From Octopus vulgaris (lineage: Eukaryota), in NCBI GenBank assembly GCA_951406725.2, contig OX597816.1, forward strand, positions 114,762,001 to 114,826,000: 64,000 nt of DNA, read 5' to 3'. This document shows, piece after piece, positions 1-64,000 of this stretch; the stretch's first letter is position 1, and every line of letters starts with the position of its first letter. A model generated the notes under the pieces. That model was given only the letters and a program-made list of their open reading frames with translations, was not told where the DNA came from and did no database searches. The translations under genes were made by a program, and so were the position numbers.

Positions 1-199
1 TTTGATACATTTCCATGTCTCCATGTGAACCAAACATTTCTGGATGAACTGAAAATTGTCAGGATCTTTTTAAAGCATCAATAAATCTGGCCAAAGCATG
101 GCTTGATTTGCAAGTACACCTCCCTGACTTAAGACTGTAACTGCCCAACATTAGAAAGTTGACTTTTTATTTATTTATTTCTTAATTTTTTAAATTTCT

Positions 200-440
200 T
201 ATCTCTTATTTCTTTACTGCCCACAAGGGGCTACACACAGAAGGGACAAACAAGAACAGACAAATGGATTAAGTCGATTATATTGACCCCCAGTGTGTAA
301 CTGGTACTTATTTAATTGACCCTGAAAGGATGAAAGGCAAAGTCGACCTCGGCAGAATTTGAACTTAGAACACAGTGGCAGACGAAATACCACTAAGCAT
401 TTCACCCGGCATGCTAATGTTTCTGCCAGCTCACCGCCTT
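200..440 (-). mobile_element. tRNA-headed SINE, family A (full length, 18-bp TSD)
   Basis: Minus strand reads AAGGCGGTGAGCTGGCAGAAAC...GTTCAAATTC (A/B-box-like), then GCCTTTCATCCTTTC..GGGTC and a TAGCCCCTTGTGGG tail. TSD TTAATTTTTTAAATTTCT at 182-199 and 441-458. Confidence 0.85.
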
Positions 441-927
441 TTAATTTTTTAAATTTCTAGTGGTTGTGAGTGTAGATAGTCGTAAGTCATATAGGTTGTA
501 AGTTGAGGGGAAGGTGTACACTATTGCAATGGTGACCAAATAGTTTGATATGAAAAATCACATATGATATTTTTAATTTAAAAAAAATATATTTGTAAAT
601 AAAATACACTGCTACATGATATTACAGACTAAAACAGATTGATCAATCATTGCTAATTAAAGGATTTTTCTGCATATTAACTACTGCAGTTAATATATTT
701 AAATTCCAGCAAGTAGGATGTTAATGCTACCAATGAAACTCAACATTATCTCAGGGACCTCATATACCTTTAAGAGCCATAAGAGGCTTGTGAGCTGCAG
801 TATGGCCACCATTGCTAAACTGTAAACATTTTTGTTTTGTTTTTAATTGAAGGCTGAATTTTGAAATCTTATAGGTTTAGTTATTTTTGTCATTCATAAT
901 TGTATTCTTAAGTCATAATTATATTAG

Positions 928-1520
928 TGTCACCATCTCTAGCTGAGCAGTTATTCTGAGCTGATGAAGAGAGATAACCCAGAAAACATTAGTACACAGA
1001 TATTGCTTTGGGCTGCGTGGTGACAATAAGCTTCCTTGTTCAAAAATGTAAGGATGCAGATAATGCTTCAATAGCCAGCTGGAGATGATGCTTTCTGGAG
1101 CTAAATAACAGAAACATTCATCCTAATCGGGACTACCACATTATGTTGGCAAACAATATTTACTCTGGAGTACTGTTACTGAATGTTTCTCATTCAGAGA
1201 TTTAGAATAATAATTTTTCTATTTATGATTTCAGTGACTGTGTGTCACTTTGAAAAGTATATATTTTGAACAAGAATTTAATGTTGCCATCTCTAGCTGA
1301 GCAATTATTCTGAACTGATGAAGAAAAATAACTCAAAAACCATTGGTATACAGGTATTGCTTTGGGCTGAGTGGGGACACTAAGCTCCCTTGTTTGAAAC
1401 TATAAGGACACAGATAGCGCATCAATAGCTAACTGGAGATGATGATGTTTCTTGGGGTTAAATAATAGTAACATTTGTCCTAATCAGGACTGCCACATTA
1501 TGTTGGCAAATAATCTATAC
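928..1520. repeat. Diverged direct duplication, ~235-bp units ~356 bp apart
   Basis: CCATCTCTAGCTGAGCA...CTGATGAAGA...CCACATTATGTTGGCAAA at 928-1163 and 1284-1520. Confidence 0.85.
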
Positions 1521-1544
1521 ACATAATTACATTGTTCATATCAA

Positions 1545-1752
1545 TTTCAACTTTCGGTACAAGATCAACAGTTTCAGAGAGGGAGGTAAGTTGATTACAT
1601 TGCCCCCCCCCCAATGATCAACTGGTCATTATTTTATCAACCCCAAAAGGATGAAAAGCAAAATTAACCTCCACAGAATTTGAACTCAGAACATAAAGAC
1701 AGACGAAATACTGCTAAGCATTTTACTCAGCACAGTCACAATTCTGCTAGCT
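1545..1752 (-). mobile_element. Diverged SINE family A copy
   Basis: AGGATGAAAAGCAAA...GAATTTGAACTCAGAAC...GACGAAATACTGCTAAGCATTT matches family A. Confidence 0.75.
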
Positions 1753-1759
1753 GTCACTC

Positions 1760-1970
1760 TAATTATATTGTTAATATCATAGTATATATTGTTAATATCA
1801 TAATTATATTGTTAATGTCATAACATACATTGTTAATATCACAATTATATTGTTAATGTCGTCATTATGTATTGTTAATATCATAATATATCTTGTTAAT
1901 GCCATCATTATATATTGTTAATGTCATAATTACATGTTGTTAATGTCATCATTATATTGTTAATATTGAA
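1760..1970. repeat. AT-rich minisatellite, ~19-21 bp unit, about 10 copies
   Basis: Recurrent (TA)TATTGTTAAT(A/G)TCAT. Confidence 0.85.
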
Positions 1971-2232
1971 TATATTTTATTAATTTATATTACAACTATT
2001 GTCAGTCACATTTACAGCTTAAGCTAATCTGAGATTCAGCATGTGGTTGCTCAGTTATTAGAAAGAGCAGCTATAACCACCTCATAAAGAGATAAAAATT
2101 AAAACCTTCTCTCAAAATCCTGAGTTAATTTATATTTGCAAATTCTAGATTAATAATGTTGAAGTTATCTTACTAAGTTTTTCATTATTTTCAAAAATGA
2201 ATTGAAACAAAGGGAATTTTAACTGAAATATA

Positions 2233-2465
2233 TATTTCTTTACTACCCACAAGGGGCTAAACACAGAGGGGACAAACAAGGACAGACAAACGGATTAAGT
2301 TGATTATATCGACCCCAGTGTGTAACTGGTACTTATTTAATCGACCCAGAAAGGATGAAAGGCAAAGTCTACCTCGGCAGAATTTGAACTCAGAATGTAG
2401 CGGCAGATGAAATACTGCTAAGCATTTCGCCCGGCGTGCTAATGTTTCTGCCAACTCGCCGCCTT
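2233..2465 (-). mobile_element. SINE family A (full length, 22-bp TSD)
   Basis: Close match to 200-440. TSD AGGGAATTTTAACTGAAATATA at 2211-2232 and 2466-2487. Confidence 0.9.
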
Positions 2466-2819
2466 AGGGAATTTTAACTGAAATATAGTTAACCCCTTTA
2501 TCCTAACTCTGCTGGATCATGACTGACCAAAGATAAACAATAATAGCTATGATCAATGATACTTAACTCTTGCCAGCCCAGTCAACCAGGTTGGACATAG
2601 GTAGCACATATATAGATCCTTGCTAGAAGAATGTTAGAAATTGTCTTAGCATTTTACACTAATCTGTCTGATACTGCTCCTCATTGTATGATACAAATTT
2701 TGTCATTTGAAGTGATCTAAATTAAAATCTCCCATCAAAACTTTGTAGATAATACCCAACATCAAGTTAAGCTTATGGTACATCATCACAGAAGTTCCTT
2801 TTGTTTGTTTTTTAGGCAG

Positions 2820-3012
2820 ATTTCTCATCCATCACCAGCTTGCCAGGCCTGTTGTGAATTAATCATAATACTCGTTTTTGCTAGTTGAGTGGATTAAAGT
2901 AATATGAAATGAAATGTTTTGCTTCGTAAAACAATGCATCTCCCAGTCTAGGAATCAAAACCACAATCTTACAATCATGAGCCCCACACACTAACAACTA
3001 AGCCATGCACCC
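2820..3012 (-). mobile_element. Diverged tRNA-headed SINE, family D group
   Basis: Reverse complement gives GCATGGCTTAGTTGTTAG...TTTGATTCCTAGACTGGG, like the heads at 37147 and 62570. Confidence 0.6.
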
Positions 3013-3174
3013 CCACCACAATTTCATATTAATTTATATTCTAAACTAGCTTGATAAATGACAATTAACAGAAAAAAGTTAATTTAATAGAAATGTGATA
3101 ATAAAAGGATAAATACTAAGTGTTTCACAAGCTTGCAAACTTGAGCCTCCAGGTTCATCATCATCACCACCACC

Positions 3175-3503
3175 ACTTATTTTATTGACTCCAGAAGGAT
3201 GAAAAGCAAAGCTGACCTCAGTAGAATTTGAACTCAGAATGTAAAGACAGATGAAATGCTGCTAAACATTTTGCCTGGCATACTGATTCTGCCAGCTTGT
3301 TGCCTTCAAAGTTAATACAATATTTGTTTTAAATTTTGGCACAAAACCAACAAGTCCAGCAAAGGGGTAAGTTGATACTTATTTCATCAACCTCAAGAGA
3401 ATGAAAGGCAAAGTCGACCTCAGCAGAGTTTGAACTCAGAATGGAAACATGAATGAAATGCAGCTAAGTATTTTGCCTGGTGTGCTAGCAATTCTACCAG
3501 CTT
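3175..3503 (-). mobile_element. Two adjacent partial SINE family A copies
   Basis: GAAAGGCAAAGTCGACCTC/GAATTTGAACTCAGAATG block at 3175-3306 and ~3335-3503. Confidence 0.75.
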
Positions 3504-4098
3504 CATCATCATCATCATCATCATCATTGTTTAATATCCACGCTCCATGCTAGCATGGGTTGTACGGTTTGACTGGGGACTAGTGAACCAGATGCTTGCA
3601 CCAGGCTCCAATCTGATCTGGCAGAGTTTCTACAGCTGGATGCCCTTCCTAACCCCAACCACTCTGAGAGTGTAGTGGGTGCTTTTATGTGCCATTGGCA
3701 CAAGGGCCAGTCAGGTGGTACTGACAATGACCATGCACAAATGGTGATTTTATGTGTCACCTGCACAGGAGCCAGTCCAGCGGCACTGGCAACGCCCTTG
3801 CTTGAATGTTGTTTTTCAAGTACCACTGGCAAAAGTGCCAGTAAGGTGTTGCTGGTAATGATCACACTCGAATGGTGCTTTTTACATGCCACTGGCACAG
3901 TGGCCAGTCAGCGGCCCTGGCAATGATCCTGCTCAGATGGTGCTCTTAGTGTTCTACTAGCACAGATGCCCAGTCATGCGGTGCTGTCATAGAATTTGAT
4001 TTCGATTTCACCTGCCTCAACAGGTCTTCACAAGCAGAGTTTAGTGGGCTGGTTACACCACTGGCATAGGCCACAGGTTATGGTCTCACTTGGCTTTT
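3503..4098 (-). mobile_element. RTE LINE 3'UTR fragment with (GAT)n tail
   Basis: Colinear with the 3'UTR of the RTE at 49973-50766, including GGATGCCCTTCCTAAC and degenerate ~60-bp subrepeats. Confidence 0.85.
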
Positions 4099-4099
4099 G

Positions 4100-4623
4100 C
4101 AGTAATATCTCACTTTTTTGAGGACCTGCTTTATGAGATCCTGGGCCTATGAGTTTTATTTTTCAAATACAAGATTCAAATTTTGAATGAAGTGCAAAAG
4201 TTTCTACTACCATAACAAATGCTTCTGTGTGTTACAGAGAAGTTTATAGAGAGCAAAAAAAGCTTCTTCTAAGTGAACAACTCTAGACTTGTTTTCTAAA
4301 AAGAAATCTACAAGTCCGTCTATGGGTGCTTGTGAATCGGCGATGGCATCTACAAGTGATTTAGAAAGCGCTAATAATAAAATTTTTTATTATAAATGAT
4401 CTTGACATTCCTTTTACTTTCCATAAAGTATTCTTCACATTCTAGTGTTGTTTTATTGCCATTTATTTACAAGTATTATAAATTTTATAGGTAAAATATT
4501 TTTCTAGGAATGAATTACGATTTATAACATTGCTACTATGGGAAATTATTGCTCTGCTATACAAGTTTTTGTTTTACAAGTGGTCTCCAGGAATAAATTA
4601 ACTCGAATATCAAGGCATTACTG
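4100..4623. mobile_element. pogo/Tigger-like MITE
   Basis: Ends CAGTAATATCTC ... CAAGGCATTACTG followed by TA; Tigger-like subterminal sequence. Confidence 0.6.
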
Positions 4624-6553
4624 TACATACTAAATCTTTTATCTATCATCACATACTTTATCTTATCCTAGGGTTAGTAGAGTTAAAATAAACATGAGTT
4701 GAATGTGCTGAAGTAGACAGGAAGACTAACCCTCCCATCATTATATAAGAGATAGATTTAGATTTAATATAGGGAAGTATATCACTTGAAATACTAAATG
4801 TTACCAATTTCTAATTCATGAGCTCTAAATCTGCTCTAATATTAACTATTAAGGATTTTAGTGTTTAAAATAAACTGAACATGTGCAAAGATAACAAATT
4901 ATGATAAAAATCAAAGGAAAAAGGGAAGTACAATATACATACATGCATACATACATACAAACATACGTAGATAGATACATAGATAGATAGAGACATACAT
5001 ATAAGCATACAAACACACATACATACACACACATATACATACATGCACACAGATACATACTTTCATACATACATACACACATACATACATACACACATAC
5101 ATACATGCATACACATACATGCACACACATACACACACTTACATACACACATACATACACATACATACATGCACACACATACACACACATACATGCACAC
5201 ACATACATACATGCGTACATACATACATACATACATACATACATACTTGCATACATACATACATACATACATACATACATACATACATAAATACATACAT
5301 ATATACATATACATGCATGTGTTGTTGTATGTAGATATATATTTACTTATACAAAACAGTTTACAAAAATATCTGAATTTGCAAAATTATCAAACCTACA
5401 TTAAAAAACAAAGAGCAAAAACAAAGACAAAAAACAAAAATTAAAAGAAAACTATAAGAGTATCAAAAAACGAAAAATTTTAAAAAACAATATACATAAT
5501 ATATTTTTTCTATAATAAGAAAAGATTTTTCAAAATGAGATTTATAACATAAATAAATTCCTTCGCACATCAAAGATCTCAATTGGAAAAAAGTAAATAA
5601 ATAAATAAATAAATAAATAAAATTAAGTTGTTGCCTTTGGTTGTTATTGTTTTTCTTTATATTTTGTTTATATTTGTATTTCTTCTGTTTTCTTTTTAAT
5701 TTCTTTTTTTATTTTTGTTTCTACTTTTGTATTTGTTCTGGAGCAATTTATCAGGATGGTGCTGATGGCAGATATGATGGTGGTGAGGGTTGGGGGAGTT
5801 TGAGAGTTGGGGTTTGGGGTTTTGGAGGTTGAGAGGGTGGGGTGGGGGTGGGGGTAGAATATTTATCTTTTGAGTTGTTATGTCTATTCTAAAGCTTTGC
5901 TATAAATAGATTCTCTCCAAGAAATATATACAAGAACTCCACACCATCTCAACAACAACAACAACAAGAACAACTACAACAATGAAAAAAACAACAATAG
6001 CCATCGTAATCTCAACAAGAGGACCTACAAAAGCAACAACAACAATAACAAGTAGAGTGAATCCCATCATCATTAGTATCTTCCTCTTCCTTCCCCTCCT
6101 CCTCCTCCTCATCACCACCATCATCATCATTACCATCATCATCATCATCATCATCATCCCCCCACCATTGTCTTTCTCCTCGCCCTTGTCTTCTTCCTCC
6201 TCCCTCACATCCTCTTTCTTAATACCACCACCACCACATCATTGTCATCATCATCATCATCACCATCACATCGTCAACATTATCATCATCATGAGCAGCA
6301 GCAAAAACAAATACAATTATCTCCAAAGAAGAAAAGCTTTGTGGTATGGTTTTTACAGAATTACATGGCCTGGTTCTCATATAAGCTAATTAATGAATTT
6401 TAAACATTTTATCAATCAAATTTTTAATTATTTTCACATATTTACAAACATAAACATACATATTCACACAGTAAAAAGGTATGAATATGTGAATTAATAT
6501 ATGTATATATATGCTATGTGTGAATAATGTATGTATGTATATATATATCTATT

Positions 6554-6609
<56 letters not shown>

Positions 6610-7665
6610 CTATATAGTAATAATGATAATAATAATCATCTCCTGCATAATCAACTGCGTCCAGTCAATCCAGGAATGCAAACTATGATTGTAAGAAACA
6701 TGTGATTTATGGAAACATGCGTAGTGATGCATTAAAATATTTATAAATTCCATTTCCATCCATGGGTTATTATTATTATTATTAGACCAGACTCCCATGG
6801 CTTTGATGGGTTTTTCAGCAAGTAACCTTTCAAAGCGTCTCCCCCTATTGGGAGTTTTATTTGTTATATTTTTCATTGTTATTTGAATGTTTACATGGAC
6901 CTTTCTTTTTCGCAAAACCCTTTATACTTTTCGTCCAGTGTTTGTCCTTACATGTTTTTTTATTTATGTTAGCCCTTGCAGCCAATAAGCCAGAATTAAT
7001 TATTATTATCATTATTATTATTATTATTATTATTACTATTATTATTATTATTATTATTACTATATTTATCCTACACTATATTAACACAGCTTGGTATGAC
7101 CCAAAAAGCTGGTATCACCCTTTTGCAGCATTGGGCTGAAGCCAGCATAGTAAAATAGCAGCTTTCATATGCATATTCAAAAATGTCTTCCTTAAACTAA
7201 CTTAGAAGATATGTGTGTGTGTGTGTGTCCATGCCTGTGTGTTGTTATATGCCTTATAAGAATCAAGGCATATTCACTTGTTGGATGCCAAAAATGGCTA
7301 GGTATGATGACATAGAGCTCACACCGAAATGTATCAAGTGTTGGTGGGATACTGAAGATAAGTAAGTACCAAACCAACTTAACCCATTGGGGTGTGTCCT
7401 TGGTGTAGCATAGTTATAAAAAGTAAACACTCTGTATTTTCTTCAACATATGACGTCATTAATCTAGACATGGCTTTTTTTCCCTCTCCATTTCTTTCTT
7501 TCCTCATTCTTTTCTGGAGAAGAGCATAGGCTCGAAACATCAAAGAATTTGTTCATTTTTCCTGAGTGTCAAAGTAAAAAAATAATGCACCTTGTTTGTT
7601 GGTCCTTCACCTGCCTCTGTTTTTTAGCTTTTTGTTTTCAGTACAATTTTGAACCACACACACAT

Positions 7666-7727
<62 letters not shown>

Positions 7728-7844
7728 AAACACACACACACACTCACATACACACACATATATGTTAATATGTATGTGTGAATATAAAATTATATGTATG
7801 CCTGTCTATAAGTACTTGTATACTTGGAAGAATTTGTACATACA

Positions 7845-7895
<51 letters not shown>

Positions 7896-8427
7896 CTACA
7901 TATATGTGTGTGAATATGTTTGCATGTGTGTGTGCTATTATGTATATATGCTTGCGTGTATGCATGTATGTATGTTGGGTTGTATATAGATATGTATGTT
8001 TGTATGTATACTTGTATTTACACGTCGGGCAGTACTGGCATCGACCATGCTGGTACTTTTTATGCCACTTAACAGTCAGGTAGCACTGGCATCATCCACT
8101 CACTCGAATGGTGCATTTGAAACCTGTCAGCTACCCTCACTTGGGAAAGACATTGCCAAGGGTGTGACCTCTGTTGCATAAGGCTTCAGGTGAGAGCTGG
8201 GTATCAGGTGGGATCCAAAGCAGACAAGCTACTCTCAAGAACGCCACACATTCCCATGTCAGAGGTACTAACCCACTTGGACCCACCCATACACATCATA
8301 AGTGTGCATGCTTGTATGTAAATTTATCTAAGTATATGTATACTATTTTTATGTGTGTGTACATGTATAACAATATGTATGTACATATTAATATATGTTT
8401 GTGTGAGTGGATATATATATATATATG

Positions 8428-8745
8428 TCATCATCATCGCCATCATTTAACGTCCATTTTCCATGCTGGCATGGGTTGGACGTTTTGACTCAGTACTGGC
8501 AAGCCAGAAGGCTGCACCAGGCTCCAATCTGATCTGGCAAGGTTTCTACAGCTGGGTGCCCTTTGTATCATCAACCACTCTGAGAGTGTAGTGGGTGCTT
8601 TTTATGTACCATCAGCACAGAAGCCAGTCGGGCAGTACTGGCATCGACCATGGTCGAATGGTACTTTTTATGTGCCACTCAGTCAGGTAGCACTGGCATC
8701 ATCCACACTCGAATGGTGCATTTTACAAGAGCCAGTCAGGCGACA
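8428..8745 (-). mobile_element. RTE 3'UTR fragment; part duplicated at 8025-8118
   Basis: (CAT)n-TTTAACGTCC...GGGTGCTTTT. GGGCAGTACTGGCATCGACCATG occurs at ~8026 and ~8630. Confidence 0.8.
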
Positions 8746-8764
8746 CTATATATATATATATATA

Positions 8765-9245
8765 GGTGCAGGCATTGTTGTATGGGAAGAAGGTTGCTTC
8801 CCAACCACATGGTTCCAGGTTCAGTCCTACTGCATGGCACCTTGGATCAGTGTCTTCTACTATAGCCTTGGGCTGACCAAAGTCTTGTGAGTGGGCTTCG
8901 TAGACAATAAGTTGAAGAAGCCCGTCATATATGTGTGTGTGTGTGCTTGTATGCATGTGTGTGTGTGCTTGTATGCATGTGTGTGTGTGTATATATATAT
9001 GTGTGTGTACTTGTGTGTGTGTGTGTGTTTGTATTTGTGTTCGTACCTTGCCAACACTTGACAACTTGTGTTGATGCATCAACCTCCCCGTAACCTAACG
9101 GTATGGCTAAAGAAACAGGTAGATTAAGTACCAGGCTTAAATAAATAAATAAAAACTAGGATCGATTCATTCAATTAAAATTATTGAAGCTGGTGCCCCA
9201 GCATGGCCACAGTCTGATGACTGAAACAAGTAAAAGAGTAAAAGA
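8765..9245 (+). mobile_element. tRNA-headed CORE-like SINE, family B
   Basis: A/B-box-like head (GGTTCAGTCC), a GCACCTTGG..AGTGTCTT segment resembling the CORE domain, internal microsatellite, tail CCAGCATGGCCACAG..GACTGAAACAAGTAAAAGA. Confidence 0.85.
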
Positions 9246-9263
9246 TTAACGATATGAACCCTT

Positions 9264-9496
9264 AAGGCGGCGAGCTGGCAGAAACGTTAGTGCGACGGGC
9301 GAAATGCGTAGCTGTATTTCGTCTGCCGTTACGTTCTAGGTTCAAATTCTGCCAAGGTTGACTTTGCCTTTCATCCTTTCAGGGTCGATAAATTAAGTAC
9401 CAGTTACGCTCTGGGGTCGATGTAATCGACTTAATCCCTTTGTCTGTCCTTTTTTGTCCCCTCTGTGTTTAGCCCCTTGTGGGTAGTAAAGAAATA
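9264..9496 (+). mobile_element. SINE family A (full length, 13-bp TSD)
   Basis: AAGGCGGCGAGCTGGCAGAAACGTTAG head. TSD GATATGAACCCTT at 9251-9263 and 9497-9509. Confidence 0.9.
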
Positions 9497-9734
9497 GATA
9501 TGAACCCTTGTTTTTTATAGTTGTTTGCATGGATAAATTGTATTTGTATGGATAAATGTATGCATAGAAGCTGGCTAACTATCTTTCTATTTATTTATCT
9601 ATCAACCTTTTTCTTTGTCTTGCTACTTATGAGGTGTTGCAAGAATTTTCAATATTTCTGTGTGTGTTTGTATGTGTTTGTGTGTGCACTTGCAAAATAT
9701 ACAAATGCGCACATGAACATGCATAGAAATATAG

Positions 9735-9798
<64 letters not shown>

Positions 9799-9823
9799 GT
9801 ATATATATATGCACACACACACC

Positions 9824-9869
<46 letters not shown>

Positions 9870-10536
9870 CATATGTGTGTGTGTGTGAAGACTTACATAA
9901 ATATGCAAATTTAGAGTTAAATGGTTATAAAGATGGTAGTAAAGCAACTTCAATCATAATTCAGAAATTTCTTGTTAAAAAAAAACAGAAGCAAAAATCA
10001 ATGGTAACACCACCACCACCACCACCACCACCACTGCCGCAGCTACCGCCACCACCACCACCGCCACTACCATCACCACCACCACCGCTGCCGCCACCAC
10101 CACCGCCGCTGCCACTACCATCACCACCACCACCACCACCACTACCACCACTGACAACAACAACAACAAGACATGCATACACATGCACACACACTCTCAA
10201 ATACTCACACATGCCTTTCATGTATTTTGCCTTTTATTTGTTTCAGTCATTGAACTGTGGCCATGCTGTGGCACTGCCTTGAGCGGGGTTTAGTCAAACA
10301 AATATGAACCCCAATACTCTTATATATATATATATCTTTAAAGTCTGGCCCTTATTCCATCGAACATTTTTTTTTGCCAGACTGCTAGGTTACAGAGCCA
10401 TAAAAAAAACCAACACCATTTGTCAAGCAGTAGTTGTGGGGACGAACATGAAAATGGACATACACATACATTATGTGTGTATATATATATATATGTAAAT
10501 ATATGTGTGTCTGTGTGCACATGCATGTGTATATGT

Positions 10537-10588
<52 letters not shown>

Positions 10589-10620
10589 TACATATATGTA
10601 TATAAGCATATATATATATA

Positions 10621-10845
10621 TCATCATCATCATCATCATCGATTAACGTCCGTTTTCCGCGCTAGCACGGGTTGGATGGTTTCGACTGGGGTCTGGGGAG
10701 CTAGGGACTGCCCTAGGCTCCAGTCTGGTCTGGCAGTGTTTCTACAGCTGGACTCCGCGAGTGTAGTGGGTGCTTTTTACGTGCCACCTGCACAGGTGCC
10801 AGAGGGGTCTGGCATAGGCCACGTTCGGATGGTGCTTTTTATGTG
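10621..10845 (-). mobile_element. RTE 3'UTR fragment
   Basis: (CAT)n plus TAACGTCCGTTTTCC...CTACAGCTGGA. Other copies near 14362, 15120, 16920, 17455, 33125, 35230 and 39290. Confidence 0.8.
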
Positions 10846-10942
10846 GGGGGGTGGGGGTGCCGAAATTTAGGGGAGCACCAGTGGGGAGGGGTGGTTCAGA
10901 GAAATGATGACAGGTTCTATGCATATATATATATATATATGC

Positions 10943-10974
<32 letters not shown>

Positions 10975-11475
10975 GTATATATATGTATGCATGTATGTGT
11001 ATATGTCTATATGTTTTATAATTCTCCTTTACGGTTTAACATTGCAGCTAACTGTTTATATCAATTATTATGTGCATATGTGTGTGTGCTCGCATGCCTG
11101 TGCATGTGCGTGTGCATGATGGGATTTTAACACAGATTCCCTATATTGAATTCCTTCTTAATTCTTTGAGTGGTGCAAAGTCATAGCAGGAGACACTTGC
11201 CCAAAGCACCATTCAGTTGGACTGAACCCAGAGCCATGTGGTTTGAAAACGAACGTCTTACCACGCAGCCATAGGAATGTGTATGTGAGTGAAAATCTTT
11301 TACTCCCAACTTCAGCTTCATCAACAAAATCCAACCAATGCTTAAAAAAAAGCAATATTCATAAACAATAAAAACAAATAAAAAAAACATCAAAAAACAA
11401 AAAGGAAACAACAAGCGTATCTTAATCAAATAAAGAATTAAGATAAATAGATATACAACAAAATGATTTAATTAA

Positions 11476-11634
<159 letters not shown>

Positions 11635-12816
11635 GTATATATATATAAATATATAAATATATATATATATATATAAATGTATGTATGTATATATATAGGT
11701 ATGTATATAATCTATTTTGCTGGAGAAAAGTTGTGTAAACATTAGTATAAATGACTGGTCCTATCAACTTACTCTGTTAGATGGTCTGGAACAATGGCAC
11801 CTCACCAGACAGCAAAGTATTTCAATGGGAAAAGATTATTTTCAAACGTATCACTCACTTGTGGTAAGAATTTGTCAAAATTTTCCATTAAAATTTACTT
11901 TGTAAACTACAATATTTCATTCCCAGTCAATTGTTACGCCCATTTACAACATTTCTCAATTAAATTCTTTAATTTTGCTTCCTGATTTTATTTACTTGGT
12001 AGTTTAAAAATTATTTTCAGATGGTATTTACATTTTTTTCTGTTTCTTTTCTTTTTCCATTTTTAGGTTAGCTTTATTTTTGCTTCCACTTCAGCTTCTT
12101 TGTCACTTTCTGAAGATAATTTCTTGGTGTGTGTGTGTGTGTGTGTATCTATATCTATATATATATATATAAATATGAATGTGTGTATACATGTATGTAT
12201 GTGTGTATATATATATAATTATACAAATATATATGCATACAGAAGATTGACTTACACACATATATTATTAATTGTAAACACACATATTATACGTATAGAT
12301 TATATATATATATATTATATACAGATATGTATATATCACATGTGTATATATAACTATATAATAATTTCAGTATAACCATGTATATATGCTCCTGTGTATG
12401 TATGTGGATGTGCATATATATATCTATATATCTACTTCTCTCTCTCCCCCTCTCTCTCATATGTGTGTATATATATAAATATATTTGTGTGTGTATTATG
12501 TATGTATATATATAAACCTATTTGTGTATGTATGTATATTATGTATGTATATATATATATATATAAACATATATGAGTGAGTGGGCAAATGTAAAAAGTG
12601 GCTATTAACACATGTGGAAGGAGTTACATACATCTTAATAAGAGTTTGACTCAACTCCACATGACTTAAAGTTTTGGGGTCTTGTAGAATGGATCCATCT
12701 CATCAGATATCAAGAGTACGAATCTTGATGTAGATACATGTGTTAAAACAAATCTTGTGTGTGTGTGTTTATTTTAGTTTTAATTGGTATAATGACCCTC
12801 CCTAGACTAGACACAG

Positions 12817-12847
<31 letters not shown>

Positions 12848-12849
<2 letters not shown>

Positions 12850-13312
12850 GGAAATTGCGGATGTGCTACCAGTGCCGGTGGCATGTCGAAACTCTGCTTG
12901 TGAAGACCCATTGAGGCAAGTGAGGATCAGAATCGAAATCGATCAATGGAAATTGAAGATGTGTTACCAGTGCCGGTGGCATGTAAGAGAACTTTCCGTT
13001 TCGCGACCGTTGCCAGCACCGCCCCGTTTCGTGTCCGTTGCCAGCCTCGACTGGCCCTCGTGCCGGTGGCACATAAAAAGCACCATTCGTTCGTGGCCGT
13101 TTGCCAGCTCTGTCTGGCACCAGTGCGGGTGGCACGTAAAAAGCACCCACTACACTCACGGAGTGGTTGGCGTTAGGAAGGGCATCCAGCCGTAGAAACA
13201 CTGCCAGATTTGACTGGGCCTGATGAAGCCTTCTGGCTTCACAGACCCCAGCAGAACCGTCCAACCCATGCTAGCATGGAAAACGGACGCTAAATGATGA
13301 TGATGATGATGA

Positions 13313-13316
<4 letters not shown>
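12848..13316 (+). mobile_element. RTE 3'UTR fragment in (TA)n
   Basis: GTGCCGGTGGCA subrepeats, GGAAGGGCATCCAGC, (GAT)n tail, (TA)n on both sides. Confidence 0.9.
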
Positions 13317-13351
<35 letters not shown>

Positions 13352-13353
<2 letters not shown>

Positions 13354-13540
13354 TCACCATGATAGATCACTAGCCACTAAACCATTTTTATTTTCTCTCC
13401 CTGTTTATTTGTGTCCTTTTCTGTCAAAGAGCATAGGCTCGAAATGTAAAAGACTTTCTCACTTCACGAGTGTTAAACTAATACATCTGTTTGTTGTTTA
13501 CACACCCATCTTCGGTTTTTTTTTTTTTTTGTAAATTCTC
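13352..13540 (+). mobile_element. Family E hammerhead-like insert in (TA)n
   Basis: CTGTCAAAGAGCATAGGCTCGAAATGTAAAAG plus shared tail CTAATACATCTGTTTGTT. Related copies at 7480-7650(+), 13853-14120(-), 19515-19690(+), 23075-23230(-), 58040-58228(+). Confidence 0.75.
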
Positions 13541-13662
13541 ATTATATATATATATACAGGTATGCTGATGCAAACATGAAAGATAGAACTAAAAATATGA
13601 ATATATGTATATTTTTATTAATATTTAACAGAAGTAACAGAGAGTTACAAGATCTGAGAGTT

Positions 13663-13696
<34 letters not shown>

Positions 13697-13707
13697 ATAT
13701 GTATATG

Positions 13708-13791
<84 letters not shown>

Positions 13792-13852
13792 TATACATAC
13801 ATATATATACATATATATATATAAATATATATTTATATATATATATATATAA

Positions 13853-14120
13853 CGGGAAGCTTTATGAAAATAGACAAAAGACGAAGGCAGGTGGAAAACA
13901 AACAAACAATTGTATTAGTATGGCGCTCAGGAAATATAAATAAAACAAGTCTTTAACGTTTCGAGCCTACGCTCTTCAACAGAAAGATACACAGAGAGAA
14001 AAAAACACAGAAAGAAGGAGAGAAAAAAATGCGTGCAGTAACTAACGAATCAACATGGCGATCTGATTTCGGCCAGAGGTCAAAGATCAGACATGAGACG
14101 CGAGAGCGAAATAAGGGGAG
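13853..14120 (-). mobile_element. Family E hammerhead-like insert in (TA)n
   Basis: Minus strand at 13951-13986: CTTT CTGTTGA A GAGC GTAG GCTC GAAAC GTT AAAG. Confidence 0.75.
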
Positions 14121-14247
<127 letters not shown>

Positions 14248-14505
14248 TATACATATATATGAATATATATGCATCTATATATATATGTGTATAGATATTA
14301 TTTATCTATCTATCTATATATGTGTGTATATATGTATATATATATATATATACATATACACATCATCATCATCATTTAGCATCCATTGTTGATGCTGGTT
14401 GGTAAGCTGAAGTGCTGCACCAAACACCAATCTGATTTAGTATGGTTTCTATGGCTGGATGCCATTCCATTGCACTCTTTTATGTGTCACTAGCACAGGT
14501 GCTAG

Positions 14506-14537
<32 letters not shown>

Positions 14538-15610
14538 TTTGATATTTGGCCCTCAAATATTTGAAGGAATCATAAGGGTTCCATCCTCCATTGTGACAAA
14601 CAGTGAGTGAGCTTTGAGCATTTCTAAACCTGGCAAAACCTAGCTTTCACCAGTTCTTGGTGCAGCTGTTTCATTCCAGAAGATTGTTAGGCAGGAAAAA
14701 TGGGTCAAGTTACGAGGTAAATTTGACCTCAGCTGGATTTGAACTCTGAAGCTCATTGAGCCAGAATGCTTACCAGAAAGCAATCTTTGATATTCTAACA
14801 ACTCTGCCAATTGACTTCATGTGTGTGTTTGTGTGTGTGTGTGTGTGTGTAGTGGGTATGTATGTATATGTGTGCATATGTATGTGTGTGTTTGTGTGTG
14901 TGTGTGTGTGTGTGTAGTGGGTATGTATGTATATGTGTGCATATGTATGTGTGTGTTTATGTGTGTGTGTGTGTGTAGTGGGTATGTATGTATATGTGTG
15001 CATATGTATGTGTGTTATTGTCTTCTTGATTTGTCATCCTGTGATAGCTGTAAAGAAATGTCTTCCTCATGCAAGCAATATTCTTCATTTACAATCATCT
15101 GTGAAAATATACCTGGTCATAGGGAAATATTACCTTATTTGGAAGCAGGTAAGGGTTGGTAACTGGAAGGGTATCCAGCTGAAAAATGTCCTCCTCAACA
15201 AAATTCTATCTGAAGCATGTGAGCATTGAAAAGTGACCCTCAAAATGGTGATGTTCAGCACCACTGTGTTTATATTGATACATCTATAAATGCACACACT
15301 GACTAACTATTGAAGACTTATAAATTTATAGAAATGGAAACAACAATTTTATAAATTTATCAATGATAACTTCATTTGTATGATCCCCTGCTATGTACTA
15401 TAAACTTAGCTATAATGGGCCACTACCATCAGTGTCTTCTGATGATGAGACTGATTAAGATCTTCAAATGATGTTGGGTTCAACATTATCAGAGCAAAGT
15501 GGTAAGAATGGAAAATCTTAAATAAGGAAAGAGTTTTGAAACAAAATTCTGATTGCACAATAGAATATTTAAATAAAAAATGTCAGTATATATATATATA
15601 TATATATATA

Positions 15611-15922
15611 TTAGTTTCAGCTCAGAGCTGCAGCCATGCTGATGCACTGCCATTTTGTACCACACTGTTATAACTAAGAGCCTCCTCTAATATGTGGCAC
15701 TTGGTGAAGAATGGAGTTTGATATAGCTACCCTAATCTGCACCTCTTGCAGTGAGGTAGGTTCATCTGGGACTCTCAACAGGAAGAGGTCCAGCTTTGAT
15801 TTAAAAACTGCTACATCTACTTTGTGCAAGTTCCTCAGACTCTTTGGGAGAATATTAAAAAGCTGTGGGCCCTTGAAACCCAGGCTGTTGCAGTAGCTGG
15901 TCCTGAAGTGTGATGGCCTTGC
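15611..15922 (-). pseudogene. 3' end of a CR1/L2-like LINE ORF2 plus tail
   Basis: [21 protein letters not shown]...[14 protein letters not shown] resembles CR1-group ORF2 C-termini. Stop at 15674; flanked by (TA)n. Confidence 0.75.
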
Positions 15923-16394
15923 TGTATATATATATATATATATATATAGATAGATAGATAGATAGATACATACATACATGCATACATGTATGTACGTAAA
16001 TATATATGTATGTATATATATATGTATGTGTGTGTATATATAAATATATATATTTAATATATATATATACATATATATATATATGATGGGCTTCTTTCAG
16101 TTTCCATCTCCCAAATCAACTCACGAGGCTTTGATCAGCTCAGTGTTATAGTAGAAGGCACTTGCCCAAGGTGGCGAGCAGTATTGTTGAATACAGAACC
16201 AAAATACTCCCCATGCAGCTGCACCTGCCCCTATATATATATATATGATGGAATATCCTTTATATCCCTGAAACAGCTGTAAGACTATCTCTTTATAAAT
16301 GTTCTACAAATTTCACATTGCTTTGGCTTTGTTGTCTCATTTTATTCAACATATACATACATACTACATACATACATACATACACACATACATG

Positions 16395-16491
<97 letters not shown>

Positions 16492-16880
16492 ACTCTTTTA
16501 CTCTTAGTCATTTGACTGTGGCCATGCTGGAGCACCGCCTTTAGTCAAGCAAATTGACCTGAGGACTTATTCTTTGTAAGCCTAGTACTTATTCTATTGG
16601 TTTTCTTTTGCCGAACTGCTAAGTTACGGGGGCGTAAACTCTGCAGCATCGGTTGTCAAGTGATGTTGGGGGGACAAACACACACACACACACATATATA
16701 TTTATATATACACATATATATACGATGAGCTTCTTTCAGTTTCTGTTTTCCAAATCCATTCACAAGGCTTTGGTTGGCCCAAGGCTATAGTAGAAGACAC
16801 TTGCCCAAGGTGCCATGCAGTGGGACTGAACCCGGAACCGTATGGTTGGTAAGCAAGTGACTTACCACACAGCCACTACT
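16492..16880 (-). mobile_element. SINE family B
   Basis: Head, CORE-like segment, microsatellite and tail all present. A partial copy lies at 16085-16230. Confidence 0.85.
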
Positions 16881-17911
16881 GTAGCTATGCCATATAGCCA
16901 CTTCATTATCATCACCAGCATCATCATCATCACCCTCATCATCATCATCATCATCATCATCATGGACTGCTTGACAACACCTGGAAAGCCAGAGGACTGT
17001 ACCTGGTCCCATTGTCTGTTTTTGCATGGTTTATATGGCTGGATGCTCTTTCTAATGCCACCCACATTAGAGAGAGAGAGGACTGGGTGCTTTTTACATA
17101 ACAGAAGCACTATAATATACGTACATAAAGGAAATGTTAATATGATGTTGTTATTTTAATGCACATTTAAGAAAAGTACCAGTTTGCGATCAGTGATAAT
17201 GTGTTTTTATACTGGAACATAAACATACAGAGATATATTCATATGTATATGAATATATGTGTGTGTGTGTGTATATATATATATACATGTATATACATAT
17301 ATATATATATCTGTATGTATATGCATACATATATATACATACCTATATATATATATATAAGATAAAACTTACTTGGAAAAGGATACGTGGCATTCGATCA
17401 TATAATAATAAAAATAATATATAAATATATGCATATATACATAGATATATGTATCATCATCATCATCATCATCATCATCATCGTTTAACGTCCGCTTTCC
17501 ATGCTAGCATGGGTTGGACGGTTCAACTGGGGTCTGGCAAGCCCGAAGGCTGCACCAGGCCAGTCAGATCTGGCAGTGTTTCTACAGCTGGATGCCCCTC
17601 CTAACGCCAACCACTCCGAGAGTGTAGATATATGCATATATTTATATTATATATATATACAGGGAGAGAAAGCAAGAGAAAGAGAAAGGAAGATGATAGC
17701 AGGGAGACACATACAGATTAGATAGATAGGGATAAATATATTTAGGTATAAATACGTACATATAACCAGTCAATAACAGCCGATATATTCATATACATAC
17801 ATAAATATATGTATATATATATACATATATATATATGTGTCATGTATATGTGTGTATATACATATTACGTTTATATATATATATATAATGTGTGAGCGTG
17901 TATATACATAC

Positions 17912-17965
<54 letters not shown>

Positions 17966-18333
17966 CATAAACACACGCAGATACATTGATGTCATGTACA
18001 ACATTGAGATAACCTATGTAGCAGAAAGATTTTATTCATGTTAACACTAATAAAACAATCTAAGAAACTGTGATAAATCGAAAATATGGAACAAGAGAAA
18101 TGTGAAACACAATAAGATACATTGTAGATCAGATAATGAACCATATGTACATCTGTATATTCATTGATATTGTGTTTGTACATGCACATACACACTCAAC
18201 ACATTCACAGACACGCATATGCACATGCACACAACTATATATACACATATGCATATATACATACACATGCATATGTATAGATATACATATATACACACTT
18301 GTGCTTGTGTGTATATATATATATATACATACT

Positions 18334-18364
<31 letters not shown>

Positions 18365-18377
18365 CTATCTATCTATA

Positions 18378-18429
<52 letters not shown>

Positions 18430-18431
<2 letters not shown>

Positions 18432-18810
18432 TGCAGGAGTGGCTATGTGGTAAGTAGCTTGCTAACCAACCACATGGTTTCGGGTTCAGTCCCACTGCGT
18501 GGCATCTTGGGCAAGTGTCTTCTGCTATAGCCTTGGGCCGACCAAAGCCTTGTGAGTGGATTTGGTAGACGGAAACTGAAAGAAGCCTGTCGTATATATG
18601 TATGTGTGTGTAAGTTTGTGTCTGTGTTTGTCCCCCTAGCATTGCTTGACAACTGTTGCTGGTGTGTTTATGTCCCCGTTACTTAGCAGTTCGGCAAAAG
18701 AGACCGATAGAATAAGTACTGGGCTTACAAAGAATAAGTCTCGGGGTCGATTTGCTCGACTAAAGGCAGTGCTCCGGCATGGCCGCAGTCAAATGACTGA
18801 AACAAGTAAA

Positions 18811-18812
<2 letters not shown>
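18430..18812 (+). mobile_element. SINE family B (full length)
   Basis: GGTGCAGGAGTGGCTATGTGG...GGTTCAGTCCC...GACTGAAACAAGTAAAAGA between (TA)n tracts. Confidence 0.9.
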
Positions 18813-18847
<35 letters not shown>

Positions 18848-18880
18848 CTATATATATATGTATATCTATCTATCTATCTA

Positions 18881-18948
<68 letters not shown>

Positions 18949-19111
18949 CTTATATATATGTATATCTATCTATCTATCTATATATGTGTATATATATATG
19001 CATAGATATACATATATACATACTTGTGCTTGTGCACATATATATATATATTTTTTTTTATCAATTGGGGTATCTGTCTGTATCTATCTATCTACATATA
19101 TATATATATGC

Positions 19112-19435
19112 ATTGCCAGCCTCGCCTGGCACGTAAAAAGTACCATCCGTACGTGGTCGATGTCAGCACCGCCTTGAACGACTTCTGTGCCTGTGGCACA
19201 TAAAAAACACCAACTGATTGTGGTCATTGCCAGTCTCCCCTGGCACGTGTGCCAGTGGCATGTAAAATGCACCCACTACACTCACAGAGTGGTTGGTGTT
19301 AGGAAGGGCATCCTGCTATAGAAACACTGCCAGATCAGACTGGAGCCTAGCACAGCCTCCTGGCTTCCCAGACCCTGGTCGAACCATCCAACCCATGCTA
19401 GCTGGGAAAACAGACGTTAAACGATGATGATGATG

Positions 19436-19438
<3 letters not shown>
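19112..19438 (+). mobile_element. RTE 3'UTR fragment
   Basis: Subrepeats plus GGAAGGGCATCC and a (GAT)n tail. Confidence 0.85.
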
Positions 19439-19495
<57 letters not shown>

Positions 19496-19576
19496 ATATA
19501 TACATACATATATGTAACTGCACGTGATTGTTGGTAATATTTTTATTTTCCTTCATCTTGGTCTTTTCTATTTTTC

Positions 19577-19615
19577 CTGTTTCTGAAGAAGAGCTATGCT
19601 TGAAACATAAAACAG
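19577..19615 (+). ncRNA. Minimal type I hammerhead motif (family E, slightly decayed)
   Basis: CTGTTT CTGAAGA A GAGC TAT GCTT GAAAC ATA AAACAG; 6-bp stem I (CTGTTT/AAACAG). Confidence 0.6.
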
Positions 19616-19720
19616 CTACACTTTTCTTTCTCTGAGCGTCTTATCAATGCATTGCTTATGCTATGTCCACGTGTTTGTTTGTTTTTTCTGTATATATATA
19701 TACAAATATATATATCTCTC

Positions 19721-20070
19721 TTTACTCTTTTACTTGTTTCAGTCATTTAACTGCGGCCATGCTGGAGCACCGCCTTTTAGTCGAGCAAATCGACCCCGGG
19801 ACTTATTCTTTGTAAGCCCAGTACTTATTCTATCGGTCTCTTTTGCCGAACCGCTAAGTGACAGGGACGTAAACACACCAGCATCGGTTGTCAAGCAATG
19901 CTAGGGGGACAAACACAGACACACAAACACATACATACACACTTATATATACATATATACGACAGGCTTCTTTCAGTTTCTGTCTACCAAATCCACTCAC
20001 AAGGTATTGGTCGGCCCAGGGCTATAGCAGAAGACACTTGCCCAAGATGCCACGCAGTGGGACTGAACCC
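19721..20070 (-). mobile_element. SINE family B (head truncated)
   Basis: Matches the reverse complement of 18430-18812. Confidence 0.85.
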
Positions 20071-20111
20071 ATACATATATATATGTATGTATGTGTGTGT
20101 GTGTGTGTATA

Positions 20112-20278
<167 letters not shown>

Positions 20279-20550
20279 TTGTCTGTATATGTATGTAGGA
20301 AGGCATTGCTGTATGCATTTATAAAGGCTGTAAGTTTGCAGTCTTGTTACTGAATATCTTAGAGACTACTGACATGAGTTCTGATGAACAGATAGTATCT
20401 GCAATTTGATAAAATATTTAGTGATACAGTTTCCTAGGTTCACACCAGAAAATTGGCTGCTGCCATAAACACATAAGCACCTCCTTAGAAAGACACACAC
20501 ACACGCATACACACACACACACATTCATTCATACATCTATATATATATAT

Positions 20551-20925
20551 ATGACCAAAACGACCTCCGTCTAATGGACGGTGCTGAGTTGTCAATCATT
20601 TAAACCAAGATTTCTCAAAACAACTTGTCCGACCGTCCCATAGGCCTGCCCTTTGAGAAACGCTGATTTAACCTAAATTTAAGACACCAGCAAAAGAAGT
20701 AAAAAAAGATAGACTTTTTTTCTATTCCAAAGAAAACCAATTTCCCATTGCTTTATCGATTGCATTCTCACCTGGAATCGATTTTTGTAATTTTTTCAAG
20801 ATTTATACATGCCCTGATACCGTCCGTATCTACATATGAAATTTGAGTGCAATTGGATGGAGGATGCCCGAGATCCTAGAAGCCACACACACACAGAGAC
20901 AGACAGAATGGATTTTATATAAGAG
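20551..20925 (-). mobile_element. Non-autonomous Helitron-like element (diverged)
   Basis: Subterminal hairpin CCGTC-TAATG-GACGG at the left end; ACAGACAGA...TTTTATATA at the right end, as in 48339-48855. Confidence 0.5.
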
Positions 20926-21000
20926 AGAGAGAGAGTGTGTGCAAACCTATTCATTTGAGTCTCCCTGAAGAAAACGCCTCGTATTTTTCATGTATATATA

Positions 21001-21208
21001 CTTTTATTAAAGCTGCAAAATTATCACAGAACTGTTACTCAGAGTTCCATGTTACCCTTCGTTGGACAATTTTGATAACAACAAACAGAAGCGTAAAACT
21101 CTGAGTAACAATTTTGTGATAATTTTGCAGCTAATAAAAGCACATTACTCTACATTTGATATTCGAGTATTATTTTTCTCACCTTGATTTGCACTTATGT
21201 ACTCACCT
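21001..21208 (+). mobile_element. Foldback insert with decayed hammerhead (same family as 26443-26658)
   Basis: Inverted repeat 21001-21140 (TGTTACTCAGAGTT / AACTCTGAGTAACA) followed by a tail shared with 26587-26658. Confidence 0.75.
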
Positions 21209-21515
21209 ATATGTACACACACATATACATACAAATGCAAGATTGTTTGTCTTATGCATGTTTTAGTCATTAGACAGCAGCCATAATGAGGCATCTCCTT
21301 GTTTGGCTTAGCCATTCAAATCAACCCCAGTGCCTGTATATATTGTAAGCCTGGTACTTATTCTATTGGTGTCTTTTGCCAAACTACTAAGTTATAGTAA
21401 CATAAACAAACCAACACTGGTCATCAAGCCATGGCTGGAAACACATAATACAAACACACACACTCACACACAGACATATATGTATGCATCCATATGTATA
21501 TGTATTAGAATGTGT

Positions 21516-21573
<58 letters not shown>

Positions 21574-21597
21574 TATTATGTATATACATGTATGTGT

Positions 21598-21963
<366 letters not shown>

Positions 21964-22563
21964 GCCTCCTTTGGTTTCTGTCAGTCAAGTTCACTCACAA
22001 GGCCGGGGTGCAAAAGAACTCATTTGCCCAATCAGCCATACAGTGTTGGAACTAAATCGAAAATCACAGGCTGAACAGCAATTGGTCAATAGTGTTTGAT
22101 GGAATCATATCCACTGTGTGAGCAGTTGTGTGTATTTGCGTGTGTATTTGTGTGTGTGTGTGTTTCAGCAAAGAATATCTGTTGTGTGATGATACACAGT
22201 CATGCATAGACATGTACCTTTACATACACACACAAACATATATATGTAGATGCATAATATTAATATATATGTATGTATGTAGGTATGAATATATGTATGT
22301 ATGTATCTACATCTATATATATATCAATATCTATCTATCTATATATCTATATCTATATATATGTAAACAGTATCTATATTTTATGCATGCATATATATGT
22401 AAATGCATATGTGTATATATATATATTTATATGTATATATATATATATGTGTGTGTGTGTATGCATAAGTATATGTATGTATATATATATATACACACAA
22501 ATACATAAACATATATCTGTGCATACACTCACATATTTGTGTGATTTCATGTTTTTTTTGTGT

Positions 22564-22616
<53 letters not shown>

Positions 22617-23228
22617 TATACACACACATGTGTATATGTGTGTGTGTGTATACATATACATGTACCTAGATCTGAAAAATTTATATTTTTTTATTAACAG
22701 TTTAAGCCAGTTTATTCAATATTATTTCTTCATTCATTTGAGTTTTTTTACTCTTAAAGAATTGTTTTCTTTTCTTAAGCAACAGATTAACATAAAACAT
22801 AAAACATAATCTTACATGATTGCTTATGCCACTTCACACACACACATACTCATACACACACGCATGCACACACACACACAAGCACATAAACATACACACA
22901 CACAACCACACACAAGCATGTACAAATACACACAGATAGATGTACATTCACATTTTTCTTAACAAAGATTTTAATATTTGTTCACATAACATATACTCTG
23001 AAGGAGTGCTAAAATAATGTAAACACACACACGCACATACATACATACATACATTTATATATATATATATATATAGGGAGAATTCACAAAAAGAAAAAAC
23101 ACGAAGACAGGTGGTGTAGATAGCAAACAGATGTATTAGTTTAATAGTTTAACACTCAGGATGTGAAAAAGTCTTTAATGTTTCAGGCTTATGCTCTTCC
23201 ACAAAAAGGAACGCAGAAAGAAACAAGG

Positions 23229-23272
<44 letters not shown>

Positions 23273-23275
23273 GTA

Positions 23276-23306
<31 letters not shown>

Positions 23307-23630
23307 GTATGTGTATATATATGCATACATATAAATATATATATATATATATATGCATATATATATGAAATGGTTATAACATGATAACACTAGTCATGCC
23401 CCAGCATGGTCACAGCTTTTGTGCTGAAATGCATAACAGAATAAAAGAAAAGAATAAAAGAACATATACATACACATATATATATATATATTTATAGGTA
23501 TGTGTGTGTGTGTGTATATATATTATAGTTATACATTATATATGTATATATACTTACACACACACACATATATATGAATATATTTGTGTGTGAGTGTGTG
23601 TGTGTATCCATACACATACATATATTTATA

Positions 23631-23721
<91 letters not shown>

Positions 23722-24510
23722 GCAAGAATGCAGATGTAGAATACTCTAGGAAGCACAAATATTCATTATTCACAAATATATTCACACTAAAGTAATGTGT
23801 GTGTATGTGCGAAGAAGTGTGTATCTGTGGGTGCAGTTGTAGACTATGTATTTGCATGTGTGCATGTGCTGCAAGAATAATACGTAATGCATTGTACTTT
23901 CACTAGATATGAATTTCAAGTATTCATTTCTTAAATTAAGCATTTTAGCTTGTTAGGTATTTATAATATACGTCATATATATATGTATCAACATACTCCC
24001 ATGCATGCAAATATTTATGTGTGAACGTGTGCCTCTGTATGTGTATGCATCCACGTCTCCATGCACCTGTGTCTGTGTGTGTGCATGTGTATATGTGTGT
24101 ATGTGTACACACGCACACACATATATGCATATATACATTCACACACACACATATATACACATATACATATATATATATATATACATACATATACATATAT
24201 ACATACATATACATATATATATATATAAAAATTGACTGTTTTGTAAAAATTGGACAATATAACAAGAAATATTTTGCTTAAACACACATGCTCATATGCA
24301 CACACACACACGCATATACATATATATACATATATATTAATATCATATATATTATATATATATACATATATAAAATATATATATATATATTAATATTATA
24401 TATATACATTATATATATACATATACAATATATATATATATACATACATATATATATGAATTTAAGTGTGTGCACATAAGTATTTATTACATATATATTT
24501 TAATAGATAG

Positions 24511-24637
<127 letters not shown>

Positions 24638-25212
24638 AGTGATAGATAACTAGATAAATAGATAGATATAAGATTCATTCAAATATTAAAGACCTGTCTT
24701 AAAACCTTGTTAATTTTCATGAAGTATTCATGTATTTGAGATGCTTCAATTTACTGTTCTTCAAATTCTAACAAATAATTACAAATACTGTCTGGTGGAT
24801 TGTTCAAAACGGATAGTGTTAAATAGATGGATACATAGAAAGGTAAGTTTGCAAATACAATCTTGTAGCTATAACAACTTAGAGTACATGATAGTTAGAT
24901 GAACAATGATGTAGACAGACAGAGAAAAGTAGATAAATAGATATATAGCTAAGTACAATACGTATTCATATATTTATAAACATGTACAAGGACTCTTGCT
25001 TTTGAGATGTAACTGAAACAGGATAAAGAGACATCATGGACAATACACAAGAATATGAATTTATGATAGCAGATATGTAGTCCTGCATTTTAAGAAGCAT
25101 ATATTCACTTTACCTTCACATATATGCAGAAATGTAGATACCCAGTTACATATGTATTTACATATACATATAAAACATAATGTTTATATATACCTACATA
25201 TATATATATGTT

Positions 25213-25243
<31 letters not shown>

Positions 25244-25594
25244 ATATAAAATATATATGTATATAATATATAGACATGAATTCATATATATATATATATA
25301 TATATACACATACACACACATACATATATATATATATGTGTGTATATTTATATATATTTGTATATATATGCATAGGCAGACATATATACACACACATACA
25401 ACCACAAACACACATTCACACATACATGCACACACTCATGCACAGACACATGTACACACACTTTACACATATGAATATCATATATATATATATATATATA
25501 CCCATTATATTATATAGTGTATATTTGATGCATATTTAAAATATATAATACATATCGTTATGTAAAATTATTTAGATATATTTATGCTATATAC

Positions 25595-25625
<31 letters not shown>

Positions 25626-25885
25626 TATATGTACACACACAAATATATAGCAATATGTATGCATGTATCTATGTATAAATGTAAGTATGTATATATTATA
25701 CACACTTACACACACACACAAATATATACATATATATACACACACACATACACACACACATATATATATAGTCCTTCATTTAGTCACCTGAAGCATTGCA
25801 CACATGATTTTGAATGAATAATACATACATACATACATACATGCATACATACATACATACATACATACATACATACATACATACA

Positions 25886-25919
<34 letters not shown>

Positions 25920-26442
25920 CATACATATACACTTACATACATAGACGAATGCATACAGTGTAGGTATGTATTCATATACATATGTAAGTATATGTATCCA
26001 AGTAAGCATATTTTTTTATATGAAAGTATATGTATATAAATGTATATAATCATAAATTGTTGCTATACAAACTAAGTACATTGCTGTGTATTTATGTATA
26101 TACTTAAACATGCCTAAGAAACATTTAAATATTGCTATCAAAATGCATAATATTATGAATGCATACGTATCACAAACCTTTATATGAATTACCTATAAAT
26201 ACATAGATATATACTTCTGCAAAAATATAAGCTTACATATCTATATAAAGACACATGTACAAATATATATACACACTCATTTATAGTTGTATATACATTC
26301 ACATATAAGTTATACATATATATATACAAAACACACTACACTACATATGCACACACACGCATTCTACCTATATGTACATACACATACAGAAATATCTTTA
26401 TATATTTGTATATTGGTTCATATATATATATATATATATATA

Positions 26443-26657
26443 CTTTATTTAAAAGTAGCAGAAATATAACAAAAGCTGTTACTCAGAGTTTCATGTTCCT
26501 GTTCGTCGGACAAAAGTGTCTGACGAATGGGAATGTAAAACTCTGAGTAACAGCTTTTGTGATATTTCTGCTGCTTTTAAATAAAGCATATTACTCTACC
26601 TCTGGTATTTGAGTACTCTTTTTTTCCACCTTGTTTCACATTTATGTGCTTACTCCA

Positions 26658-26658
<1 letters not shown>
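26443..26658 (+). mobile_element. Foldback insert: ~70-bp-arm hairpin with hammerhead motif plus tail, in (TA)n
   Basis: Hairpin 26443-26586 with a 4-nt loop. Consensus of the two arms is TGT CTGACGA ACG GGAA CGT GAAA CTCTGAG TA ACA. Confidence 0.8.
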
Positions 26659-26694
<36 letters not shown>

Positions 26695-26705
26695 TAGATA
26701 GATAG

Positions 26706-26787
<82 letters not shown>

Positions 26788-27019
26788 GTGTATGCAGTTG
26801 AAAGTTTACTTTTAAAAATCATAGTCAAAATGTCATTTTCTCTTTTGTGTTTTGCTTGTATTATCTAATAGAACAGAGGCGAACACTTGATTTACAGTTG
26901 AAAGCACACAAACACTCACAAATACACATGTGTGCACATGCTCAAGTGCTATATATATATAAACATACATACCATGTGTACATACATATCTACCTGCCAA
27001 CATACATACATACATATAT

Positions 27020-27065
<46 letters not shown>

Positions 27066-27260
27066 AAACACACACATATATATATGTGTATATGCATACA
27101 CACACAACCATACACACATGAATTATGTATAGTATATTCTAATGAGAGACATAAAATTTAATGATTTGTCTTTACTCTATTGTCATTTATGTGAAATAAT
27201 TGGTACAGAGGGCATCACTAAATATACATACATACATGCAAATTACAAAAATATGTACAT

Positions 27261-27310
<50 letters not shown>

Positions 27311-27659
27311 TGTGTATATGCAAGCATGCATATATGTATATGTGTGGGTATCTACATAAATATTTATGTAAGTCTGTGTATGAGTATGCATTAGTATTTA
27401 TTAAACATAAGTGTGTATACAGGCATATGCATATTTTTAATAACTTGTATTATTGTTAGTGATCATTTCCTTGGAACTTTTGCCAATACTGGTTTCCCAG
27501 AAGTGTTTCAAGAAGTGACTATTGGTAAAATTTCCTAATAGACAGTTACTACTAATGATAAAAATTTCTTAATAATAAATCTTATTTTGATTTTACAATC
27601 AGTAATAAGACTTTCAATTTGTACATGTTTAGTGTACATAAGTACATAAACAATAATGA

Positions 27660-27708
<49 letters not shown>

Positions 27709-27937
27709 AGTTTAATAATGAAATGAAAGGAAATACATGATACATACATGCCTAGATACACACACACACACACACACATTTATATAAATATATATAATTA
27801 CACACACACATATACATATATATTTATATTAGTATCTTTCTTGTTTCTTTGATATCAAGTGTTTGTTTGCCTTCATATTTTCTAAATAATTGCGTCTACA
27901 TACATGTCTATGTATGTATATTTACCTGCATTATTGG

Positions 27938-27974
<37 letters not shown>

Positions 27975-28121
27975 AAGGTATCTATTAAAGACTCATTTGT
28001 GCTTGAATATCAAAATTATAACATATATGAGCATCTTAAACGTGTCTCTCTAAACATTCTTACACATGAATTGATATATATAAACATACAAACATGTATA
28101 TATTTATGTATATGCATATAT

Positions 28122-28178
<57 letters not shown>

Positions 28179-28625
28179 AGTGTATGTTTATGTATTTGTA
28201 TATGTGTGTGTGTGTGTGTGTGAATAAAACATACAAATATATATATATCTATACTAAAGTGTGTACAGAAATTATGCTTGTTATATATCTGTATTTTTTG
28301 CATACATATATGTGTATATATATATATATGAATGTATCTATGTATGTATGTATATATAGATGTATATATAGATGTGTATGTATGTTTGTTTATATGCAGA
28401 TATGCATGGATGATTGTAGGCATTCTGACAGATGATTTGGATCTGACATGTCAACGAGTATGGCATGTTTGTATGTGTTTGATACGTAAATGTTTATGTA
28501 TATACGTCTATATATATATGTTTATTTGCATGTGATAGTATGTTTGTATGTATGCATGTATTTGTGTGTGCTTGATCGTCAGTGCTATTGTACAAGTACA
28601 TCTGGTGGCATGATCACTGCAGCTA

Positions 28626-28698
<73 letters not shown>

Positions 28699-28853
28699 AT
28701 GCATATATCTTTGTTTGTGAGCGTGTGTTTGCATGTGTGCTATATCTATCTGTCTGTTTATCTGTTTCTCTATATAAATATATATGTTTGTATGTATTTG
28801 TGCATGTATATATATATGTGTGTGTATATATATATATATATATATACACAGAC

Positions 28854-28886
<33 letters not shown>

Positions 28887-29581
28887 TTCATTTATTTATA
28901 TATACATATATATATGCATAAATATAAACATATATATATGTACACACACTCATATAGATACATATACACATATATATATATGAACATGTATATCTATCTA
29001 TCTACCTACCTATCTATCTGTATGCACACACACACACATACACTCACACATATACACACGCGCATATGCATACACATACACACACACATATACACACACA
29101 TGTACACACGCATTAACACGTGTGTGTTTGTGAACGAGAGTATATGTATATGCATGTATGGTATCTCTCTCTTTTATATATGTATGTGTGTGTCTGTTTT
29201 TGTGTTGTATATATATATATACACACACATATATAACCATACATGTATATATGTAATGGTATATATCTACCTAAATCTGTGTGTGTGTGTATGTATACAG
29301 TTGCATGCATATGTCTATATATCTATGCATGTAATTTATGTGAGCCTATATATACATGCTTGTTGGTACATGCATCTTTAGTGACTATAATTAGTTTGGT
29401 GGACTGTGTAGTCCATATGTTTGTGTTTGTTTGTGTGTGTGTGTGCATGTAATTGTGTATATGTGCCTGTGTGCATTGCCACTTTTAGTATATGAGTGTG
29501 CTTGTTAATTCATATACAATTGTGTATGTTTGCCATTGTCATTGTATATGCATGAGCATATACGTGTGTATTATATGTATA

Positions 29582-29617
<36 letters not shown>

Positions 29618-29632
29618 CACACACACATATAT

Positions 29633-29675
<43 letters not shown>

Positions 29676-29774
29676 TAGACTTAGATAAACTTAGATATGT
29701 TTCGACGAAAGATTGGTCCAGGCCATGTATATATATATATATATACATATATGTATATATATGTATATATATAC

Positions 29775-30005
29775 TTACTGTTAACAAAATTCAGGATGCA
29801 TGGTATTCAGTTTCTCAATAAATGAAAAATGCATTAAATATTACAAAATGTACACGACATAGAACAGACACAGGACCCTTATTCTTCATCAGTTATCAAC
29901 CAAAATACTAATACTGAGTTTATTCCTGGCTGATAACTCATGAAGAATTAGGGTCCTTCTGAGTCTGTCCTACATGTATGTTTTGTTGTATTTAATGTAT
30001 TTTCC
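29775..30005 (-). repeat. Foldback insert in (TA)n
   Basis: AGGACCCT..TTCTTCATCAGTTATCA / TGATAACTCATGAAGAA..AGGGTCCT, with arms reaching ~29825 and ~30003; short unique tail on the left. Confidence 0.7.
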
Positions 30006-30023
30006 CTTTATATGTATATATAG

Positions 30024-30132
<109 letters not shown>

Positions 30133-30218
30133 TGTATGTATATATATATTTGTGTACATATGTGCTCATATGCTCATGTATATCTATGCATGTGCATGAG
30201 TATGTGTTTGTGTGTGTG

Positions 30219-30284
<66 letters not shown>

Positions 30285-30780
30285 TTTGTGATGTCCGGTA
30301 GATGTTTAAGAGGCCCAATACTAAATTAATATGGTAAAGCTTACTTCATCTTCGTTGTAGTTTTATGAGTGAGTGAGAGCGACAGAGTGAGTGAATGAAA
30401 GAGAGAGAGAGAGAGAGAGAGGGAAATGAGAGATGAAGTTAAGCTAGAAAGAGAGGAAGAAAGTGAGGTCATGAGGAGAGAGAGAGAGGTCTGAGAAGAT
30501 TTACCTCTGTTGATATTCTCTGTCTGTGTGCCTGTCATATGATACATCTATGCATGCTGCTGCCGGATTAGTGTGTCTGTGTGTCTGCTTGACTGCAATG
30601 CTGGGTGTCACCACCTATCTGTTCGTGTTATGCCTGTATGTATGAACATATGTATGTATCTAATGTATGTATGTATATATGATTGTATGTATGTATGAAT
30701 GCATGTATGAATATATATATATGTATAAATTTCATGAATATATATATGTATAAATTTCACGAATGTATACGTTTGTATAA

Positions 30781-30948
30781 GAACGTTGTGAGTTCAAATT
30801 GTGCCGAGGTCGACTTTGCCTTTCATCCTTTCGGGGTCGATAAATTAAGTACCAGTTACGCACTGGGGTCGATGTAATCGACTTAATACCTATGTCTGTC
30901 CTTGTTTGTCCCTTCTGTGTTTAGCCCCTGTGGATAATAAAGAAATAG
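30781..30948 (+). mobile_element. 5'-truncated SINE family A
   Basis: GAGTTCAAATT...GCCTTTCATCCTTTCGGGGTCGATAAATTAAGTACC...TAGCCCCTGTGG. Confidence 0.85.
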
Positions 30949-31139
30949 GCTGTGTGAATATGTATTAATGTGTTTACGTATTTATGTATATGTGTGTACA
31001 CATACATATATGGACACACACACACATACACACACTCACATGTATGTATGTACGCATCTATGTATATACACTCACACACATACGTATCAATAGTCCTATC
31101 AATATATATATATATGTGTGTGTGTGTGCATGTGCACTG

Positions 31140-31179
<40 letters not shown>

Positions 31180-31981
31180 AAGAATGTATGTACGTGTTAA
31201 TATGCATGTATTTATGTATTTGTATATGTATGTGTGTAAGAATAGATATACATATGCATGTGTGTGTGAGTATGTTTGCATACTTGTATGTAAGTGTTCA
31301 CATAAGTCATTTGTGTATGATATCTATATGTCTGTATATATATCATATATATCATCATCATCATCATCATTTAACGTCAAGGGTATATATATATGTGTGT
31401 GTGTGTGCGTGTGTGCACATCCACACCTGCACACGCACAGACAAACACACATCATATATATGTACATATACATTTAATGCTTGGTTTTTATATACATATA
31501 TATAAGAAAAAGGTATCAAATGACGATGTTGATGTTGATAAATATATATTACCTATATCTATCTAACTATATATCTATGTATCTATTTATGTATGTATCT
31601 ATCTATATATATGCCTATATATATATAGGTACATATGTGTGTGTATATGTATATATATATATATATACAGAAATATTTATATACACACATACATATATAT
31701 ATATATATATATTGTCATATGTGTGTGAGTGAGCGCATGAATATATACATATAAGTACGTGTGTGTACTATAGTGTATATATATATATATACACATATAT
31801 ATGTGTGTGTATATATATATATGTGTGTGTAAGACTATGTATGAATTTTGAGTTAGGTATGTGAGTGTCTAAGTTTGTTTCACTGAATCTTTGTGTGTCT
31901 CATTCAGGAGAAAATATGTGAATGGCCTCTGTGCAGCTTTGTCTGTATAACTAAGTGTCATCAATGTAGTTATTTGTATCA

Positions 31982-32025
<44 letters not shown>

Positions 32026-32105
32026 GAGAGAGAGATAGATGTAAACTATCTGTCAGTGTTACCGTATAAATGCAGTTATCTGAATATTGTACACACACAC
32101 ACAAG

Positions 32106-32211
<106 letters not shown>

Positions 32212-32222
32212 ATATATATGTT

Positions 32223-32309
<87 letters not shown>

Positions 32310-32351
32310 GTGTGTGTATATATATTATGTGCATGTGTGTGTATAATATAA

Positions 32352-32657
32352 AACGATGACCTTTTCAAGTCTAGGCAGGCTCATGGGCCCGGTTTCCCGG
32401 TTCTGTGGCATATTTGTTCAGCCCAGCTGAACGGGATGCCAGTCCATCGCAGTGTTACTCAAGAAACAGGAAGAGAGAGTGAGAGAAAGTTGTGGCGAAA
32501 GAGTACAACAGGGGTCGCCAGCACCCCCTGCCAGAGGCTCATGGAGCTTTTAGCTGTTTTTGCTCAATAAACTCACACAACGTCCAGTCTGGGAATCGAA
32601 ACTGGGTTCCTCTGAACGCGAGTCAGCTGCCCTAACCACTAGGCCATTGCACCTCCA
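32352..32657 (-). mobile_element. SINE family D (alternative tail)
   Basis: Head and body match 37147-37330; the 3' part differs. Confidence 0.8.
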
Positions 32658-32857
32658 TGTGTATAATATGCCTGTGTATATATATCAGTATATCTATATC
32701 TATCTACCTATCGATCTATCTGCATATGCATATGTATATATGTGTGTGAATATATATGTATATATATCAATCTATATATATATATATATATATAGATAGA
32801 TTGATATATATACATATATATTCACACACATATATACTAGCTATCTATCTGACTGTC

Positions 32858-32918
<61 letters not shown>

Positions 32919-33446
32919 TAATCATATATATATATATATATATATATACATACACACACAAACACACATATGTAGATATATTCAGAGTTGCACATACATA
33001 TATATATACATATGCATATATTTATATACTCAAATACACAGACACACATACACACTCACACACATGCACACTTGCACTCACACACACGTGCACACACACA
33101 CATACACATATACATATAAGCATGCATCCCTCGGTCTTACCAGCCCCTGTCAAGCTGTCCAACCCATGCCAACATTGAAAACGGATGCTGAATGATGATG
33201 ATGATGATGATGCATATGTCTGTTGCTCGTTTTGTGCATGATTTTGTTTTTTTTATAGCAGTATGTGTTTCTGCATTTATATACTGCTAAACAGTATATT
33301 TATGTGGCTTGTGATTATCTCTGTCCTGTATGTGTAATTTGCTGTGGTATGTTCAGAACATCTATCTATTTATCTATCTATCAATCCCTCTATCTGTCTG
33401 TCTGCATATCTATTTTGTCTGTCTGCGTATCTATCTATCTACCTGT

Positions 33447-33489
<43 letters not shown>

Positions 33490-33610
33490 GGTATGTATCT
33501 CCGTCAATATATTTATGTATGTATCCTCCATCCATCCATCCATCCATCCATCCATCCATCAATCTCTCTGTCCATCCGTCTGTCTGTTTGTTAATCTATC
33601 TATCTATTTA

Positions 33611-33641
<31 letters not shown>

Positions 33642-33644
33642 GTA

Positions 33645-34030
33645 GGTGCAGGAGTGGCTGTGTGGTAAGTAGCTTCTTTACTAACCACATGGTTCCGGGT
33701 TCAGTCCCACTGCATGGCACCTTGGGCAAGTGTCTTCTACTATAGCCTTGGGCTGACCAAAGCCTTGTGAGTGGATTTAGTAGACGGAAACGGAAAGAAG
33801 CCTGTCGTATATATGTATATATATGTATGTGCATGTGTGTTTGTGTGTCTGTGTTTGTCCCCCCACCACTGTGTTTACGTCCCTGTAACTTAGCGGTTCA
33901 GCGAAAGAGACTGATAGAATAAGTACTAGGCTTACAAAGAATAAGTCCTGGGGTCGAGTTACTCGACTAGAAGGCGGTGCTCCAGCATGGCCGCAGTCAA
34001 ATGACTGAAACAAGTAAAAGAAAAGAAAGA
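33645..34030 (+). mobile_element. SINE family B
   Basis: Full-length match to 18430-18812. Confidence 0.9.
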
Positions 34031-34194
34031 ATATATATATATATATATATACATGTGTGTGTGTGTCTGGGTAAATCTCTATGTGTATATACATAATACA
34101 TTTGGCTAAATACATGCATTAAAATATGACTGAGTGTGTGTATGCATGTGTGTGTGTACGCATGTCTATCTGTATATTTTTACACATACACACA

Positions 34195-34229
<35 letters not shown>

Positions 34230-35118
34230 GTCCCTTTATGTATGCATGTACGTGCATATAGATTAGTGTATTTGTTTCACATAAATTCTGTTGAGTAATA
34301 TACGTTTTCTCATATAAGTGAGTTTAAATCTAGTGGTGCATTAAGTTATATATCTATGTATATATATTGCTCCATCTATATATCTATATGTGTGTGCGTG
34401 TGTGTAAAATTGCATCTGTATTTATGCATGCATAACTGTGTCTGTGTGTTTGTTACTGCAGCGCTGAAACATCTCTGAGTGTAGAGTGTGCCACTTTAAT
34501 TCGCTCTCTCATTTTCAGTAGATTCTCTATGAAGCATTTGTGTGTGCCTGTATGCATGAATATTCTTGAATGTGTGCAAGTGTGTGTGTGTATGTGTGTG
34601 TGTGTGTGTGTGTGTATTTGCGCGTGTGTGTGTGCATGTGCATGTCCATGCACACATAATGTATATATGTATGTGTGAGTGTGTGCATGTGCACATATAC
34701 CTATATATATATGTTTATAGATAGATAGATAGAAAGATAGATAGAGATAGATATGGTTGGTCTATGAGGTTACCCTTGTTTTCACATGCATGAAGCACTT
34801 AGCTTTACAGTGTATCATCAAATCCCAAAGCCATTGGCCTATGGCCTCTCTACTAAGTCCCATAGACCAGCCATATCTATCTTTACCTGTATACTCTACT
34901 TCTCTATAAGAGTCTGGTTCTTTTTTTGATTTATAATTTACTGACGATATATATTTATGTATATATATATTTACAGCACAAAATTTTGTCAGTGAAGAGG
35001 TCGTGGTCTCAAAGCGACGATAATATTTTGGTAAATTAAATTTAAATGTTGAAGTGAATCTAATGGTTTTTGTGTGTTTCTTAAATGGCTTATAAACATC
35101 TTCCACATTGCAAATGTT

Positions 35119-35156
<38 letters not shown>

Positions 35157-35655
35157 ATATCATTGTCACATATCATACTGACGATATATATATATATATA
35201 TATCTGTTGCCATCATCATCCTCATTGTCATCAGTCTCATCATCATCATTTTCATCATTGTTCTACCATCAAACCTTCAATTTTTGCATAGGCTGGATGG
35301 TTTTGCAGGATTAAACAAGTTAGTGGGCAGCGTTGATTTTCAGTCTTTGCTTTGACATGATTTTGACAGTTGGATGCCCTTCCTAACACTAGTCAGTGTG
35401 CCATGCTTTTGATGGCACTGGCTGGCACAAAAAAACTCACAAAATTTCTTCACAGGTTTGGGGTGCAATATACAGGGACTTGGCTTTGTGCCAGGTTTTC
35501 AGTGGCTAAAGCAGCATGTGTGTGTGCCTCCTGGGCTTAAAACAACAGTTATTGTCTGTTCTTTAAGAACACCCATGTTGAATTGGTGATAAACATTACT
35601 TGTCAGTATAAATACAGCTTTCATCTCTAATAGAGATTTTCTTAACAAGCTATTT

Positions 35656-35694
<39 letters not shown>

Positions 35695-35721
35695 TATAAT
35701 ACTTATACTTACATGCATACA

Positions 35722-35883
35722 CAGGCACAAGCATGGCTGTGTGGTAAAAAGCTTGCATCCCAACCACATGGTTCTGGGTTCAATCCCACTTCATGGCACC
35801 TTGGGCAAGTGTCTTCTACTATAGCTTTGGGTCAACCAAAGCCTCGTGAGTAGATTTGGTAGACAGAACTGAAAGAAAACCCG

Positions 35884-35936
<53 letters not shown>

Positions 35937-36203
35937 TATATACATATATATATACATATATAAATATATAAATATATATGTATACATGTATATATGTATA
36001 TGTTTGTGTGTCTGTGCTTGTCCCCACCATTGCCTGACTACCGATGGTGGTGTGTTTATGTCCGTGTTACTTAGCAATTAGGCAAAAGAGACTGATAGAA
36101 CTAGGCTTACAAAGAATAAGTCTTGGGGACAATTTGTTTGACTAAAGGTGGTGCTCCAGCATGGCCACAGTCAAATAACTGAAACAAGTAAAAGAATAAA
36201 AGA
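35722..36203 (+). mobile_element. SINE family B with expanded internal (TA)n
   Basis: Full head-to-tail match. Confidence 0.85.
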
Positions 36204-36244
36204 ATACATATATATATATAATTATTATTATTATTATTAATTTT

Positions 36245-36625
36245 TTTTTTCTTTATCATAAGTTTTGTTGGAGCTCCTGGAGTCTTGCATGTGTAGCGGG
36301 TTTACTACTTGTAACCTATGGTACCATGCTATTTGTTCTTTTCAGTTATCTAATACTTTCTTGATTGTTCTGGCTGTGCCAAGGAGGCAATCCTTTTGTA
36401 ACAGTTCTACTAGGCACTTTATTTTCCTCTTGATGTCTTCTGATACTGTCCCCAATGACCCAATAATAATTGGCACTATCTTCACCTTTTTCATTTTTCA
36501 TAGCCAGGCTATTTTGTACTTAAGAGGGTTGTGTCTATCTATCTTTTTGCCTTTTTTCTTGATTATTTGTGGGTCAAAGGGGCATGCAACATCAACTATA
36601 TAGCATATGTGGTGCACTTTGACCG
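36245..36625 (-). pseudogene. 3' end of an RLE-type (R4/Dong-like) non-LTR retrotransposon
   Basis: CYIVDVACPFD..I..K...K....L....AWL*..KVKIVPIIIGSLG...LLQKDCLLGTARTIKKVLDN* is a restriction-like endonuclease C-terminus. (ATT)n tracts on both sides. Confidence 0.8.
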
Positions 36626-36691
36626 TTATTATGATGATTATTATTATTATTAATATTATCATAATCATTATTATTATCATCATTATTATTA

Positions 36692-36743
<52 letters not shown>

Positions 36744-36959
36744 GTTATAATTATTATTTTTTTTTTTCATTATCATTTTCTTTCACTTCTGTTTCCATTT
36801 CTTGCCAAGTGTCTTCCTTACATCTAGGGCAGCAAAACACACTGTATACATTAGTAGGCCATTAAAATATACACACCAAGTTGTTCATTTACTCAGACAT
36901 GTGATTGAGAGAAAGGGGAAGAAAAACAGAGAGAAAAAAAAGAAAAAAGTAAACAAAGA

Positions 36960-37612
36960 GGTGCAGGAGTGGCTGTGTGGTAAGTAGCTTGCTTACCAAC
37001 CACATGGTTCTGGATTCAGTCCCACTGTGTGGCACCTTGGGCAAGTGTCTTCTACTATGGCCTTGAGCTGACCAAAGCCTTGTGAGCGGATTTGGTAGAT
37101 GGAAACTGAAAGAAGCCTGTCGTATATATGTATATATAAATGTGTGGAGGCGCAATAGCCCAGTGGTTAGGGCAGCGGACTCGTGGTTGTAGGATCGCAG
37201 TTTCGATTCCCAGAATGGGCGTTGTGAGTGTTTATTGAGCAAAAACACCTAAAGCTCCATGAGGCTCCGGCAGGGGATGTTGGCAATCCCTGCTGTACTC
37301 TTTCGCCACAACTTTCTCTCACTCTTTCTTCTGTTGGCCTGCTTGCTTAGCCACCGGGGTGGTGTCATTTAAAGGCTAAAACAATGCGAAGAACATTGTG
37401 ACCAGCGATGTGTAGCAACATCTGATAGCCTGGTCAGTCACGGTGATCACAGTGATATATATATATATGTGAGTGTATGTTTGTGTATATGTTTGTGTGT
37501 CTGTAGAATAAGTACTAGGCTTACAAAGAATAAGTCCTGGGGTCGATTTGCTCGACTAAATGCTGTGCTCCAGCATGGCTGCAGTCAAATGACTGAAACA
37601 AGTAAAAGAGTA
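36960..37612 (+). mobile_element. SINE family B interrupted by a family D SINE
   Basis: B head 36960-37125; D element 37147-37456; B tail 37505-37612. Confidence 0.85.
37147..37456 (+). mobile_element. tRNA-headed SINE family D
   Basis: A box TAGCCCAGTGG and B box GTTTCGATTCC; inserted in the internal microsatellite of SINE B. Confidence 0.85.
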
Positions 37613-37661
37613 ATTGAAGAAAAGAGTAAAAGAAAATAAAGAGCAAAAGAGGAAAGAAAAT

Positions 37662-37845
37662 TCACAGTGACAATGCTCTTCTCAATACGTGTGACGTACC
37701 AGTTAAGACAATCATTTGCACTTCCTGCATGGATGGTAAGCCAGGGATCATAATTAAATAATTTTTAGTTCCTTTTTTGATAATTCCAAGTGCTCCTACA
37801 ATCACTGGTATTGTAACTATCTTGAGATGCCACATCTTTATATTT
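37662..37845 (-). pseudogene. Second RLE-type LINE C-terminal fragment
   Basis: KMWHLKIVTIPVIVGALGIIKKG...VQMIVLTGTSHVLRRALSL*. Confidence 0.75.
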
Positions 37846-38261
37846 TCTGAGCTCATCATCATTTAAATCAGTTTGATTTGGCTCCATGCAACTTAAAGTT
37901 TCATAGGCTTCTTACAGACGCATAGCTTGTTGAGGCTCAGATTACCAAATGTAGAGGTACAGAAAGACCAAGATGGCCACTGGAAAATGGGCTATATATA
38001 TATATATATATTTTAATTTTTGCATATATTTATTATTATTATTTTGCAAAAAACAATGTAATTTTCTTTTTACACCTCCTCAAACAAAAAAAACAATTTT
38101 TTTTTCTTTTCCCCTTATAATTCTTGAAAAGTCACATTGTGACGAAAACCTGTTGAATTAATATATATATATTTTGGTAATTTTTCAAAATTTTCCATAC
38201 ACCCATTTTCATTAAAATTTACCTTCAATTTAGCATTCTACCTTTTTATAATTTTTCCTTG

Positions 38262-38297
<36 letters not shown>

Positions 38298-38715
38298 GTT
38301 TGTGGGTTAGAGGCTAGGGTATTGCACTCACAATGGCTTGATTGTGGAGTTGATTTCTGCACTGGATGGCATGTTGTGTTCTTGAGCAAAACATTTCATT
38401 TCAAGTTTCTTCACAATCATTTTGGCATCTGACAGACGGTGGATATCATATATACATATAAAGATACATATACACACACATACATATATATATTTACATA
38501 TGAATATATTTATGTATATATTTGCATGTCTTCATGTGTATATGTGCATATGTGCACACATGCACACACACACATACACATACACACACACAAACACACA
38601 CAGAGAAACATACATATATGGATACATGCACACATGTGAATGCATATCTGTGTGTATTGGTATATATAAAAATATACATATATATGAATATAAATGCATG
38701 AATATTTATATTTAT

Positions 38716-39083
38716 AGACGGAAACTGAAAGAAGCCCATTGTATATATGTATATATGGCAGTGCCCCAGCATGGCTAATGGCGGTGCCCCAGCATGGCTA
38801 ATGGCGGTGCCTCAGCATGGCCAATAGCTGAAACTAAATGAAATAAAAAAAATGTACATATGTGCGTGTGTGTGTTTGTGTGTCTGTGTTTGTCACCCCC
38901 AACATCACTTGACAACCTATGCTGGTGTGTTTATGTTTATGTAACTTAGCGGTTTGGCAAAAGAGACCGATAGAATAAGTACTAGGCTTACAAAGAACAA
39001 GTCCTGGGGTCGATTTGCTTGACTAAAGGCGTGGCTCCAGCATGGCCACAGTCACATGACTGAAACAAGTAAAAGAGTAAAGA
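38716..39083 (+). mobile_element. 5'-truncated SINE B containing a triplicated LINE tail
   Basis: B body interrupted at 38755-38837 by three copies of ATGGCRGTGCCYCAGCATGGCYA. Confidence 0.8.
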
Positions 39084-39465
39084 GCAATATAAATACATTT
39101 GTATATAGATATTTATATGAAAGAATGTATGCATATATTTTAAGATATAAATATATATATACTTATTTATATGCATATATACATATATATGTGTGTGTAT
39201 GTGTTTGTGTAATTGTGTATGTGAATATGTGTATGTAATTTATGCACACATACGTGCATTGCATAAATATATCTAAATATATATAGATCCTTTGCTAGTG
39301 CCATGTAAAAAGCACCCAGTACACTCTGTAGAGTGGTGGGCATTAGGAAGGGCATCCAGACTTAGAAATCATGCCAAAACAGACAAATGGAACCTGGTGT
39401 AGCACTCCAGCATACCAGATCCTGTTGAACCTTCTACTTCATGCCAGCATGGGAAATGGATGTAA

Positions 39466-39514
<49 letters not shown>

Positions 39515-39617
39515 CCAATGACAATGTCACCAATGCCAATGTTGCTGTTGCTGTTTTACAGATGTAGTAACTTCCAAAATTTTCCTTGCACAGGATCTCT
39601 CTCTCTCACCCTCTAAA

Positions 39618-39663
<46 letters not shown>

Positions 39664-39925
39664 ATTTGATGTACACAATATAAACATATGAGCTACCAAT
39701 GGTTTCTAGCTTTGGAGATGCAGGTTTAGGCAGGGTGTTATAAAACACCTTGTATCTACAAGCAATCTGCTGACTCTGGGCATATGACTTTCCCATAGGC
39801 ATTATGAGTATGTGGCCAATTCCTAAAATCAGGATTCTGATACAAGAGAAATCAAGAAAAAAATATGAGATGGTAGAAGTATAACGTGGAAGGGTGAATA
39901 AAAATGGAAGAAGAAAAAGAAAAAA

Positions 39926-39988
<63 letters not shown>

Positions 39989-39990
39989 TA

Positions 39991-40021
<31 letters not shown>

Positions 40022-40029
40022 CATGCATA

Positions 40030-40683
40030 TATGGGTATAGGATGTCACCAACAGTGCAAATAATATAAAATACGTAAGCAATGAAGAAAAAATGGAAAAC
40101 AGGACAAGTAAACACAGAGAAAGGACCCTTCATCAGTTGTTGGCTGTCTATCTACTCCTCATTACGAGCATTCAATGCCAATATGAGTCTTCAAAGACAG
40201 TTGCTCCCATAAATTCTGAAATAAAGTTTAGGATTTATGGGGGGTGAAAGTTGGGAACAAAAACAGGACAGTGGAGACATACAAGGAAACCGAGTGAAAA
40301 CAAACATGGAGGGTCGTTAGACTGGAACGAGAGGAAAATAGTGAACGCTGAGAGAAACATTTATTTTTGAAAAGATAAAAGAAAGAAGATACATCCGTGC
40401 AGGAAAAGAAAGCTGGTCACATGAGGAAAAGAAAGATGGACGATGGTCACATGTGAGCAGCGAGAGAGAGAGAGAGAGAAAGAGAAAGAGGGAGGAGAGA
40501 GGGAGAAAAATAGAAAGAGGGGAAGAGAGAAAGAGAAAATGGTGCAGGAGGGAGGGGTAGAAAAAGGGAATTAGAGAAAGATGGAGGAAGAAAATAGTAT
40601 AGAGTAGAGTCGCATCAAAAAGGTGAAGATAAACTTATTTGGAAATGGATGCATTGTATTCAATTAAATATAAATAATAAATT

Positions 40684-40725
<42 letters not shown>

Positions 40726-40885
40726 ATACATATATATGGGTACAAGACATCACCAACAGTGCAAATAACATGAAATATGTAAACAAACAAGTTAAATACA
40801 TAAACAACAAGAAAAAATGGAAAACAAGACAAGTAAACACAGAGAAAGGACCCTTCATCAGTTGTCGGCTGTCTATCTACTCCTT
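40030..40885 (-). repeat. Partial tandem repeat in (TA)n context
   Basis: About 130 bp (GGGTA..GACATCACCAACAGTGCAAATAA...AAGGACCCTTCATCAGTTGT..CTATCTACTCC) at 40030-40160 and 40735-40885. Confidence 0.75.
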
Positions 40886-41016
40886 ATATATATACTCTAT
40901 GTATATGTATATGTGAGATCCAAGGATGCAGGTATAGGAGGTTTGTAAGATTCGAGTAGTCCATAGAAGGTACACAAAACAACTTTCAGGAACAATAATG
41001 ATTTATTAATGTAGAA

Positions 41017-41300
41017 CAGTGCTTCTTAAACTATGGGTCGCAACCCCATTTGGGGTCACAAAGGGAAATGCTGGGGTCACGAAAATTAAATTCAAACACT
41101 TCAGTTTATATGTTATCTCACAAATCCTAAGGCTGCTATAATTTTGACAAATAATATAACTACTTTTTTTATATGTATATTGTTCAGCAAAAAAAATAAA
41201 TGATTTATGTATTTATTTATATGTTTTAATTCATATTTAATACCTGGGGTTACAAAAAATCTTGTGATGAAAAATTTGGTTATGAAAGAAGAAAGCGCTG
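41017..41300. mobile_element. hAT-like MITE
   Basis: CAGTGCTTCTT ... GAAAGCGCTG ends, GGGGTC subterminal motifs, and an 8-bp TSD ATGTAGAA/ACATAGAA (both derivable from ACGTAGAA by CpG decay). Confidence 0.7.
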
Positions 41301-41455
41301 ACATAGAAGGTTGTAAATTCATCCCATATCGAAGTTTGATAAGCTAAAGAAGTTTTTTATAGTTCTGCTAGCTAGAAAACATATGTAGCCCTTATTTCAC
41401 CTACTTCAATCCCTAAATTTGTATATATCTATATATCTATATCTATCTATCTATC

Positions 41456-41563
<108 letters not shown>

Positions 41564-41747
41564 TATTGAACGATACAAATTACATAATATTTTTTCGACT
41601 GCAGAATTGCAGTTAGAACAGCAGAAATATCGGGTAAATGGCAAGTTGTTGACAAATTTTTGTGCTTTGTACTTTACTCAGTATTTCTGCTGTTCTAATG
41701 GCAATTCTGCATTCGAAATAATATCATCTAGTTTGTATTGTTCAATA
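41564..41747. repeat. Imperfect hairpin insert next to (TA)n
   Basis: TATTGAACGATACAAA..GCAGAATTGC.GTTAGAACAGCAGAAATA / TATTTCTGCTGTTCTAA..GCAATTCTGC..TTTGTATTGTTCAATA. Confidence 0.8.
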
Positions 41748-41812
41748 CATATTGCGACACTTATAGAAATGAAAACTAGTTTGTTTATATTTATACACAT
41801 AGTATCTGTCTG

Positions 41813-41899
<87 letters not shown>

Positions 41900-41906
41900 T
41901 CACACA

Positions 41907-42128
41907 CAGAGTTAGCCAAAAGTCACCTGACCATTTAATTCCAAGATAAAAACAAAAAATTATTTTATGAGACTTTGCTAATAAATAGACAAATGTTGAA
42001 AAAAAATAGTGATTTTAACTCACAGCATTCAGTTATTAAACATTCATAATTGGAATGAATAAATAAAATTGAATATTAAGTATTTATGGAATTATGATTT
42101 ACTGTTGGGTGACTTTTGGCCAACCCTT
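41907..42128. mobile_element. Tc1/mariner-type MITE
   Basis: TIRs CAGAGTTAGCCAAAAGTCACC / GGTGACTTTTGGCCAACCCT. A similar single end lies near 62962-62984. Confidence 0.7.
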
Positions 42129-42149
42129 ATATATTATTTCTATTCTTTT

Positions 42150-42375
42150 ATTCTTTTATTTGTTTTAGTCAGTTGACCATGGCCATGCTGGAGCACTGGC
42201 TTTAGTTGGACTTATTCTTTGCAAGCCTTGTACTTATTCTAACAGTTGCTTTTGCCAAACTGCTAAGTTACAGGGACATAAAGACACCAACATTGGCTCT
42301 CAAGTGATGATGGGGGCAGGACAAACATAGACACACAAACATATACATACATACATACATACATACATACATACA

Positions 42376-42409
<34 letters not shown>

Positions 42410-43263
42410 CATACATACATACATACATACATATATGTATATATATATATATAAATTAACAGAATGAGATAAAAATATCCAAGGCCGTGAATAGTTTTCA
42501 GAGCATTTGTAAAGACAAGGTCTTACAGCTGTTTCCGGGATATTTTATATATCCCTTCATCAGAGATGGTGTGAGAAAATGTTTAAGTAATAATTATTTT
42601 CGAGAAGATATGAAATTCAGAGTAAAGTGAAGGAATGAAAACAGATGTGAGATACGTAAAGATACTGTATTTGCAATACCATTATTTAAGCAGAATGGTG
42701 TGTATATAGATTTCCTGTACCTTGTGTACCTTGTATATAAACATAGTTAGTGGTTATAGTAACGGACTAAGGGATAAAATATCCGTGTATACTATCGGTA
42801 TCCATTACCTGTATTATCCCCGGGCAATGGTGTACAGGCACACCATACACGTTGAGTGCAGGTAACAACAGGATAAACAAGAGTTTATCAGGAACCAATG
42901 TAAGTAATTAGAAAATGGAGATAACCACAGATTAACCAACACATCGATTGGGCCACATTTATAGCTTATTTATCAAAACAAAGCATGACAAAAAAAATCT
43001 TACAGCGATTTCTCATCAGATTACCAGAATGCAGTCTATACATAAATGCGAGAATAAAATTCTTCATCTTCAACTTCATAGGGCATTCGAATTAAGGCAG
43101 GAGATTCTTCATCAGAGTGAAAAACAAGAGCATACAATATAAACAATTTTCTAATTAATAATATAAATATATATATATATACAATGGGCTTCTTTCAGTT
43201 TCCATCTACCAAATCCACTCACAAGGCTTTGGGCCTGAGGCTATAGTAGGAGACACTTGCCCA
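42150..43263 (-). mobile_element. SINE family B split by a ~700-bp hammerhead-bearing insert
   Basis: B tail 42150-42340, B 5' part 43183-43263, insert 42455-43165. Confidence 0.75.
42521..42566 (-). ncRNA. Type I hammerhead motif
   Basis: Minus strand: TCT CTGATGA A GGGATA TATAAAA TATCCC G GAAA CAGCTG TA AGA; stem III ACAGCTGT is palindromic. Confidence 0.65.
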
Positions 43264-43499
43264 CTTATGTTATATAGATATATGTATATATATATATTTA
43301 TCTTTCAGCCTTCATTTTATTGTGATTTCAGCCAGAGGATGAAGCCATGTTAGGGGTAATGCTTTTGATGTCATTGGTTTACTTTCCAGAATTGCTCCTG
43401 ATAAAATAACAAACTGGACAGAGCTGCTCTTCTTTACATTTCTTGTTACAATGTGAATTCATATACTACCTCAGATGTATATTTGTGCATGTATATGTA

Positions 43500-43569
<70 letters not shown>

Positions 43570-43646
43570 TATATACATATATATATACATATATATACAC
43601 ACACACACCCCTACATCCGCACGTTGTTGTGTTTTCATATTTGGAT

Positions 43647-43708
<62 letters not shown>

Positions 43709-43788
43709 AAATTATATGTGCATATATAAAAGTATTCATATGTTGTATGTATATATATATTTGTATTTATGTACTATTTTTGTGTGTG

Positions 43789-43848
43789 TAATCCACTGAT
43801 GAGGCAAAGTATTTCTTATGCAAAGCCAGAAATCTGGGATCTGGAATT
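43789..43848 (+). ncRNA. Type I hammerhead motif
   Basis: TAATCCA CTGATGA GGC[19 nt]GCC A GAA ATC TGG GAT C TGGAATTA; AUC cleavage triplet; one extra A before GAAA. Confidence 0.65.
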
Positions 43849-44070
43849 ATTCAATGATTTTTTACTAGTGTATTTTGTCTCTTTGTCTTCTCTCCTCGTG
43901 CTGTATGAACATTTAATGTGGTTTTAGAGTCACGTTTTGGCTGCTATATCTAGCATGGTGGTATCTTTTTGATACTCTTAATTATAATTTCAATAATAAT
44001 TATTACCTATGAGGTTTTTATTCCCATGCTAGCCACTTGATATGATTGGCATTTTAAATAACGATCTTAT

Positions 44071-44111
<41 letters not shown>

Positions 44112-45289
44112 AAAATATACACATACTTACATACACACACTCACATATATCTATTTAACTGTCTGTCTATATTGTTACTGGTATACATATATGTATTTAT
44201 GTTACTGATATGCATATATGTATTTATATTTGTCTGTGTGTGAGTGTGTGTGCATGTGTGATCTTGTGGGCTTGGATGTATGTCTGTGTTAGTGGGACAA
44301 AGATGACTCAGTGTTTGTTGGAAACTTTATTTATGCATATATATATATGTGTGTGAACACACGCATATATTTGAATACTTATGCATAAATGTATGTGTGT
44401 TGTGAATGTGTAAGTTTGTGTGTGTGTGTTGGTGTGCATGTTAACATAGCATTTTTTCTAAGCTGTTCAGTCACAATGATGTTTCTCTGAATATCATCTT
44501 ATATGTTTTCATTCCTTTGACCAAGAGAAGAATAGGTAAAGTAAGTCTGGTGTATATAATAAATTGTTTTCTCCTCATACGTACACCGGAAAGTATGTAT
44601 ATATATATATATATACACACACACATACATACATATACACATTCACATACATATACTCACACAAATGCACACACACATATAGAAATGTATATGTGTGTAT
44701 TTGTATGTCTGTATATAAATACACACACACTCACACACACAAATATATATATATATATATATATATGTAGGCGCGGGCATGGCTGTGTGGTTAGGGAGCT
44801 TGCTTCCTAGCTACATGGTTTCGGGTTCAGTCCCACTGCGTGGCACTTTGGGTAGATGTCTTCCGCTATAGCCCCGAGCTGACCGAAGCTTTATGATTGA
44901 ATTCGGTAGGTGGAAGTGTATGTGTGCGTATAGCTGCTCAGTGCCTCTCCGAAAGAGAGAGAGGGATATATATATATATATAGAAATGCATATATATATA
45001 TACATAGAAATGCAAATATATATACATAGAAGTGCACATATATATGTGTTGATATATACTTATATATATATATAAATACACATACACTCACACACACGTA
45101 TATATGATAAATCCAGGTGAGTCCGGTTGATGTAAACTTTTGCGGCAAACACTCATGTTATCAGGTTAATGTTAAAATATTTACAAATACCCGTCCATCC
45201 ACCCACCTATATACACACACTCTCACACACATACGCACACACACACATGCACATACACACACACACACACATACACACTCAAAAACTTC

Positions 45290-45444
45290 TGTGTGTCTCT
45301 CCCTCTCTCTTTCTCTTTATTGTGCAGTTCATATTCAAAGTCTTGGTGAAATGTTTTAAGACATAAATGGTCATAGGGAACCTGTCCTACGTAATGATAA
45401 TGATATTCATTCAAGTATATACATATATATACATATACGAATAT

Positions 45445-45506
<62 letters not shown>

Positions 45507-45865
45507 CTATATGTTTGTATATGTATATATATATATGCGTATATATGTGTGTGTATGTATGTATGTATGTATGTATACATATATATATGCATACAGATAT
45601 GTATATATATATATATATACATTTATATATATGTATATGTATGTGTGTGTGTAAGTGTATGTGGGGGTGTGTATGTCTGTGTCTGTGTGTATTGACATCA
45701 TTATCATCATTAATTTAATTTTCAGATTTACACGCTTACATGCATCAGTCGAATATTCTTGGGACATGTTTCCTATGGGCATTTAATTATGGCTTGAAAC
45801 ATTTCGCCAAGATTTCAAATATGAACTGCTCAATGAACAGAAAGAGAAAGAGAGAGGAAGAGACT
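45290..45865. repeat. Diverged inverted repeat around a microsatellite spacer
   Basis: 45290-45395 (GCAGTTCATATT..TCTTGGTGAAATGTTT..CATAGG..TGTCC) is the reverse complement of ~45758-45865. Confidence 0.75.
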
Positions 45866-46090
45866 GAGAGGGAGAGAGAGATAGACAGACAGAGACAGAC
45901 AGAGAGATAAGTATGTGCATATGTGTGTTTGTGTGTGTGTATATGGATGTGTGTGTATTTGTCTGTTTGTGTGTAAATAACTAACTTATCCTTCTACTCA
46001 CAAAGCTTTATGCTTCCAAAAAGACACTTGCTCAAGGTGTGCACAGTAGGTTGGGACCCATAAACACAAGAATTTGCAGCAAAATTTATA

Positions 46091-46407
46091 GGAATGGCTG
46101 TGTGGTATGTAGCTTGTTTACCATCCACAGGGTTCTGGGTTCAGTCCCACTGTGTGGCACCTTGGGCAAGTGTCTTCTACTATAGCCTCAAGCCGACCAA
46201 AGCCTTGTGAGTGGATTTGGTAGACGGAAACTGAAAGAAGCCCGTCGTATATATATATATATGCGTGTGTGCATGTATGTTTGTGTGTCTATGTCTGTCC
46301 CCCTAGCATTGCTTGACAACCGATGCTGATGTGTTTATGTCCCCGTTACTTAGCGGTTCGGCAAAAGAGACCGATAGAATAAGTACTGGGCTTACAAAAG
46401 AATAAGT
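46091..46407 (+). mobile_element. SINE family B, 5' portion (its tail is inverted at 46470-46548)
   Basis: Matches B up to AAGAATAAGT; the missing tail appears in reverse orientation ~65 bp downstream. Confidence 0.8.
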
Positions 46408-46895
46408 GGTATAAACAATGCAATCTTTTCCTCAGGAAAGTGAAAAAAACGAAACTCGTCAATAAGACATTTTACTTGTTTCAGTTATTTGACTGCGGCC
46501 ATGCTGGAGCACCGCCTTTAGTCAAGCAAATTGACTCCGGGACTTGTTCAATAAGACATTTTAGCAAAATTTTTGCTAAAATGTCTTATTGACGAGTTTC
46601 ATTTTTTTCACTTTCCTGAGGAGAAGATTGCATTGTTTATACCATTTATTCTTTTGAATAGTATCAGTGGAATTTTCAAAACATGTGACGAAAGTAAAAA
46701 TATTTGATTACACCTGCGTTAAACTCCATTTATTTATTTATTCATATATTATTCAAAATATTCAACGTAAACACGAAGTTTCTACCTTTATAAACAAGGA
46801 GTTACAACACCTTTACTTGTGAGATTTTTACTGCCCTGGTAACTATTTATTTATTTTTTCCGTGTTAATTGTTAACAAGGTAAAAATACACTCAT
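46396..46895 (+). mobile_element. Foldback insert with decayed hammerhead at 46610-46695
   Basis: Inverted arms 46396-46473 and ~46577-46646. ACTTTC CTGAGGA GAAGATT...AATTTTC AAAAC ATGT GAC GAAAGT. Confidence 0.7.
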
Positions 46896-46896
46896 C

Positions 46897-46940
<44 letters not shown>

Positions 46941-47010
46941 TGGATGGATAGATAGAATGATATACATACACACGTGCATATACATATGTGTATATGTATA
47001 TATGTATATA

Positions 47011-47224
47011 TGAGGGGTGCTAAAAAGTACTTGACTTCCAGAGTACCATGAAAAGCCTAGTTGGGGGCCCAACCGTCCAAGTTCTTTTACAGGGTTTAGA
47101 AAAACTGAAGGACTTTTGCAATAAGTGTGTGAATCTGCGAGGGGAATATTTTGAATAAAATCATAATTAACTGATCTTCCCGTATTTCCTTTCACTCAAG
47201 CCAGGAACTTTTCAGCACCCCACT
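47011..47224 (+). mobile_element. Internally deleted mariner element
   Basis: TIRs GAGGGGTGCTAAAAAGT / ACTTTTCAGCACCCCAC; encodes LQGLEKLKDFCNKCVNLRGEYFE*, a mariner transposase C-terminus. Confidence 0.8.
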
Positions 47225-47228
47225 TATT

Positions 47229-47271
<43 letters not shown>

Positions 47272-47402
47272 TAGATAGATAGATAGATAGATACATAGAT
47301 ATATATGTACATATATATATAAATACATATGTATAAATGCATATGTGCACACAAGAACTCACACACAAACATATATATGTGTGTGTATGTGTGTGTGTGT
47401 GT

Positions 47403-47437
<35 letters not shown>

Positions 47438-47450
47438 TGCGTGCGTGCAT

Positions 47451-47485
<35 letters not shown>

Positions 47486-47766
47486 CATGTACGTGTCTTT
47501 CTGTTAAAATTAGATTAGTTTCACATGACAGAACAGTTGTACATAACTCATTATTATGTAGCGTCAAATATCTTCAATTCTAACAACTTTCCTAAACTAC
47601 TTACTTTTCTCCTTCCATTGCCACCCATTTACCTACCCAAATACCTACTTACCTATCTAGCTACATGGCTACCTATCCATATTTTGTCTGTCTATCTACA
47701 ATCTGTCTATCTATCTATCTATCTATCTATCTTACCAGTTGTGTGTGTGTGCATATATATGTATGT

Positions 47767-47823
<57 letters not shown>

Positions 47824-48234
47824 GGTGTAGGAGTGTGTGTGTGGTAAGTAGCTTGCTTACCAACTACATGGTTCCGGGTTCAGTCCCACTGTATGGCACC
47901 TTGGGCAAGTTTCTTCTACTATAGCCTCTGGCCAAGCAAAGCCTTGTGAGTGGATTTGGTAGACGGAAACTGAAAGAAGCTCGTTGTATATATGTATATA
48001 TATATAAGTATATGTGTGTGTGTGTGTGTATGTTTGTCCCCCCCAACATCACTTGACAACCGATGCTGGTGTGTTTATGTCCCCGTAATGTAGTGGCTTG
48101 GCAAAAGAGACCGATAGAATAGATACTAGGCTTATAAAGAATAAGTCCTGGGGTCGATTCGTTCGACTAAAGGTGGTGTTCTATGCTCCAGCATGGCCAC
48201 AGTCAAACGACTGAAACAAGTAAAGAGTAAAGAG
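47824..48234 (+). mobile_element. SINE family B
   Basis: Full-length match. Confidence 0.9.
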
Positions 48235-48338
48235 TATATATGCAAACACACATACACACATGCACACACGTGCATATATATATATAGATGGATGGATGAA
48301 TGGGTGGTTAGGTAGATAGCTGGATAGATATATATATA

Positions 48339-48855
48339 CTAGCAGTATCGCCCGGCGTTGCTCGGGTTTGTAAGGGAAATAACTATATAAGCATTTTTAG
48401 AGAGTTACTTCCTTTATAGATGCCAATTCGGGCTTTCTTAGCCATTTTTGTTTTGGTGTCTTCAAGCCATGAAGTCATTGTTCTAAAAGAACGCTGGTCT
48501 CCTTGACAATGCATTACGACGTTGATTTCCTTAAACTCCCTTCCCCACAGCTTCACGAGGGAGGGAAGAAGGGGGAGAAGCAAACACAAGTGCAGGTGTT
48601 TGAGCGTGGACGCCAACTCCGCCGCCATCGACACACGAAAAATTATGCATTAAAATGGAATAAAAAATGATGTTAAATTATTTTTAAAATCGTAGACTCA
48701 TCGTAGATGCGCGTTAATAGCCAGACGGGCTCGATATTAATCACGACTATAAGATACCCGGTTTTGGTTAAATTGCACTGCAAAATGTGGGAGTAGTTAG
48801 GAATCTAAATCGTAGGAGACAGACACTCACACAACTACAGTTTTATATATATAGA
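48339..48855 (-). mobile_element. Non-autonomous Helitron
   Basis: Minus strand begins A|TCTATATATATAAAA and ends CCCGAGCAACGCCGGG hairpin-CGATACTG-CTAG|T; inserted between A and T with no TSD. Confidence 0.8.
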
Positions 48856-48856
48856 T

Positions 48857-48923
<67 letters not shown>

Positions 48924-49244
48924 TACATATTCACACTCATTTATATATGAATACACACACACGTGTATATATATATGTCTGTTCATCTCTGACTCTCACT
49001 TACTCTCACACACACACATATATAGGTATGTATATAAATATGTGTTGATTTGATTTTTGTTAAACTGCATTATTTCATTAGAAGTAATAGCTTCTTGTGG
49101 TTGGCTTTACACATATGTAGTCCTTGGTGATCATATCCATTCACCTATTAAACTGTTTGTCCATCTTTCTGTCTGTCTGGTATACAAATTTGTATCTGTC
49201 TGTATATGTACTTAGACACACACAAGCATGCACACACACACACA

Positions 49245-49302
<58 letters not shown>

Positions 49303-50125
49303 TGCTAATTAATTAACAGATAGAAAGATTACTCTTTGTGGTAGAGTTGATGTATCATTCTGAAAATTACTCAGTTGCCCCTCCCCCATATCTGTACTTC
49401 TCTATTTGTATATGTTTGTCTATGTATATTTTATATGTGTGTTAATACTGATGTAACATGTATAATATAACTAATGAAATTATGAAACAGCTCTAAATAT
49501 GTGGAATAAGCATCTCTTTCACATCACTTTTTTCATCTCCTTCATTCATATATGGATATATATCTGTATATATATGTGTGTGTGTGTGTATAGACAATAC
49601 ACACACACATATATATGTATATATATATATTTATATATACATATATTTACATATACATATACATATACATATGTGTGTGTCTGTGTGTGTGTGAAAGGAC
49701 AAGGAAATTAGAAATTATTGCACTTGACTTTTGAAGCTCCAATAAAACTATAGGATAATACATGAGCATTCAATTATGAATGTGGTGCATCTTAAAGTAG
49801 AAACAGCTGTAGGGTAATGAAGTTCATTATGTAATTTCTTATTACTGCTTTGTACTTGACTAACACTTTGTACTGAAGCTTATGTATACTGGATCTAACA
49901 CCAGGTTATTAGTATCACTAGGCCAAAGCAAAAAATAACACACACATATATGCATATGTATATATATATATATCATCGCGTTTAACGTCCGCTTTATAGC
50001 ATGGGTTGGACGGTTCAACTGGGGTCTGGGAAGCCCGAAGGCTGCACCAGGCCAGTCAGATGTGGCAGTGTTTCTACAGCTGGATGCCCTTCCTAACGCC
50101 AACCACTCCGAGAGTGTAGTGGGTG

Positions 50126-50590
50126 ATTTTATGTGCCACCGACACAGGTGCCAGACGAGGCTGGCAGACGGCCACGCTCGGATGGTGTTTTTTATGTGCC
50201 ACCGACACAGGTGCCAGACGAGGCTGGCAGACGGCCACGCTCGGATGGTGTTTTTTATGTGCCACCGACACAGGTGCCAGACGAGGCTGGCAGACGGCCA
50301 CGCTCGGATGGTGTTTTTTATGTGCCACCGACACAGGTGCCAGACGAGGCTGGCAGACGGCCACGCTCGGATGGTGTTTTTTATGTGCCACCGACACAGG
50401 TGCCAGACGAGGCTGGCAGACGGCCACGCTCGGATGGTGTTTTCTTATGTGTCACCGACACAGGTGCTAGACGAGGCTGGCGGACGGCCACGCTCGGATG
50501 GTGTTTGTTACGTGCCCTCAGCACGGAGGCCAGTCATTGCGGTACTGGCTACGGTCACGTTCGGATGGTTTTCTTATGTGCCACCGGCAC
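50126..50590. repeat. 63-bp tandem repeat in the RTE 3'UTR (about 5 near-perfect plus 2-3 degenerate units)
   Basis: ATGTGCCACCGACACAGGTGCCAGACGAGGCTGGCAGACGGCCACGCTCGGATGGTGTTTTTT starting at 50131, 50194 and onward. Confidence 0.95.
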
Positions 50591-50766
50591 TGGTACCACA
50601 AGGATACAAATTCCATTGATGTTCATCTATTTTGATTTGGTTCGATTTGATTTGATACGATTCGATTCTCACTTGCCTCAACAGGTCTTCACAAGTGTCA
50701 CAAGAAGGAAGGTATGCACAGGTGGACTGACTACGTCCCAGGTAGGGGCCACGGATTATGGCTTCA

Positions 50767-52494
50767 CTAGTCTTGCCGGGTCTTCTCACGCACAGCATAC
50801 TTCCATAGGTCTCGGTCTCTAGTCATTTCCATGGTGAGACCTAACGTCCGAAGGTCGTGCTTCACCACCTCGTCCCAGGTTTTCCTGGGTCTACCTCTTC
50901 CACGGGTTCCCTCAACTGCTAGGGATTGGCACTTTCTCACACACCTCTCTTCATCCATTCTCGCCACATGACCATACCAGCGCAATCGTCTCTCTTGCAC
51001 ACAACAACTGATGCTTCTTAGGTGCAACATTTCTCTCAAGGTACTAACGCTCTGTCGAGTAAGTACACTGACATTACACATCCATCGGAGCATACTGGCT
51101 TCGTTCCTCACGAGCTTACGCATGTCCTCAGCAGTCACGGCCCATGTTTCACTGCCATGTAGCATAGCTGTTCGTACACATGCATCATACAGTCTGCCTT
51201 TTACTCTGAGCGAGAGGCCTTTAGTCACCAGCAGAGGTAAGAGCTCCCTAAACTTTGCCCAGGCTATTCTTATTCTAGCAGTTACACTTTCAGCGCACCC
51301 ACCCCCACTACTGACTTGGTCACCTAGATAGCGGAAACTATCAACTACTTCTAGTTTTTCCCCCCAGAAAGTGACAGAAGTTGTTTTCTGCAGATTTTCG
51401 GAGGTCAGTGCTCCAGAGCACCTGCCACATACAAAAACTATCTTCCCAGTTAGCCTACCTTTGACATTGCTGCACCTCTTATGTGTCCATAGCTTACACT
51501 GGGTACATCTTATAGAGTTTCTACCTACACCTTTTCTACAGATCGAGCAGGGCCATCTTCCTGATGATATTTGTGGGTTTTCTACCTTTCTACTTATTAG
51601 TACTTTGGTTTTAGCTAGGTTGACTCTAAGGCCCCTCGATTCTAAACCCTCCTTCCACACCTGGAACTTCTCCTCCAGTTCTGATAGTGACTCAGCGATT
51701 AGAGCGAGGTCGTCAGCATAGAGGAGCTCCCAGGGGCAACCTGTCTTGAATTCCTCCGTTATTGCCTGGAGGACTATGATAAATAGGAGGGGGCTGAGTA
51801 CTGAACCCTGGTGGACCCCAACCTCTACTTTGAATTCTTCTGTGTACATGTTGCCAACTCTAACCTTACTTACGGCATCTCTGTACATGGCTTGCACAGC
51901 CCTCACCAGCCATTCATCTATCCCTAGTTTCCTCATTGACCACCAGATGAGGGATCGGGGGACCCTATCAAAGGCTTTCTCCATGTCAACAAAAGCCAGG
52001 TACAGGGGCTTATCCTTGGCTAGGTATTTCTCCTGCAGCTGCCTTACCAGGAATATAGCATCAGTGGTGCTTTTCCCTGGGACAAACCCAAACTGCATCT
52101 CATCTAAACTAACTCTCTCTCTAATTAGTTGGGCTATGACCCTCTCCGTAACCTTCATTACCTGATCCAACAGCTTGATACCTCTGTAATTATTTGTATC
52201 CAGGGCATCACCTTTACCTTTGTAGCAGTTGACTAGTATGCTGCTACACCAGTCATTGGGTATGACTCCTTCGTGTATCACCTGGTTGACTATACGGGTG
52301 ACTAGGTTATAGCCGACACTGCCAGATATTTTGAGCATCTCTGCAGTAATTCCTGATGGGCCTGGGGCTTTCCCTGTCTTCATGCTTCTAATTGCCTTAG
52401 CTACCACGGAACTATCAACTCGGATAGCTGGTCCCTCTGTTGGGTCAACATTTGGCAGACTCTCTTTATCCCATTCATTTTCTTTATTCAGCAA
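50767..52494 (-). CDS. RTE reverse transcriptase (partial, no endonuclease domain) with a C4HC3 PHD-like finger
   Basis: GKAPGPSGI, NYRGIKLL, QFGFVPGKST, FVDMEKAFD, GVHQGSVLSP, LLYADDL and RRLRWYGHV..RGRGRPRKTW motifs. Confidence 0.93.
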   Translation of the reverse strand: MLNKENEWDKESLPNVDPTEGPAIRVDSSVVAKAIRSMKTGKAPGPSGITAEMLKISGSVGYNLVTRIVNQVIHEGVIPNDWCSSILVNCYKGKGDALDTNNYRGIKLLDQVMKVTERVIAQLIRERVSLDEMQFGFVPGKSTTDAIFLVRQLQEKYLAKDKPLYLAFVDMEKAFDRVPRSLIWWSMRKLGIDEWLVRAVQAMYRDAVSKVRVGNMYTEEFKVEVGVHQGSVLSPLLFIIVLQAITEEFKTGCPWELLYADDLALIAESLSELEEKFQVWKEGLESRGLRVNLAKTKVLISRKVENPQISSGRWPCSICRKGVGRNSIRCTQCKLWTHKRCSNVKGRLTGKIVFVCGRCSGALTSENLQKTTSVTFWGEKLEVVDSFRYLGDQVSSGGGCAESVTARIRIAWAKFRELLPLLVTKGLSLRVKGRLYDACVRTAMLHGSETWAVTAEDMRKLVRNEASMLRWMCNVSVLTRQSVSTLREMLHLRSISCCVQERRLRWYGHVARMDEERCVRKCQSLAVEGTRGRGRPRKTWDEVVKHDLRTLGLTMEMTRDRDLWKYAVREKTRQD

Positions 52495-52656
52495 ACTTTC
52501 ATAGTGGCATCTCCAAACCTCTCTCTTGCATCCTCATTTAGCGCAAGTGAACCATCATCCATGAACACACTTCTCTCCTATCACATCACGATCACACATG
52601 CAACACGAAATACCTCAAGTCTTTCATCCTCACGGCTCAGAACATTGCAAATTTTT

Positions 52657-52698
<42 letters not shown>

Positions 52699-52972
52699 TA
52701 TAATAGGGATGACCACTAAGTGGACATCCAATATGCTAGAAGATCACCAACGATGTAACTACAAAGAAAAGAATGTTCTCCAGAGAAAATTCCACAAACA
52801 CTGGCAACATTATCTGTAGTGAATTATCTACTGCAGAACTGTTTCTGAGATTTAGCGTGCCATAACTTAGACACTTGAAAATAACCCCAATGTAATCGGT
52901 AGAACTATACACATATCTAATTTTATAAGGACAACTAGTGTATAGTTCTACAAATGATATTGAATTGGAACG

Positions 52973-53041
52973 ATCGTACTGAAGAGTCCACGGACGATGA
53001 TTACTTAAGTAGAATTGTTGATGACGAAACCGGTCTACGAT
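52973..53041 (+). ncRNA. Intact minimal type I hammerhead motif
   Basis: ATCGTA CTGAAGA GTC[34 nt]GAC GAAAC CG GTC TACGAT: perfect 6-bp stem I, all core residues present, GUC cleavage triplet. Confidence 0.8.
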
Positions 53042-53980
53042 TAATTCTGTATATTTTGTATATTTTCATCTGTCTTATGTTCTGGTGTTCACTGAATTTC
53101 TCTGGAGAACATTCACACATACATACACATGCACTAACAAACTTCCCAACAGCCATTTATATAAATTTCTTCTCTGTACGTCAGTGAGAGAACTTGTATG
53201 TGGTTGTTTACTACTAGAATTCCTAAAAAAAGAAAACATACTTGAAATAGCAGCCAAATCTCTTTCAAATCACACCCTATTATCTTTAAAAAAAGAAAAG
53301 GAAGAAAAACAAGTAAAACACATTTGTTAATGCAGTCATAGGTATACGATCTCTGAATAAAATATGGGATGGTAACAGTTGAAATACTAATGATCATAGA
53401 TCTACTCATTCAGGTCTTACCTGGGGCTACAACAGTGATATCTTATAAGTATATGCACATATCTGTAAATTACCTATTTTCTCTGCCATGCCAATACCTG
53501 AGTACTTGGCACCCATTATTGCCAATATTCCTATGTAGACAAATGCCAAGTCTTGGCAACTAAATAACTACATGAAGAGTACAATTCTTGCAGGCAATAA
53601 ATTGGCAATTTCATCTTGAATAACTTATGTCTAAATCAAATAACTAATCAATCAAATGAAAAAATATATATAAATATATAATTCAACCATACATCCAACT
53701 GAAGATAAACAACAGCCAAATCTAGCCAAAATAAACAATATCAAAGAGAATTCTACTCCATTCTCCTTAAAATCCGTCAGACCAGTCACTGAGTTCTGAG
53801 TACAAATTTAATTGTGATTTCGTTTTTTTTTCCTCATATTCTCCAGTTAATTTTTCTTGGCTCTTGATTCTAAATTATCTATAAATATTTTTGCTTTTAT
53901 TTTAAAAATATTCTATTTGTTGTTGGTGCTATTTGTTAACATACATATTGTGACTATGCAAATGGGAGTGAAGAAATATG

Positions 53981-54017
<37 letters not shown>

Positions 54018-54455
54018 GCTCTTACCCCTGGTCTTTCTCCCTCCCTCCCTCTCCCTGATCAGAAATAGAGAATTTCCTCACATTTATTTATTCTCTTAAC
54101 TTAATAAAAGTTATTCTTGTAAGCTCACATAACAAATAAATATATCATTCCTCCCAAAATATAAAATGGTTCTTGGGTATATTCTCACTGAAACACATCT
54201 AGAATTAGAATAGATAACAGTCACAGCACTGTAACATGCTCTGCTGATAGTGATTTCAGCAAAAAAAACAACTTGCACAAAGAAAGGTAGCATTGAGATT
54301 ATTCAGTTCACATGACATTTTCCAATGTTGTACCATTTCCTACGCTGATGAAACATACCTGAATCTTGGCAGGCATGTGACAATGCTCCTTCAAAGATTT
54401 GCATGACATATATACTTTTTAAGCATCCATCTATCTACTTATCTATCATTCTTTT

Positions 54456-54601
<146 letters not shown>

Positions 54602-54997
54602 ATTTCCTATCTATCTGTCTGTCCCTGTCTATTTCCCTGTCTACTTATCTATCTACATATCTGTATATATGTATGAAGAAAGAAAAAATTTATAGGTGAA
54701 AACCGTAGATGATAATGTCAAAATATTTCACAAATTTTTCAGGAGACTGCATTTGAAATTTCGAGTGTTAGCCTGATGTAAATAGCAGATGCTACATGAG
54801 CCAAAAGAGGAACATGTACTTTGCAACTTGACCTACTAGAAATGGCAGACAAATCACCATCAAATAATATATATCCTACTGTCTTAACAACATGTAGAAT
54901 GATGTAACTTTCTACAAAATAAATAAATAAATAAAAAATAAAGAAGAAAAAGAGAAAAATTATAGGTTGTAGGGTCATGGCTAAAATTGCTTTTTAT

Positions 54998-55567
54998 AGG
55001 CACAGGCATGGCTGTGTGGTAAGAAGCTTGCTTCCCAACCATATGGTTCTGGGTTCAGTTCCACTGCATGTCACCTTGGGTAAGTTTCTTCTACTATAGC
55101 CTTGGGCTGACCAAAGCTTTGTGAGCAGATTTGGTAGATGGAAACTGAAAGAAGCCTGTCATGTATATATATATGTATATGTATGTATGTTCATATATAT
55201 ATGTATATATATATATTTCGTTTTTGGATTTGGTTTGCAAGATTCTTTATATGAGTTCGTGTGTTGAAGCATATTCTGTTGTGTCTGGGGAGAGTCTTTT
55301 CTTTTAGTGCCTTATTATTTAACACACTCACCGGTAAAATTTCCACTTATTTCTTATTTTTATTTTCTAAAATTTTTGTTGCGTCTTGCAACCTTTTCAA
55401 TAGTCTTGACTCTTATATATGTACATGTATATGTATATGTTTGTGTGTCTGTGTTTGTCCCAGAACACATTCACTTGACAACCATTGTTGGTGTGTTCAC
55501 ATCCCCGTAACTTAGCGGTTCAGTAAAAAAGACCAATAGAATAAGTTCTAGGCTTACAAAGAATAAG
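54998..55567 (+). mobile_element. SINE family B with a ~190-bp unrelated insert in its microsatellite
   Basis: Head 54998-55162, insert 55218-55412, body resumes at ~55440. Confidence 0.8.
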
Positions 55568-56164
55568 CATTTGTATGTGAGTGTGTGTGTTGATATATGC
55601 ATACATTTCTCAATACATATTTTGATATTCATTTATGCAATAGTCATAGTGTGCTAAATACTCTAAAGTAGAGTTAAATAGTATAGTATTATTTACTTGC
55701 ACGAATACATGCCAAAAAAAATACACTCAGAATTAAAGATATTAACATTCAAGTAAATATTAATTTACCCCAACATAACAATGTTTTGATTGCTAATTCA
55801 ACCTCATTAGCCTTTGAGGATATTTCATGTGATTACTTCTTAGTTGGTAAGACAGTTGTTTTACTAGCTGCTCTTGCCATCAAAGTACAGCTGTGCCAAA
55901 AGTAAGTTGTTTCTTATTTCAATACTAACATTCATACCTTTCTAAGTTATTTTTTTTTTTGCATTTATATTCTTGTTGTGTATAAAATGTAGCTACTCTT
56001 GTATTCAAAACACAGCCTTGCCTAAGGTAAATTACAATTTATTTGAATATTAATTTTCATATTTCATATATTTTATAAATATATCATATTTGTATATAAA
56101 ATTACATTATTTTAGCTCTACTTTAGAGAATTGGACACTCTGTGAAAACTATATAAATATATAA

Positions 56165-56553
56165 GCGCAGGCATGTTTGTGTGGTAAGAAGCTTGCATCC
56201 CAACCACATGGTTCCGGATTCAATCCCATTGCATGGCACCTTGGGCAAGTGTCTTCTACTATAACCTTGGGCTGACCAAAGCCTTGTGAGTGGATTTGGT
56301 AGACGGAAACTGAAAGAAGCTGTATGTGTGTGTGTATGCATACGTGTGTGTGTTTGTGTTTGCCCCTCCCATTGCTTGACAACTGATGTTGGTGTGTTTA
56401 CATTCCTGTAACTTAGCAGTTCACCCAAAGAGAATGATAGAATAAGTACCAGGCTTGCAAAAAATACGTCCTGGGGTCGATTTCTTCAGCTAAAAGGTAG
56501 TGCTCCAGCATGGCTGCAGTCAAATTACTGAAACAAATAAACGAATAAAAGAA
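56165..56553 (+). mobile_element. SINE family B
   Basis: Full-length match. Confidence 0.88.
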
Positions 56554-57011
56554 TACATTAAAAGATGTATATATTCAAAGACCCTGCTTCCATTTTTTAA
56601 CCTTTCTGTATGGAATATTATACATGTGCTGTAAGTGAATATTAAATATTTTGTCCCATTTCTTCCAGCTCCTTAAATTCTGTATTCAAACTCTGTTGAG
56701 CTTGCCTATGCCTTTTAATTATTTGAGGTCAATAAAATATATACCATATCCCTACACACACACGTATATATATTCTTTTATTTGTTTCAGTCATCTGACT
56801 GCAGCTATGCTGGAGCACTGCCTCAAAGGGTTTTAATTGAAGAAATCAATCCAAGAAATTATTCTTTTTAAGCCTAGTACTTATTTGATTGGTCTCTGTT
56901 GCTGAACTGCTAAGTTAGAGGGATGTAAACACACCAGCATCAGCTTTCAAACGATGGCAGGGGGACAAGCACAGAGACACACACACACGTACATATATAT
57001 ATATATATATA

Positions 57012-57568
57012 TAGAACATTATTGGTGAATTGAAGAAATGGAGCTGAACGCAGATTGAACAGAAATCGTTTTATTTCATTCTACACGTGTTTCGAAAGGC
57101 ACAAATTACCAAAATCCGATGGAATAATGGGACCATATTGTGTCTTTCTCTTCAGGAAGAAAATGGGAAATCTGTTGGAAAAACAAAAACAGAACAGAGG
57201 CGGAGCAAAAACAAATCGAATTTTTGCTCCGCCTCTGTTCTGTTTTTGTTTTTCCAACGGATTTCCTATTTTCTTCCTGAAGAGAAAGACACAATATGGT
57301 CCCATTATTCCATCGGATTTTGGTAATTTGTGCCTTTCGAAACATGTGTAGAATGAAATAAAACGATTTCTGTTCAATCTACGTTCAGCTCCATTTCTTC
57401 AATTCACCAATAATGTTCTAATTTCAATTATCCGCACCAACGCACGGTTGCAACACCATATGGTTGTACCTCCAACCGTGCTGTTTTACTGCTGTGATTT
57501 TTGCTACTAAGGTATCGGTTAAACTTTTGATTAATCTACTACAAGATTATTCATCTTTCTATTTCACA
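57012..57568 (+). mobile_element. Foldback element: 200-bp-arm palindrome plus ~148-bp tail in (TA)n
   Basis: 57012-57211 is the reverse complement of 57221-57420 with 4 mismatches; 9-nt loop. Confidence 0.95.
57268..57359 (+). ncRNA. Type I hammerhead motif (mirror copy on the minus strand at 57073-57164)
   Basis: TTC CTGAAGA GAAAGACACAA[...]TTGTGCCTTTC GAAAC ATGT GTA GAA; the minus copy has the palindromic stem III ACACGTGT. Confidence 0.8.
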
Positions 57569-57624
57569 TATATTATATATATATATATATATATATACAT
57601 ACATATATATATACACACACACAC

Positions 57625-57664
<40 letters not shown>

Positions 57665-58039
57665 ATATAAATATATATACTTATATATACACACACACAA
57701 AATGGGTTTCTTTCAGTTTCCATCTACCAAATCCACTCACAAGGCTTTCATCAACCCGAGGCTATAATAGAAGGCGCCACACAGTGGAGCTAAATCAAGA
57801 ACCATGTGGTTGGGAAGTATATATATAGAAAAATCTATTTGCCAACATAAGGTAGTAGCCCTCTGTAGAATCATGTTACTACATTTTAACCCCAGGAAAA
57901 CATCTTTTCCTGGAGTTAAAAGATAATAACATGGTCCTATGCAAGACTGTATGGATTTTACTATGCAATATAGTTACTACTTAGATCTCATTCAGAAATT
58001 TTAAATTAGCTGTTTTATTCATATATAAATATATATATA

Positions 58040-58224
58040 TCATAATAGATTGTTAGCCACTACACACATTTTTTTTCTCTCCTTGTTTTCTGTGTCCCTT
58101 TCTGTAGAAGAGCGTAGGCTCGAAACGTAAAAGACTTTTTCTATACCTGAGCATTATACTAATACATCTGTTTGTTTTGTACACCACCTATCTTCATCTT
58201 TTGTTGTTTTTTTTCGTAATCTCT

Positions 58225-58228
<4 letters not shown>
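58040..58228 (+). mobile_element. Family E hammerhead-like insert
   Basis: CTTT CTGTAGA A GAGC GTAG GCTC GAAAC GTA AAAG at 58098-58133. Confidence 0.75.
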
Positions 58229-58275
<47 letters not shown>

Positions 58276-59216
58276 AAAATGACAAAGGAATAAATGCTTA
58301 TCTTATGATCTTTATTAGCTTACAACTGTTTCTACTATAAGATGCAATAGACTCATAGTTGAGTGCCTGAGAAACACCTTATAGTTTCATGCAACTGAAA
58401 TGCAATTCATTTGGGAAATGAATTGAAGCCTATGTATATTGAGGTCTATAACAGGCTATTAGTCTTGCAATGCCTAAGCGAAATACATATATACATAGCT
58501 TTTAGACTCAAACTGGAGAGCAGACTGTCAATTTCCCTATGTTATTCTTGTCTTTCCAGAGGTTGAAATCAGTTTGATCTCTATAAACACAGAGAAACAG
58601 TAAGCATCCTGTTAGGTCAAATCTAAAGGAATAAATATATGTTCAATATTTAAAACTATATTGATTTCTTTACTGAAGTGTAGTCTTGTTCGCTTGATCT
58701 ACAACACTAAATAACATACATATTGAGATAAGTGTGTGAGTCTAAGTTGATGTATCTTTAACACAGACATATATGGTATTGTGATAAACTTACAACTCTT
58801 TCTTTGAGATCTTTTTTAGTTCCATGAAGCATTTGATTGCAATGATGATAGTGTAACAAGGACAGAACTTAGAATATACAAGAACAGTTTATAGATATAG
58901 GCATATGCACAAACTCACAGATACATGCATACACGCACATGCAGAACAACTGCATATATGTATATGCATATCTATGTACTTAATTTTTATTTTCTTATTC
59001 TTTTACTTATTTCAGTCATTTGACTGTGGCCATGCTGGATCACCACCTTTAGGTGAGCAAATCTAGCCTGATTTATTCTTTGTAAGCCTAGTACTTATTC
59101 TATTGGTCTCTTTTGCAGAACTGCTAAGTTACAGGGACGTAAACACACCAGCATCGATTGTCAAGTGATGTTGGTGGGACAAATGCACAAATACACACAC
59201 ACACACACATATATAT

Positions 59217-59548
59217 TTTAGGACAATCAGTAAATTGTTATAATAGGATTCAGAGTTTCAAATGCCGGAGCTAAGAGCTACAATGCATTCTCATTGGCTA
59301 TTAATGGCAATAGATGATATAAAAAAAAACGTTGAATAAAAGGGAAGTTACTCTAATATGTAGGAAAATATATAAAAGATAAAAGATACACACAACCATA
59401 TTCTCACAAGATGTAGACATATATCCTCCTGCGTTCATAAGATCTACATACGTACACACACACACACACACACAAACATGTATATATACATGCCTATAAA
59501 CACACAAACATATATATGCATTTACGTACTCATACACATATCCACACA

Positions 59549-59588
<40 letters not shown>

Positions 59589-59702
59589 TACATATATATA
59601 CATATATATGCATGAAACTTCATCCTCATATTCCCATAGGTGTATGCTTACATATATATATTTAGACATTCATACATATAAATATATGCATATATATATA
59701 TG

Positions 59703-59744
<42 letters not shown>

Positions 59745-59852
59745 TATATATATACATATATACATATATACATACATACTCATACAGGTATCATTCACGT
59801 TTTCACATTCACCACATGTATGAATATACGTATATATACATCTGTACACAAT

Positions 59853-59901
<49 letters not shown>

Positions 59902-60540
59902 GTATGTATATACATATACACCCTCTTATCACACACCTACAACTGCAGATATAAGATTTACTGGAAGATCTTAACCGAGTGTAAACCTTATACCAACGGT
60001 TGTGTTATGTATGGTCATTGTGATATGTAAAGATGGCTCATCTGGAAATTTTCTTTGGACCAAGCTACATGTCTAAATTCAAGAACTGAACTTTTTGGAT
60101 CATGTCCACATATGACAAAATATCTGTTATGGTTTTGAACCCCCTAAGATTATGGATAGAATCTGCATTTCTACTATGTTCCCATGTCTTCACATTTGTT
60201 ATTGTTTTATATATTTTTCCTTTTTTGCTTTTTAATTGTGTGATTGTGTACGTGTGTGAGTATATGTATATGTAAGTATATATTAAATGTGTATGTGTGT
60301 GCATGTGTATATATGTGTACACGTATATGTTTATGAGTGTAGGACTGTGTCTGCCCATAAGTGCGACTTTCATGCACATGTCTCCTTCTTTTATACATAT
60401 ATGTATATGCATATGCTTGTATATCTGCGGTTGTGTGTGATAGGAGGGTGTATATGCATACATATATATATATCTGTGTACATATGTACATATATGTATA
60501 TTCATATATGAGGTCAGTGTGAATGCATGCCTGTATGAGC

Positions 60541-60578
<38 letters not shown>

Positions 60579-61012
60579 TTATGTATATTTATATGTATAA
60601 ATGTCTAAATATATATGTAAGCATATACCTGTATGTATATGAGGATGAAGTTGCATGCATATATACATATATATATGTATATGTGTGTGTGTGGATATGT
60701 TATGAGTACGTAAATGCATATTTATATATTTGTGTGTGTGTGTGCATGTACATATATATGTTTGTGTGAGTGTGTACTTACGTAGACGTTATGAACACAG
60801 GAGATTTTTATGTCTAAGTGTTGTGAGAATATGATTGCATGTATTATTTATCTTTTATACTTTTCCTACATATTAGAGTAACTTCCCTTTTATTCAACGG
60901 TTGTTTTTTATAGCGTCTTTTGTTATAATAACTGATGAAAATGCATTGTAGCTCTTAGCTACGGCATTTGAAACTCTGAGTCCTATTATGACAATTTACT
61001 GATTGTCCTAAA
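59217..61012. repeat. Large diverged inverted repeat (arms ~59217-59955 and ~60415-61012)
   Basis: TTTAGGACAATCAGTAAATTGT.ATAATAGGA.TCAGAGTTTCAAATGCC is mirrored at the right end; colinear matches continue through the microsatellites. Confidence 0.9.
60925..60989 (+). ncRNA. Type I hammerhead motif
   Basis: ATAATAA CTGATGA AAATGC[ATTGTAGCTCTTAGCTACG]GCATTT GAAA CTCTGAG TC CTATTAT; decayed mirror copy at 59243-59303. Confidence 0.75.
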
Positions 61013-61118
61013 CTATACATATATAAATTCTCTATTTACTTAATATTGAGGTCTCATTCACTTGTTGCCATTTTATATTCTTCTTCTTCTTCTTCTTCTT
61101 CTTCTTCTTCTTCTTCTT

Positions 61119-61190
<72 letters not shown>

Positions 61191-61517
61191 TATATACACA
61201 CACAACGAACTTACAGTTTCTGTCTACCAAATCCACTCACAAGGCCTTGGTCAGCCCGAGGCTATAGTAGAAGACACTTGCCCAAGATGCCATGTAGTGG
61301 GAATGAACCCGGAACCATGTGGTTGGTAAGCAAGCTACTCACAACACAGCCACTCCTGTACCTATGTAGGTGTATTTGTATAAACTTTTCTTGTACACTC
61401 TAAATTGTGTCCATTTTAGTACATAATCATCACTGCAAGTGATTCGTTGTGTGTGTGTGTATGTGTGTGTTATATTATATATGTCTAAATATATATTTAT
61501 ATATATAGTATCTCTCT

Positions 61518-61560
<43 letters not shown>

Positions 61561-61689
61561 GATGTATACACACACACTCACACATGCATATATGTATATA
61601 GGGAGAGAAATAGAGACAGATAGAGAAACAGAGAGAGGGAGATAAATGGAAAGATATGTCTGTGGGAATATATATATTAAAAAAAAAAA

Positions 61690-62051
<362 letters not shown>

Positions 62052-62569
62052 CATATATATTATGTATGTATGTGCAAATACTTGCTGGAAGCAAAATAAA
62101 GATAAACCAATTCAATGCATATTGCAGGTTAGCTTATTAAATTTTTATACTTTTAAAATCATTACTCAAAGTTTCATAAAGGCCAGATGTTCATTTTGAA
62201 AAAGAATACATCACACAGCCATGTGTTGAGATGAATTCTTTGGAGTTTGAATAATTCACTTCTGGAAACGTAAGGGTTTCATTCAACATCCGTAAACAAT
62301 CCTTATTCAAGGACCATTTGAGTGTGATGGGCTACTTGACCTGAAATAAATTCTAACTGGGCCCCACCTGCAAGGTCATTCACTGTTTATCTCGATATGA
62401 AATCACCATGTTGAGCACCTATGGTTATGATGCATGTGCCTGGTGTACCCTTATCAGATGGGGTAGTCATGATGGGTATACTGGGTTTCACATATTTTAC
62501 CTCAGTGTCACTTTGATGGCATGCTCTGCTCTCTCACTCAGTAATAATAATAATAATAATAATAATAAG

Positions 62570-62906
62570 TGAAGGCACATGGCTCAGTGGTTATAGCATC
62601 GAGCTTACGATCATGAGGTTGTGAGTTTGAATCCCAGACTGGGCTACGTGTTGTGTTCCTGAACTAGACACTTAATTTCATGTTGTTCCAGTTCACTCAG
62701 CTGTAGAAATGAGTTGCGACGTCACAGGTGCCAAGCTGTACCAGCCCTTTCCTTTCCCTTGGATAACATCGGTGGTGTTGGGAGGGAAGGCTGGTATGCA
62801 TGGGCAACTGCTGGTTTTCCATAAACAACTTTGCCTGGACTTGTGCCTGGGAGGCTACCTTTCTAGGTGCAATCTCATGGTCAGTCATGATTGAAGTGGG
62901 GTCTCA
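62570..62906 (+). mobile_element. tRNA-headed SINE (family D group) in (TAA)n
   Basis: A box TGGCTCAGTGG, B box GTTTGAATCCC, followed by TTGTGTTCCTG..CACTCAGCTGTA. Confidence 0.8.
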
Positions 62907-63029
62907 GCAATAATAATAATGATAACAATAATAATATAAATGAAATGTCACGTGTTTTGGTGTGTGACTTTTGACCCACCCTGTACACAGACACATACAC
63001 ACACACACATCATTGTATAGCTGTATTGA

Positions 63030-63303
63030 CAAGATTATTGTTGTACATCGCTGGTCACAATGCACTTCCTTGCTTAGTTGTAGCTTTTGAATGATGCCAC
63101 CCTACTTGCAAGGCAGGCAGATACGTTAATGTTCCACCAGAATGGAATACCAGTCCATTGTAGGCTTATCAATTTGCATGTGAATGAATTGAAACAGCAT
63201 AAAATGAAGTGTCTTACCCAAGAACACAACACACTGCACGTCTGGTAATTGAAACCATGGTCTAGTTTTGTAAATGCAACACCTTAACCACTAGGCTACG
63301 CAC
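63030..63303 (-). mobile_element. Diverged family D group SINE
   Basis: Head TAGCCTAGTGGTTAAGG; tail GCATTGTGACCAGCGATGT shared with 37390-37412. Confidence 0.7.
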
Positions 63304-64000
63304 TTTTACTCACACACACACAAACCGAAACACGTGTATTCTTTGTTTTCAATTCATTCTAAACAGAAGATGCTGTTTTAGCTCCTGAGACTCAAAGCTC
63401 CAACATTAGAATTTAGACATCAACAACAGTGTCATGTTACGTGCTGAATTTTTGAGAAGACTTGCATATTTTCAGTGACCCATACACGAATTGGTAATTA
63501 ACAGGGCCCGACCCTATTTACTACAAGAATCCTAAAATCATTCAGAAATGATTTCATTTCCATCAGCTGCTGCTCCTACTGCTGCCACTGCTACTACTGT
63601 TGCTACCGTTTGTTGGTGCTATTGTTGTTGTTGCTCCTTCTTCTTCTTCTTCTTCTTCTTCTTCTTCTTCTTCTTCTTCTTCTTCTTCTTCTTCTCAACC
63701 ACCACCACTACCACCACCTCTTCCCCCACTTCTCCCCCTCTTCACTCCTCCTCCTGCTATGTAGGTGGGAGCAGTGTTACACAGCAGGTGGAAAAAAAGC
63801 AATATTTTAAGACACAGTACATAGGGATTGGAAGAAAACAGAAAAATATTAAAAAAAGAAAAACGAAAAAAAATAAAGCAAAAGAAGAAGAAAAAAAAGA
63901 CACAGCAGTAATTAAAAATCCTGCATCAATTATTATTTGTTTAATTTTTTTCCCTCCTTTCATTGATTTATTTTCAAAGCCATCTTTTTTTTGTTTTTGT

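What the first reader, a model, noticed from the sequence alone, without database searches (positions are those of the whole stretch)
59217..61080. 1.8-kb foldback whose arms end in hammerheads
Seen: arms of ~600-740 bp including mirrored microsatellites, with a ~460-bp spacer. The right arm ends in an intact-core hammerhead (60925-60989) with a nested hairpin in stem II. The left mirror has a broken core (CCAATGA) but keeps the G that restores stem I (AATAG/CTATT). Stem III ACTCTGAGT is the same as in the otherwise different 26443 family. Inference: this copy preserves more upstream sequence of the parent element, so the spacer (59956-60415) is the best lead to an autonomous partner.
Basis: partly seen in the sequence, partly recalled or inferred. 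Interest (0 to 1): 0.7.

Follow-up and report, generated by a model that had tools for sequence, protein, structure and literature searches.

The report
Fossil Penelope retrotransposon foldback with hammerheads
This is an old, broken copy of a known kind of jumping gene (a Hydra-type Penelope-like retrotransposon) that landed with a reversed partial copy of itself attached; it is mostly ordinary, except that the family's self-cutting RNA motif seems to carry an unusual letter in its core.

Summary
The foldback is real: arms 59218-59953 and 60420-61011 are 88-90% identical (K2P 0.11-0.13), and each ends in a type I hammerhead. It is the 3' end of a Hydra-clade Penelope-like element with an inverted 5'-truncated copy. 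The spacer encodes the last ~61 codons of a Hydra-type GIY-YIG endonuclease (phmmer E 1e-9; Hydra-specific CxH; 27 of 61 residues match Hydra-1_Obim) on the same strand as the right hammerhead. A ~65-nt tail sits on the right side only, and the insertion splits the (CA)n(TA)n tract of a host repeat. Public runs show the spacer, hammerhead end and tail belong to a multi-copy family. This architecture is published, and the scan noted similar cases in other genomes. The shared stem III occurs in 5 of 25 published Hydra families and does not link this family to the 26443 family. No autonomous partner above 44% identity was found. New family of a known kind; the family-wide U4C core is the only notable point.

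The parts
59001..59217 (+). Left half of an abundant host repeat, ending in the (CA)n(TA)n tract that is the insertion target (not part of the element)
   Evidence: BLASTN hits to many window copies; 8 copies picked because both flanks hit side by side all read straight across the tract
59218..59953 (-). Left arm: inverted, 5'-truncated copy of the element's 3' UTR, with microsatellites and a hammerhead copy, no tail
59237..59307 (-). Left hammerhead copy: core CCAATGA (C3 at 59297), G2.1 kept, stem III broken; predicted dead
   Evidence: folding z -0.43, 62 of 200 shuffles as good
59954..60138 (+). Last ~61 codons of a Hydra-clade PLE ORF (end of the GIY-YIG endonuclease; one internal TAA at the conserved Glu, first Cys of CxxC lost, N and CxH kept); 5' truncation and inversion junction at about 59954/59955
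   Evidence: relatives continue upstream of 59955 (loose ends)
60139..60419 (+). Start of the 3' UTR, inside the spacer
   Evidence: covered by diverged relatives up to 60245; 60246-60776 was skipped by the tool as repeats
60420..61011 (+). Right arm: microsatellite-rich 3' UTR of the forward copy, ending in the hammerhead and a short hairpin
   Evidence: 60749-61021 covered by relatives
60922..60992 (+). Type I hammerhead: 9-bp stem I with A2.1.C1.1 mismatch, core CTGATGA (relatives mostly CCG), long stem II with inner hairpin, near-palindromic stem III, GUC cleavage site at 60982
61012..61079 (+). One-sided tail of the element (~65 nt), absent from the left arm
   Evidence: loose ends at 61028/61030 in the four runs carry this sequence, and bin 61061-61078 is covered in all four; arm ends
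61080..61300 (+). (CTT)n(ATT)n expansion, then (TA)n and the right half of the host repeat (not part of the element)

Best explanation
A decayed insertion of a Hydra-clade Penelope-like retrotransposon (PLE), from a family distinct from the one published octopus family. Shown: a forward copy (59954-61079) made of the endonuclease C-terminus, 3' UTR, type I hammerhead and tail; an inverted, shorter, tail-less copy joined to its 5' end; insertion into a (CA)n(TA)n tract. Inferred mechanism: the element's GIY-YIG endonuclease cut both strands of the TA-rich target. Reverse transcription was primed twice on element RNA, once from the outer start (giving the copy with the tail) and once from the inner start about 65 nt upstream (giving the tail-less copy). 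Both cDNAs stopped early, after about 1.1 and 0.6 kb, and repair joined their 3' ends head to head. The arms then diverged neutrally (microsatellite slippage, CpG decay), for roughly 15-18 My if the host is an octopus and the published clock applies. In the parent RNA the hammerhead would work as a dimer or protein-assisted cutter of tandem transcripts. Here it is probably inert: there is no second copy on the same strand, and a read-through RNA would bury it in the arm-arm duplex.
For: Spacer frame 59941-60135: 10 of 21 phmmer hits span the query (best E 1.1e-9, 44%), with W, C, E, CxH invariant. 45 of 73 retrieved proteins hit the spacer by tblastn and none hit elsewhere in the window; 25 of the 31 retrieved proteins of 640 aa or more carry all five Hydra motifs tested. 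CxH after the conserved N is Hydra-specific in Fig. S7 of PMC8557442. 27 of 61 residues match the Hydra-1_Obim C-terminus without gaps (counted by eye). In relatives, 60011-60012 and 60028 carry the letters that give the missing Cys and Glu. 635-1152 contigs per run lay on the spacer and hammerhead end, most under 95% alike; they continue upstream of 59955 and into the right-hand tail. Empty sites in 8 of 8 chosen paralogues of the host repeat. Published match: inverted 5'-truncated copy, one-sided tail, (TA)n targets; Penelope-13_HM has an inverted copy with hammerheads on both strands. Opposite-strand hammerhead pairs 100-700 bp apart are in PMC4209133. Both-strand cutting and two RT starts that delimit the tail are in PMC11167929. 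62 of 65 hammerhead bases pair with the left arm in the whole-foldback fold.
Against: No RT sequence is left here, and no full-length ORF of this family was found (best identity 44%; 25-50% among 48 longer hits, the 50% one over 37% of the query). Pfam finds nothing in the six spacer frames, and GIY-YIG only below its cut-off in 3 of 10 homologues. 11 of 21 phmmer hits were unrelated multi-stretch matches (3 of the 4 scanned are ankyrin-repeat proteins). Rfam gives no hammerhead match. The tail (~65 nt) is longer than the 30-40 nt usually quoted. ORF end to hammerhead is ~790 nt against about 130-180 nt in three published Hydra consensus sequences (by eye), and the microsatellite block 60246-60776 could not be tested for family membership. 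No clear microhomology at the junction and no target-site duplication can be read. The two-primer step rests on an in vitro study of a different clade (Poseidon).
Confidence: 0.82

Rival explanations
1. A single 5'-truncated Hydra-clade copy inserted first, and the left arm arose later by a local inverted duplication (foldback repair or replication template switch) unrelated to retrotransposition.
For: Microsatellite-rich DNA is prone to template switching (general knowledge). The arms share the microsatellite block, which could not be shown to be family-wide.
Against: The left arm stops at the base of the tail and starts at the 5' truncation point, copying no host flank. The same layout (head-to-head arms, hammerhead-like ends, extra sequence on one side) recurs at 26.4 and 21.0 kb, and hammerhead-ended arms recur at 57.0 kb. 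It is the typical published PLE pattern.
Confidence: 0.1
2. A non-autonomous foldback element derived from a Hydra-clade PLE that is transcribed and mobilised as one 1.8-kb unit.
For: The small 26.4-kb and 21.0-kb foldbacks are two copies of one family with similar extent (74.5% over 216 columns), so repeated foldback forms exist in this genome.
Against: Relatives run on into ORF sequence upstream of 59955, not into an inverted arm (10 contigs in X1). Arm divergence of 0.11-0.13 with scattered decay fits one old event. No second copy in the window. Only 24 of 776 loose-end rows were shown, so this is not exhaustive.
Confidence: 0.05
3. The arms are long terminal inverted repeats of a DNA transposon (MITE or foldback type) that captured PLE sequence, and the hammerhead match is incidental.
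For: Long inverted arms in a TA-rich target; Rfam finds no hammerhead.
Against: The spacer is PLE endonuclease sequence collinear with the right arm. The family extends beyond the arm on one side only and keeps the hammerhead stems. Stem I and stem III sequences recur in published Hydra hammerheads. No transposase remnant or target duplication was seen.
Confidence: 0.02

Closest known systems
Hydra clade of C-terminal EN+ Penelope-like elements (Craig et al. 2021, PMC8557442), nearest named member Hydra-1_Obim
   Same: Endonuclease C-terminus with conserved E, N and the CxH motif; 27 of 61 residues identical to Hydra-1_Obim without gaps (by eye); type I hammerhead in the 3' UTR; AACGG a short way upstream of the hammerhead; (TA)n target.
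   Different: Different hammerhead and 3' UTR from Hydra-1_Obim (its stem III is ACCA-A-TGGT and its stem II is 7 bp with an 8-nt loop). Here: ~790-nt microsatellite-rich 3' UTR, two-part stem II, and C rather than U at core position 4 in most relatives. All 25 published Hydra hammerheads read CUGA, though the search descriptor required it.
Penelope-13_HM (Hydra clade; Repbase entry as listed in Files S1 and S2 of PMC8557442)
   Same: [quoted passage not shown]
   Different: That entry is a 3045-nt consensus with coding sequence for a partial protein; this is a 1.86-kb fossil with ~61 codons left and decayed hammerheads.
Hammerheads of metazoan PLEs (Cervera and de la Pena 2014, PMC4209133)
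   Same: Type I, long helix II, weak palindromic helix III suited to dimers; pairs on opposite strands a few hundred bases apart.
   Different: The distance between the two motifs is ~1.6 kb rather than 100-700 bp; 10.1-11.1 is A-U here and G in most relatives at 10.1; the core variant they report is U3-A8, not C4.
Non-LTR retrozymes (bioRxiv 10.64898/2026.07.22.740005)
   Same: Type I hammerhead of PLE origin in an animal genome.
   Different: Retrozymes are head-to-tail tandem repeats with hammerheads on one strand and no coding remnant; this is head-to-head with an ORF remnant.

Membership tests
Hydra-clade PLE | C-terminal GIY-YIG endonuclease ending the single ORF | tested here: met
   The spacer aligns to the last ~63 residues of endonuclease domains that follow an RT in full-length homologues. 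Only the C-terminal end survives; the GIY-YIG core itself is truncated away.
Hydra-clade PLE | [quoted passage not shown] | tested here: met
   N and CPH present and second Cys present; first Cys and E are mutated in this copy but present in most relatives
Hydra-clade PLE | RT with RWK and DKT motifs, CxCX5C linker, no CCHH | not testable with these tools
   The region is missing from this copy and no genome is held. 25 of 31 long homologues have the five motifs tested, but they are not this family.
Hydra-clade PLE | Canonical type I hammerhead in the 3' region | tested here: inconclusive
   The three-stem architecture is met and the right copy has a CUGAUGA core, but most relatives have C at position 4 and Rfam gives no match
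Hydra-clade PLE | Insertion into (TA)n | tested here: met
   (CA)n(TA)n on the left and (TA)n on the right after a trinucleotide expansion; 8 of 8 chosen paralogues of the host repeat are uninterrupted
PLE insertions in general | Inverted 5'-truncated copy at the 5' end and a tail at one end only | tested here: met
   the tail is ~65 nt rather than 30-40 nt
Hydra-1_Obim family | Shared 3' UTR and hammerhead sequence | tested here: not met
   Compared by eye with the published consensus; the 12-mer spanning GAAA and stem III has 0 occurrences in the text of the supplement
Naiad PLE | N-terminal endonuclease, RT at the C-terminus, no canonical hammerhead | tested here: not met
   The ORF ends in endonuclease sequence and a hammerhead follows
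Non-LTR retrozyme | Head-to-tail tandem units with hammerheads on the same strand | tested here: not met
   The two copies are on opposite strands; there is no third copy in the window
TIR DNA transposon or MITE | Symmetric ends with a target-site duplication, and transposase or host-like interior | tested here: not met
   One-sided tail and PLE ORF interior; a TA duplication cannot be excluded inside (TA)n
Active hammerhead ribozyme | Self-cleavage at the NUH site | not testable with these tools
   Needs an in vitro assay

The most novel reading that the evidence does not exclude
At least two Hydra-type PLE families in this genome (this one and the 26.4/21.0-kb family, whose three readable cores are CTG, CCG and CCA) amplified while carrying a hammerhead with a fixed U4C core. 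In the one passage I found, U4C is a viroid variant that considerably lowers cleavage in vitro (PMC3088659). These would be retrotransposons that spread with a damped, protein-rescued or repurposed ribozyme, invisible to CUGANGA descriptors, and they would give a natural test of whether hammerhead cleavage matters for PLE mobility.
Probability: 0.35. Interest if true: 0.5.

Novelty: new member of a known kind. Interest (0 to 1): 0.27.

Why it matters
As an object it is a neutral fossil of a published architecture. It adds a second Hydra-clade family for what looks like an octopus genome, a clade with about 27 listed families, and gives a probe (endonuclease end plus hammerhead) for finding the autonomous element. 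It shows that a 'perfect' hammerhead core in an old repeat can arise by CpG decay, so single copies should not be read as active ribozymes. If the C4 core is the true family state, descriptor-based surveys undercount PLE hammerheads, and the open question of what the ribozyme does for PLEs gains a natural low-activity variant to assay.

Tried and rejected
No genome is held for the window, so copy number, autonomous partner and orthologous empty sites could not be searched. The ungapped inverted-repeat finder listed 25 of 26189 pairs, mostly microsatellites, and this pair was not among them. Rfam on the whole window showed 150 of 518 matches, none a hammerhead; none in the focused scan either. 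Pfam on six spacer frames: 0 families. Word-indexed protein search with the spacer peptide: no candidate. No RNA holder was listed among the 24 runs; this says nothing about expression. 60246-60776 had no cover because the tool skipped repeats, so no conclusion is drawn there. Summed contig depth is not a copy number; I use it only to say 'many diverged copies'. The very high depth at 61022-61060 probably includes another repeat and was not used. A crude exon scan gave 13 candidates, one at 58560-58599 on +, none validated, so an intronic position is not claimed. The C4 variant in PLEs was not found in print by searches (1 paper held hammerhead with U4C; none held the CCG-core spellings), nor an octopus foldback description by searches; subscription papers, Repbase and Dfam were not searchable. 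The supplement of the O. vulgaris repeat annotation (PMC13282606) was not opened and may list this family. Look-ups of earlier findings by sequence and by place returned nothing.

Full report
Observation. The inverted repeat is real. Local alignment pairs 59209-59953 with 60420-61020, and BLASTN gives 80.3% over 527 columns, E 8e-137. Between the clean ends (59218 and 61011), 527 of 587 gap-free columns are identical (K2P 0.11). The outer non-microsatellite part has 205 of 233 (K2P 0.13) and scores 299 against a maximum of 30 in 300 shuffles. The length difference of the arms (736 against 592 bp) is almost all microsatellite slippage. The right arm holds a type I hammerhead: a 9-bp stem I (60922-60930 with 60984-60992) whose innermost position is an A.C mismatch, CTGATGA at 60932, a 6-bp stem II with a 5-bp inner hairpin, GAAA, a 3-bp stem III with a 3-nt loop, and a GUC site. 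The stretch folds better than 200 of 200 shuffles (z -3.6). The left copy keeps the G that closes stem I, but has CCAATGA and a broken stem III, and folds no better than shuffles. Rfam gives no hammerhead match (3 unrelated matches).

The spacer is coding sequence of a Penelope-like element (PLE). One + frame (59941-60135, one internal stop read as X) was searched by phmmer against 1.84 billion representatives: 21 hits. Ten span the query (best E 1.1e-9, 44%). The other 11 are short multi-stretch matches that I set aside; 3 of the 4 I scanned are ankyrin-repeat proteins. The ten align with invariant W, C, E, C, H and L; Pfam GIY-YIG appears only below cut-off in 3 of them. Longer relatives (3, 48) include ~700-aa RT-endonuclease proteins. 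25 of the 31 of 640 aa or more carry all five Hydra-type motifs I tested, and 45 of all 73 retrieved proteins hit the spacer by tblastn while none hit elsewhere in the window. A language-model look-up of one homologue gave clusters with HTH_animal and GIY-YIG families, the few recorded taxa being molluscs and echinoderms. Craig et al. 2021 (PMC8557442; passages, section 11 and supplement parts 2, 52, 53, 58, 59 read) define the Hydra clade by, among other things, CxxC and CxH motifs around the conserved E and N; other PLE clades have no residues in the CxH block. The spacer ends LNSRTE..GSCPH..K.LL like Hydra-1_Obim of Octopus bimaculoides: 27 of 61 residues identical without gaps, counted by eye. 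Its hammerhead and 3' UTR differ from those of Hydra-1_Obim, so this is a separate family. No closer protein was found; the autonomous partner remains unseen.

The family in public runs. 20 of 24 listed runs hold part of the stretch, 2 of them half of its words or more. I laid four (two of organism A, one each of B and C) on 59930-61078 at 80% likeness. 635 to 1152 contigs per run were laid, most under 95% alike. They cover 59950-60245 and 60749-61078; 60246-60776 was skipped as repeats. One piece with no differences (60100-60245) has depth 36 in X1, while summed depth over the spacer bins up to 60241 is 674 to 24959. The tool warns that this is no copy number, so I read it only as many diverged copies. 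Loose ends show relatives continuing upstream of 59955 (10 contigs in X1; by eye their letters extend the frame with residues like those of the homologues) and, after an indel near 61028, into the sequence at 61025-61058, which the left arm lacks. The element therefore has a truncated 5' end at about 59954 and a tail on the right only. In the 40 of 202 difference rows shown, relatives mostly have the letters that give the first Cys of CxxC and the conserved Glu where this copy has Tyr and a stop.

Target. Both flanks are halves of one abundant host repeat. In 8 window copies, picked because both halves hit side by side, the repeat reads straight through a (CA)n(TA)n tract. The insertion sits in that tract, as reported for nearly all Hydra families. 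A target duplication cannot be read inside (TA)n.

The core is probably not what it seems. At 60933 most relatives have C: 920 of 1456, 495 of 873, 1436 of 1985 and 155 of 183 summed depth (22, 25, 25 and 19 contigs). The loose-end consensus at 60902 ends in AATAG-CCG in all four runs. An ancestral CCG explains both arms with one CpG-type transition each (CTG right, CCA left); an ancestral CTG needs two changes in the left arm. CpG decay operates here: window CpG o/e is 0.42, and 5 of 10 T>C rows are in a TG context against a background of 50 of 236, though only 1 of 7 A>G rows is in a CA context against 25 of 158. The unrelated small foldbacks at 26.4 and 21.0 kb show the same trio CTG, CCG, CCA. 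U4C is a known natural variant: Perreault et al. 2011 (PMC3088659, passages) note that it considerably lowers activity in vitro yet allows viroid infectivity. Searches found no report of it in PLEs. All 25 Hydra families in File S2 read CUGA, but the descriptor demanded that.

How it most likely arose. Shown: forward copy with tail, inverted shorter copy without tail, TA-rich target. Published: PLE insertions often carry an inverted 5'-truncated copy and a tail at one end, and Penelope-13_HM is such a case in this clade. Opposite-strand hammerhead pairs were reported in 2014 (PMC4209133, parts 1-2 of 4 read). A Poseidon protein cuts and extends both target strands, starts reverse transcription at two internal sites that delimit the tail, and does not need hammerhead cleavage in vitro (PMC11167929, parts 1-2 of 4 read). 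Inferred: two primings, two early stops, and head-to-head joining of the cDNA ends; snap-back of one cDNA would give nearly the same product but would not by itself explain the clean loss of the tail. If the arms were identical at insertion, each has drifted 0.055-0.065. On the clock quoted for Octopus (JC 0.065 = 18 My; PMC13282606, part 1 of 3 and passages read) that is about 15-18 My. The octopus host is my inference from the microsatellite load, recalled repeat types and the nearest named relative; it was not tested. The ribozyme here is probably inert: weak stem III, no same-strand partner, a mismatch beside the cleavage site, and 62 of 65 of its bases pair with the left arm when the whole foldback is folded. 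Unexplained: the ~790-nt, microsatellite-filled distance from ORF end to hammerhead, against about 130-180 nt in three published consensus sequences (by eye). The block predates the copying of the two arms, but whether it is family-wide is unknown.

Other literature and earlier notes. The 2026 retrozyme preprint (10.64898/2026.07.22.740005, part 1 of 5 read) concerns head-to-tail repeats, which this is not. Two earlier findings of this scan in other genomes describe a PLE inverted pair and a Hydra-type hammerhead; they agree with the reading, were not checked, and are not counted as support.

Verdict. A real feature and a new family of a known kind. Interest 0.27; the family-wide U4C core is the one lead worth a genome-wide count and an assay.

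Noticed in passing
window 57012-57420 (+ about 60 nt on the right): Young foldback, 200-bp arms 98% identical with a 9-nt centre; each arm ends in a hammerhead-like motif (CTGAAGA, long stem II, palindromic stem III). A third family with the same head-to-head layout.
   Followed up: partly
window 26440-26665 and 20998-21206: Two copies (74.5% alike) of a ~150-bp palindrome with extra sequence on the right only; hammerhead-like halves with cores CTG, CCG and CCA and stem III ACTCTGAGT. No BLASTN similarity to the finding.
   Followed up: partly
window 52973-53041 (+): Solo canonical-looking type I hammerhead: 6-bp stem I, CTGAAGA, long stem II, GAAA, palindromic ACCGGT, GUC site.
   Followed up: no
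window 46390-46660: Another head-to-head inverted pair with CTGAGGA in each arm; one side is interrupted by a host repeat.
   Followed up: no
window 39990-40170 and 40720-40885 (-): Two direct copies about 725 bp apart containing CTGATGAAGGG with no downstream GAAA found; resembles a PLE pseudo-LTR half core.
   Followed up: no
window 50767-52533 (-): 588-codon open frame with RVT_1 (E 5e-32) and an inserted PHD/C1-like finger; looks like an RTE-type LINE (label recalled).
   Followed up: partly
window 50074-50470: Tandem array of about six 66-bp units from a common host repeat (seen in the ORF translations).
   Followed up: no
window 935-1070 and 1289-1420: Two diverged direct copies 354 bp apart containing CTGATGA without a hammerhead second half; possibly small structured RNA genes.
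   Followed up: no
window 58560-58599 (+): Candidate 40-nt exon with a good acceptor and GTAAGC donor, 620 bp left of the foldback; unvalidated. If real, the foldback would lie in an intron and form a long double-stranded RNA.
   Followed up: no
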